Assembly: GCF_009914755.1 (NCBI RefSeq)
Contig: NC_060926.1
Origin: the human T2T-CHM13v2.0 reference genome, Homo sapiens
Strand: one strand, 5' to 3'
DNA: 64,000 bases
Under the pieces are notes generated by a model. That model searched no databases. It worked only from the letters and a program-made list of their open reading frames with translations, and was not told the origin of the DNA. The position numbers were made by a program, and so were the translations under genes. Position 1 is the first letter of the stretch, and every line of letters begins with the position of its first letter. Below, one piece after another: positions 1 through 64,000 of this stretch.

Positions 1-254
1 TGTCACCCAAATTCTTTTAGGCAACAAAATAGAACTACTTGTTGATTCTCAAATATTGTGTATGTGTCCATGTCAATTTCAGATGTCTTTTTGTTACCAA
101 TAAAATCTAAGTTATTGCTATTATTTATCCAACTACAAATACCACATATTTAGGGGAACTCTTCCTCCCACAATAGAGGTTAAATCTCTAACTGTTTTTA
201 CTAATGTTACTTTATCCTGTCATTATTTTATTGTAGTCTTTGTATGTATATATG

Positions 255-378
255 CATTATACTTCTTGAAAAGTCTTCTGAGGGCAGAGATTGGCCTTTT
301 TATTTTTGTATCTAGTACCTTTCTAAGTGTTTTTGCATCAGTTTTCTACTCAGAAAATATGCATTGAATTGAGCGAAA
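255..378 (+). mobile_element. L2 LINE 3' end relic
   Basis: ctgagggcagagattggcc...tttgtatctagtacct...ctcagaaaatatgcattgaattgagcgaa resembles the L2 3' terminus. Confidence 0.55.
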
Positions 379-3134
379 TACCTAATGTAATTCGCTTATC
401 AAAATTTGGCAACATGTAATTCATTAAATATACATGTTTCATGTATGTACCAACCATCAAATTTAATAATTATGAATATCCCCCAGATATTGCTATTCTG
501 TTGCAGAAAAGAGTCAAATAACAGTTATGTTAGAAAAAGGTTAAATATATATGTTTTTTGTAGAAATGTCAGAGGAAGTCCTCAATGAGCAACTCTTCAA
601 TATAAGCTGGAAAATATAGCAATTGCACTTTTTACTTTTATGTAAAGAAAGTCTATATTTATAGATCAGCTGGCTATACTTTCATAGAAATCTTTTAAAA
701 TATTTGCATACCTTGAGGATTAAAGATGACTCCTTTATAAAAGATCATTAAGAAGTTATATTATAATTAAAATTTTATTTACTGTATGATCAAAGTTGTT
801 TTGTGACTTTTCCTTGTCTTCCGAATCACAATAAATAGGTATTTATCTCCTTGCTTTTAGTCAAATGATTGTAAATGGGCATTGAGGGAATATTTTTCTT
901 CAGATTTGTTGACTGAATTTTTGTAAGGCCAAGCCATTCTTACCTCTTTAATATTCTTAGTAATTACTCCACACAGTGCTATGATTGCTCATTCTGTTCT
1001 TCATTTACAGTAAGGACACACAATGATTAATTACCTCTGATTCTGTTGGCCAGGTTTCATTACCCATACAAAATATATTAGTAGTCTTGGAGAATGGGTA
1101 TTTTTAAGGGCTTTTCATCAAAATTTCCTGTTGTGCATCCTCGGTATGACCATCTTTCTGTGGTCCTCTTCATTGAATGGAAAGAAGGCTCAGCCTCTGT
1201 TGACATTTCCATCATGTCTTGACTGTGCAGCATTATCTTAACTTTTATCATCAAATTTTGAATTTTCTCAAAAACTTTCATAGGTGTTATGCTAATCATT
1301 TTATTCTCAGCACACTCAAGAAGGGAAATGAAAGTGAATGTAACTGTGCCTATTTACATATGAGAAAACTGAAACCCAGAAAGGTTACATGAGTTAAGTT
1401 TAATGGCCAAAACCAGTTCTGCTGAGAACTAGCTCATTTCTATTTTTATAAAGTTATGCTGCTGTCATTGATTGATTATAATCTTCCTGGACAAAAATGT
1501 TTTCCATGTAATTGTTTTTATGCTATCTCAGAGGGATTTTGGTAAACAAAACTTATTTTACCAATTTTGAGAAATGCAGAAGAAAATAATGTTATTTAAG
1601 CTTGTATAGTTTCTATGTCATGTGTTTTTTTTCTCTTAAGGGCTAGAATCAGTGTAATGTACTAAGATATTAGTAATTCTTTTTATTAGTAGTATTTATC
1701 ACGTTTCAGTAGAACCTTCAATGAAACATATGTATCAAAAATGGCACCAAGAATGTTGAAGAACTAGTGAAAAAGAAAACCTGATAGCATAATCTACGTG
1801 TGCAAATTTTCCTTCATTGGTCCCATTAACCAACTTGTAATAAACTTTAAATAAACTGTTTATTTTTAGCTAAATGAAAGCTATCTTCCATACTTTGAAA
1901 GGAGCAAAAGTTACATGTGATATTCAAACCCACTTCATGGTATTGTGACATACCTGAGTACATATATATATGTTTTAAAGACTTTTATGATGTATTTTAG
2001 TTCTAAAATTCTGATAATTTTAAAGACTGATGAGAAAAACCAAATATATGAGAATATAATCCAAATAGTTATGAATTTTGAGTTTAGCATTTTGTCATAT
2101 ATCTCAGAACTTAACAGAAACAAAGTTCTATTTTGGGACATATATTGGTGAATAGAGTACCTCATTTTAGTTTTATACCATATAAACCACTTTCTACCTA
2201 TAAGAGAAACCTTGCTACAAGATACAACCACAGGGAGATTAAAGGAGGTGTTGCTTCCTAATAGTGAAGAGTAAGTAGCTAATAGATATGTGGGTAGAAT
2301 ATTTAATCTCATGAATTTTGTTACTCTCTCATGAAGAGAGTTTAACAAATTAGATTTAACTTTTATATGTAACATTTTGTCAGGTAAACCTCATCTGAGG
2401 TTGATGATGTTTCATAAGCAATCCCCATCCAGAGAACAGGTTGGAATTTAGTGTTACTGCTGTATTTTTTAAACTCTCTCATCACCTTTACATTGTGTTG
2501 AAATGATCTTTATACATAATTTTGTCTCTTTATAGGTATTTCATAGGATAGACAATAGCAATATCATCACAGATGTTTCTTCATGGGGAGAGACAGCCGT
2601 GTTCACCTACAAGTAGTATGTACCGTGAAAAACTTAATTCAAACAGATGCTATCTAATTAAAACATTATAAGATGCATCGCTTCCCCTTCCCAACCCTAT
2701 ACAGAAACACATCTCAGAGATCAATAGAAACAAAGTTCTAAATTAGCTGCAGGTTTTATGTTCATCTTTACTCATAAGTCAATATATTTATATATTATAT
2801 AAAAGGTATTTCTTTATTACAAATTTTAAAGATAGAGAATTTATGTATTTCTTTTCATAGCGATCTTCTTCTGCTTTTCCAAATCTTCATTTGAACCAAA
2901 ATTCTGACCTCTTTAAGTTCAATACTTTTGGATGATTTTCTGTTGGGAACAACAAGGCTACTGGATACTGCTTATCAGGAAGCCTGATTCCCTCCCTCTC
3001 ACACAATCCCCATAATGGTCTTTTTTGCCTACATTTTGATTGGCTACTTATTGGCTTTCCAGGAAAATTTCCTATTATCTCATTAAGGCATACATACATT
3101 GCTTACATCTATTTGAATGATTCTAATCACTTGC

Positions 3135-3444
3135 CTATTTACAAATTTTGATTTTTTTTTCACTTTTCTATTGTTATTCATTCACTTGTGTGCATTGTCT
3201 CAGACCTCCAGCAGTACCATCTTGCTAGAAGTGAGAGAGTGCTTACCCTCATCTTGTCCCTGACTGTAGAGGAAAATATTTCAATTTTTCACAGTTGAGT
3301 ATGATCGTAACTGTAAACTTGTGATATGTGGTCTTTATTGTGTTCAGATACATTCTCTCTATATCTAATTTGTTGGGTTTTTATTATGAAAGGATGTTGA
3401 ATTTTTTCAATACTTTCTCTGCATCTATTGACATGAGCATATGA
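3135..3444 (-). mobile_element. L1M ORF2 fragment, inverted 5' segment of the adjacent L1MA element
   Basis: Antisense ORF2 sequence (tctgcatctattgacatgagcatatg; the ORF track shows the remnant HMLMSIDAEKVLKK, cf. HMIISIDAEKAFDK). Confidence 0.85.
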
Positions 3445-4585
3445 CCTGAAACTGTGAAACTCCTAGAAGAAAATGTAAAAAAAAAAAAAAAAATCTCCTT
3501 GACACTAGTCTTGACAATGATTATTTTGAATATCACACAAAAAGCATAGGTAATAAAAACCAAAATAAACAAGTGGAACTATACCAAACTAAAAAGCTTC
3601 TGCACAGCAAGGGATACAATTCACAAAAAGAAAATGCAAAACATGAAATGGGAGAAAATATTTGCAAAACATATAGCTGATAAGGAGTTAATATCCAAAA
3701 TATATTAAGAACTCACTCACTTAACAATAAGAGACTTACATTGAATAGACATTTTTCCAGAGAAGACATGACAATTGCTAGTGAATGTATGAAAAGATTC
3801 TCAACAATATGAATCATCAGAGAAATGCAAATTAAAGCCACAAGGAGATATCTCTTCATATCTGCTAAGATGACTATTATCAAAAAGTCAAAAAATAACA
3901 AGTATTCATGAGGGTTTGAAGAAAAGAGAACTCTTGTACACTGTTGGTGGGAATGTACTTTGGGATAGCTATTGTGGAAAAGAGTATGGAGTTTCCCCAA
4001 ATGTTAAAAATAGAACTACCATATGATCCAGCAATTCCACTTCTGGGTATATGTCTAAAGGAAATAAAATCAGTATCTTGAAGAGAGAGCTATGCATCCA
4101 GGTTTATTGCAGAATTTTAAAAATAGCTAAGACATGAAAGCAACCTGAGTGTCTGTTGATGGCCGAATGAATAGAATAAGTAGTATACATATAAAAATGC
4201 ACACAAATACACACACACACACACGCGGCTGAATGTTATTCAGCCATAAAACAACAACAACAAGGAAATCCTGCTATTTGCGAGAACTTGGATGAACCTG
4301 GAAGATATTTTGCTAATTGAAATAAGCCAGACACAGAAATACAAATACTGTATGATCTCACTTGTGTGTAGAATCTAAAGCATATGATCAGAGAGGAGAA
4401 CAGTGGTTGCCAGGAGCTAGGGGAATGGGGAAGATGGGGGGATGCTGGTCAAGGGTACAAAACTTACAGTTATAAGATGAATAAGTTCTAGAGGTCTAAT
4501 GGACAGCATGATCACTGTAGTTAATAATACTGTATTGCTTACTTGAAATTGAATTAAAGATCAGATTTTAAATGCCTTACCTCAC
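3445..4585 (+). mobile_element. L1MA (L1MA8-10-like) ORF2 end plus 3'UTR
   Basis: cctgaaactgtgaaactcctagaagaa...aaaagcttctgcacagcaa...tagaactaccatatgatccagcaattccacttctgggtat...gttataagatgaataagttctagaggtctaatg. Confidence 0.9.
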
Positions 4586-4624
4586 TTCCAGTGTGCACAC
4601 ACACACATACACATTGATTTATCT

Positions 4625-5510
4625 TCATCCACACCTATGGTCTCCTACTGAGTTCTCTCTAAGTACATCACTGAGGAAGAAAATATCTGCATGATATTCT
4701 GACACATATGAAAGGGTATTGTTTTATTATTTCCATGGCAATTTGAGATGATACTGAAAGATGGTAAAAGGAAATTCTTGAACTGGGTAGATATTTTCTA
4801 CTACATCTTGGCTACTTTGCTTAGATGAAGAGATGGCCAGAGGTGCAAGTCTGTATTAAATTTGGGGCAGTGGCTCATGGTTTGGGGAGGTAGACAAAAT
4901 ATGGGAAGAATGTGATTAGAATATGCCAAAGAAGTTTAAAGAAGAGACACATGAATGTATCTTTCACAATGAGTATAAAGTATAGAATACCAGTGTCCCA
5001 TGTATCTTGTCTGTAGACAGTGCTCATTGCTGAGAAGGGGCTCAGAATTCTTCCTTGAGCTAAGCAAGATGGGCTTCTCCTGACTGGGGCTAATTTATTT
5101 CCTGCCACTGCTTTGTGTCCAACCAACCAACAACAGGAAAATACTATGAGTCCTCAGTGTATAACTATTCTTAGTAAGGACTAGCCAAGCACTTGAAAGC
5201 AGCTTGTCATATCAAGACTTTTTCAATCAGGAAGGAAGGAGAAGGTTGTTCTGACTCGTATAGATACTAATTCTTGCTATGGATTTGCCTCTTCTCCTAC
5301 AGACACTTCTGCCAACAGTGCTACTTGGGGACCTAGGGAATGCTGTAAAATATACTCAATGAATGATATCCTTCACATCTTTTTTCTGGACAAATAGTTG
5401 ACTTTCAAAAAAATAGCTGTAGCCATAGGCTTATTGCTACAAAACATAGTGTTCTAATCAAGTAATTCATTACCCAGAAGCAGTTGGTCTTACCAAATGT
5501 TCAAAAGGTC
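4625..5510 (+). mobile_element. ERVL-class internal pol fossil (RNase H to integrase)
   Basis: Degenerate peptides WPEVQVCIKFGAVAHGL (4834; cf. WPDVRLYTDSWAVANGL), ATALCPTNQQQ (5104; cf. ATAECPICQQQ), VLTRIDTNSCYGFA (5248; cf. VLTGIDTYSGYGFA) and HYPEAVGL (5468), in collinear order. Confidence 0.85.
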
Positions 5511-6255
5511 AGTCAGAGCCCTTCTTATATTTTGTTTTCAATTCCCCATTACCTCCAACACTATTATCAATATTAAGACAACCAAACAAGTTGTTGTTTT
5601 CACTAAAATTCCTGCAGTACATTTAACTGTAAACCTCTTGGAGAATCAGTCAAGGCATACATAATTAAAATATCTTGTATTTTCTTTGATATATCCAAAT
5701 ACATTCTTATTTGTATTTGTAGTATATTTTACTAAAAACAATACAATTTTCTGGGAATTATGGGTTTTGTAGGTTAATCAGTGTGGTGGAAGGATGAATT
5801 TATACAATATCAAGAGGTTGAAACAAAGACACTAACAAGTGAATAATTACCAAGCTTGAATCAAAACCCTACTAATGTTTCAGACCATGGACACCTAAAG
5901 ACAGTTAATTATAGATTTATTAACAAGTGTTCTTCACTTTTATGTGATAAATTAAAAGCAGCATGTTAGCAGACCTTGTCTTAAAAATCATTGTGCAAAA
6001 ACTTCTTCAGAATATATGGAGAGTGAATATAAAATAATCTCATCCAAAGTAAGTGGGTTTCCTCCCACAAAAGATTTAAAAACTTAATTTTAGACTTAAA
6101 ACTACTTAAATGAAAGAGAATGCTATAAGCAGAAGTTAAAATTCTTAATAATTTCTACCCTTCACAGCAATGAAAACCATTGATTACTAAATACTCTGCT
6201 TACAGCAACTAGCTATATAAAATGACTACATTTCAGGAGTCAGGGTCCTGATGCT

Positions 6256-6298
6256 TTAATCAGTGTTTGATTACTCTTAATCAGTGTTTGAATTACTC
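6256..6298. repeat. 21-bp tandem duplication (ttaatcagtgtttgattactc x2)
   Basis: Direct inspection; one 1-nt indel between copies. Confidence 0.9.
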
Positions 6299-7239
6299 CC
6301 AAGGTAGTGTGCCTGTGTCAGTAAGATAGATTATATGATCAGCAGCTGCTTTACCAAGGTAGAGAAATTGAAAATCTGGGATTCTAGGCATCAGGATATG
6401 AATATTTGGAGACACCTTAGTACTTCAAGTTGCTGATTTAAAAAATCTTAGGTGAAAAATTTAAAGTATTATGTCTACTTCATCCAAATGTGGGCTTTGG
6501 TACCAAGCAACAGAAGTTGAAGGGTCCAAAGACTGACATCCCAACTAGTTAAGCCAAATGCATCACTGGTGTGCAAAACATTTTTTGTGGAAGAATTTCC
6601 AAATAATAGGACATTGACTTTAGTGGCCATAGCTCATGATTTCCTACAAAATATACATCACCATTCATGTGTTGTACAATAACTCCTGTATGTGACACAA
6701 CCTCCTTTAAATTGCACTATCCTTTGCCTTAAATTGCTGAAAGTCAATGCAGCTGTCTGAATCACAGTGGTAGTAAGTCTACCACCTGTTCAATTTCTAG
6801 GCTATGCTGAAAATAAATGGTAATCCATTCATGTTATACTTTCTACAAAGGATTTTCATAGAAGTGCTTGATTTCTGAGTTAGTGTAAAGGTTTCTTATG
6901 AGGAAGAATACAATCCAAAGCACTCTATCTCTAGCTTTGTTATTTTATTATGCAAAATGAGAATGATTTTTAACTCATCTATTTAACATACATGAACTTA
7001 ATTAGATACTTGCCTAGTAATATAAAGTCAAGGGTAATTTTCAAATGGCACCTTATTTTGCTGCTTCTTAGTACTGACATCTGCTTTGGGTTCACTTAGA
7101 TCTATTTTTCCATGCACTATATAAAAATAATTAAAGTTAGGTTCTATGCCCTCCTTGTAGTTTATCTTCTCAACTAAGATGTTCTTTATCCCCCATTATA
7201 AACCTGAGAAAATAGGCTATTGAAAATCTCATAATTTTC

Positions 7240-7554
<315 letters not shown>

Positions 7555-8099
7555 GAAAATCTCACAATTTTCTAATTGGGAGGAGTAGACTTTTACTTTA
7601 GGGATAATAGTACTGTCAAAATCATTAACATAAGTAAGATCAGTTATTCACTATCTTTCTTTCCTCCTAACTCTTCCAATTTAGTTGAATTCCCTTGACT
7701 TCTATTCTATCTTGCTTTAAAAATGGTGGCAAAATTGCAGACTGTTTCTAGTAACAATAAGGAGTGAGGTACTTGGTTCTGGCTTTATTGCTTCTTGATT
7801 TGTCATATTGGTCAAATTACCAAAATATGATTGATGGGCAATTTTTATTCTCTGTTAGATATGAAATAGTATTCATGTTCCCCTCTTTCAGGGATATAAT
7901 GGAAATGCAAGTGTTCATATTATGCAAAAAAATAAGTCACTATATTTTCAGCATTGTATATTGAGAAAATGACTTTTGAAGAGTCTTATTTCCCAAATTT
8001 ATCTACAAGCAAGCAACTCTCTCAGATCTAATTTTAATTAAAAAGTTTCCTGAATAGATCCTGGGATTATGAGACAATAAATCACTTTATTGTTAATAT

Positions 8100-8496
8100 T
8101 ACTGTGGACTGAATTCTGTCCCCTCCGACTTTGTAAGTTGAAACCCTTATCCCTAATGTGGTGGTATTTGGAGATAGGGCCTTTGGAAAGGTCATTAAGG
8201 TAAAACGTGATCATAAAGATGGGACCCAAATTCAACATGATTCGTGTTGTTATAAGAAGAGGAGAGATTCCAGAAACCTTTCTTGCTCCACTAGCGCACA
8301 TAGAAAAGGCCATGTGAGGACATTGTAAGAAGGTGGCCATATGCAAACCAGAAAGAGAGCCTTCACTAGTTGCCAACCCTGATGGCACGTTAATCTGCGA
8401 CTGCTAGCTTCCAAAGTTGTGAGAAAGGAAATTTCTGTTGGTTACGCAACTCAGTCTGTTGGTATTTTTTCATGGCACCCTGAACAGACTAATAGA
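8100..8496 (+). mobile_element. MLT1A-type MaLR solo LTR
   Basis: tactgtggactgaatt...gtatttggagatagggcctttgg...ggccatgtgaggaca...tgtgagaaaggaaatttctgttg...gaacagactaataga. Confidence 0.9.
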
Positions 8497-9039
8497 AGAA
8501 TAAAATATTTAAATTCATGAAGAAATTGACAAAACAGAACAAACTCAACAGTCACATAAAATACATCTAAAGTTTTATTAAGTGATAGGATGATATACAA
8601 CATTTATAGTTTATTCATCTATAATTTTATTTTATTAATATTTTAACACATATTACACAATGGTTTGCATGAATATCTGGAAATCCAGGAGCTTGTATGG
8701 CAGATAATTTAGCCACATCACAGAATCATCTTTTTTTAAAAAAGAGAGACTTAGACAATTCCATTTTGCTACCTACTACTCAAGGCAAATGGATATAAAT
8801 AACTTTGGCATCATTAATTTCTTTCTGCTTTTATATAGAACATTTTTCTGTTGAGCTACATTTTATCAGAAAAAAGCATTATTTCTTTAATATGCAATTA
8901 GCACTGTTTTTTTAAACCATATTTTTGTTCTCTTTAAATTCCCCGCTGTTGCCTTAAAGGTTAACAATATCTCAGATTTTTGCTTTAGTGATGACCAAAC
9001 ATAACTGACATAGCCTGCATTTGATACCATGTACTCTCT

Positions 9040-9147
9040 CTATATATGAATATGTATATGAATTTATAATATGGATATAGATAAAATATGAATATATAAA
9101 AATATGAATATTTGAATATATATAAATATATATGAATATATATATAG
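9040..9147. repeat. AT-rich low-complexity tract, degenerate (ATATGA)n/(TA)n
   Basis: Repeated atatgaatat units. Confidence 0.85.
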
Positions 9148-9806
9148 TGAATTGCAACCACCACCCAGCTTCTGCACATTTCATTTACCAATAACTTTTA
9201 AAGAATGAAATAATGCATTGAGACTGAACTTACTCACATTTGAATTTAAATATCAAAACAAATACTTTGCAAAATAGAATAATTAGAAAGCAACACTTTT
9301 TCCTCAGGTGATGTTGCATTGTTTCAAATAATTTGTGGGCTTACTTTTAGAGTTGTTTTCAGAGACAATATACTAGTCGTACATAAATATTTATCTCATT
9401 TATTTTTCTTCCTTTCTTGTTTTTTTTTTCAATATGTTTATTTTACCTTCCCTTCATTTTTGTTTTCTATTGACATTGACTTTAATTGAAAAAAAGATGG
9501 AAAATATCAGATTATAGAAAGAGTAATTTTGATGTCATCTTGAGGCTGGGCATCCAGTGAAATCCTGATAATGGAATATATTAAGAAGTAGACAAACATG
9601 AGTTTCTATCTTAGCTCTTGTCTGGAATACAGATTGTAGCCATTAGTAAATCAGATCAGGCAATCTAACCTATTTGCTAAAGAAAGCAAGCATTCCTCTT
9701 ATACCAAAAAATTGAAATGGAAACTTAGATGAGTCATAATAATTTGGCAAAAGGAAGAATTGGGAAGAGAATTTCTCTTATCTCAAACAGATATTGAATC
9801 TCCATT

Positions 9807-10529
9807 TGCAATAGGTTCTAACACTAACTACAAGGAGTTAGACTAAACTTCACAGTTAAGGACATAGTCCTACACGTGCTTGCCCTTACTTTAGATAGCA
9901 CCCACAAGTTTGGATGTCTCTAGTCCATTCTCACTTCTCACAAGCTAGCTACAGATTCGGGATGTTTCACTATTCCCTCAGATTTGACAAAATGTAGGAA
10001 AGTACTCTACTTATGATCACAGTATTATTAGAACAAAATGATACAAATAAAAACAGGCCAAAGGGATAGACACATAAGGTAAGGTCTGGCAACATCCCCA
10101 AAATGATCCTTCCATAATTCACAGGGTCATATTACCCTCCTGGCACATAAACTTACAACAATATGCCGAGAATTGCCAACCAGGGGAGCCTATCCAAGGT
10201 TCTTTGTCCAGAGATTTTATTGCAGCTTTGATATGTAGTCATGATTAAATCATTCACCATGTGGTTCTACTTAATTTTCAGCCTCCTTCCCCTTCTGAAA
10301 GGTAGGCTGATATCATGAAGCTGAAAGCCCCAGCCTTCCATTCCCATGAATGGTCTTTCTGGGTAACCAACCTCCATTCAGTGTCAGCTTGTTAGCATAA
10401 ACTATCAGGTGTGGTCCTAGGGATCCACCATGAGTAACAAAAGATACTGCTACCACTTGAAAAATTCCAAAGATTTAGAGGTTATCACCCAGGAATGGGA
10501 AATAAAGCTCAGCAAAATTGTTTATTACA
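9807..10529 (-). mobile_element. MER21-family (ERVL) solo LTR
   Basis: Antisense MER21 motifs: attgccaaccaggggagcc, ttgttagcataaactatcaggtgtggtcc, aacaaaagatactgctaccacttgaaaaattccaaag. Confidence 0.85.
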
Positions 10530-11698
10530 TGCCATCTCATTGCCTTTTACTGTGGCAGAATTAATTATATTTAATCATTTTTAGTTTTCAGGATAGAATT
10601 AAAAAAATCTTGACACATTTGGCAAACAAACAAAATGAATTAACAATAACAATAATGGTGTTAACAGCTAGTGGAAATAAGTAAATTTACTCAGTGCTTT
10701 TCAGTAAATATGTATAATTCTAATCTTTTAAGTATAATAACTTAATAGAAATCTTTTTTTACAATATTATTTAAGGTAAGATACTAAATACTAAATGCTA
10801 CAGTAAAATACTAAAGTATGAATTTGCCATTATTCTGATTTTAGTTCTGGAAGTTGTTTTATTGTTGTGTCTTCTCTTCTTAGAGTCAATGGATTTTAAA
10901 GTAGAAAAAAATGTTTTTTCCTCTTGAAAACAACAACAGCAGCTATATTTTGGATTATGCAAAATAAGTATTCATCAAGGATTATTCAATTCGATTCATA
11001 CATTCACTATGCTTGGCTCTGATGTGAAGCCTATACACGTGCAAAATGTTTGAAATGTGAGCACTGCTCAATGGCTGTTTCACAACACATGTGAAGAAGT
11101 AGTTAATTTCTATAGACAAATGTTAAAGATTAGAAGCTTAAGTAATTATTATTCTTTATTTTACTAATGCTAGTGAAAAGTTTATCTTTGTCCACTCCCT
11201 GTATCAAATTTGAATAAATCATGTTAAAGCGCCATGGAAATAAAAAGTCTTTCAGTATCCATTGTTACTTATTTTTAAAAAACATTGGGTCCCACAGAAC
11301 TGAGCAATCAAAAATTATTTCTAACTTTTCTCATGTTCTGAGCCATGCATTCTTGGTAAAAGGAATGAAAGCAGTCCCTTTACTTATCATTTACCATATC
11401 TTAAAATTAACTCTGAAACTGAGAGAAGAATGATTCATTCTTTTTAAGGTTATTCCTACTTACTTCAAACCAAATAAAATCTTTTAGACAAGTGATTGAT
11501 TTGCTAAAGTCAATATTTAGTAAACTAAAAGAGCAGATCTTTCAGAATTTATTGTGTCCCAATACAGTAATAATAAGAGCTCTTTATCTCTGTGGCATGA
11601 TAGTTCTATATCAGCTGAATTTCAGTTTAAAAATAAATTATATATTATTTTATGAATATAAAATATATAATCATTACAGAAATCTTGAAGAATTGAAA

Positions 11699-11711
11699 TA
11701 CACACACACAG

Positions 11712-11742
<31 letters not shown>
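11699..11742. repeat. (CA)n microsatellite
   Basis: About 20 CA units with one interruption. Confidence 0.95.
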
Positions 11743-11744
<2 letters not shown>

Positions 11745-11788
11745 TATATAGTATACACTACAAAATATAAACCACCTGTAGAATAACC

Positions 11789-12300
11789 TGTTGGAAAAAC
11801 CAAGTATCTTTCCTAATCATCTTAGGTTTATGGCTGAGGCACCTTTAGCAAAAGACAAATTAACAAGAGAAAACTATACGTATCTATTTAATGTAAGTTT
11901 TACATGACACATGAACGTTTATAAGAAAATGAAGACCTGAAGACGTGGGTAGACATGTATGTTTTTTATGCTAGGTTTGATGATGAACTATGTAGTACTG
12001 GGGAAATATAATTGGATAAAAAACAAAAAACATGTTCAAGGATAATAAATGATAGGAAACCAAGCAAGGCCTGTTTGTTGAAATTCTTCTCTGTTCCTTT
12101 CCTTTGGGTATAGGCAGGGCACTTCCCAAATGAAGGTCTTATGACTTCCTTCAGGAGAATGTCAGAGAATTCTTCCTGGGTTTTATGACCTGCTTCAGGG
12201 AAGAAAGGCAGGGAGAAAGTCAGAGAGAACTTGCTGCTTCTGTGGTTTTCTCAAATGTGAAGGTGCCATATTTTGGGGTAGCATGTCTTGAATCCAATCA
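11789..12300 (-). mobile_element. MER31-family (ERV1) solo LTR
   Basis: Ends in aaggtgccatattttggggtagcatgtcttgaatccaatca (reverse complement of the MER31 5' end); ttttatgacctgcttcagggaagaa; TG...CA termini; flanks aacc/aatc. Confidence 0.85.
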
Positions 12301-12452
12301 AATCAATATTTAAAGTCAGCTCTGTTAAATATTGATGTGTTTCCTTTCTTTTTCCCTCCTAAGGTATATTGACAAGTAGGTATATAAATAGGTAAATTTT
12401 ACTTAATAGATATCTTAGCATAGATGTGCATAAATATTAGCAAATTATGCAC

Positions 12453-12997
12453 TGATATAAGCCAGAATAGTCAACTCCAAAATATGCCTCTTTAGCATGT
12501 GAATTATTTTGAGCTAAAGGCCCTTAGCAACCAGCATACTAGGAAAAGCTCTAAAAACAGAGTACAAATTTTCCTCTTGTATAGAAAATGTACATTTAAA
12601 AAGGAAATGTCCATCCGTAGAGGTGTCTCTCTCCTCCCTACCAGGAAGAGGAAGACACAATTTGTTAGTGGAGAAAGTACTAACTTAAATCTGCATAACA
12701 AACCTTACTAAGCGACCCTTGTTTACAAAGCTTTTTCTAATCACCCGCACATAACATGCCTCCCTGGTCAAGAAGCCCCAAACCCTCTTTCCTTTAACCT
12801 AAAACATTATGTAAGCTTAACTTCTAAAAGATCCTGTCGTTTACTAATCTCTAGGTTCCCCTGAGTTACCCATGCAATGCACATGTTAATACTCTTCTGT
12901 TTGTTTTGTTAATCTGTCTTTGGCCCATCTATTTTGCAGCATTCCAACTGGAGAACTTTAAGTAAGTAGAGGAAGATTTTTTTTTTCCGCTCCTACA
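12453..12997 (+). mobile_element. MER34-family (ERV1) solo LTR
   Basis: ccaaaatatgcctctttagcatgtgaattattttgagctaaaggc; ttaaatctgcataacaaaccttact; ends gtagaggaag...ctcctaca. Confidence 0.85.
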
Positions 12998-13026
12998 GTG
13001 TATGAATGTCTATCTCTCTTTCTCTC

Positions 13027-13027
13027 T

Positions 13028-13073
<46 letters not shown>

Positions 13074-13081
13074 ATGTGTGT
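13027..13081. repeat. (TG)n microsatellite
   Basis: About 19 uninterrupted TG units. Confidence 0.95.
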
Positions 13082-13891
13082 ATAAATCCATATAAATATG
13101 TATAAGTATACTAATTTACTAAATTAGTCTATGCCTCTTTCAATATTTGAATTCTAATTTTGTTTTTTTGAGAAATTTGAACATGAATTATGAAAAAGAA
13201 AAACTGCGGGACTTGATAGTGACAGCCAAGTAATAAACATAGATAACCTTTATTTTTATCCTTGCTATGTGCATGGCTTTGGGGGAATTTACTTCATAAG
13301 CTCTGGGGACAGTCATGGTAATATATCTTCACTGGAAGAGTTTCTGTGGGTATCATGTAAGCCACACATCTTCTATGAAAAACCGTGAACATCTCGTGCT
13401 GATACAATTTATACTTTTATTTATAAATTGAGAATGCAGCTTAAGTCACAACTGCTGAAATATGAAGGGTTTATCTCTAGATTAGTTTAATGTGAATACT
13501 AACTTAAATCTATACTAATACTTGCTTATGTATATGCTTATAATAGTCATACTAGACCCTTAAGATGGGTAGGGCAGATACTCAAATCCTTAGTTTTTAA
13601 AGGCTGAATTGAGATTTTAATTCGAAAGTAAATAAATTTTTAAATGAAATATTTGGAAAAAGTAAACATGGGTTAGCCACATATATTTACATCCCCTTTC
13701 TCCCTAGATTTCATTCAAATGGTAGAAAATAAACAGAAAATATAAATAAGAGTATCCAATTTTGATGAAAAAGGATAAAAGAATCAGAGTAAAAAAGAAT
13801 TCCAAATGAAGAAACATAATGCCAGGCCCAGAAGAAACTTCACAGATAACTGTATTTAATAGCCTAAGGAGGATAAGAATATAGTTTGTAC

Positions 13892-14571
13892 TGAAACCAC
13901 CATTGCAAAATTACAACTGAGACAGTGAAACAGATCTGACCTAAGCAACTCCATGTTGCTTCTAACCTCCAAATTGTCCTTGTTCATTCCTGGGCGTAAG
14001 CTGAACTAACTCTGGGAATTACTTAGTTTATAGTTTAGAACAAAGACTGTAACATCCCTTTCCCAAAACAAACCTTCTTTTTGCGTGGGGACTAACCTGC
14101 CTTTGTAGGACTAACAAATTAGCCACAAGATTAAAAATTATAGTTTAGGAGTCATGCAGCTGGAGGCTACAAGATTCTGACCCTCCTTAAACTGCTCCTA
14201 GGATCAGTGCTTAAGATATTTTGCAGATCCTGCACTTGATAGATCAGGCAGGCCCCACCCAGAAGGATAAATGGCACATCTGATCTTGTGGCTCCCACTC
14301 AGGAACTGACTCAGTGGAAGAGGACAGCTTCAATTTCCTGATTTTACCTCTGACCCAACCAATCATCCCTCTCTACTCACTTGCCTTCCTCCAACACCAA
14401 ATTATCCTTAAAAACTCTGATTCCCAAAGGAGAGGCTAATTTGAGTAATAATAAAACTCCAGTCTCCCACACAGCCAGCTCTGGGTGAATTACTCTTTAT
14501 TGAAATTCCCCTCTCTTGATAAATTGGCTCTGTTTAGGCAGCGGGTAAGGTGAACTCATTGGGCAGTTACA
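13892..14571 (+). mobile_element. LTR8 (ERV1) full-length solo LTR
   Basis: TGAAACCaccattgcaaaattac...ttgggcagTTACA; perfect 4-bp TSD GTAC on both sides; AATAAA at ~14449; AP-1 site TGACTCA at 14307. Confidence 0.93.
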
Positions 14572-14729
14572 GTACAAACATAAAAAAGAAAGCATAGGAT
14601 GTTATGGAAAGGATCAGAGAGCTCTTGGAAACAAGTGAGATAGCTGAAACAACAACAATGGCAACAACAAAATGAGAGAATATTTGCAAAATAAAGAAAA
14701 AAAATCTTAGAACAGAATGATGATAATCT

Positions 14730-15338
14730 GTTTTTTTTTTGTTTTTTTTTGTTTTTTTTGTTTTTTTTAAACGGAGACTTGCTCTATCACCCAAGCTGGA
14801 GTGCAGTGGCGCAGTCTCGGCTCACTGCAGCCTCTGCTTTCCAGGTTCAAGCAATTGTCCTGCCTAAGCCTCCTGAGTAGCTGGGACTAGAAGGCGCACG
14901 CCACCATGCCCGGCTAAGTTTTTTTTTTTTTTTTTTTTTTTTTTTCTTCTAAGAGGGAGTTTCGCTCTTGTTGCCCAGACTGGAGTGCAATGGCGTGTGA
15001 CCTCAGCTCACTGCAACCTTCGTCTCCTGGTTTCAAGTGATTCTTCTGCCTCAGCCTCCTGAGTAGCTGGGGGTATAGGCACCTGCCACCATGCCTGGCT
15101 AATTTTTTTGTATCTTTAGTAGAGACAGGGTTTCACCATGTTGGCCAGGCTGGTCTTGAACTCCTGACCTCAGGTGATCCACCCACCTCGGCCTCCCAAA
15201 GTGCTAATTTTTGTGTTTTTATTAGAGACGGGGTTTCACCATCTTGGCCAGGTGGGACTCGATCTCCTGACCTTGTGATCTGCACACCTGGGCCTCCCAA
15301 AGTGCTGGCATTACAGGCGTGAGCCACTGCACCTGGCC
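14730..15338 (-). mobile_element. AluSc-like element (outer) split by a nested Alu
   Basis: Right monomer 14730-14918, left monomer 15206-15338 (tcgatctcctgaccttgtgatc); degenerate TSD atgatgataa/atgatgatta. Confidence 0.9.
14919..15205 (-). mobile_element. AluSq/Sp-like element nested in the A-rich linker of the outer Alu, 5'-truncated by ~30 nt
   Basis: gtttcgctcttgttgcccag, gcaatggc, cctcaggtgatcc; gctaa(g/t)tttt duplicated on both sides. Confidence 0.9.
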
Positions 15339-15599
15339 CATGATGATTAACTTTGGTCTTTTAAAACAGCTGCCAAGTTGCAACTAGAGATAAATAAATT
15401 TAAGTTCCAGTAAATCTGTTCTTCAAACTTTCTATTCTTTCTTGCTATTAGCTTGGTGCAAGAGTAATAGTGGTTTTTAATATTAATTTTAGGTTTCATC
15501 ATCCACCTAATTTTCCAAGATTATTCCTCTATACTTAGTCCCTTATTCAGGAACCAAAGTCTTCTTTTAATACTAATGAAAATCCACAAATTTAGGATT

Positions 15600-16030
15600 A
15601 TGTGAAAGATCTTAATTCTGCTAAAATGTAGGCACAGTTAAATCATAACCAGTCATTTTTCCTTAGCTTGCCTTTCTATAATCATTTACTGCTCCCGAGG
15701 TCACATGATTTGTAACTTCCCCAATTGCTCCTATAGATTACATCGCTACTCTCAAAACCTAAGATTGGTCTTTGAGGTATTTTTCAGACTTGTATTCTGG
15801 AGACTCACTGACTTCACCCAGACTCATGTCTTATACTAAGGAACCAGCTCAAGAAGGTCCTGAGAACCCCACCAAGAAACTAAGCCTGCAGAGATAATTT
15901 GGACATTCCCATGATTTTCTCCCCAACCAGTTAGCAGTACCCATTCCCTAGCCTCCTGCTTGCCAAATTATTTCTAAAAACCCTAGCCTCAGAGCTGTCC
16001 AGGTGACAACTTTGAGAACTGTCTCTTCTC
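15600..16030 (+). mobile_element. MER4-group ERV1 LTR (LTR8A-related), partial
   Basis: gatttgtaacttccccaattgctcctatagat...aaaacctaagattggtctttgag...cccattccctagcc...ccaaattatttctaaaaaccctagcctc. Confidence 0.75.
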
Positions 16031-17200
16031 TTGTTGTCTTTTTGAGATAGGTTGCTTGATAATATTTAGTCTACCCTTCAATTTCAAGCCAAGTTCCAAA
16101 ACCTTTTTAGATAGTCTTCTGTATGGCATCAATAATACTTTAATAAGAAAAAACAAGTAATGTGTTTTTTCTTATTATTGTGTAAGAAGTTTTAATTCAG
16201 CCACCATAATTAATCAAAATACTGCTTTTACATTGTAATTACTTTGTTAAGTGGAACATTTCCTTCTTAGTTTTATAATTTACATTAATATAATCTTCAA
16301 TTAGTTTCAGTAAATATTAATGGGAGGAAGTATAGCAGAAAATAATAATTCAACTCTTCCAATTGAGCTCTCAAAATTGATGAAATATATTATAGGAGGC
16401 ATTGAATTTTGGTAAGATGAACCAAATTGTCTAGAAATGTAATGGTAATTGATTTCATCAGATATTACAATTAAATCTTAATAGAATTTTTTTTTAAGAA
16501 AGAACTCAATACAAAAATATACAGAGGAGAAAGTGAGAATGTTCTAGCTTGCTAAATTCTTGGTTGCTATGTTTAAAAAAAATGGAAAATAGAGTTGATC
16601 CCATATATAATTTATCTGTACCAAAAATCTAGAAAAATTTAAATTTTGTATGTGTTTAAAATGTATATACTACTATATGTATTTTAAATTGACATTGGAA
16701 TTACCTTTGAGAAGAAGCTGTTTTTATATGGGTAAAAATTGTGATCAAATTTTAGATGAGAAAACAGAACAAATTTGAGAGGAGAAATCAAGACAAAGAG
16801 TCATTTTATATATTGAAAGGAATGATAGAAATTTTACCTTGCTTGCAGTATTATACTTCCACATCTGAAGAAATGGGCAGAGTGGAGGAAGGAAAATGGT
16901 CTAACAAATGTGCGGGAGTCTAAGGACTACTTGTTAATAGACAAGGGCATGATTAATATGTGATTATAAATACTTGCATTTTTAAAAGCTAAAGCTCCTC
17001 AATTATGCCAAATTTTCTAGTACATACACAAAAATGTTATGCTATGTAGTCTTTTAACATTTTTTAAAAGTATGCAACTGTGCATTGCAGTTATGCAAAA
17101 AGGGGAAGGGCTGAAAAATGTTCAGATAAGCCTGAGTCAAACAGAAACAGTATAGAAATTATAAAAAGTACATGCATTTATCAAGAGCCAGAATTTATAG

Positions 17201-17352
<152 letters not shown>

Positions 17353-18827
17353 AGGTTTAATTCAAAAATTGTAAAAATTTCTACCCTCATTTCCTGGAGT
17401 TTCTGAATAAATAGAAATTTATAAAATGATAATCAATGTAATTTGGGGAAAGATTGGTCAAATGATTTGAGCCTCATGTAATGATGAAGATGCTAACAGT
17501 AGTTGTAGAGCATCAACAACATCAATAACATTCAGTAAATTTTAAATAGAGGTTGGATTAGATTGTATTTTTTTTATCAAGTATGTTTCCTTTCTTTAGT
17601 CATGGTAACAATGACAATGAAATTTCCACAAGAGGTAGCATTTATTTAGGTTTTAAAATTTGGTTCCTGGTAGCATTAGGACCAAGGTTCTGTGATTTTG
17701 AAATGACCACAAGAGTGTAATTGGGTACTATAGTAGATTAGTTGAGTAAGAATATTGTCATAAAAACTAAATATGTATTAAAACAAATACTTATTTCATA
17801 TATATTCCCAGAATCTAATTTCACCTTTGAAATAATCCATGAAACTTATTTTTCATGGAAAGCTTGTGTTTTGAGTATAAGAGGGCAAGGTGCATAAGGT
17901 TCTGGAGATAGATTATAGTAGTTCAATTCAGAGGTTGCCTTTGTGTAGAATTAGGACACAGCCTTGGAGACAGAGAAAGTCAGATTCTTTAAAAAACCAT
18001 TTTAAAGTCAATACTGTTTACCCAAAGAAACTATTTAATTACACATATAAATACTGCAAAATTTAAAATAAATTTATAATAAGCATAATAATCCTAAATT
18101 TCCCTATAAATTTTTTCAGACAAATTATCCACATTTTTCTGTACTAATCTATAGTTCTTTTCCTGGAATGATCTGATTTTCTTGAGAGGAAGTTAAGTGT
18201 TAGCAAGATGCTTTCTTTTTTTTTTTTCTTCTACTGTGATAAAAAAAGTATTTTTTCGGAAATAGCAGAGAAAGGAAAGTTGGCAGTAATTCCTATTGGC
18301 TCCTTGTCACTTGGGAGACAGCAGATATATATTTGTACTCTGGACAAAAGTGAGAGTTTGTAGGTCAATGTTGGGAAAATTTTTAAGCAGAATACAAATT
18401 GAAAAGGTCATTTAAGATTAAAAGAATCACTATTTTGTAGCTATATTTACTTTTTTGGTATTTTTTTTCTCACACTTGGTTATTCTTTTTATCTTTCATT
18501 CCCCAGGCTTCTCCCCTTTATCCTCCCAACCCAAGTTTGCTTCATGTGCCACAGAAGCCAGTTAGAAAAACATAGTTGTAATGCAAATGTGAAAGGCCAA
18601 ATTTTGATAAAGTCCGTTTATTTTAACCATTTTATTTATCGAAAATAGGTTTTTTTTTTTTTAAATCCTAGCATTTTGAACAGGATTAGTAATACCCAGT
18701 TTAATCTTCTAATATTTTTTAGCGGCATAAGTAGTTTTGGTCATGAAAATAAAAAGTGAATATAAAAACAACTGGATACCTTGTCTAAAAATAATCTTTA
18801 TCATTATTTCATTTATGAATAAGATAA

Positions 18828-19125
<298 letters not shown>

Positions 19126-19144
19126 CATTCTGAAAAAATCTCTG

Positions 19145-20112
19145 AATAAGTACTGCAATGGCTAGGAAAAATGAAATTGCAATATCAAATGCTGTTAAGG
19201 AGGCAGAGTCCCAAGAACATTTTCTTTGCTTGTGACAATGGTACAGCCACTTTGGAAAAACAATTTGGTAGTTATTATAAGGTTAAACATACTTTTACCA
19301 TATAATCTAGCAATTGTAGTATTCACTATTACTCAGGACCATTAACTTATGCTAATACAAAAACCTATTTGCAGGTGTTTAAATCATCTTTTTATGAACT
19401 CCAAAATTTAGAAGCAACTAATACATCCTTCAACAGATCAATGGAATTTTAAAAAAATCTATGGTACATCCATACAGAGGAATGAACAATTTATTCACAT
19501 AAAAATGAACCTTAAATGTGTTTTTAAGGATAATAATTTAGACCCAAAAGGCTACATATTTTGTGATTGTGTTTATATGATATTCTGCAAACAGCTAAAT
19601 TTTTGGAACAGAATAAAAGACCTGTTGCTGTCAGGGGTTAGGGGAAGAAGGAGCAATTGACTATAAATTGGTTGCTTAAAAAAATGTCTAGGGTGGTGAA
19701 ATTGTTCTGTATAATATGGTGGTGGTAGATATGTTACTCTATGCATGTGATTGACTTTTACTGTATGTATTTTTTAATGAAGATGTAGGAACTGAATATA
19801 GAAAGCATATGGTGAGAAATAAATCTAACTAAATTAAAATGTATGACAATCTTTATTGAAGGCAGTGAGAAAAAAAAACAGTGGGAAAATGTGTAGATAC
19901 TATAAGACTAAAGACAAAAAGAACATCAGTAGAAAAACTGGAGAAATGTGAATAAAGTACTTACTTTAGGCAATTATAGTGAACCAATGTCAACTTCTGA
20001 AATTTGATAAAGAAACCATTGTCTTGCAAGTTGCTAACTTTTTGGGAAGTGGGAGGATTGGAATATAGTAACTGTATAATCTTTGCAAGTCTCCAGTAAA
20101 TCTAAAATTATT
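19145..20112 (+). mobile_element. L1MC/L1MD-type 3' end
   Basis: ggtacagccactttggaaaaacaatttgg...gacccaaaaggctacata...ataagactaaagacaaaaagaac...gtaaatctaaaatta. Confidence 0.8.
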
Positions 20113-20164
20113 TTTATGGAAATAATACATAGTAGTGATTCTTTTTTAACATATAAAATGTAGG

Positions 20165-21500
20165 TCAGTTGATCCATCTTAAAAATCTGCTGAGACTTTT
20201 TGATAAGAATGCATTAAATGTGTAGGTCAGTTTGGGGTGCATTGCCATTTATAATTGTAAGTCTTCTATCCTTTGGCATAGTATATCTCTCTATTCATTC
20301 TGGCCTTCTTTAATTTCTATCAGCAATGTTTTGTAACTTTCATTTTATAGGTCTTACACAATTTTTGTTAATTTATTTAAAAATATTTTATTTTTAAAAC
20401 TTTTTAAATGGAATCGTTAAGTCTTTCATCCTTTCTAATTTTCCATCTACGTGTTCCATTAATCATTGCTTCTTTTTTTGCCGCCTCAAATCTGTTCAGG
20501 AGTCCATCTGTTATTTATCTTCATTTCAATTGTTGTACTTCTCAGATGTAACTTTTACTTCTTTTTCATAACTATATTAGTAGCTTTAAAAATCAGTGTC
20601 TGATAAATCCAATATCTGGGCTCACTTGAAGCTAGTTTTTATTGGCTGCCATTGCTATTTGGTACTATATTCTCATATTTTCCTGTTTATTTTCATGTTT
20701 AATAGTTTTTTGGTTAAAACTAAACATTTTAGTTAATATAGTAATTCTGAACTGTCTTTTATTTTTCTGAAGGTCATGATTGTTTTTATAAATGTTATCA
20801 CCCAATAGGTTCTTTTTTTTGCCTCCTAGTCTATATAAAACTTTTGCCTTCTGCTGAGCTGGCTGTTTATAAATAAAGAAATACATTGAAATTCTGAGAC
20901 AGTTATCAATTTCTCTTAGATTTTACTTGACTCTTTCAGGTCATGCCCATGAGTTTATACATATACAACTATAGAATGTGTAGTTATCTAGATATGGGTT
21001 TAGAACTTCTTTCAACTCTTCTGTGGATCTGTCACTTCTAGGTCTCACTATTAAAATCCTGCCTTGTCTTTGGCCCTTTGAGAACTCAGAATACAATCCT
21101 GAACTAGAATACCTGTCAAATTTCTCCATCTCTTTCAAACTGCAGTCTGCCAATTTTAGTTGGCAAAGTTATGGGCTTATCCCCTGTTCCCATTCCAAAT
21201 CTAGCCTGCCACCCACAACAGTAAAGCTGCTGGGTTTACCATAAACCCAAAGCCTGTAAAGCTATAGTTTTCCATGACCAAGCAAGGAGTGGAGCAGAAG
21301 AGGGCAGAAACAGCTCCAGGCAAGATGGTGATAGATTCAGCCTGTATTTTCTCAATCTTTTAGCAGCTTTTAAACAGCAAATGCTTCTCAATTTTTTGTC
21401 TCACTGCTCAATATTTAGTGCCTCTAAGTCATTATTATTTTCAGTGTTGTCAAGTTTCCTATGTGTTTTCAGTAAAGGGGAATCGCCCTATACCTTCTCT
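20165..21500 (-). mobile_element. Old L1M fragments (ORF2 piece followed by a 5'/ORF1-region piece)
   Basis: gcattaaatgtgtaggtcagtttgggg...ttctttaatttctatcagcaatgttttgtaa; tgtctgataaatccaatatctgggctc. Confidence 0.65.
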
Positions 21501-21850
21501 TCACCATTATGTGAAGTACTCTAGTTAATTCCGTTTAAATTCTAATGAAAATGAAATTGACTTAAGGAGAAAGTCTAACCTTGGTGCTAGTATGCCTTTA
21601 GTACTTCTCTAAAATTTTTACTTTGACTCATTTTTTATGGACTGAGGAAGACTTCAGTTTCAGAACTTAGGAGGTTATAGAAAAGATTTTATTTGCATTT
21701 TATTATTTGTAGTTTTATTTATATGTGGCATTAGATTAACATTTAATTGTAGTGATATAAAATATTATTTTAAAAACACAAGTCACAGTGGTAAAAAGTT
21801 AAAGAAAAAAACATTAAACTATTAATAGTACAAGTTCCTGGGTAATATAC

Positions 21851-22274
21851 TGTAATGGTTAATTTTATATATGAACTTGTCTAGGATAGGGTACCCAGAT
21901 ATTTGATCAAATATTATTCTAGATGTTTTTGTGAGGATGTTTTTGGGTGAGATTTGCTTTTGCAATGGCAAGCTTCAAGTAAAGCAGATTGCCCTCCATA
22001 ATATGGGTGGGCCTTATACAATCAACTAAAGGCCTAAATAGAGCAAAAGGCTGACTTCCCATCAGCAAGAGAGAATTCCCTAGAAGTCTGCCTTCATACT
22101 TCATCTGCACCTTGTTCTCTAGCAGACTGCTTATAGATTTTAACTGAAACTCTCTCCCGAATCTTTAATCTGCCACCCTCCCCCATCAAATTTTGCAGTC
22201 AAAAGCTTCCACAGTCATGAGTCAAGTTCTTAAAATCTCTCTCTCTTTCTGTCTCTGCAGAACCCTGACATACA
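21851..22274 (+). mobile_element. MLT2 (ERVL) solo LTR
   Basis: tgtaatggttaattttat...gtaaagcagattgccctccataatatgggtgggcc...cagcaagagagaattc...gaaccctgaca. Confidence 0.9.
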
Positions 22275-23007
22275 TATATTTATATATGTGTGTGTGTGTA
22301 TATAGGCATACATACATACACACAAATCACGAAATTGGTGTGGATTTTTTTGTTTTGTTATTTTATCAGAAAGATACAGCTATTTTGATAGTGGAACACA
22401 TGTCACTGAATTTAATCTAAACCATGCTAAATTATGACACACACAAACAAACATTAATTTGGCTACAACCTAACGTTCTATAGTTTCCTGTTTTTATCAA
22501 TTCTCATCAAATTATTTTATATGCACTTTGTCATACTAGGGAGAGATACAGTTAGAGATAATAAGAGACTCAGAACTGCCTGCACTGTCAAAAAGTAGAC
22601 AGACATAGGGAACATATGTACTTCTAGGCTGTCTGATATCTAACATCAACTGTACTCAAAGATGGTGAATTTGCTTTTAGAAAAGTTAGAATTTGGGGAG
22701 GATTTAAATAATAAAAATTAATCAATTATAATATGAATAAAAACTGAGATTAAAACTTTTATCTATCCTCTTTATACTGCTAACAGAATTGGAAACATGA
22801 GTAGTCAATAAATATTAATTTCATTTAAATGATGAATAATAGAAGTAAAAATGGAATTAGATATTGGAACTGCCTTGTCTATCTTACCGTTGAATAAAAA
22901 CAAAAGCCAGCCTAATTGGTTTTTTTGTTTATGATTTTCAAATCATAAATGACCAAATAGGACATCAATGTTGGTCATTTTTTTTCATACTGTGTAAGTC
23001 CATTCTT

Positions 23008-23090
23008 GACAATGCAATAGCCAGTTATTTTTTAAAACTTACAGGATTTTAAATATAGGACATGCAACAGCCAGTTATTTTTTAAAATTT
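23008..23090. repeat. ~32-bp direct repeat with a 50-bp period
   Basis: atgcaatagccagttattttttaaaa / atgcaacagccagttattttttaaaa. Confidence 0.9.
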
Positions 23091-23864
23091 CTGATTTCCC
23101 ATCAATAAGAAAAAAAAAAGGAATTGAATTGTTTACCTTGACATTGAGCACGCAAATTTATTTGGTTTGTTTTCTCAGTAAACTTGCAACCAACTGTATA
23201 AAATTAGCTTATATTTTGATAAAGAATTGCTGATACTTATAGCAATATTAAAATCAAGCAGTTTATTCTCAAATGGGTTGAGATTATCGTGATTTTTACC
23301 GTGCCTACCCTTTTGCTGCTACCCCCTCCTCGGTCTACGTACATATTTTAGTACTCTAGGCAAAGATATTGTATTTTAAGTTTGAAAAAAGAAATGCTTG
23401 TAAAGTAAGAAAATGCAATTTCTTATCTGTCAATTCAGCATTCTCCCAAAAGATTTATTAAGTTCTTCTATATTAGCATTTACTGAGCACTTGATATTTG
23501 CAAAATATTTCAGTTGTTTTAATTGCTTACTACAAATATAAATGCACTGAATTACTATCTTGGTATAATCACAAAAAACTCACAGGAATAAACCTGCTTG
23601 ATGTTTTTAAAGTGCTAACGTGGTACTCAGATTACATTTTATAAATTAAAAATAAGAAACATCATAATACTTTCTATTTTTTTCAGTGAACTTCTATTTA
23701 TTTCTTTATTTGTTGGTTGGTTTGTTTATTTGATTACATCGTACTGGTATGTTAACTCTTAGGAGGCAAGAAATACTAAGTTTGCATTACGTAGTATTGT
23801 GTACAATGATAAATTAATCTTTCAGTTAATCACACTTTTTAGCCCTGAAAGAAGCTACTAATAT

Positions 23865-24603
23865 TGTCCTGGGCATGAAGGACAAAAGAAGATCTACCTC
23901 CCAAGATTCCTTCACCCTCCAAAATAGAGGTCAGTAACTTTCTCAAGCAGAACTGTGAAGGGAGTAAAGGCTGCTTTACAAGCAGGGATAAAGATGGAAT
24001 ATGAGCATCTCCATTGAAATTGGAATAAAATGAGATTGGCTACTCATTTTAAAAGCCCACCCAAGTAAACCCAGGCTGACCTGGGAAAGTATCCTGGTCC
24101 CCAGAGATCAGAATGAAAGAGACCATTGCAAAGAGAGAAGAGTGGTTGGAAAGCTCCCTCCTTAAAACCTGTATCCTAGGAAATGACTGCCTCTACCAGC
24201 TCAGTAAAAAGGAGGCCAGGAAAGTAACCTGCTGTGTACCCTTTGAGAACTACCTTCTGCTGCCTGCAGTGAACTTGCCTACAGGCAAAGAGAATTCTGT
24301 GGCTATTTTAACTGTATCTAGTTTACTTTCAGGAGTATTTAGTGCCTGGAACAAAAATAAGTAGAACAAAGGAATACCCTAGGAGTGTGATCACAACAGC
24401 AAGCTGCCGGCCACATCCTGGGCCATACACTTATTAGCCTTGGCATAATAAATGATGTAGTGTGACAGAGGGGGAGTTTTAGAGTATCAAATTGAAAGGA
24501 CTGCCATTCCAGAGCTCTAAGCATTTTTCTTCTACCCTTTCTGAATGGATAGAAGTAGGTCTTTACCTGAGTAAAATATGAATGTGAATAATGTGCCACT
24601 ACA
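23865..24603. mobile_element. Possible ancient LTR (unclassified)
   Basis: ~740-bp block with higher GC than its flanks, ending in ...gtgccactaca; family not recognised. Confidence 0.3.
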
Positions 24604-26867
24604 AATTAATAAGGATATATCAAGGATATAGTGGAAATAAAAGAAAAGCTATTCCATATAGGACTGTAATATAACATGTGCTTCAAAGCTTGGATTTTTA
24701 AAAGAATCAAACAAAATCTCACTTAATTTTCAAAATTTAGTTATAATTCTAAAAAATGTGATTTTTGTATATTTATTATTCACACTAGTGTGGGAGCTCA
24801 TTAGAAGAGAAGCTTGATCTAAAAGGTAAAACAATTGAGAGCCAAGTGGACGATGGAAATCGATAAGAAGCAATGGCATTTGCAGGAGGCATGGGCATTC
24901 ATTGTAGGGACAGGCAGTCCTTTATGCCTCTAACATTCTGAAGTACTGTATCACATAACAACACTGAGTTTCGTGAATAGTTTACATTCATGGGATAGGT
25001 TTTCTCTTGATAAAATGAAGGAACCGTGCAGAATATTAAAACAGTTTCTTTCAGTGCAATAACAACAACAACTCATTTTCATACTAAAATGTCATTAGAA
25101 AAAAATTATTCAGTGGCAGAATTATTGATAATATCAATGAATAAGTAAAAAGGTAGTGATTCATATCTTGAATTAAACAGTTAATTATATATTGCATTTA
25201 GAAAAAAATGATGCAGATTTTGGCAGCCAAAAACATATCTGTAATAAAAATTCTAATGAGGTATTGTGATATGCACTATAAGGAAATATAGCTTAAAATC
25301 TTCACCATCATTATCAACGTGCTTTTTAGATTGAGAGCCTTTGGTACAGTATACACATGCATATAGGTAGTATAATCCCTTCCTTCCACATTACCTCCCT
25401 ACATATGTGTGTAGGTAGTATCTGTCTCCAACTCTTCACAGAACTTTGAAAATTGTATATTAGTATTTTAGTTTTCAATTTATTTTTTTAATCTCATTTT
25501 TTAAGTTTCCAATTCGAATCTCCTCTTGTATTGACAAATGTCTACTCTATTCTTAATTCAAGTAACATGGTTATATAATGGATTTCAAGACTGAAGCAGA
25601 CTTATCCTGCACATATCAAGTATACATTATAAAACATTCTGTTTAAATGTTTTTATTAAAAATGCATACTAATATTTTTGAAATGCTGTTTGCATGTATC
25701 ATATGTATATAATTCTTCTGTGTCTTTATCCATCAATGTATGAAAAACAGAGGAAAATGGGAAGTAAGGTAATAAATACCAGGATAAACAGATAAGGATG
25801 TAAAAATCACTGTACAAATTCTGAAGCCACGAACTAATAAGACAGCTTTTAGCTTTCTTAACAAAACAAAACATTGAAATCTATCTCTATTCCTCTCTCC
25901 CCATCACTGTCTCTTTCTTTCACATGCATGGCTCTGAATATAAATCTTTCCATAATAATTTAAATCAATATAGACTTTAATGAAATGTAGGTGTGATTTG
26001 TGGCTGCTAGTTTTATGTGTGCTCATGACTTCTAAGCGGCTGCTGTGAGACATAAAAGACAGATCGAATAGCATGAGAAAGACAGATTTTTGAGAACATC
26101 AGGATAGGGTATTAGCTATGAAGCACTAGATGTCTGATAAAAATATGCCCTGAGGGCCCAGCCCAATTAAACACCTTTAAGGAAATGAGGTATTTCAGAT
26201 TAGTTTTGCAGAGATGCTGACAATTTCCTTCAAGTAGTTAACCAAATTCAGCTGAATTGCATTGCCATAGACAAATAGTGAATCTACTGCTTCTGGCCTG
26301 ATAGACTAAAGAGACTGTGTTGATGCATTAAAAGCTTCTTGAATAAATTTTTATTTATTTGCCCTTTTAATTGCTGACCTCTCAACAGGCAAAGTAAATT
26401 TTTTAGGATACAAAATAAATCATACACTATAACAGATGTCTTCAACCCTAGGTATGCCTACTCTCAAGGAATAAAAAGATGTTCCAAAGAATATGTAGCA
26501 CTGATACTTTACTGAGTATTGTGTTCCAGATCTTTAACTTCCTAACGTATTTCTGTCTAAAACTGATGTGTTGAAAGTTCTGAAGTTTAGATTTACCAAT
26601 GGTTCCGAAGTTTCTTTTCCATTTTGCACAATTGCCTTTTTTTCCCCAAGCTTCCAAAGAAGGACAAATTGATCAACCTCGCAGAGTCCTATCCACAGTC
26701 TCATCGATATTCGTGGGCACCCATCAACAAAAGGACAAAAAAGAATGCATAGCTCCTGAGGAAGGGTATAGTGGCAGCAAAGCAACATGATCTGGTTAAA
26801 AAATAACTGAGAATCAGTAACAGTCTCATCATAGAGCTCTGTGTACCATATCTATCTACCTGTCTCT

Positions 26868-26962
26868 TGTCTTGACCATCTCTCTCTCTTTCTCTCTCTC
26901 TGCCTTTCTCTCTCTCCCCATCTTTATCTTCATTCTATTTGCCATCTATCTATCATCTATCT
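26868..26962. repeat. CT-rich/(TCTA)n low-complexity tract
   Basis: Direct inspection. Confidence 0.8.
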
Positions 26963-27569
26963 TAGAATTTGAATTCAGAAAGGAGATGTGATTGGACTTG
27001 TATTAGCACAATCATTTTAAAGTGAATCCCACTATGAAATGTTAAATGTGATGAAGTCAGGCTTTTTGTGAAAGAAAGTAAACTTGTTTGGCTGGTCATT
27101 TGCCCAGGAGAAATGCAGGGCAAATGGATTTGACACTGATTGTTTTCCATAAGTTTAATGAAAAACTTTCTAAACAAATGTTCATAATAAAATAACAATA
27201 ACAACAGCAACAATAATGATAATATTTACAGCACATATCCAAAAATGCTAGAAATCCATCTTTCTAATTAAAGTTAATGGCAAAAAATGCAGCAATCACT
27301 TTAAACGTGCAGGTCATGTACATTACTGAAAATTTTTAAGGAGCTCAGGAGCCAAAGTTTATGTGGAATGCTTTTTTTCTCATTTGGTTCTTGAACGTAC
27401 TTGGTTTCTGACAGTATTTTAAAATTAATTAATTAATTTTAGATGAGTACATCATTACTCAAGGAAAGAATAGAAATCACGGGATTTGCGCTGGAACATA
27501 CACTACAGGGAACACATTAATTTGTAAATTGCTATGAAATCCAAATACATGACACACTATTTTGGACTC

Positions 27570-27745
27570 ATAGTACATTCGTTTGGAAAAGAACTTAGAA
27601 ATATAATCCAACCCTCTTCTTTAGTGGTCAAGAAAACTGAGGCTGATAGAGAAGTCAGCTACCCATAGTCACAGGTACTGTTGGTCGCAGAGTTGGGACT
27701 TCAGCTCTGGATTTCTGACTAATTTTCTTCTTTCCACTCCACCAA
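27570..27745 (-). mobile_element. MIR SINE
   Basis: aagaaaactgaggctg...cccatagtcacagg...gcagagttgggacttcagctctggatttctgact. Confidence 0.75.
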
Positions 27746-28499
27746 ACTTCCCCTCTTTATACAGAAAGTTTATTATCCACTTTAAAAATTGCAGGTTAAG
27801 AATTCAATAAATGGATATGCAAAACTAGTGGAGAGCTGCACCTCATAATTGTGCCTATAAGTTATTTTGTCCATAGAAATGAAGAATAGTTAGCACTATG
27901 GCAGCCATTTGTTCATAATTAGTGGAAGCAGTCATCATTACTTTCTTATTGACTAGCTTTGTTGCATCAGGCTTCTAACACATTAAGTTGCTGTATTTCA
28001 AAGGGGCACAGTGTAACTAGTTGTGTCTTGTAGAATCTTAAGCGTTTATATTTGGAAACCATCTCATTGGAAATAAAATCTACCTACAGATTCAGTCCTA
28101 TTGTGTTCTGTTATTATTATTGTTTACATTTGTTGTATTCCTACTGAAACATTTTATTGGGATAATATCAGTAACTTTACATGAAATTTTCATTTCATGA
28201 TTTGCTGATTGCATTAACAAGAGGTCTAAGTTCTTGCAGCCCATGACTGCTCATTTCTTTGTTGATTTACTTACATTATGCTTAAATCTGTAGATTATCC
28301 CCTAATTTCAGTAAACTAATTTTTATTAGAAATTTAACTGTCTTCTTTAATTAGGATATGTCATAGACCAGTCTACGTTTCCTTGTCATGTCACAATTAA
28401 AAATTGTACTCGACTTTCTAAAACAAGTCTTGAAAATGCTTACATATGATTCAAATACATTGCTAAATTTGAGCTGTGTCTATACAAATATCAGTATAA

Positions 28500-28750
28500 C
28501 TTACTGTTTAAGGGGACAGGTTTTTAAGTCAGACTTTTTTACTTTAATTCTAGTTCAACTATTGAACCACTACCCATCATTAGGCAAGTCAAATACTTCT
28601 CCAAGCCACAGTTTCCTCATTTTTAAAAGTGGAGAAAATAATTGTAACTAGCCAACCTATTTGTTTTGAGGATTAGATGAGATAGTCTATGCAAAGTTTT
28701 AGTATATTTCCTAGCTATGAGTAAGCATTCTATAAGTGTTCCTTATCTTT
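28500..28750 (+). mobile_element. MIR SINE
   Basis: taggcaagtcaaatacttctccaagccacagtttcctcatttttaaaagtggag...tgaggattagatgagata. Confidence 0.85.
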
Positions 28751-29099
28751 ATTATTGATTTATTCTTTGATCTAGCAAAAACCAAATGTGTTCCATTTCT
28801 TAAAAATCAGTACAAGGTCCACATTTTCTTATGTCTTCTCTAAATATTTAGCCTATATTGATTTTCGTCTTTCCTGAATTGCATTTAGATTTTCTACCCC
28901 ATTAATATATCATGCAGTGTTATGTATTTTTAAAGGCATAAGCTGTGTCACTCATAATGGAATATAAGTTCCTTGAGGCCGGGTTCCAAAATGCTAAATA
29001 CCTAGTAGCTAATTAACTCAAAATCCCTGTTTTACTTATTAAACTGTAGAATGAGTATGAAAGCTCTTGTTTTAATGGCAAAGCATATAATTTCTTTAA

Positions 29100-31220
29100 A
29101 TATAATTTTACCACAACTATAAAAAGGAAAAATATTCAAGGGCAGATATAATGAGAAAAGAGATGCCAGCAAAACAATTTTGAAATTTGCAAATCAGGTA
29201 CCTAAATAGTAGCAGACTGAGAAGTCAGAGGAAATGGAAAATTATGCCAGCAGTGGAGGAAGCTCGTAAGCAAGACTATATGCATCATGGAATCCCAAAG
29301 AGGCTCAGGCATTTGGAGTATGAAATATACATGGAAAAAAAGGCAGTAGTCTGAGAGTCTCCAAAGAAAACTGTTGGAAGTTGAAGGAGAAGTTAGATCC
29401 CAAGATCCCATGGAGAAGACTAGAGATTTATTTCCTGGAAAGTTTGAATAAAAAGGGACGTAGGGACCCTGGGCATACTTCAAGGGGATTTTCATAATAA
29501 AAACAGTATTGTCATCAAATATTTCTTTTTGCCACTTAGTTCTAAAAATATTACAGAAACTAACCAGTTCAAAGGAAAACTCATAATGTTCCAGCCACCT
29601 TCACTCTACGGAAAAATCCTAAGTTAACAATGCAGAGAGTTTATCCTATTTTCTAGAGCCTATTCATATGAAGATATTTCCTAACATGAACAACACAAAA
29701 TAAAACAAATAAAATACACTGAAGAAATATACTGTTCAGAAAACAGAAAACAACCTAAATAAAATAAACACGTTGCAATAAATACATTTAAAGAGGATAT
29801 GTACATATATAAGTAAACAAATTTCTATAAAAACATTTAGATTTTAAAATTCCTCTTTGAAATTAAAGATAAGATATCATAAAATAAAACAGAAAAGAAA
29901 AACCTTGAACAATTAAAATGAGAAAAGCTTCCCCTAATTAGAATACAAACATACAAGTTGAAAAATAATAAAGCAATCATAGGAAGCCTAGAGGATCGGC
30001 CCAGGAGGTAAACTGAATAGAAAGAGAATAAAGAACAAAGTAATAGCTAAAGAAGCAGGCGGGATATTCAGCAAAGAAATAATTTTAAAATGTTCAAAAT
30101 TGAAAAGACCTGAGTTCCTTGATAGATACACCCTGCCAAGTATTCACCACAGTGGAGAAAATCCAAATCACATACATGCATCATCATCAAATACCAGAAT
30201 GCTAGGCACAAAGAGAAGAATCCAAAAGCTTACAGAGAGAAAAATAACATGCAAAAGTTCAGATATTAGAACAACGTTGAATTTCTTAGCAATAATACTG
30301 GATGCTAGGAAACAATGGAATAATGTTTTTAGATTTTCCAACTAGAAATTTATTCCCATCACGATTATTCAAATATAAAGTTAGAAAAAAAAAGACTTTT
30401 ATATTATTTTCAAAGAAGATTACTATGCATTTCAAGAATTCCTGGAGAATGCGCTATACCAGAAGAAGTCAAAGCAGGAGAAGAAAGAAAACAGAATGAC
30501 TATCATGACACCAGAAAGTGAAAAAGTAATCCACATGAGAAGAGTGTTAGGAGATTTCAGGAATATACTTGTACTTCAAGTTGAGAGAACAACTAGTTCA
30601 GATTAGATCAGGAAGTAGGCATGAGAAAAATATCTCTACAAAAACAATGAAAGTGGTAGACTACCTGATATGTTTGAATATATTGAGAGGAGATTTATAC
30701 TTTCTACAGGAGGAGCATAGAGAGTCAAGCAATTTTTTTAAAAGGTAATTATTAACTCCAGAGAAGACAAAATTGTATATAAGAAGTGATATATAATCAA
30801 AATATTCTACATCATTAAATTGTTGATAAAAATTACATGTCAAAACATCACAAATACTGAGATTAATGTCATAACCAAAGTATAATATAGTTATAATAGA
30901 CTTCAAGAATAAGACAATATAAGGCATTTGTGTCTAATGTGTTAGAGGACATGGTAACTCAATTCTAATTTTGTTTTTAGGGAAGACAATGATAATACTT
31001 GAAAGACATTCAGTAACTATCTACATGATCATTTTATTTAAAATTATTAAGATATATATCCAGGACATTCCACTAAAACGTAAGTGGTTGGCTTGATAGA
31101 ATGAAAATACAGGAAGGGGAGGTGTAATACAGGAACTGCTGTTTTTAATTTTTAAAGCGTAACAGGATTATTGACTTTAAAAACTTTATACAAATACACC
31201 CTTAAAAATAAATAATAAAG
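29100..31220 (+). mobile_element. HAL1 (half-L1) element, near complete and degenerate
   Basis: ORF1-like remnant DIRTTLNFLAIILDARKQWNNVF (in ORF 30100-30345) with no ORF2 after it; HAL1-type 3' end ggaactgctgtttttaa...attgactttaaaaacttt...aaaataaataataaa. Confidence 0.75.
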
Positions 31221-33148
31221 ATGCACACATATAAAGTAATATAAACTCTAATAAACATAATAAAATTATGGTAATAAGTGAAGGAAATTATGAATTCTGT
31301 CAGGAAGAAGTGAAAACATTTCTAGAAAAAAATTGCATATGAGTGGGGTTTGACTAGCACACCTAACAGCATACAATTCTGCATTTGAGCCGTCTCCATA
31401 CAGTTGGTCAATTGTTATTGCCATGTGACCCCAATGAAATCCATATATCCCAAAGGATGATAATTAAGTTAATCTGTACATGTACATTGAGGTAGTTGGA
31501 TGAATGCTGCAGGGGTTTGCTCCAAATACAAATCATAATTATGTCTTCTGATAGTACTGTTAGAATTTTCTGCCTGTGAAAGCTTCCTTTCTACCAACTG
31601 TATTTCTTTCCTCATGCCTCAGGAAAGTTACTTTTCTCCCACTAATATTCCACACTAGAGAGGAGCAGTAGGCTTTAACTGCAGCACATATGTTTGAAGA
31701 CGAAACATTGAATTCTAAGTGTTTTATGTAGACCTGCAGCATGCTGTTTGCTAGAAATTGAGAGTCTGGTAAGTGAGTCTTTCAACATTTCAGAGTTAAC
31801 TTCCTTTTGCCTAAAACAAAATGGCTTTTCACTTCTCACTACGACACATTGTTCATTGCAAACTAAAATTTTTGTCTACCTATTTCAGACCGCCTCCAGC
31901 AGAGGAACTAACAAAGCTATTGAACTTTCAAAGTAATATGGAATTCTGACAGTGATTTTGGCAGCCTCTTTCATGAGCTTTATTTTCTAGGGTGTGTTTG
32001 TAGTTCTGTCTGGAAAAGAAAGGAAAACAGGATTGTAAGCAACTATCTGTGGGAAAGAATGTAAGAACACATAAGGAAGGCATATAGTGATGGGCAAACT
32101 TTAAGGTGTATAGATTTGATGTAAAGAGGAAAGAAGATTTGCTAATAAGTTTTCCACTCTTCAGAGCTATGATTTCTAAATCTAAAATCAGTTGCTAGTA
32201 CTATCACTGAGCCTGATAACAGAATTGAAGGATTTGAAAAAACAATGTATAAAATGAATAGTTTATAAGTAAATATGAAGTTGAATAATCAGAATTATTT
32301 GGTTCTTTATTAAAGCTGCAGAGCTAGAAGGACATGAATGATCATCATTACACTCAGTTTCTTCATGTTTTCTCTACAGTCATTAGCATAGTTATATATG
32401 TGACAGATAGATATATTCTAATAAAGAAAATATATTTACCTTTTTAATAACAATTTTTGCTTTGTCAGCATGAAAATGAAGGTAGACGGAATACTATGTA
32501 AGACAATATTTTGTAGTTAGGAATAGAGAAACTGAAAATTCAGGACAAGCACAGAAACAGGAACTATATCCTTAAGTCAAAGAATCTTGTTAAACCAAAG
32601 CGCTCAGGGAAACTAGAATTCAGTTTTTGTTCGTTTGTTTTATTTTTATTTTTGTATTGCTGAAACTTAGTAGAAAAAAGATAGCAGGATCACCCTGATG
32701 GCTCAGAAATAGCTTTGATGGCCTAATCCTTACTCTTTTTCTGGTCCTCAAGGATATTTACTGAGCGATAAAAATAAAATTAACAGAGGACCCAAGAAGC
32801 CACAGCTAGTTTTATCCTCCACCAAAAAGAACTGGAGCCTCTTGGAACTTCTTGTTTGACCATAGATAAGTTTGCTTTATTGGTCTAGGAACATGGAACA
32901 AATGAAAATGTACCGGATTTCAGAAAACTGGTAAGGCAACATGCGTGCTGTAGGTTCTGATTCTTGGGTATCAAGTCCCTCAAGAATGATTCCTAAATTT
33001 GCATGTGGTGTTGGCAGCTTGGCCTTAAACATAACTATATTTGCAAATATCCTAGTGTTGACTTCATTGCTTCTACACAGAAAGTTAGAAAGGGGGTGGA
33101 TAAGAATTTATTGAATCATTATTAAAAAATAATTAAGAATGTCCTCAG

Positions 33149-33237
33149 CGGAGCTTGCAGTGAGCCAGGATCGCACTACTGCACTCCAGGATGGGTGATA
33201 GAGCGAGACTCCATCTCAAAAAAAAAAAAAAAAAAAA
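33149..33237 (+). mobile_element. Severely 5'-truncated AluY/Sc-type 3' end with A20 tail
   Basis: cggagcttgcagtgagcc...agagcgagactccatctc(A)20; TSD aatgtcctcag at 33138-33148 and 33236-33246. Confidence 0.95.
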
Positions 33238-34387
33238 TGTCCTCAGGACACTGGGGAGTCCTGGGATGAAAGAAATAATCGAAAATTAAACTACTAATAT
33301 TGGAAGTAAATTTTGAGAAATTTATTCAGCTCTTTTTTTTTAATTTGGGAAATGATACTAGAGACATTGTAGTGATATTAACTTTCTTATGATGAATCTC
33401 TTTTCTTATTTTAAACAAATAAAAATGTTATACAAAAAATATAAAGAAAAAACTAAACAATGATCTTTCAATGTTGGAGCAAAAGTCCTTGCAAGAGAAA
33501 TCTTCAGATACGTTAAACAAAAAAGAAAAAGTTGGAGTGGCCCACAGGAGAAGCGATGTGTACCTTGAAGGCTGATGTTCTAACAGGAGTCAAGGCTTTA
33601 GGTCTCATTCTCAGACGGGACCTGGGACAATAACCCTTGTGGAAAACTAAGAGTGTGAAAAGCCTCACACACTAGCTTGATGATTTGGCATAAAAGCATC
33701 AGGTTGCCCTGATACATGAGTGGAATACACTCTTATCTTTGGAAATCATAATCCATACACAATTCTGCGAATGGATGCTGGGTGAAATATGTGCAATACC
33801 AAAGTAATGAAGCAGGCTAAGCTGAAAATCAATCAAAGAGCTGATCTGGATCTATTGAGTTCTATGGGACTCTGGCCAAGGAACCCAAAAACCTGTCCTA
33901 TACAGAAACCTCTAAAACCTAGGGAATATGTAGAACACAGAAAAGATAAAAAAATAGATCTAATTCCAAAACTGGTATAAATACTGTTCCTATATTGATT
34001 CATTCAATTCAAGAAAGGTATTTCAAGATATCCAGGATTAAGAGTTTGAAATTCACTGAATATTGCTGAAAGAACTGCTAAAAGATTTAGTTAGCAAGAA
34101 GGAAAATAAAGCCAGAAGTTAAGACTGATACAAAGGTAGTAATGGTGAGCAAGGAAAATTATAAAACTTATAGAAGAAGATAAATAATTAGGTATTAAAT
34201 ACTGAATAAAATAACAAATATGAGGGATTATAATATGTTAATAATAAAATGTTGATACTGTAATAAAAACGTTGAATAGGTAAGGGAGAATTTAGGGAAG
34301 ACTCCAAGATTCTTTAAGTATTAGCAAAAGGTGCAAAGACAATGACTGCATTTAGGCTTTGCTTGGCAAAATATAAAGTTATTTGTT

Positions 34388-34700
34388 TTAATCAGAATCA
34401 ATTATATTAAGTGCTGCTACGGACAAAACTGGCAATAGCAGTGGCTTAATAATAAGAATTTATTTCTAACTTACACAAAGTCTAATGGGAGTCAAGCAGC
34501 TTTCTTCCATCTTAAATCTATCTTCTGTGGCAAATGTGTCCTGCAAGGATACTGCGGCAGTGAAAAAGAGGTACACTGCCTTTTAATCGTTTCATCTTGA
34601 AAACAAACTAATCACTTCTTCTAATTGTCCACCACCTCAAATGCCTCCACTGTAATGACAAGGGAAGCTGGGAATGTGTGCAAAGGATAATTTGTGAGTC
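34388..34700 (-). mobile_element. Old MLT1 (K/L-like) MaLR LTR
   Basis: tgctgctacggacaaaac...cagtggcttaataataagaatttatttc...atcacttcttctaattgtcc...caagggaagctgggaatgtgtg. Confidence 0.65.
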
Positions 34701-35491
34701 AAAAGTACATGTAAATATTTACCAAAGAATAGAAATAGAATATGCAGCATTTAAACAAAGAAAGGATAAATGTAAATAAAGAAAATATAGTAAAATCAAT
34801 ATGGCAAAGAAAGGAAATGTAACAAAACTAAGGGAAATTGTTAAATACAAGCGACGAAATAAGGCTATATAACTCCAAACATATCAGATATCCAAATAAA
34901 GTAAAATATATTAAATTCTCATCAATAGAGAATCACATTCAAAATATCAATCTGCTTTTTACTAGGGACATATCTAAAATATAATATTACAGAGATTGAA
35001 AATGCTCAAAATGAGGGTATAAACATTAAATAAAATTTAAGTTAATATAACATTAGAATGTAATATTATAATAGAAATATCAATACTATTAGAATATAAT
35101 ATGAAAACAAGCTAAAATGGACATATCTTAAGACAATGCACAATAAATTTATAATAATTATGACCTAAATAATAACATCAAGATTTATGAAATAAAATTT
35201 GAGATAACTGTAAACAAAAATGACAAATCTAAATAATAGAGTGAGATTTTAAAATACATTTCTTAGAAATATATAGATGAGAAAGAAAATATTGAGTAAG
35301 TGTAGAAAATAACACAAAGAAGTAGGTGTCACCAACAACACAGACAGGTTATTTGAGAACAAAACTACCAGAAGAGGCTGATAAAGGAAAAAAGCAATCA
35401 CACTGTACGTTTATGTAATTAAAAAAGGGAAAGTATCTCATTCGGATTTTAAATAGCATAAGATACTATTATTCTCAGTAATTTTAAGAAC

Positions 35492-35495
<4 letters not shown>

Positions 35496-35542
<47 letters not shown>
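35496..35542. repeat. Perfect (AT)23 microsatellite
   Basis: Uninterrupted AT run. Confidence 0.97.
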
Positions 35543-35546
<4 letters not shown>

Positions 35547-35667
35547 ATACAAAAAAGTACGTGCATTTGCCACAAAGGATAATATAATTATTAAAGAAAA
35601 TAAAACAGAAATCAAAAACATCCTTCATAAAAGCTCCAGAAGGTTAGCAGTTGACTTCCACCCCTGC

Positions 35668-36820
35668 AGCTTTATCGAGGTATGTTTGGCAAATAGAAAT
35701 TGTATATATTCAAGGTATATGACGTTGTTTTGATATATGTATACACTGTGAAATAATTACCATAATAAAACTAGCACATTCCTCACCTCACCTAATTACT
35801 TTTTGTGTTTGGTAAAAACACTTGATATTTGATAGCTACTGTTTTAGGAAATTTCAGGTATACAAAATGTCATGATTAACTGTAATCACATCCTTACATT
35901 AAGTATCCTGAACTTATTCATCTCTCTGCTTCCCCTACCCCAGCCCCTGGTAACCAGTCTTCTACTCTCTGTTACTATGAGTTTGACTTTCTTTTAGATT
36001 CCAGATATAAGTGAAATTGTAGTATTTGTTTTCCTGTGCCTGGCTTATTTAACTTAACATAATGTCCTCCAGGTTCATTTATGTTGTTGCAGTTGACAGG
36101 ATTTTCTTCTTTTCAAAAGTTGAATAGTATTCCATTGTCTATAATATCTTGTTTTCATTTTCCATTCATCTGTTGATGAACACTTAGATTTATTCCACAT
36201 GTTGGCTAGTGTAAATAATTTTGCAATGAACATAGAAGGGGAGATATCTCTTACACTAGACATATTGTTTCATTTTCTTTAAACATGTACCTCAAAGTGG
36301 GATTGCTGGATCATGTGGTAATTCTATCTTTAGGGTTTTTTTGTTGTTGTTGTTTTTGTTTGTTTTCTTTTGGAACTGCCATATTGTTTTTCATAATGGC
36401 TAAACCAATTTACATTCCCATCATCAGTGTACAAATGTTCCCTTTGTTCCACATCCTTACTAAAATGTGTTGTCTTTTAGCTTTTTTATAATGGCTATTC
36501 TGACAGGTGTGAAGTGGTATCTCATTATGGTTTTGATTTGTGTTTTCCTGATAATTAGCGATGCTGGGCTTCTTTTAATATATGTGTTGGTCATTTGTAT
36601 GTGTTCTTTGGGAAAACGTCGATTAAGGTCCTTGCCCATTTTTTAATTGTTTTCAGTTGTTTTTGTTAGTTTGTTTTTGCTTTGTTTTGCTGTTGCATTC
36701 TGTGAGTTCTTTATATATTTTGGATATAAAATCCTAATCAATTATATGGTTTGCAAATACTTTCTCGCATTTAGTAGGCTAGCTTTTCATTTTGTTGTGT
36801 GTTTTCTTTGCTCTGCAGAA
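35668..36820 (-). mobile_element. L1MA (L1MA8/9-like) 3' end
   Basis: agctttatcgaggtat...cccagcccctggtaacc...ttagattccagatataagtga...ggattgctggatcatgtggtaattc. Confidence 0.9.
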
Positions 36821-37557
36821 ATATGAAAAAGAAAAAAAGGGCATCCAAATCATCAAGGAGTAAGTAAGTCTTTGTTTACAGATGACATTATATTCAGAAA
36901 ACCCTAAAGACTCCACCCAAAATATTGTTAAAACTAATAAACAATTAAAGCTGCAGATACAAAATCAACTTTAAAAAGTCAGTTTAGTTTCTATACACTA
37001 ACAAAACACTATGTCAAAGAGAAATTAAGAAAATGATCCCATTTACAATAGCACCAAAAGAATAAAATACTTACAAAGAAACTTAATTGACTTGGTAAAA
37101 CATCTGTACACTGAAAACTACAAAATATTGATGAAAGAATTGAAAAAGACACCAGTAAATGGAAAGATATTCTCTGTTTGTGGATTAGAAGACTCAATAT
37201 TGTTAAAAGTTTCATACTACCTAAGGTCATGAACAGATTTCATTTAATCTCTATCAAAATTCTAATGACATTTTTCACAGAAATGGAAAAAAAATAGAAA
37301 AATTTGTGTGGACCCATGAAGAAAGTTGCTAAGACAATCTTGAGAAAGAATAAAGCTAAAGAAATCACAGATTTGGAATCACAGATTTGAAATCCTGATT
37401 TCAAACTATATTACAAAACTATAGTATTCAAAACCGTATGGTACTGGCATAAAACAGTCACATCAACCAAATGAACAAACAGAGAACCTAGAAATTCACC
37501 CATGCATATATGACTAGCTAATTTTTGACAAAGACACCAAGAACACACAATGGGGAA
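36821..37557 (+). mobile_element. Inverted ORF2 (reverse transcriptase) segment of the same L1MA
   Basis: RT motif remnant LFTDDI at 36872 (cf. LFADDM); gaaaaccctaaagactccacc; atggtactggcataaaa. Confidence 0.88.
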
Positions 37558-37559
37558 AT

Positions 37560-40500
37560 TACTGAACCTGAAATATTTTTCAGTCACCCATGAGGGGAAA
37601 AAGACAGAAACTTCAAAGAAGCAATAATAAGACAAAAATCTTACTACTTAGCAGAAATTGTAGAAGCCAGAAGTCAATGGAAAGAGCTAAAAAAACTGTA
37701 AACATACAATTTTACAACCAGCCAAACCATCTTTAAAAATGAATGCAAATAGACATATTTCTAATATAAACGAAAATTGCAGAATTCAAAGGCAACAATT
37801 CTGTACTAAAATTTGAAAAGAAAACTTGAGGACTTCCAGGCAAAAAAAATCGCAAAATCATCATTATGCTAAACACACACACTCACAGAAAGGGCAAATA
37901 TGAGGGTAAACTAAAGTTGTATGAGTTTTTAAGCTTCTGTAATGCCAACAACTTGGGAGGCCAGATGGTAGGATTGCTTAAGGCCAGGAGTTTAAAAGCA
38001 GCCTGAGCAACATAGAGAGATCCTGTCTGTTAAAAAAAAAGTTTTATGGGTTTTTAAACGTGAAATATTGTAATATATGTGACACGACTATTTAATTCAT
38101 CTGAAGTGATAAAGATAACATGTGGTGAGGTCTGGCATTGTCCAGGAAAACGCAACTTTACTATTTTAAGGAATCTTTTGAGAAAATAAGGATGCATAAT
38201 CTCTCTATTAAAGGAGAAAAAAAAAGATATTGACTAACAAGTTCCCCAAGAAGAAACAAATGAGAAAAAAAAAAAATTAATCAAAATAAAGGCAAAAAGG
38301 AGAAAGTAAAAAAGATAGCAAGTAGAATAATTAGGAAATAAATAGCAAGTTGCTGGTCTTAAATCCAAGTATCTTGGCAATTTCATTAAGATGAAAATTT
38401 AATACTCAACGTTAAAGACAAAATTTAATGGGCTTGAAAGAGAAACAGAAGAGAAATTTTGTGCTGCAAATAAGAGCCAAATATTTAACATAAGATTGCA
38501 GAAAGACTAAAAAAAAAAAAAGAATGTGAGATGATATATTGCTCAAATACTTATCAAAAAACTATTCATGTTTAAAGTAAGAAGTATTATCACAGACGAA
38601 AGTGATAGACTATGTTAATCAATATAATAGGAAGATATATCAACCCAAACTGCTTATATGCCTAACTAAATACTAATAGACCTACAGATAAAAATACACC
38701 TACAATAATTTTTGAAGATTTTAAGGTAACTTCCTCAGTACCTCAAAGAACAAACAGATATAAAAAAGTAGAGGTACCAATGATTTGAAAAATGCACATG
38801 AGAAACTTAAACTAATTGAAACATTGGGAATGCTGAAGGCAACACATGCACAATTCTCATTATTTTCAAGATCACAAGTAACATTTATCAAAATTGATTG
38901 CATAATGGGCCATAAGCCATGTTTCAACGAATTTCAAGAACTAAAACCATACAGAATGTATCTCTCCACATTGGAATTGGCAAAGAAATCACTCCAAAAA
39001 TGAAACGCAGCAAATATAAGCTGTTTGGACATTATGAAATAACATAAAAATACTGTGAGTCAAGGAAGAAATAACATAAAAATTAGAATATATTTAAGCT
39101 GAATAATTATGACAGTGCAATAAATCAAAATTAGCGCAAGTTAAATGCAGTACTTAAAAAGCAATTTGGAGCTATAAATGCATTCAGTAGTAAAGATAAA
39201 GGGCTGAAAATCAATAAGGTATCCTACTCAAATTAAAAAAAAATCTTTGTATAAATTAATCCCTCCAAAATAAAAGACAAAAATGATAATGATACGAGCA
39301 AATATTAAGGAATAAGAGAACAAATATAATTTTCTATAAAAATTAAGTTATACATTGTTTCTTTGATAAAACGAACAAAATTAGTAAATGCATTAACACA
39401 AAAAACAAGAAAAAAGAAAGTAAGCACAAATTCCTGACTCAGATATCAAAAAATACATTATTAAAGATTCCTTAGATGTTTAAAAGATAAGAGATAGTAT
39501 GAACTTTTTTTTCAAAAACAGACAATTTCAATACAGTCCTTGATAATCACAGCTTATCAAACCATATACAAGAGAAAAAGAACAGATAAATTAATTGTAT
39601 ATCTATCTTTAAAATGCTGATCTTACACAATCCCATCTAGAAAATATATCTAAAAAGAATGTTATTCTTCCCAACACATTTATGAGGCCAGCAAAGCATT
39701 GATTTAGACAGCTTTCAAGGACATTACAACAAAACAAAATTATAGGTAAATGTCTTTTTGAATATAGATACAAAACACTTAAACCATATAAAGGATAACA
39801 CATCACAGCCAAGAGAATTTTATTGCACAAATGCAAGTACGATTTGACATTCAAAAATTAATCAGTGTAATTCACCACATTAGTAGAATCAAGCTGAAAA
39901 AATTCAGAAGCAGAAAAATCTTTTGATCGAGTTTAATACCACTTTATTATTAAAACTTCTCAGGACACAATTTTAAAAAACTTTAGCAAACATTAGAAAG
40001 TAAGTAAAAATATACATACTAATAGCACCAACAAATATTAATAACATAAAACCATGTAATTAGCGGAAAAATAACACCATGGATATAAAGTAGTAAGAAC
40101 TTTGGTACAAGATTGGTCAAAATGTAAATTGGTACAATTTCTTTAGAATTTGGCACAACTCACTAAAAGTAATTATATGGATAACCTTTGTTCTAGAAAT
40201 GGAATTTCTAGCAATATATTATAAGAGAAATATAAACTTAGGTGAATACAAAGAAAAATGTTATTAATAATTTTATTCATAGTAGCCGCATATTGAAAAT
40301 AAGGTCAATGTTTAGCAACAAAAAATTGATAGTACAGTATTATTTTTAAAATAAAATATTATAAAGCAATAAAAATGATGAATTCTGCTACACATAACAA
40401 CACAAACAAATCTCACTGATGTGATGGAGACTGAAAGGAGCTAGACTTTTAAGAGTACACATAATACACAAATATATTTCTGCTGTGTTCAAAAGCAGGC

Positions 40501-40660
40501 AAAACTATCTGTCTTTAGTGAGAGGACTTACTGAGTTAAAAGATAGGTTGGTCATAGCTTCATATCAATGAAACCCACGAGGTTATGTATATATTCATAA
40601 AATATTCATCAATACATACAGTAAGATTTGTGAACTGTATGTGAACTAAACCTCAATAAT
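37560..40660 (+). mobile_element. Old L1M (ORF1 end, ORF2 fragments, 3' end)
   Basis: agaagccagaagtcaatggaa (ORF1); ORF 38785-39003 remnant QFSLFSRSQVTFIKIDCIMGHK (cf. endonuclease YTFFSAPHHTYSKIDHILGSK); cccaacacatttatgaggccagc. Confidence 0.8.
37933..38037 (+). mobile_element. FLAM monomer inserted in L1
   Basis: ggattgcttaaggccaggagtttaaaagcagcctgagcaacatagagaga; 20-bp TSD aaagttgtatgagtttttaa / aaagttttatgggtttttaa. Confidence 0.88.
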
Positions 40661-40803
40661 AGTTCAAAGAAAGGGTTAGCTTACAATATTTGCAGAGAAA
40701 ATGTTCAAAGTCCAATTAAAATCTATGAAAGATGAGTAAGGTACTATTCAAAATGTGATCAAAATTATACATTAGTTAGAAATACATTTAACAAAAGTTT
40801 ACA

Positions 40804-41100
<297 letters not shown>

Positions 41101-41204
41101 AGAAGTGTACAAAATTTTATAGAGAAAATTAATAGAGAATGTAGTAAACGTTGTTTGACTACCCAAGGGCTTTCCAAATTCATTTCCAATTTATGTTTAT
41201 GTGT

Positions 41205-41765
41205 ATACTATTTTATACCCATTAGATTGGCAAAAATCAAATTGAATAAAAATGCTCAATTTTAATGAACATTTGGAAGGCCTCACATCGCATAAACATT
41301 TTATGGACGTTTAAATATAGTTAGCCACATTAGAGAGCAAATCAGGAATTTTGAGTACTTTAAAAATATCCATATGTTATGATTCCAAAATTAAAATTTT
41401 AAATGTATAGCCTAAAGAAGTTCTTGCAAATATGCCTATGAGAAATGTAAAACGTTTGCTTATGGTAGCATCATTTAAAATTATGCTATTTGAGAGCATG
41501 TATGAAATTTATCCATGGATAACTGGATAAATAAAATGTAGAGCATTATAAAATAAATATTTCAGGTAAAATCAATAAACCAGACATACATGTATTATCA
41601 TGGGTAACCTGCAAATAATGTTTAATGATAAAAATGCATGTTAAAGAATGGCACTTCCACTATATTATTATTCATATTATACTATATATTGTTTGACAAT
41701 ACGTAGAAATAGTAGTATATTTAAAAATGATAAAACATTATCCTTCATATCACTGTAATTGCAAT
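41205..41765 (+). mobile_element. L1ME-type 3' fragment
   Basis: tattttatacccattagattggcaaaaat...agccacattagagagcaa...ctggataaataaaatgtagagcatt. Confidence 0.7.
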
Positions 41766-41827
41766 TGCCTAATTTTATTTTTTTTAATTTAAGATTAGGA
41801 AATAACAAAGTTTCAGGAGGAACCACA

Positions 41828-41958
41828 TGTATATATAAATATATATATATAAAACCACCATTATATATATATATATCACCATAGATTATGATGTCATATA
41901 TATATATATAAACCACCATTAGTGTTATATATATATGACACTATACATATGTTAGCAT

Positions 41959-42003
<45 letters not shown>

Positions 42004-42062
42004 CTCTAATGCTGGTTTATATATATGACATCATAATCTAAATATATATATATGACATCTAA
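41828..42062. repeat. Complex TA-rich repeat with internal palindrome and (AT)20 core
   Basis: Units tatataaaccaccatta and tatatgacatc; inverted arms at 41882 and ending at 42040. Confidence 0.9.
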
Positions 42063-42277
42063 ACTAAATATGGCATCTTGATTAATCTTGTGAATGTGCT
42101 TATTTTGGTACCCATATTTTAATAAATGTAAACTATCATTTTATTATCATTTCTATACCATCTCTTAGCAGATTCTGGAGAAGTAGTATGAACAAGGAAA
42201 TTTACAGAGTATCCATTTTTTTTAGGAAGTCTGTACTATATTTTGTGAAGGCTGTATATTAAATACAGGTATCACTC

Positions 42278-42396
42278 GTGGTAGGCCATTCTTGTATTGC
42301 TATAAAGAAATACCTGAGACTGGATAATTTATAAGAAAAGAGGTTTAACTAGCTCACAGTTCTGCAGGCTGTGCAGGAAGCGTAACACCAGCATCT
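42278..42396 (-). mobile_element. MST (MSTA/B) MaLR LTR 3' fragment
   Basis: ccattcttgtattgctataaagaaatacctgagactggataatttataagaaaagaggtttaa. Confidence 0.9.
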
Positions 42397-42646
42397 ACAA
42401 GTAGTTTATATTTTATTACATTTCTTAATTATTAAAATATCCCAGAATTAAACCTCTTAAATTTTCTATGACTTTATAGCAAAACTTATTTTTAAAAATC
42501 TCCAGCAATGTTTTTAGTGTTATTTTAATAACAAATTTATTTTAATTTGTGCCATACGATTTTATTTTATCCATTTTTACATAGAACAAAAAACAAAGCA
42601 CTTACCAGTAATATGTAGCTTTTGCCTTTCATTAAGAAAGAAACTT

Positions 42647-43212
42647 CATTTTAACAGTATTGATTCTTCCTATCCATGAACAAGAAATGTTTTTCATTTG
42701 TTGGTGTCATCTCTAATTTATTTGAGCAGTGTTTTGTAATTCTCATCGGAGAGATTTTTCACCCCCTGGTTAGTGGAATTCCTGGGTATTTTATTCTTTT
42801 TGTGACTATTTTGAATGGCACTGTGTTCTTGATTTGGGTCTCGGCTTGGATGTTGTTGGTGTATATGAACATTAAAGATTTCTGTACATTGATTTTGTGT
42901 TCTGAAACTTTGCTGAAGTTGTTTATCAGATAAAGGAGGTTTTGGGCAGAGATTATGAGGTTTTCTAGGTATAGAATCATATTATATAAAAATGGGGATA
43001 ACTTCCCTTCTTCCTATTTGGATGACTTTTATTTCTTTCTCTTGCCTGATTGTTCTGGCCAGGACTTCCAGTACTATGCTGAATAGATGTGGGGAGAGAG
43101 GACATCCTTGTCTTGTGCCAGTTTTCAAGGGAAATGCTTCCAGCTTTTACCCATTCAGTATGATGGTGGCTGTGGTTGTGTCATAGATAGCTCTTATTAT
43201 TTTGAACTATGT
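42647..43212 (-). mobile_element. Inverted ORF2 segment of an L1PA (L1PA15/16-like)
   Basis: ORF 42759-42980 [35 protein letters not shown] matches L1 RT. Confidence 0.92.
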
Positions 43213-43773
43213 GATTGGACAATTCCTGGAAGAGCTTGAAACAGAATTACTATTCCACTCAGCAATCCATTATAGATTATATGCCCAAAGGAATATAAGT
43301 CGTTCTACCATGGAAACACTATTCACAATAGCAGAGACATGGAATCAAGCTGAATGCCCAGCGATGGTAGATTAGAAAAAGAAAATGTGGTACATATATA
43401 CTATGGAATACTGTGCATCCATAAAATGAATGATATCATGTCCTTTACAGCAACATGGATGGAGCTGGAGCCCATTATCCTAAGCAAACTAACACAGGAA
43501 GAGAAAACCAAATACCACATGTTCTCACTCATAAGGGGAAGCTAAATGTCGAGTATACATAAACACAAAGAAGAGAACAACAGCACCAGAGCTTCTTGAG
43601 GGTGGAGGGTGGGAGGAGGGTGAGGATCAAAAAAACTGCCTATCAGGTGCTATGCTTATTACCTTGATGATGAAATAATATGTACACCAAACCCCCCATG
43701 GCACTCAATTTACTTAAATAACAAACTTGCACATGTATTCCTAAACCTAAAATAACAGCTTTTTAAAAAAGAA
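43213..43773 (+). mobile_element. L1PA16-like 3' end
   Basis: ttgagggtggagggtgggaggagggtgaggatcaaaaaa...tatgcttattacc...tgtacaccaaacccccatg; degenerate TSD aagaaagaaacttca / aagagtaaaacttca around 42647-43773. Confidence 0.92.
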
Positions 43774-44438
43774 AAGAGTAAAACTTCAACAGAGTTTTCT
43801 AAATTGTTATTACCAAGTTTGGACTGAGTGTTACATTATCTTAAATATAAATGAAAAGCACGTAGTGTTTATGGCTGGATGTTCAGCTTTCATATGTAGA
43901 CTGCTAAACATGATTGATTGTTCCACAAAATTCTTAGTTAATAATATCTCAGGACATAGTTTATTCTTATCTGAAATTCTCTGTTAACTTTGCAGAGTAG
44001 AGATTACATCATCTTGTTTTACCTCATAATATGGCTGCCAGGGCTTATAATTATGGTAGTAGTGCAGGCTTTACCAACCCCTTAGTTTTTGCTTTTGTTT
44101 TTGTTATTATTATTGTAATCACTCTGGTATTTATTTTTAGGTATTTTTTAAAGCCACTGTTTCTTATAGTGGAAGTTAGATAAGTTAAAACTGGATATAT
44201 TATATCCTAAAGTATTTTAATTGGAACAAACTGTTGTTAGTCAAAATATGTTGAAAGCCAGCAAAGCAGTGGATGACCTCATTTTGCAAATTTCTGCGTT
44301 GTGTAAATTTCATGATGCACTGCCAATACTTCATTTAAAATTTATAATATATGATATGTAGACTGAGTTGGGCACTCCTGGGAAATCCATGTATTAAATA
44401 TTAGTTATGCTATTATTGATTCTTTAAAATAATAATAA

Positions 44439-44755
<317 letters not shown>

Positions 44756-45505
44756 GAATTAGAAATTCTAACATGTTCTCTCAGTACCACAAGAAATTAT
44801 TTGGAGAACCCACTAGAATACACACATCTTGCTTGAGGAACCACTGGCCTCAGGACATAGGCTTAAAGTAAATCAACAAAAATTAACTACATACATATAA
44901 GCATATCTTCCTAATTTTTGCATTGCGTGACCTAACTATAATCTATAGCATATCTTTCCATGCCCAGATCTATTTCTGAACTGTTATATGACATCTCCAC
45001 ACAGTTCATACTTGCTTTGACTATGACCTAAATTCCTAGCCTGTTCCCTGGATAGTTTCTCAGTAGTGCAGGACTATAAATGCACAGTCACTGTGTGTAC
45101 AAGTTATATGGGAATATAACAAGTTATGTGTTAATAAAAATTATTTAGAAATAAAACGAAAATTATAAACAATTTGTACTAATACTATATTTTTTCTGTT
45201 ATACAACATAGTGACATGAAAAACAAATATAATAATGGCTTAATTGTAAAGTATATAATAATAGTTTATCTGATTTGACCCTCCATATACTGTATGAGGG
45301 CCTTAAACCTCTTTCATGATACTTTCCATCTAATTATGGCTATTGTCAGGGTGTGTCTGATGTATGCCTCAGGAAACATCCTCAGTCACCAGCTGGTATT
45401 AATAGTTTTGTCTCTCTGTTCTGATTCTTTTCATAATATTTGGAATTTTGTCTTCCACTACCTGTACAAGGGCAAGGCAACTCATCTGTTAGTAAGAGAT
45501 AACTT

Positions 45506-45810
<305 letters not shown>

Positions 45811-47010
45811 TTACTTAAATCATAACTTGGGGGAATTTTACCATTAAATCATTATACAATATTTTTATTACTCTGTTCAGAGTAATATACCAGAGTAAGT
45901 ACCATTTTATAAGCTTCTATAGTTCAATGGCATCTCCATGAAACTTATATAAGTAGCTTTTAATTAAAAATTAAAGTTTTTTTCAGAAAGAATTTTTTTG
46001 TTAATTGGTCATTATCCATTTATTGATTTCTTATGGCATGTTCAGCTTTATTCATAAAATAGGCATCATCTAAAAGAATTGTAAGCATGAATTCCTTTTC
46101 AGTGTGTGGGCAGTGTAATTGGAGAGCCAAGAGAAATACAGAGGAAATTACTGATGCCAAAAATACATAAAATGTAATAGAGAAAATAGAATTGGAAACT
46201 CTTCTTGGTATACTCTCTTTCTTCATACTGAATCACATGGCTCGCTATCAGTTCAAATAGGAATTTTTAAGGAAGTCCTTTATGGATTTCACCTCACTCC
46301 AATGTGTCCACACTCAGTGCTTTCTCAGGATAAAGAAACTCAATTCTATTACATAATTTTGTAAATTGTTTTCTTTTTCTTTGCCCACCATATTCTCATA
46401 AGGACACCTTAAGCTCCTCAAAAGCACAAAACGCAAATTCTATTTCTTTGTCAACCCTCTCTCTAGTAAAGTTCTAGGTAAAGAATAAATGCATGACTGA
46501 TTGTTTTAATGAGCGCTAATGGGTGTTGTTAAATCCCTTACTATCTGAGGAGATCGTTGCTTATGGCAGCCCCTGTGATTTTAAAAGCTCTTCCATGTTG
46601 GAATAAAGGCAAAATACAGTGATTTCAAAGAACTGGGGAGAGAAATTTTAAGATTTCCTTTTGGGAAAATTTCAGGCAAAAAATTACATCTTATAATCCA
46701 TTCCAGGCTTTTGATTGTATGATTACCCCATTTACAATTGATGTTGAAAATAATATTTTCTCACTTGCCACAGCCTCTTCTTTGCATTCTCTCACCCTCA
46801 GCTATTATATATTAGCTCAGTACCTGCATTATTTACAGGAACTGAAAAACAGGGTTGAAGATTATAAAATCTCACATTTGCTGACTTTTATGCAGGTTAA
46901 ATGAAAGAGTTTTATAATTGTTTCTGCCAACCAGTAGGTTCAAAATGTTTATTAAAAGTGAATTCTGGATAAATTATGATTAATGTCCTTCTGGTTTGTT
47001 TTGCTTGAGC

Positions 47011-47012
<2 letters not shown>

Positions 47013-47057
<45 letters not shown>

Positions 47058-47068
47058 TATATATATAA
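47013..47068. repeat. (CA)n(TA)n compound microsatellite
   Basis: Direct inspection. Confidence 0.95.
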
Positions 47069-47752
47069 CTTTATATAAAACTATAAATACTAGGAACTAG
47101 CACTAGAACTGTACTTTTCACTACAGTATCAGTAAAAAAAAAAAAATTTAGGATTTTTTATGACTGATTTTACATTTAAACCTAAAGGAAAAATAATCAG
47201 GAACAACACAGAGTTTTTTTTTTTAAATGAGTTGGCAAAGAAAATACCAAAGGCTCAAACCTGACAAAAGCATTGAGAATACCAGAAAAGAAATTTTAAC
47301 CTTTAAATTTAATTGAAACATGATATTTTTCTCTTTTGAAACATTTCTTTCTCTACAAAAATCTGTTCCTTCAGAACCTGTTGATGCAATAATATTATAT
47401 CATTTTTTTTTACTGGTCAATGTATTTATTTGTAATTGTTCTGAAATTGTTTCCTGCAAGGTTTTCTATTACTCAAACTGTCTTTGTACACATAATTTTC
47501 CTTTCATGCCATTTATGAACCATTTTTTATTTCTATGGTTGATAGAGAATGACTTCATAATTCATTTCTGAATAAGTGAAATAATTTAAAAACATTTTAA
47601 AGTGGGTGTATCTACTTGCTTGGAGCTTTGTCGAATCATGTTTCTTATTTGGAGCCTCTGGAGGAATGTTGACTTACCATGGTAAAAATTAACTGGTGAA
47701 ACTCTAAAGAAAACACAGACTCTACACGCAGTCTTGTCCGAAACTTACTCAC

Positions 47753-47803
47753 CCTGAAACCAATGAATTTCAAAGACCTAGATACTTCCTTCTGTGATGT
47801 CCC
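47753..47803 (-). other. Candidate 51-nt exon (transcript unknown)
   Basis: Minus-strand acceptor tttttcttttattctctgatctcag|GGG and donor CAGG|gtgagtaagt; alternative donor CATG|gtaagt at 47678. Confidence 0.35.
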
Positions 47804-48265
47804 CTGAGATCAGAGAATAAAAGAAAAATCCCTCGTAAATATACATCACGTACAGCTGTTTGATTTATGCATTATGCAGAAACTAAGAAAACAGAGTTAT
47901 ATGTAACTTTGCAATGAGAAGTGCACCCACCAAAAAAAAAAAAAAAAAATCCCAAAACATTGTTTCAAAAAGAAGTGGTATGAAGCATCTTAGTGTTTCA
48001 TGAATATTGAAGAATAGTGCAATTATTGAAATTTGGCATTTAAAAAATGTTTTTAAATTATTAGGAAGCTACCGTGACCTGTTTACTAAATCCTCAATTC
48101 TTTCTCTCTCAGTTTTTCTTACTATAAAATTTACTTTTCAAGCCAGAGAATTTTTCTTTCTGACAAGACGTAGATCTATATTGCGCTGTCAAGATGCAGC
48201 TTTTGCATCTCTGCTGCCATGTGGATAGAATAACTTTCTTTCCTCAAGAAGTGGACAAGCCCTCA

Positions 48266-48568
48266 TAGGGACTGATTTTCTGTGAAGTAGTGAGACTTAA
48301 TCTTTGGGACCTTCACTTACATCACTTACATAGGACCTTTCAATACTCAGGGAGGGCCCTTGGCAATAAGTTCTTCTGACAATATATCTTGTGCTGATGG
48401 TGGTGTTAGCTTTCAAAATTTGTAATTATTTTGGTAATTTCTGTCATCCTAGAAAAATGTGTATAGTGTATTTGTTCCTAATTTCATTTTCATTATTTAT
48501 ATATTTTTTAATGAACACCCCCAGCATAGTATAAGTTTTATACCTCTACAATCTGAATCACCCGCTTG
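48266..48568 (+). mobile_element. MER115/Zaphod-like hAT-Tip100 non-autonomous DNA transposon, internally deleted
   Basis: 5' tagggactgattttctgtgaagtagtgagacttaa...gggagggcccttggcaat; 3' gtataagttttatacctctacaatctgaatcacccgcttg. Confidence 0.65.
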
Positions 48569-49899
48569 GCCCATGCCTAGGACTAGGTCTTATCATCCGC
48601 AGTGAGAGATTATAGGCTCTTACTAGGAATTTATGGTAACATGGGCTCCTAACAGTCATGATTTTTATAACATGATTGCCTATGTATATAAAGTCCACTG
48701 GCTGAACAAGTATTTTCCCTCAAATCAGGAAGGAAAAAAAAAAACACGAAGCAAATTGATCCTCTTCTAAAAGCTGTCACATCAGTAACCCATCATATTC
48801 TCATTTACTTATATACTGAGTAGGTAGTCACCTTTGATTCATATCTCTCAGGAGTTCAGAAGTTTTTGAAAGTAATTTGTGATACAAAATATAGGGAAAT
48901 TCAGAATGAGATTCTTTTGGCTTGTCTTTCTTTTTCTTTTTTTCTTTTTTTTTTTTTTATTTGTTGAACTCAAATCCGGAAATTGTGGAGGTTACTAGAA
49001 CTCTAAGTCACAGACTTATAAGTACTGAAAAAGTAGTCAGTAAAGAAAACATACAGTAAGAGACTAGGTTAATTTTCCTATAGTTCATTGATGTTTCCAC
49101 TATTACTGCCCCTGATTTTTAACTTTAGTTTTCCTTAGATTGTTGGAGTAATATATGTACCTTAAAAATTAACTGTGGAACAAGTAGATGAACTTTTTAC
49201 ACAATTTCCTGCTTTTATAAAGTTCCTACTAGCTATATTTTCCCAAAAGTGCTCAACAATAGAGTCTGGTGCTAAAAAGCAGAGTAGGCTAAATTTAGAT
49301 CAATGTGAAATGCCCTACTTATTTCCTATGAACTTAATTGATTGAGCTCATTTTGGGGGTGTCTTTCTGATCGACCAGAAACTTGGCTCATTAGAGCAAC
49401 TCACAAAGTGACCTTTTAAAAGAAAGAGTTTTCAATATATTTGTTCATGTTCCATTCCACTGAGAATGGTGCTATTTAAAACTAAATACAATAATTTTAG
49501 ATATTGTACAGCAGATATAATTTTAAACATAATACATGGGATTTCGATTTTAGGTACTGTTTATAAGGCATTTCTCCTTATATTATTCTAGACTTAAATA
49601 TAACAAATTTCATGCAGAGGTTTCTTTCAAAAGTAAATTCAGCCACATTTAGACTCAAATATTCCCTAATTTTTTAGTGTAGCTGAAGTCCTAATAATAT
49701 ACTTGTGTTTCTTTTAAATTAAGTCCCACATGTTAACTTTACAGCAGAAAGTCCATGTATCGTATTATTAGTCTAAATCTTCATTTTACTGTTTAGTTAA
49801 CACAGACATTCATTTAACACACTATGTTTAATTTCCCACTCAGTTTTGGCTTATTGTAGTCTAATAAACAATGATTAAACAATGCCCCACTTAATGCAG

Positions 49900-50082
49900 G
49901 TTGAGAAATAAGTGAAACTATGACATGGAAAAATATTACAATAAGCGAAAAATATTACAATAAAGGAAAAAATAATGGAAGAATATCAGTATTTGATGCT
50001 ATTATACGTGACCATATTGTTTAGCAAACTACTTCAAAAATGAAATTAGGAATTTCAGAGAATCATTTTATTCTCATATCAG
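49900..50082 (+). repeat. Left arm of a 183-bp inverted repeat
   Basis: Reverse complement of 50801-50983 at 179/183 positions, no gaps. Confidence 0.98.
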
Positions 50083-50219
50083 AATGCTTGGAAAAGTGAG
50101 GGCTAAATGTATTTGTTATTTGACTGTGTACATTATGCCCATGGAATAGCATTTTGGAAGACCCAACATTAAGCTAGCTTTACATAACAATGAGTATGTC
50201 ATGTTAACTTATGATACAC

Positions 50220-50415
50220 TTTAATCCTGGCTTGACTCTGGTAGCTGTGTGACTATAATCTTTCAGGCCTCCATTTACTTATCCAGAAAGTGGAAATAAT
50301 AATATGTAATTAATAGATGCCTGGTGAATATTAAATTCATTAATATTTGTCAACTATTTTTCACAGACTTTTCATTTAGTTAAGTACACAATAATAAGTA
50401 AGCACTCATATATGA
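50220..50415 (+). mobile_element. MIR SINE inside the inverted-repeat spacer
   Basis: ttaatcctggcttgactctggtagctgtgtgact...gcctccatttacttatccagaaagtggaaataataat...taagcactca. Confidence 0.75.
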
Positions 50416-50800
50416 ATGTGTGTACATATTTATCGTAAACAGATCCTCAGTAATTAGTGTAGAAATAAATGTTCTAGACAATCCAAAGTTATTTAAAGTT
50501 TTTCAGAAAGCTACCCTTCTATCATCTGGGGTAATTTTTTTTGTCATTTTGGCAAATATGTAGAGAATATATGTGAGTCTTCCTATTAGTCTGAAGTAAG
50601 CAAAACTATAAAGGCACATTTATCGAGGTGGAATGTGAAAAACAACAATCATTTTAACGTAAATCTATGATACTTTGGTCTCTTCCAGTGTCCAGGTAAC
50701 TTATGCCACAACTTTCTTCTATCTTTGTTAATAATACAGTGTGTTTTATACCTGTGGGCACTAACATTTTGTTACTATTTGTAGTAATGCTACTGCATTA

Positions 50801-50983
50801 CTGATATGAGAATAAAATGATTCTCTGAAATTCCTAATTTCATTTTTGAAGTAATTTGCTAAACAATATGGTCACGTATAATAGCATCAAATATTGATAT
50901 TCTTCCATTATTTTTTCCTTTATTGTAATATTTTTCACTTATTGTAATATTTTTCCATGTCATAGTTTCACTTATTTGTCAAC
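50801..50983 (-). repeat. Right arm of the 183-bp inverted repeat
   Basis: Mismatches only at 49905/50978, 49946/50937, 49989/50894 and 50029/50854. Confidence 0.98.
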
Positions 50984-51477
50984 ATACTATGTATCCATGA
51001 ATGTCCTGAAGGGAAAAAAAAATCTCATATATACCTAACTGATGTGCTTGACATATAGTAAGTTGTCCATAAGTATTTGCTGGTAGATTTATTTATTTTT
51101 TAAAAAAACAACTTGGAAAGTTTTCTGTGTGCTTTTATATTAGAACTTGACCTTTGAAGTACCTCCAGGAAATTTTGAAGAGTGCTGGCATATGACAATG
51201 CGTAAGTTTATATTTCATGTCCATGCATGCCATTAAAATTCTAATAATGTAGTTGACAGAGCCTTTCTTGTCCCTTAAGCACTAAATTTGTGGCTTGCTC
51301 TAGATTGTCCCACCTGGCACAAGCTAGGTGAAATTTCAGGTCTAGCCAACTTTTTTCTTTTTTTTTTTTTAACAAGTATTAAAAACATTTTCATATATAT
51401 TCCCTGTATTATTTCACCTATTTTTGTGTGTGTGTTTCTATCACACTGCCACATCAAAAACCTCTTCTTGAACGACT

Positions 51478-51690
51478 ATAGTATAGTGATTAATAGTTCA
51501 GTGTCTAGATCAAGACCACCTATGGACGTATCTTGGCTCTGATTTTACCAGCCGTACAATCCTGGAGAATCTGTTCAAGAGAAATGTGCCTCAATTACGT
51601 ATCTCTAAAGTAGTTGTAGCTATAGAACCTGTTCCATAGATGTGGATCAGAACACTGCATGACATTTAGAAAATGTTTAATAAATGATGT
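51478..51690 (+). mobile_element. MIR SINE
   Basis: atagtatagtgattaatagttcagtgtctagatcaagac...tgtgcctcaattacgtatctctaaag...gtttaataaatg. Confidence 0.7.
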
Positions 51691-53119
51691 TGCTGTACTT
51701 GTTGCTGTTATTGTTGCTCTGTCATGTTAGGAGAACTCTCATTTACCCTAGTGTTCTCTCAAAGTGAAATACAGATCATTACCTCTTGAAATCATGTCCA
51801 AGTAACTTCAGAATTATTTAGAAATCATTTATCTAAATCAGAGTATTTCTTGATATAATTTAAAGTTGATTGTATTTGAAAGTACATATGTCAATCTAGT
51901 ATGAGATAATCTCAAGGAAATAAAAATGTATAGGTCTAATTTACATTTTTATATGGAAGGAGATAATTACTTTCTATCACAAATGATGAAGGCTGACGTT
52001 TGTTTCTTTTTTACTTTTAATTTTCACTTATATTTTGTTTATTATCAATATTTGCTTTTTAAAAGGTGGGAAGAAATCAACCAATCAAACATTAAAAAGC
52101 AATATGGAGGAGGGTGATATAATGCCCACTTATATTTCTCTTATAATTTTAAATATTTTCATAATTAACAGAATAATTAGCACTGGTAATATTAAAATAC
52201 CATCAAAAGAATCTAAATGTATGTGCTTTCTGTTGCAGCCTTGTTAGATGTTTCAGTGGATTCAAAGTGTTGTTATAAGAAAACGTGATTTATCAAGACT
52301 TTCATGTGTAAAATAAAAGGCATTTTCAATGACTACTTGGCCAGGCTTTCAGATTCCAATGCCAAGATGTTGTATTTTGATATTGCAGTTTTCTAACAAC
52401 AACAAAGTTGAGTGGACTTCTGGAACTAAAACTTAAATATTCAGAACTAATTATCACCACTCTATTTCTTACAGAGCATTTAAGGAACACATATATGCAT
52501 ATATCCTTGCACTTTGTGCTACAGGTTGTGAGCCAGGGTTACTTCCTTCTGACCATGTGGGTTCATAATGAAGACCCAACCTTAAGGTACCCAGGGCTTA
52601 GAAATCAAATTTGTCCTTAGGACACTTTGGAAATCTATCTTGTAGTACAGGTGACCCAGCAGCAATCAATCTTTCTGCCATCCCTAGTTTTACTTCAGGA
52701 CCCAGAAAAGTTGTAACTTGTTTCCTTTCCTGTGATCAAGCCTTTGTTTTCTCTTTTTTTCTCCACTTTTTGTAGCTTTTTAATTTGTTTCTCTGTTGAT
52801 TACTAGCCCAATGCCTGAGCATCTTCGTCTTAAGACAAAGCCTCTGTGTTTCTTCAGCTCCTGAAATGACTGGCATGCTGAAAATGAGCTCAGGGCATTA
52901 GTCTTTGCTACTAAGCCACTACAGATTCCATTCCCTTTCTTCCTGAGTATGCACACACCGCTTGTTCACAGACTCCAGATTAGTTATTAAGCTACATCTG
53001 TATGCAGTTTGCACTCTCCTGCCTTCGACCTGCTTGTCCCAGAAGTTATTCACCATATTCTACCTTGATCATATTTTCTACTTGTCAATGCGCATGTCAA
53101 TTAAGAACTTTTAACATTT

Positions 53120-53352
53120 ATTGACCATTTATTATATACTAGCCAGTCTTTTAATTGCTTTATGAACAATTAACTTAATCATCATATAAGCATAGTAGGG
53201 TACAATTAGTTCCCCAACTTTATATATGAACAAATGGACTTTCAGAAAGGTAAGGTAAAATATCCACGGTAAGAAAGCCTGCATATGTGGAACTGGGAAT
53301 TGAACCCCTATGTCTGACCCGAGGGTCCATACACTTAAGCATTATGCTATCA
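53120..53352 (-). mobile_element. MIR SINE
   Basis: ttattgaccatttattatatactagcc...gtggaactgggaattgaacccctatgtctgacccgagggtccatacacttaagcattatgct. Confidence 0.8.
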
Positions 53353-53949
53353 AGTTTTCCACAGCCTGCTTTTCGGCTTCTCTCTCTTTCTTTCTTTCCT
53401 GATCTCTGTTGCAATTCCTACCTTTCAACTCCCTTCTGACCATGGACAGTTTGCAAAATGCCAGAGGTACGTCTCAAAGAAGCTTCAAATAGGAGCGTGT
53501 ACTACCATTAAGTCAGCTCCTCAGTTGTCTTCTTTGGATTGAGAAGCACTTCATCACTTTTTACACAGGTTTAATTATCAAATATGACTTTTCTAGTACT
53601 ACAGCTAATATATGTCAATGTCAAAGGGTTAACAGAATACTAGGCCTATATTAAATTATACATATGAGCTTTCTCTTTACTCCTTTTTATGTTCATTAGC
53701 AAACAGATAAAGCCATAATAGATTTTTTAAGGAATATTTTGTTTTGTTTTGTTTTGGACTTATACATCTATTAACAATAAACCAAACATTGCAGATTAAA
53801 GCAAATCTGCCAATCTGTTTTACAAACACTATCTTCTGAAGGGTTCCTGGGCACAAGATACTGTTCTAGTAATATTTCACAGCTTTTTTTTTTTTTTTCA
53901 TTTTAGAGAAAATATTCTAAGACTCCAAAGTTAGATAGTATTTGGTCAG

Positions 53950-54614
<665 letters not shown>

Positions 54615-57600
54615 ACCAATACCTTTGTTGTATTTTCACAAAAATGATGTCTAAACAATAAATGTTCAATTACTCATGCAATCTTAAACAAAGGGTTACT
54701 ATTAGGAAAATGAGTTAATTCCTTAGAAATTTTTCTTTTGGAGATTATTGGAGATGTGAGGTGATGAAGTGTAAGTGACTTGGTGTTATTAAGAAGGACA
54801 CCCCTGCAGGAGATAATATCCCTTAGTTCTAGTATCTATTCTATCAAAAATCCTTTAGTTCTATTATTCTGTCATTGACAGAACAATTGTCTCTAATATC
54901 ATCAAAGTTCTTTAACAACTATGAAATGTGACAATAGAACTAAATAATTTCAGAATGCTTTTCCAGGACCAAATTATATTTTCTTGATAGCATAAATAGC
55001 AGAGAACAATTTTAATTATAACACATAGTCAGTATTGTTTTGTTCTTTGTTAGGAAAAATGTTGACTATTAACATGACTTCTCTGTACTTGCCTTAGGAA
55101 TGTTTCTAAATGAAATATGCCTCATGTTGGTATTTAAATATCTTTATCAATTATTTTATTTCAAAAGCAAGAACTTGTGTCCTTACTCTTCAGAAAGTTT
55201 TATGTTTTCAATTTAATCTCCTACTGCTTAATATTTTCAGATAAAATGCTCCCTGGCTTTAGAAATCATTCATTAAATACAGGGGACAAGAAGTGGCATT
55301 AGAGGGCAGATTGTGTTGTGATTGTTTTACTTTTGATTTCTTCTTTTAGCCTCCTAAGAAAGACTCTGTAGCCCATGGCTTCTGTTAATACTATATAGCA
55401 GGAGTCAGTTTTTGCATCATTGGTGTTAGTGATGAGTGATACATCTGACAAAGGTTAGGATGCTTTTAGAACCATTTGACAGCAATGACCGCTGAAGATA
55501 GAAGTGGTTTTCCACTAATTTTTCTGGAAATAGAGCAGTGATATCTTTGTTCAGGAGTTTACATTTGACTTAGAAGGCCTTTATCCCATTTGCGTCTGTC
55601 AATAGTTTACTTATTTTCTGAAATGCTGTATAAATAGTATTCTTTCCCTTTAAAATTTCTCCAGTTGGAATTAAAATCTTTTTTTGTGTGTGGGATTAAA
55701 GGGAAAAAAAACTATAACAGCCATTCAATTGTAGTCCTATGAGAGTAAATTCTGTAATATATTTTTGACTTATGCTTGTATAAATTCTTATCTTGTCTCT
55801 GCTTGTCAGTAAAGGAGGGCTGACAGCAGGAGTCATAGATTGATGGATTCTATACCCCCAAAATGCCTAGAGCAGTGCAATTAGTATGATGTTAACTTGT
55901 TCAGTATGAGTTAGATTGGATTGAAATGATTACGGGAATGGAACACTGAGTCAAGAGCCATGTTAGTTCAACATTTGCCACCCACCCTCTTCCTGCATAT
56001 CTGTGTTTATAATCTTCATTGATTGTAGTTCAAATTTGCTGACAGAGGATTTTGTTGCTCTTAACTCCCCTAAATTTCTCATCCTATTTTAGTTCGTCTT
56101 CTACCTCTAGAACTTAGAACAGGAGAAAGTAATTGATGTGCTACATAACTCACTGCTTTTGAGTGAATGGTTGACAGTCAAAAATGTACTGATTTTTACT
56201 AACAACAAATCACTGCTCTGTATCTTGTGGAAAAGCACAGCTTCTTTCAAGAATTTACCATTAAATGGTAGGAATATGGTGGAAGAGAAAGACTTAATAG
56301 ACATAAAAGTTAAAATTGTTTCAGTGATTATTATGTGAAAGTTATCAAAATAATTATGGAGATCATTACATAAATGTGTAATTCACTGCACTACAATTAG
56401 AAATTATATATACAGGAAATATAATTTTTAATGCAGGAAAGATACAAAGACCATTTAGAATTTCAAAATAAAGTGAGGTGGCTGTGGGTTAGGTTGAAAG
56501 AGAATGAGAAGTGATTTGAGGTTGGCCTTGAATTACAGATAAGAATTAGGTGATTAGGCTGGGGGAGTATAGGTTGATATAGACATTTAGATAAAGATGA
56601 ACTGCAATTAAAGGTGTTTAAAAAAAACCTGTGGATAAACATCATTTGAACATACAAAAATATGAAGCAGACCATGTTACAACCATCTCTATGAAAAAAG
56701 CATAAGTCAAGCACTGAAGGGAATTTGAAAAAGGAGAGTGATGTAAGCTAGACTGGATGAGAATGAAAAGATCCCATCCATGAACAGTACATGACTTAGA
56801 TAGAAACACATTGGTAGTGCTAGAGTCAAATGATACTCAGCAGTTTGCGGCTGACTGGACACCCTGTTCAATCCATCTCCATAGAGACACAGACGTGTTG
56901 CACTGATTAACTGAGTAGGGTGTCATATTTCTATGATTTAGATCCTCCAAAAGTATACTCTCAAGTTCGGGGATTTATGCAGCATTTAATTCTAAATGGC
57001 CCATTCAGAAGCAGAAAAAACAAATGAGCATCAATTTAACTGAGAAATTTAACCCGAATAACTGAAAAATCACCAAGTGGCAGCTCTGAAATTCTGTAAT
57101 TCTAATATTCGATCTAAGGAGAAGAATATAGAAGTGTACCAATAAGATGAAAGTAATCTGGGAACACAGGGTTAGGTAAAAAATGTAGATATGGACGTTT
57201 ATATTAGAGTTAAAATATCAAGCATCAATAGAGAATTACAGTTTTTGTAGAAAGTAAATTTCAAGATTAATGTGAAAAAATCTGATTTTGATATGTAACA
57301 GGCTTTGTACAATTGCTGTAAGGGGCAGATGGTTCTACAGTTTTTATTTAGCAATGATGCTCACAAATCAAAATGCAGATAAAACTCCAACGCCATTTTT
57401 GACACCCTATTCTTCTAAATCTTAATTAGACATAAAATCAGTGGTTATAACTTGTGGATTAATTTGTAGATGTTGTGATCATCCTTTGGGAACTTTATGA
57501 AAGGACATGTGGAACATCATGTATTAAGTATTAAATAAAGCTTTAACCACACTCTAATGTGATTATGCCACTGAAATCCAGTTGAAAATTTTGGATATAA

Positions 57601-58252
57601 TATCTAACATCAAGAAATAAACTTTCAAGTACGAGACAAGTTAGTGAGCTATATGATTAAAGGAGCCACTAAATTGCATTTTCAGATTATTTCAGATTTT
57701 CAGGTGAAAAAAAATGACTCCTAATGTTCAATGGTATTTTTATTTTACATCCACTAACAGAAATACAATTTACATTGTTTTTGAAGAGCAGAGACACAAT
57801 GTTCATTTGTTCAGCATGACAGGGTTCAAACCAGAGATTTTATTTGGAAATTCCATAATATATTTACTTTACATCTCATTGCAGAATTTCTCTCTTACAA
57901 ATCCATTATTTAAAATATGCATGTCTACTCTGAAAATTTCCATAATATCTTAAAGGTTAATCTTTTTCATCCTTAGGATGGAATGATTAGAGTTGATGCC
58001 CTGCCTAACCTTTTATCATTACTTATGGTTGGGGAAATAAGTTAGTCTCTGTGTGAACACCAGTATTTTATTTCCGAAAACATGAAGCAGTCAGCGGAAA
58101 GTATAAGGATAAGAGTTTTCTAGGTAAAGGGAGTGGCTTGGGCAAAGACCCAGTAGAAAGAAAGGTCATCCCAAGTTCATTTACATAGAATTCAAAGTTC
58201 CAACTGGGGAATGAAAAGAGATGATATTGGAAGAGGAACAAAGAAAATCAAA

Positions 58253-58554
58253 TCCCTCCCCTCCCCCTCCCTTTCCTTCCCTCCCCTTCCCTCCCCTCCC
58301 CTTCCCTCCCCTTCTCTCTTTCTCTTTTTCTTTCTTTCTTTCGTTCTTTCTTTCTTTTCTTTCTCTCTTTCCTTTCTTTCTTTCTTTCCTTTCTTTCTTT
58401 CCTTTCTTTCTTTTCTTTCTTTCTTTTTCTTTCTTCTTTCTTTCCTTCTTTTTCTTTTTTTCTCTCTCTTCCCTCTTTCTCCTATTTTCTTTCCTTCCTT
58501 CTTTTTCTCCTTTTTTCCTTCTTCCCTCTTCTTATACTTCCCTCTCCTTCTTTC
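58253..58554. repeat. ~300-bp polypyrimidine tract, (CCCCT)n grading into (CTTT)n
   Basis: Only about 4 purines in ~300 nt. Confidence 0.97.
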
Positions 58555-58583
58555 ATTCAGTATTGTTTGTTTTGCAGATTAAC

Positions 58584-58638
58584 AAGCATCCCTACCAAAC
58601 CCTGTCTTGAAGCATCCCTACCAAACCCTATCTTGAAG
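58584..58638. repeat. 26-bp tandem duplication
   Basis: aagcatccctaccaaaccct(g/a)tcttg x2. Confidence 0.95.
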
Positions 58639-59511
58639 TCAAATAATTAGCTGTCATCTTTATCTTTGTGGGATCATGGGATCCCCTAAGATCCTTATTA
58701 ATGAAATTGCTTCTCATTTTATTCTTTGCCTGCTCTCTTGCTCTTTCACCTAAGTGTGATTTATATACAGAAAAGTAATTGAAAACTATCTGGTCTTGGT
58801 GAATTTGAAAAGAGTTTTTCTGTATTTTATGAGATATTTGCAGTTGACCAAGCTTCTTCTATTAGCAAGTTCTCAAGTCAGTTTCCTGTAGATGGGATTT
58901 AGTTCTGTTCTGTAACAATGCACACTGAATTTCTCATTTGCCCTTAAGCTCCTTGGCCCAGTGACATACCACTTTAAGTTTAATCAGACAAAAAAATCAC
59001 AAAAGCTCCCAGTCTCGAGTGACCACTGACCTTTTGTCCTGAAAGCGTGAAGAGAAGAAATTTTCCTTTTTTGTGAAGTTTGTGTGAGACTCACTACATA
59101 CCTGTGTGCCGTGTTTATTTCAAATTCATTGTGACCCAAGTTAACGCTGTCTCTGTCAGTTGGAAAACCAGCACTATGCTTTGTTGCCACTATAAACAAT
59201 CCTTTCTAGTAGCTACCTCCCTGAGTGTACAATTTTCATCACAATTTTTTTGAACAGAGTCAAAGAAGATATGATAAAGACTCAGATAACTGCTTACTAG
59301 GGCTTGACTAAATAACTTATTTATTAAAGCCATAGTTCTTTAGCAACAAGTGTTTTTAAGACAAGGTGGCAAACTTCTCCTCTCATTGGGACATGGAAAC
59401 CTCTGTGTCCTACCGCTCACATTATCCCACCTGCATGTGATTGATCTTTTCAGTTCATAATACAACACCCCTAAAGACGGGCTAACTTTTTCTAATGTTT
59501 ACATTGGTTAG

Positions 59512-59888
<377 letters not shown>

Positions 59889-60446
59889 TGATGTTGCACC
59901 CTAAATACTTTTGATTTTCAGAAGTTAGTGAGCAGGGAAGCTAGTATCTGTATGATTACACAGAGCCCAAGTATAGAACATATGATGGGCAGCGAGACAT
60001 TATCAAAGTTTTCTGTTTTGAGTAGCTGTAAGAATATTAAATGCCTAGAAAGTCACCTTTTGCAATCTAGACCTTTTTCTGAGCATTGCTGACTTTGTAT
60101 ATTTAAATGTTTAAGTGTGCTTCTATGACATTTCAAATATATTTTTGTTCAAGAATATTCACTGGTTAAACACTGAGTATCTTTCAGTTTGTTCTTAAAA
60201 ATAAGTTCCCCTCTAAAAATAAGAATTTACTAAAGCTGAATACACATGTTTGGGTCACACAAATTAGATTAGCCTTCTGAGAGATGCAGTACTTGAAAAC
60301 AAATGGCAGCTGTGGAGAAAGAAACAAACAAACTAAAATTTTTGCACAGAGAGATAAGAGTTTTTACTTTTTGTTTAAAGTGTAAGTAGGGTTTCAGAGA
60401 TTCCAGGAAGAAGATGTAGTGTATAATCTTAGCCAATAGACCGCAG

Positions 60447-60683
60447 GGTGGAGTGCTAAAAATGTGTACACATGGATGTAAAGAGTAGAATGAGAGACAG
60501 TGGAGACTCAGAAGGGTGAGGGATGGGGTGCAGGAACAGAAGATGAGAAATTACGTAGTGGGTACAGTGCACATTATTCATGTGATGGACCCCCTAAAAG
60601 CCCCAACTTGACCATTGTGCAATCTCTGCATGTAACAAAATTGTACTTGTACTCCATAAATTTATATAAATTTAAAGAAAGAA
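60447..60683 (+). mobile_element. L1PB4-like 3' end
   Basis: gtacacatggatgtaaagagtagaatgagagacagtggagactcagaagggtg...catgtaacaaaattgtacttgtactccataaatttat. Confidence 0.85.
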
Positions 60684-60754
60684 GTTGTGTAAACAAAGCC
60701 ACTAGATAGTGGGTGGGTAGGCAGAGCCTGTCCTCTCTGAATACACTGCACTGT

Positions 60755-61350
60755 TGTGCAGTAAAGGACAGACTTTGCTCAAGAAAACTTTAGCCTCTGT
60801 CCAGCTCCTGGAGGTAACCCCTTAGCCCTTGGAATGTTCTGCTTGGTAAGACTGTCTATACTTACCTGAGAGCCTTGGGTCTTCCCAGGTAGTCTACACT
60901 AAACCATATGATTTCTAGTGGGAACTTTGGGCCGTGCAGTAGCAGTGTGACCTCTAGTGACCTCTGGAGGGGTTGCAGACTGAAGACTAGCCACATAGTT
61001 AGTTAGCCATGTCTACGTGACTACCCGTTTCCTTCTTCCCTATAAAACTCTTGAACACAAATTCTTGGTGAGCTTCCCTGAATGGCAAGATTCTGGGCGT
61101 ATTGACATATATTGACGTGGAGAGACGAAATCCCTCTCCGTCCAACTCCCCTAGGAAAGGGTGGTTGAAAAATTGCACCTGAAACTCTCCTGGGCCCTAC
61201 CCTACGCACCTCTTCTTATTTCTAATTTTCACCTGTGTCCTTTTGCTGTGTTAAAGTTTAACCATGAGTTAAATGCTTTTGCTGAATTCTATGAGTCCTT
61301 CTAGAAATTCATTGAAATTGAGACTAGGTTGAGGAAACCCAGAAACTACA
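60755..61350 (+). mobile_element. MER77/MER68-like (ERVL) solo LTR
   Basis: ggaggtaaccccttagcccttggaat...gccatgtctacgtgac...ggtgagcttccctg...ctgaattctatgagtccttctag...aactaca. Confidence 0.8.
60948..60963 (-). promoter_or_regulatory. Perfect DR4 nuclear-receptor motif AGGTCA-ctag-AGGTCA
   Basis: Plus strand reads TGACCT ctag TGACCT; motif only, function untested. Confidence 0.45.
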
Positions 61351-61776
61351 GCTGCAGTTTATAAAAATTAGGAGCTTTTTCTGTGTTCCCTCTAGGACCT
61401 TGCCATTGTTCCTATCATGGCCCTTGTCATGCTGTATTCTAATGGCTTATCTATTTGTTAGTCACCTTCAATACTGTGCAATTCATAAGCTAGGATTGTT
61501 TCTCATCCTGTTTCTATTTCTTTTTGTTTTTTTGTAGATTTTTTTTTACTCACTTGCAATGTTTTGATTTGTGTTTAATAACACGAAGAAGTATTTAACA
61601 TCCTTTGATAAATGAAAAAGAGTTACGAAATTATTCCAGGTGAATTACTTAGTACTGTCTTAGCAATTGTACATTCTCTTTTCAAATATGTTTACTTAGA
61701 AAATTATCCTGTTTATTGAATTATTTCAAATTTAAACAACAATATTTTTCTCCATGATTTCTCATTTTAAATATCT

Positions 61777-62750
61777 GTTTTTTAAATTTACACATAATAA
61801 TTGTATATATGTATTAGGGTACACTATGATGTTTTGAGACATATAATGTGTAGTGTTAAGATAGAGTTAATTAGCATATCCAACATCTAAAACATTTATC
61901 ACTTTTTTGTGTTGAGAACATTCAATATACTCTTTCTAGCTGTTTTAAACTATGTATTATTGTTAACTGTAACCATCTTACAGTGGTAGAACTTATTCCT
62001 TTGTAGCTATAATTTTGTATCTTTTAACAAATCTCTCCCTGTTCCTCCCCCTATTCTACCCAGGCTCTAGTATCCTCTGTTATACTTTTTACTTCTGTGA
62101 GATCAACATTTTTTTAGCTTCCACATAAGAGTGAGAAGAACAGGCAGTGTTTAAGTCTGTTCCTAGCTTATTTCACTTAACATAATGCCCTTTAAGTCCA
62201 TCCATGTTGCCTTGAATAACAAAATTGTATTCTTTTTATGGCCACATGGTATTCCACTGTGAATATATACCACATTTTCTTTATTCATTTATCTATTGTT
62301 GGACACCTAGGCTAATTCCATATCTTGGCTATTAGAAATAGTACTGCCGTGAACATGGGGATGCAGATGTCTCTTTGAAATACGTATTTTCTTTTTCTTG
62401 GATAAATTCCCAGTAGTGGGATTGCTACATCATATGGTGGTTCTATTTGTGGTTTTATTTATTTATTTATTTATTTTTTTTAGGAATTTTTACATTGTTC
62501 TCTATAGTGGCCGTACTAGTTTACATTGCCACCCACAGTATATAAGAGTATGCTTGTCTCTGCATTCTTGCCAGCATTTGTTATTTATTGTCTTTGATAA
62601 TAGTCATCCCAACTGGGATGAAACAATAACTCATTGTGATTCTCATTTCCATTTAACTAATTATTAGTGATGTTGAGCATTTTTTCGTATTTTTTTGCCA
62701 TTTGTAATATTCTTTTGAAAAATATCTGTTCATATTTTGGCCCATTTTTG
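61777..62750 (-). mobile_element. L1MA4A-like 3' end
   Basis: ctctagtatcctctgttatactttttacttctgtgagatcaac...ggataaattcccagtagtgggattgct. Confidence 0.88.
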
Positions 62751-62754
62751 AAAT

Positions 62755-63674
62755 TTTGTTATATTTTATTTTTTAAGTCCCGGGGTACATGTGCAGGATG
62801 TGCAGGTTTGTTAAATAAGTAAGTGTGCGCCATGGTGGTTTGCTGCATTTATCAACCCATCACCTAGGTGTTAAGCCAAGCATGTATTAACTCTTTTTCC
62901 TAATGCTCTCCCTACCCCATTGACCTTCCCCCACAGGCCCCAGTGTATGTTGTTCCCTTCCCTGTGTCCATGTGTTCTTTTTTCAGCCCCCACTTATAAG
63001 TGAGAACATGTGGTGTTTGGTTTTCTGTTCCTGCATCAGTTTGCTAAGGATAATGACTTCCAGCTTCATCTATGTCCCTGCAAAGGTCATGATCTAGTTT
63101 CTTTTCATGGCTGCATAGCATTCCATGATGTATATATACCATATTTTCTTTATCCAGTCTTTCACTGATGGGCATTTGGGTTGATTCCATGTCTTTGCTA
63201 TTGTGAATAATGCTGCAATGAACATATACATGCATGTATCTTTATAATAGAATAATTTATATTCCTTTGGAATATAAATTGTTCATTGAACAAATGAATC
63301 CTTGATAGCAGCTACACCAGTAATGGACTTGCTGGGTCAAATGGTATTTCTGGTTCTAAATATTTGAGGAATTGCCACTTCTGTCTTCCATAATGGCTGA
63401 ACTAATTTATATTCCCACCAACAGTGTAAAAGTGTTCCTATTTCTCCACAACCTCACCAGCATCTGTTGTTTCTTGACTTTTTAATAATCGCCATTCTGA
63501 CTGGCATGAGATGGTGTCTCATTGTGGTTTTGATTTGCATTTCTCTAATGATCAGTGATGTTAAGCTTTTTTTCCATATGTTTGTCAGCTGCATGTATGT
63601 CCTCTTTTGAGAAGTGTCTGTTCATGACCTTTGCCTACTTTTTAATAGGGTTGTTTGTTTTTTCTTGTAAATTT
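62755..63674 (-). mobile_element. L1PA8/10-like 3' end
   Basis: ggggtacatgtgcaggatgtgcaggtttgtt...caggccccagtgtatgttgttcccttccctgtgtccatgtg...gctgggtcaaatggtatttctgg. Confidence 0.93.
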
Positions 63675-64000
63675 ACATTCCATGCTCATGGATAGGAGGA
63701 ATCAATATTGTGAAAATGGCCATACTGCCCTAATCAATTTATAGATTCAGTGCTATCACCATTAAACTACTATTGACAGTCTTCACAGAATTAGGAAAAA
63801 CTATTTTAAAATTCATATGAAACCAAAAAAGAGCTTGTATAGTCAGGACAATCCTAAGCAAAAGAACAAAGCTGGAGGCAGTGTGCTACCTAACTTAAAA
63901 CTATACTACAAAGCTACAGTAACCAAAACAGCATGGTAGTGGTACAAAAATGAGCATAGACTAGTAAAACAGAATAGAGAACTCAGAAATAAAACCACAC
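63675..64000 (+). mobile_element. Inverted ORF2 segment of the same L1PA (runs off the window)
   Basis: acattccatgctcatggataggaggaatcaatattgtgaaaatggccatactgcc...aagaacaaagctggaggc. Confidence 0.92.

What the first reader, a model, noticed from the sequence alone, without database searches (positions are those of the whole stretch)
49900..50983. 183-bp, 97.8%-identical inverted repeat in apparently unique DNA around a 718-bp ancient spacer
Seen: 49900-50082 is the ungapped reverse complement of 50801-50983 with only 4 mismatches (3 transitions). Homology continues 5 more nt (aatgc) after a 1-nt gap. The arms resemble no repeat I recognise, there is no TSD, and the spacer holds a heavily decayed MIR. 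Known: primate DNA transposons are too old to keep arms 98% identical, and close, highly identical inverted repeats are substrates for recurrent inversion and arm-to-arm gene conversion. Inference: this is either a recent template-switch inverted duplication or an old palindrome homogenised by conversion. It could be a flip-flop micro-inversion. If transcribed, it would form a long non-Alu dsRNA stem (ADAR or Dicer substrate).
Basis: partly seen in the sequence, partly recalled or inferred. Interest (0 to 1): 0.8.

Follow-up and report, generated by a model that had tools for sequence, protein, structure and literature searches.

The report
Scar of an old micro-inversion
The inverted repeat is real and unique in the human genome, but it looks like the leftover duplication from a single roughly 900-base inversion some ten million years ago, which is an ordinary, already described kind of mutation scar.

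Summary
49900-50082 is the reverse complement of 50801-50983: 183 nt, 4 mismatches, 3 of them transitions. A gapped alignment reaches 189 nt. A search of the whole T2T genome finds only these two copies, so the arms are not ends of a multi-copy element.

New here: the 8-mer TAATGCAG (49892-49899) abuts the outer end of the left arm. Its reverse complement (50793-50800) abuts the inner end of the right arm. The layout d1 | rc(d2) | rc(spacer) | rc(d1) | d2 is the signature of one inversion with duplicated breakpoints (staggered-break model, dupINVdup). By chance this geometry occurs in 119 of 2,000,000 random placements. An abutting match of 8 nt or more in any of five junction layouts occurs in 174 of 300,000.

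Homology stops sharply at the arm ends, and the arms are not GC-enriched. Both argue against an old palindrome kept alike by conversion. Arm divergence gives about 11 My (CI 3-28) at 1e-9 per site per year.

No outgroup or haplotype data could be reached. Ancestral orientation, polymorphism, transcription and editing are therefore untested. This is a new member of a known kind, of low to moderate interest.

The parts
49892..49899 (+). d1: 8-mer TAATGCAG, the retained copy of the small breakpoint duplication. It abuts the outer end of the left arm (junction J1 = 49899|49900).
   Evidence: identical to the reverse complement of 50793-50800. The chance of this abutting geometry is 119 of 2,000,000 random placements.
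49900..50082 (.). Left arm: inverted copy of the right arm (rc of d2). In the model it is continuous with the spacer, as part of the inverted block.
   Evidence: 183 nt, 4 mismatches. Only two copies in the 3.1-Gb genome.
49928..49971 (+). 19-bp tandem duplication (2.3 copies) inside the left arm. It is mirrored at 50912-50956 in the right arm, so it predates the arm duplication.
   Evidence: TRF; pairs I2 and I3.
50083..50087 (+). AATGC: the 5-nt continuation of arm homology after a 1-nt gap. In the model this is ancestral sequence next to d2 that shares microhomology (GCATT) with the end of rc(d1) at junction J2.
   Evidence: A 5-nt abutting match alone is weak (chance 2.0e-3).
50083..50792 (.). 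Spacer proper (710 nt): unique old DNA, inferred to lie inverted relative to its ancestral orientation. It holds a MIR-like core at about 50215-50360 (recalled, not tested).
   Evidence: Unique in the genome. No internal or flank homology. The inversion is inferred from the junction layout.
49900..50800 (.). The whole inferred inverted block (901 nt) = rc(d1 + spacer + d2).
   Evidence: Inference. Not verified with an outgroup.
50783..50802 (.). Short palindrome at junction J2 (8-bp stem, 4-nt loop today). Its core, TAATGC-4 nt-GCATTA, would have sat at the first breakpoint in the inferred ancestral arrangement.
   Evidence: ssDNA hairpin -6.9 kcal/mol, z = -5.06, 0 of 200 shuffles fold as well. 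TAATGC at 50785, GCATTA at 50795.
50793..50800 (-). rc(d1): CTGCATTA, the inverted copy of the 8-mer. It abuts the inner end of the right arm (junction J2 = 50800|50801).
50801..50983 (.). Right arm (d2). It is inferred to be the copy still in ancestral position and orientation, continuous with the right flank.
   Evidence: Polarity is inferred from the layout.

Best explanation
The repeat is the scar of one ancient micro-inversion that duplicated its own breakpoints.

Inferred ancestral order: X - d1 (TAATGCAG) - S (about 710 bp of old unique DNA with a MIR) - d2 (183 bp) - Y.

In one event the 901-bp block d1+S+d2 was re-inserted upside down. One extra copy of d1 stayed on the left and one extra copy of d2 stayed on the right. 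This gives X - d1 | rc(d2) - rc(S) - rc(d1) | d2 - Y, which is exactly what the window shows.

Two known routes give this product:
[quoted passage not shown] This is the Ranz et al. 2007 model.
- One replicative template-switch excursion. In four-point notation (my derivation) the order is 3-1-4-2: the nascent strand leaves after d1, copies the other strand backwards from the end of d2 to the start of d1, then returns to the start of d2. The return may have been helped by the 5-nt GCATT microhomology.

A short hairpin-forming palindrome at the first breakpoint may have triggered the break or stall.

Shown: the repeat, its uniqueness, the 8-nt shifted inverted duplicate, and the sharp boundaries. 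Inferred: the inversion itself, its polarity, that it was a single event, and the date of roughly 10 My. The repeat probably has no function. It sits in an intron of the lncRNA NRXN1-DT (hub annotation) in a gene-poor region.
For: (1) Layout. TAATGCAG at 49892-49899 abuts the left arm's outer end. Its reverse complement at 50793-50800 abuts the right arm's inner end. This is the d1|rc(d2)...rc(d1)|d2 order predicted by the model. A plain inverted duplication would not produce it.

(2) Chance.
- An exact 8-mer in that geometry occurs in 119 of 2,000,000 random placements in the window (5.95e-5).
- A match of 8 nt or more in any of 5 junction layouts (2 inversion-type, 3 TSD-type) occurs in 174 of 300,000 placements (5.8e-4).
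- TAATGC and GCATTA occur 13 and 18 times in 64 kb, and three of these sit at the junctions.

(3) The duplicated sequence is ancestrally unique. There are only 2 matches in the 3.1-Gb assembly for the arm, and nothing else for 49600-51300 at E<=10.

(4) Sharp ends. Local alignment of 300 nt outside the arms is no better than shuffles: outer flanks 173 of 300 shuffles >= observed, inner flanks 70 of 300.

(5) Precedent.
- 17 of 29 Drosophila inversions carry inverted duplications of non-repetitive breakpoint sequence, 46 bp to about 1.9 kb, median 321 bp. These are explained by staggered breaks and said to polarise the inversion (PMC1885836, passages).
- Inversions flanked by duplications (dupINV, INVdup, dupINVdup) are a recognised human complex-SV class (PMC5338099, passages).
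- In a 45-inversion human survey, 18 of the non-homologous ones carried small insertions or deletions, attributed to one FoSTeS/MMBIR event (PMC6748972, passages).

(6) A hairpin-capable palindrome lies at the junction (z = -5.06, 0 of 200 shuffles).
Against: - No outgroup or second haplotype could be examined. The inversion and its polarity rest on one 8-mer plus layout logic, and I found the pattern post hoc by reading the junctions.
- Six of the 8 nt also belong to a local palindrome. A third AATGC copy sits at 50083. A motif-driven coincidence, or a more complex history, is therefore not excluded.
- Neither route fits perfectly. Junction J1 has no microhomology. If J2 used the GCATT microhomology, a 1-nt discrepancy (A at 50800 versus no T at 50083) needs a junctional insertion or a later indel. 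If both joins were blunt, the AATGC at 50083 is a coincidence (about 2e-3 for a 5-nt abutting match).
- The size falls between documented classes. Short-range template switches in apes had a copied fragment of median 12 nt and maximum 128 nt (PMC7954356, passages). The human dupINVdup catalogue was built at about 5-kb resolution (PMC5338099).
Confidence: 0.6

Rival explanations
1. Plain non-tandem inverted duplication. One arm was copied by a template switch or repair synthesis and inserted about 0.7 kb away in the opposite orientation. The spacer was never inverted, and the 8-mer match is a coincidence.
For: This is a common class. [quoted passage not shown] The AATGC/GCATT overlap at the inner ends could be the priming microhomology. 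The arms are unique and sharply bounded.
Against: It predicts nothing at the left arm's outer flank. The observed abutting 8-mer would need a chance of 5.95e-5 (5.8e-4 after allowing five layouts). Copying either arm together with its flank would put the 8-mer on the wrong side of the new arm (reasoned).
Confidence: 0.14
2. Two steps. First, an inverted copy of the right arm was inserted with an 8-bp target duplication (TAATGCAG on both sides of the new arm). Later, recombination between the two 183-bp arms flipped the spacer into today's arrangement. This would be direct evidence that the arms have mediated at least one inversion.
For: With the spacer flipped back, the left arm is flanked by a perfect 8-bp direct repeat (reasoned). 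Template switches in which the return point precedes the departure point are reported as frequent in apes (PMC7954356, passages). Inverted repeats do mediate recurrent inversions (PMC6748972).
Against: It needs two rare events where one suffices. The arms are 183 bp, and the shortest repeat mediating an inversion in the 45-inversion survey was 654 bp. The supplements I could search list no inversion call at these T2T coordinates: 0 hits in 3 files of PMC10150506 and in 2 of 3 files of PMC12350169. That is a weak negative.
Confidence: 0.07
3. Old palindrome whose arms are kept about 98% alike by arm-to-arm gene conversion.
For: Conversion between close inverted repeats is well established (general knowledge). 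Three of the 4 differences are transitions, which fits slow accumulation. The age cannot be bounded without outgroups.
Against: There is no decayed homology beyond the arm ends. Arm GC (25.7%) is below spacer GC (31.6%) and window GC (33.3%), so there is no GC-biased conversion signal. The 8-mer layout is left unexplained. The 2.2% divergence needs no conversion.
Confidence: 0.06
4. Terminal inverted repeats of a very low-copy DNA transposon or MITE, or an assembly artefact.
For: The long-TIR geometry (183-nt arms on a 1084-bp unit) superficially resembles a non-autonomous element.
Against: - There is no target-site duplication across the unit (0 nt).
- Only these two arm copies exist in the genome.
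- All 10 ORF translations score below the Pfam cut-offs. None matches a transposase model.
- The interior holds an older MIR-like repeat (recalled).
- An artefactual palindrome would have no 718-bp unique spacer and no 4 arm differences (reasoning).
Confidence: 0.03

Closest known systems
Inversions with inverted duplications at both breakpoints (staggered-break model, Ranz et al. 2007, PMC1885836)
   Same: Ancestrally unique sequence at each breakpoint is present twice in inverted orientation, flanking the inverted block. One duplication is large and one is tiny. The 183-bp duplication lies within the reported 46 bp-1.9 kb range. The scar polarises the event.
   Different: Those are Drosophila inversions of cytological size, verified with outgroup species. 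This one is a 0.9-kb human block inferred from a single genome.
dupINVdup / dupINV complex structural variants in humans (Brand 2015, cited only; Collins 2017, PMC5338099)
   Same: An inversion flanked by duplications, attributed to a single replicative or repair event.
   Different: The catalogued cases were found at about 5-kb resolution, and many are large (one example is 5.1 Mb). This one is sub-kilobase, old and probably fixed. Brand 2015 was not held, so the exact class definition is partly recalled.
Short-range template-switch mutations, four-point model (Loytynoja & Goldman 2017, cited only; Walker 2021, PMC7954356)
   Same: A stretch is replaced or extended by the reverse complement of nearby sequence, which creates inverted repeats. 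The event can be written as switch-point order 3-1-4-2 (my derivation).
   Different: The copied fragment would be 901 nt (183 nt in the two-step rival). The gold-standard set has median 12 nt and maximum 128 nt.
Inverted repeats that mediate recurrent NAHR inversions (Giner-Delgado 2019, PMC6748972)
   Same: Highly identical inverted repeats bracket a short unique segment.
   Different: The arms are 183 bp, against 654 bp-24.2 kb in that set. Here the repeat is more likely the product of an inversion than its cause. No polymorphism is known.
Human-chimpanzee microinversions flanked by short inverted repeats (PMC8755829)
   Same: A small inversion with inverted repeats exactly at its edges. 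Template switching or microhomology-mediated break repair is proposed.
   Different: Those are 17-33 nt inversions with 3-75 nt pre-existing repeats. Here the block is 901 nt and the repeats were created by the event.
Inverted Alu pairs as dsRNA / ADAR substrates (general knowledge, recalled)
   Same: The transcript is predicted to form a long, near-perfect intramolecular duplex (180 of 183 arm positions paired).
   Different: The sequence is non-Alu and single-copy. Its transcription and editing are unknown.

Membership tests
Inversion with duplicated breakpoints (staggered-break / dupINVdup) | Two duplicated segments, each pair in inverted orientation, arranged d1 | rc(d2) ... rc(d1) | d2 with the copies abutting the two novel junctions | tested here: met
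   8-mer at 49892-49899 and 50793-50800. 183-mer at 49900-50082 and 50801-50983. All four copies abut the junctions.
Inversion with duplicated breakpoints (staggered-break / dupINVdup) | The duplicated sequences are ancestrally unique, not dispersed repeats | tested here: met
   only the two arm copies in 3.1 Gb. The search is a lower bound and is blind to old, diverged repeats.
Inversion with duplicated breakpoints (staggered-break / dupINVdup) | The intervening segment is inverted relative to the ancestral (outgroup) arrangement, which has single copies of d1 and d2 | not testable with these tools
NAHR-mediated recurrent (flip-flop) inversion | Inverted repeats long and similar enough for homologous recombination | tested here: inconclusive
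   Identity is 97.8%. Arm length is 183 bp, against a minimum of 654 bp among 24 NAHR inversions (PMC6748972).
NAHR-mediated recurrent (flip-flop) inversion | Both spacer orientations present among haplotypes or species | not testable with these tools
   Only supplement text searches were possible: 0 hits for T2T coordinates 51694-51697 in PMC10150506 (3 files) and PMC12350169 (2 of 3 files).
DNA transposon / MITE with terminal inverted repeats | Target-site duplication flanking the element | tested here: not met
   the direct match between the outer flanks is 0 nt.
DNA transposon / MITE with terminal inverted repeats | Multiple copies in the genome, or transposase remnants | tested here: not met
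   no other copy; 0 of 10 ORF translations reach a Pfam cut-off.
Palindrome maintained by gene conversion | Arms more alike than their age allows; species-specific changes shared between arms | not testable with these tools
   This needs orthologous primate sequence.
Palindrome maintained by gene conversion | GC enrichment of the arms from biased conversion; decayed homology at the arm edges | tested here: not met
   arm GC 25.7% vs spacer 31.6%; flank alignments no better than shuffles.
Short-range template-switch mutation (four-point model) | Reverse-complement copy of nearby sequence with switch points definable on the ancestor | tested here: inconclusive
   The pattern fits. The copied length (183 or 901 nt) exceeds the reported maximum of 128 nt, and the ancestor is unknown.
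Long dsRNA / ADAR substrate | Long near-perfect intramolecular duplex in the transcript | tested here: met
   180 of 183 arm positions pair with their mirror partner. MFE is -423.8 kcal/mol on the + strand, and 181 of 183 pair on the - strand.
Long dsRNA / ADAR substrate | Transcribed, with A-to-I edited sites | not testable with these tools
   The hub table places the window inside the NRXN1-DT span with no exon in it. No expression or editing data are available.

The most novel reading that the evidence does not exclude
The 183-bp arms are still an active switch. The 0.7-kb spacer toggles between orientations in living humans or apes, through repeats far shorter than any known to drive recurrent human inversions. 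The intronic NRXN1-DT transcript folds into a single-copy, non-Alu 183-bp dsRNA that is edited or sensed. The two-step rival (duplication, then a recombination flip) would already be one recorded toggle.
Probability: 0.05. Interest if true: 0.6.

Novelty: new member of a known kind. Interest (0 to 1): 0.27.

Why it matters
Taken alone, this is one neutral-looking scar in a lncRNA intron, so it matters little. Two modest points follow.

First, a highly identical inverted repeat around a short unique segment should not be read automatically as a substrate or cause of inversion. Here the junction layout says the repeat was made by the inversion. This is the point Ranz et al. made for Drosophila, and catalogues that label every repeat-flanked inversion as NAHR can miss it.

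Second, the shifted small duplicate lets a fixed, cryptic sub-kilobase inversion be detected and polarised from a single genome. That size class falls between short-range template-switch surveys (128 nt or less) and complex-SV catalogues (about 5 kb and up), so such events may be under-counted.

Tried and rejected
One search was an input error.
- Outgroup or haplotype comparison: no tool holds primate or other human assemblies. The own genome 'has no relatives here'.
- Rfam over 49000-52000 at E<=1: one sub-threshold hit outside the feature (CLRN1-AS1, 16.2 bits vs gathering score 48, E = 0.53). Treated as chance.
- Pfam on 10 of the 11 stop-to-stop ORFs of 40 aa or more in 49600-51300: nothing reaches a cut-off. 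Best is gag-asp_proteas at 14.7 vs 28.2 bits. The eleventh ORF (51241-51378, - strand) was left out.
- Sensitive BLAST of the arm, spacer and flanks against the window: only AT-rich matches with E>=6.7e-4, none informative.
- Published inversion calls: 0 hits for numbers beginning 51694-51697 in the held supplements of PMC10150506 and PMC12350169. One PDF was unreadable. Tables in GRCh38 coordinates would not match, so this is only a weak negative.
- The T2T repeat map of PMC11794170 requires 200 bp or more, so it would not list this pair (abstract).
- Base-rate scan: I planned about 1.8 Mb of neighbouring chr2 but only 200 kb was granted. In that 200 kb there were 0 inverted pairs with arms >=80 nt, >=90% identity and spacer <=5 kb, against 1 in the window. 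The sample is too small for a rate.
- Rejected on reasoning: hAT-type insertion (the arm has no terminal inverted repeats of its own); L1-mediated insertion (no poly-A); circular or rolling-circle intermediates (no support).
- Brand 2015 could not be read.

Full report
1. THE OBSERVATION

The inverted repeat is real. The repeat finder gives arms 49900-50082 and 50801-50983, 183 nt, 98% complementary, 718 nt apart. A direct comparison finds four mismatches:
- 49905 G/C, a transversion;
- 49946 C/T, at a CpG kept in the left arm;
- 49989 G/A;
- 50029 C/T.

The homology resumes for AATGC after a 1-nt gap. Gapped BLAST then gives 189 columns at 97.35%. Each arm carries the same 19-bp tandem duplication (49928-49971 and 50912-50956), so that duplication predates the arm copy. 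No other inverted pair in the window has arms >=80 nt, >=90% identity and spacer <=5 kb. The remaining long pairs are Alu-like or microsatellite matches at 72-93%.

2. IS IT A KNOWN REPEAT?

The window's own assembly could be searched (3.1 Gb, 24 contigs). The locus is chr2:51,695,900-51,696,983.
- The arm has exactly two matches, itself and the other arm.
- A 1701-bp query covering the unit and its flanks finds nothing else at E<=10.

That search skips very common words and did not report the spacer's presumed MIR. It therefore excludes a young or middle-aged family but not an ancient, diverged one. Two independent ancient insertions, however, could not be 98% alike.

Other checks were negative:
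- No target-site duplication across the unit (0 nt).
- No Rfam family at threshold.
- No Pfam domain above cut-off in 10 of the 11 local ORFs, all that were scanned.

3. WHAT THE JUNCTIONS SAY

The 8 nt just outside the left arm (49892-49899, TAATGCAG) are the exact reverse complement of the 8 nt just inside the right arm (50793-50800). The repeat is thus not symmetric at its ends.

The full order is d1 | rc(d2) | rc(S) | rc(d1) | d2. This is what results if an ancestral block d1-S-d2 is inverted while one extra copy of d1 stays on the left and one extra copy of d2 stays on the right.

A simple inverted duplication cannot produce this order. Copying either arm together with its flank would place the 8-mer on the other side of the new arm.

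Chance is small:
- An exact 8-mer in this geometry occurred in 119 of 2,000,000 random placements in the window.
- A match of 8 nt or more in any of five junction layouts that I would have found interesting occurred in 174 of 300,000 placements.
- The hexamers TAATGC and GCATTA occur only 13 and 18 times in 64 kb, yet three of these sit at the junctions.

4. MECHANISM

Two described routes give this product.

(a) Staggered single-strand breaks at both sites, fill-in, and joining in the wrong orientation. Ranz et al. proposed this for the 17 of 29 Drosophila inversions that carry inverted duplications of non-repetitive breakpoint sequence. Those duplications ranged from 46 bp to about 1.9 kb, with a median of 321 bp. 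In 12 inversions only one breakpoint was visibly duplicated. The authors note that the duplications polarise the inversion (PMC1885836, passages). Here the staggers would be 8 nt and 183 nt. Blunt joins then reproduce both junctions to the base.

(b) One replicative template-switch excursion (FoSTeS/MMBIR). In the four-point notation of Walker et al. (PMC7954356, passages) I derive the order 3-1-4-2: leave after d1, copy backwards from the end of d2 to the start of d1 (901 nt), and return to the start of d2. The AATGC next to the left arm (50083-50087) is then the ancestral sequence just upstream of d2. It shares GCATT with the end of rc(d1), which offers 5 nt of microhomology for the return.

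Neither route fits perfectly. Route (b) needs a 1-nt junctional insertion or a later indel. Route (a) leaves the AATGC as a coincidence of about 2e-3. Junction J1 has no microhomology.

A palindrome lies at J2 (hairpin -6.9 kcal/mol, z = -5.06, 0 of 200 shuffles). Its 6-bp core would have sat at the first breakpoint in the inferred ancestor, which makes it a plausible stall or break site. This is inference.

In humans, inversions flanked by duplications are a recognised complex-SV class (PMC5338099, passages). Brand 2015 was not held. Eighteen non-homologous inversions in a 45-inversion survey carried small insertions or deletions, ascribed to a single FoSTeS/MMBIR event (PMC6748972, passages).

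5. RIVALS

- Plain non-tandem inverted duplication. This class is common: 21 of 166 local rearrangements in one cell line (PMC5829575, passages). It leaves the 8-mer to chance.
- Two steps: insertion with an 8-bp target duplication, then recombination between the arms. This gives the same sequence, and flipping the spacer back does put a perfect 8-bp direct repeat around the left arm. But it needs two rare events. It also needs recombination through 183-bp arms, when the shortest repeat among 24 NAHR inversions was 654 bp.
- Old palindrome kept alike by conversion. It predicts fuzzy edges and GC-enriched arms. Instead the flanks align no better than shuffles (outer 173 of 300, inner 70 of 300 shuffles >= observed). 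Arm GC is 25.7%, against 31.6% for the spacer and 33.3% for the window.
- Transposon ends or an assembly artefact.

6. AGE AND CONSEQUENCES

Four differences in 183 nt (2.2%; Poisson 95% CI 0.6-5.6%) give the following ages if no conversion occurred:
- about 11 My (CI 3-28) at 1e-9 per site per year;
- about 22 My (CI 6-56) at 0.5e-9 per site per year.

This suggests an event of ape or Old World primate ancestry rather than a human novelty.

As RNA, 180 of 183 arm positions pair with their mirror partner on the + strand and 181 of 183 on the - strand. The duplex energy is -272 kcal/mol. Single-stranded DNA folds the same way. By the hub table, the locus lies inside the span of NRXN1-DT with no exon in the window. 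A dsRNA stem is therefore physically possible if that intron is transcribed, but nothing here shows expression, editing or processing.

No inversion call at these T2T coordinates appears in the held supplements of two inversion and SV papers, which is a weak negative. The published T2T repeat map starts at 200 bp and would not list this pair (PMC11794170, abstract and section 6).

7. HOW UNUSUAL

In 200 kb of chr2 sequence about 0.8-1 Mb upstream I found 0 comparable inverted pairs, against 1 in the 64-kb window. Such single-copy, high-identity inverted pairs seem uncommon but not exotic.

8. VERDICT

The best reading (confidence about 0.6) is a single ancient micro-inversion of about 900 bp with duplicated breakpoints. 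This is a new member of a known kind, probably neutral and fixed.

The decisive test is alignment to ape and monkey assemblies and to human haplotypes, which I could not run. The model makes a sharp prediction for it: one 8-mer, a reversed spacer, and a single right-oriented arm in lineages older than the event.

Noticed in passing
window 41830-42030: AT-rich block: a long (TA)n run flanked by imperfect inverted copies of short unique motifs (for example AAACCACCATTAG... / ...CTAATGCTGGTTT). Several 76-82% inverted pairs have spacers of 0-91 nt. It looks like a palindromic AT-rich repeat that could form hairpins.
   Followed up: partly
window 11692-11751 and 13010-13105: An (AC)n microsatellite and a (GT)n/(CT)n microsatellite lie about 1.27 kb apart. 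Together they form a low-complexity inverted pair at 79-93%.
   Followed up: no
window 40807-41035 vs 44496-44725 and 45501-45792: Inverted pairs of Alu-like sequence (family by recall). The two long pairs (174-185 nt) are 81-82% alike, and shorter matching segments range from 72% to 90%. Spacers are 3.5-4.6 kb. These are the ordinary kind of inverted repeat, in contrast with the finding.
   Followed up: no
window 49218-49299 (+): Sub-threshold Rfam match to the CLRN1-AS1 conserved region (16.2 bits vs gathering score 48, E = 0.53). Most likely chance.
   Followed up: no
window 50783-50802: An 8-bp-stem, 4-nt-loop palindrome sits exactly at the inner junction of the right arm (ssDNA -6.9 kcal/mol, z = -5.06). 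Two of its 8 stem pairs exist only because of the new junction.
   Followed up: yes
L006-L025 (own genome, contig 2: 50,696,001-50,896,000): 200 kb of neighbouring sequence holds no inverted pair with arms >=80 nt, >=90% identity and spacer <=5 kb.
   Followed up: yes
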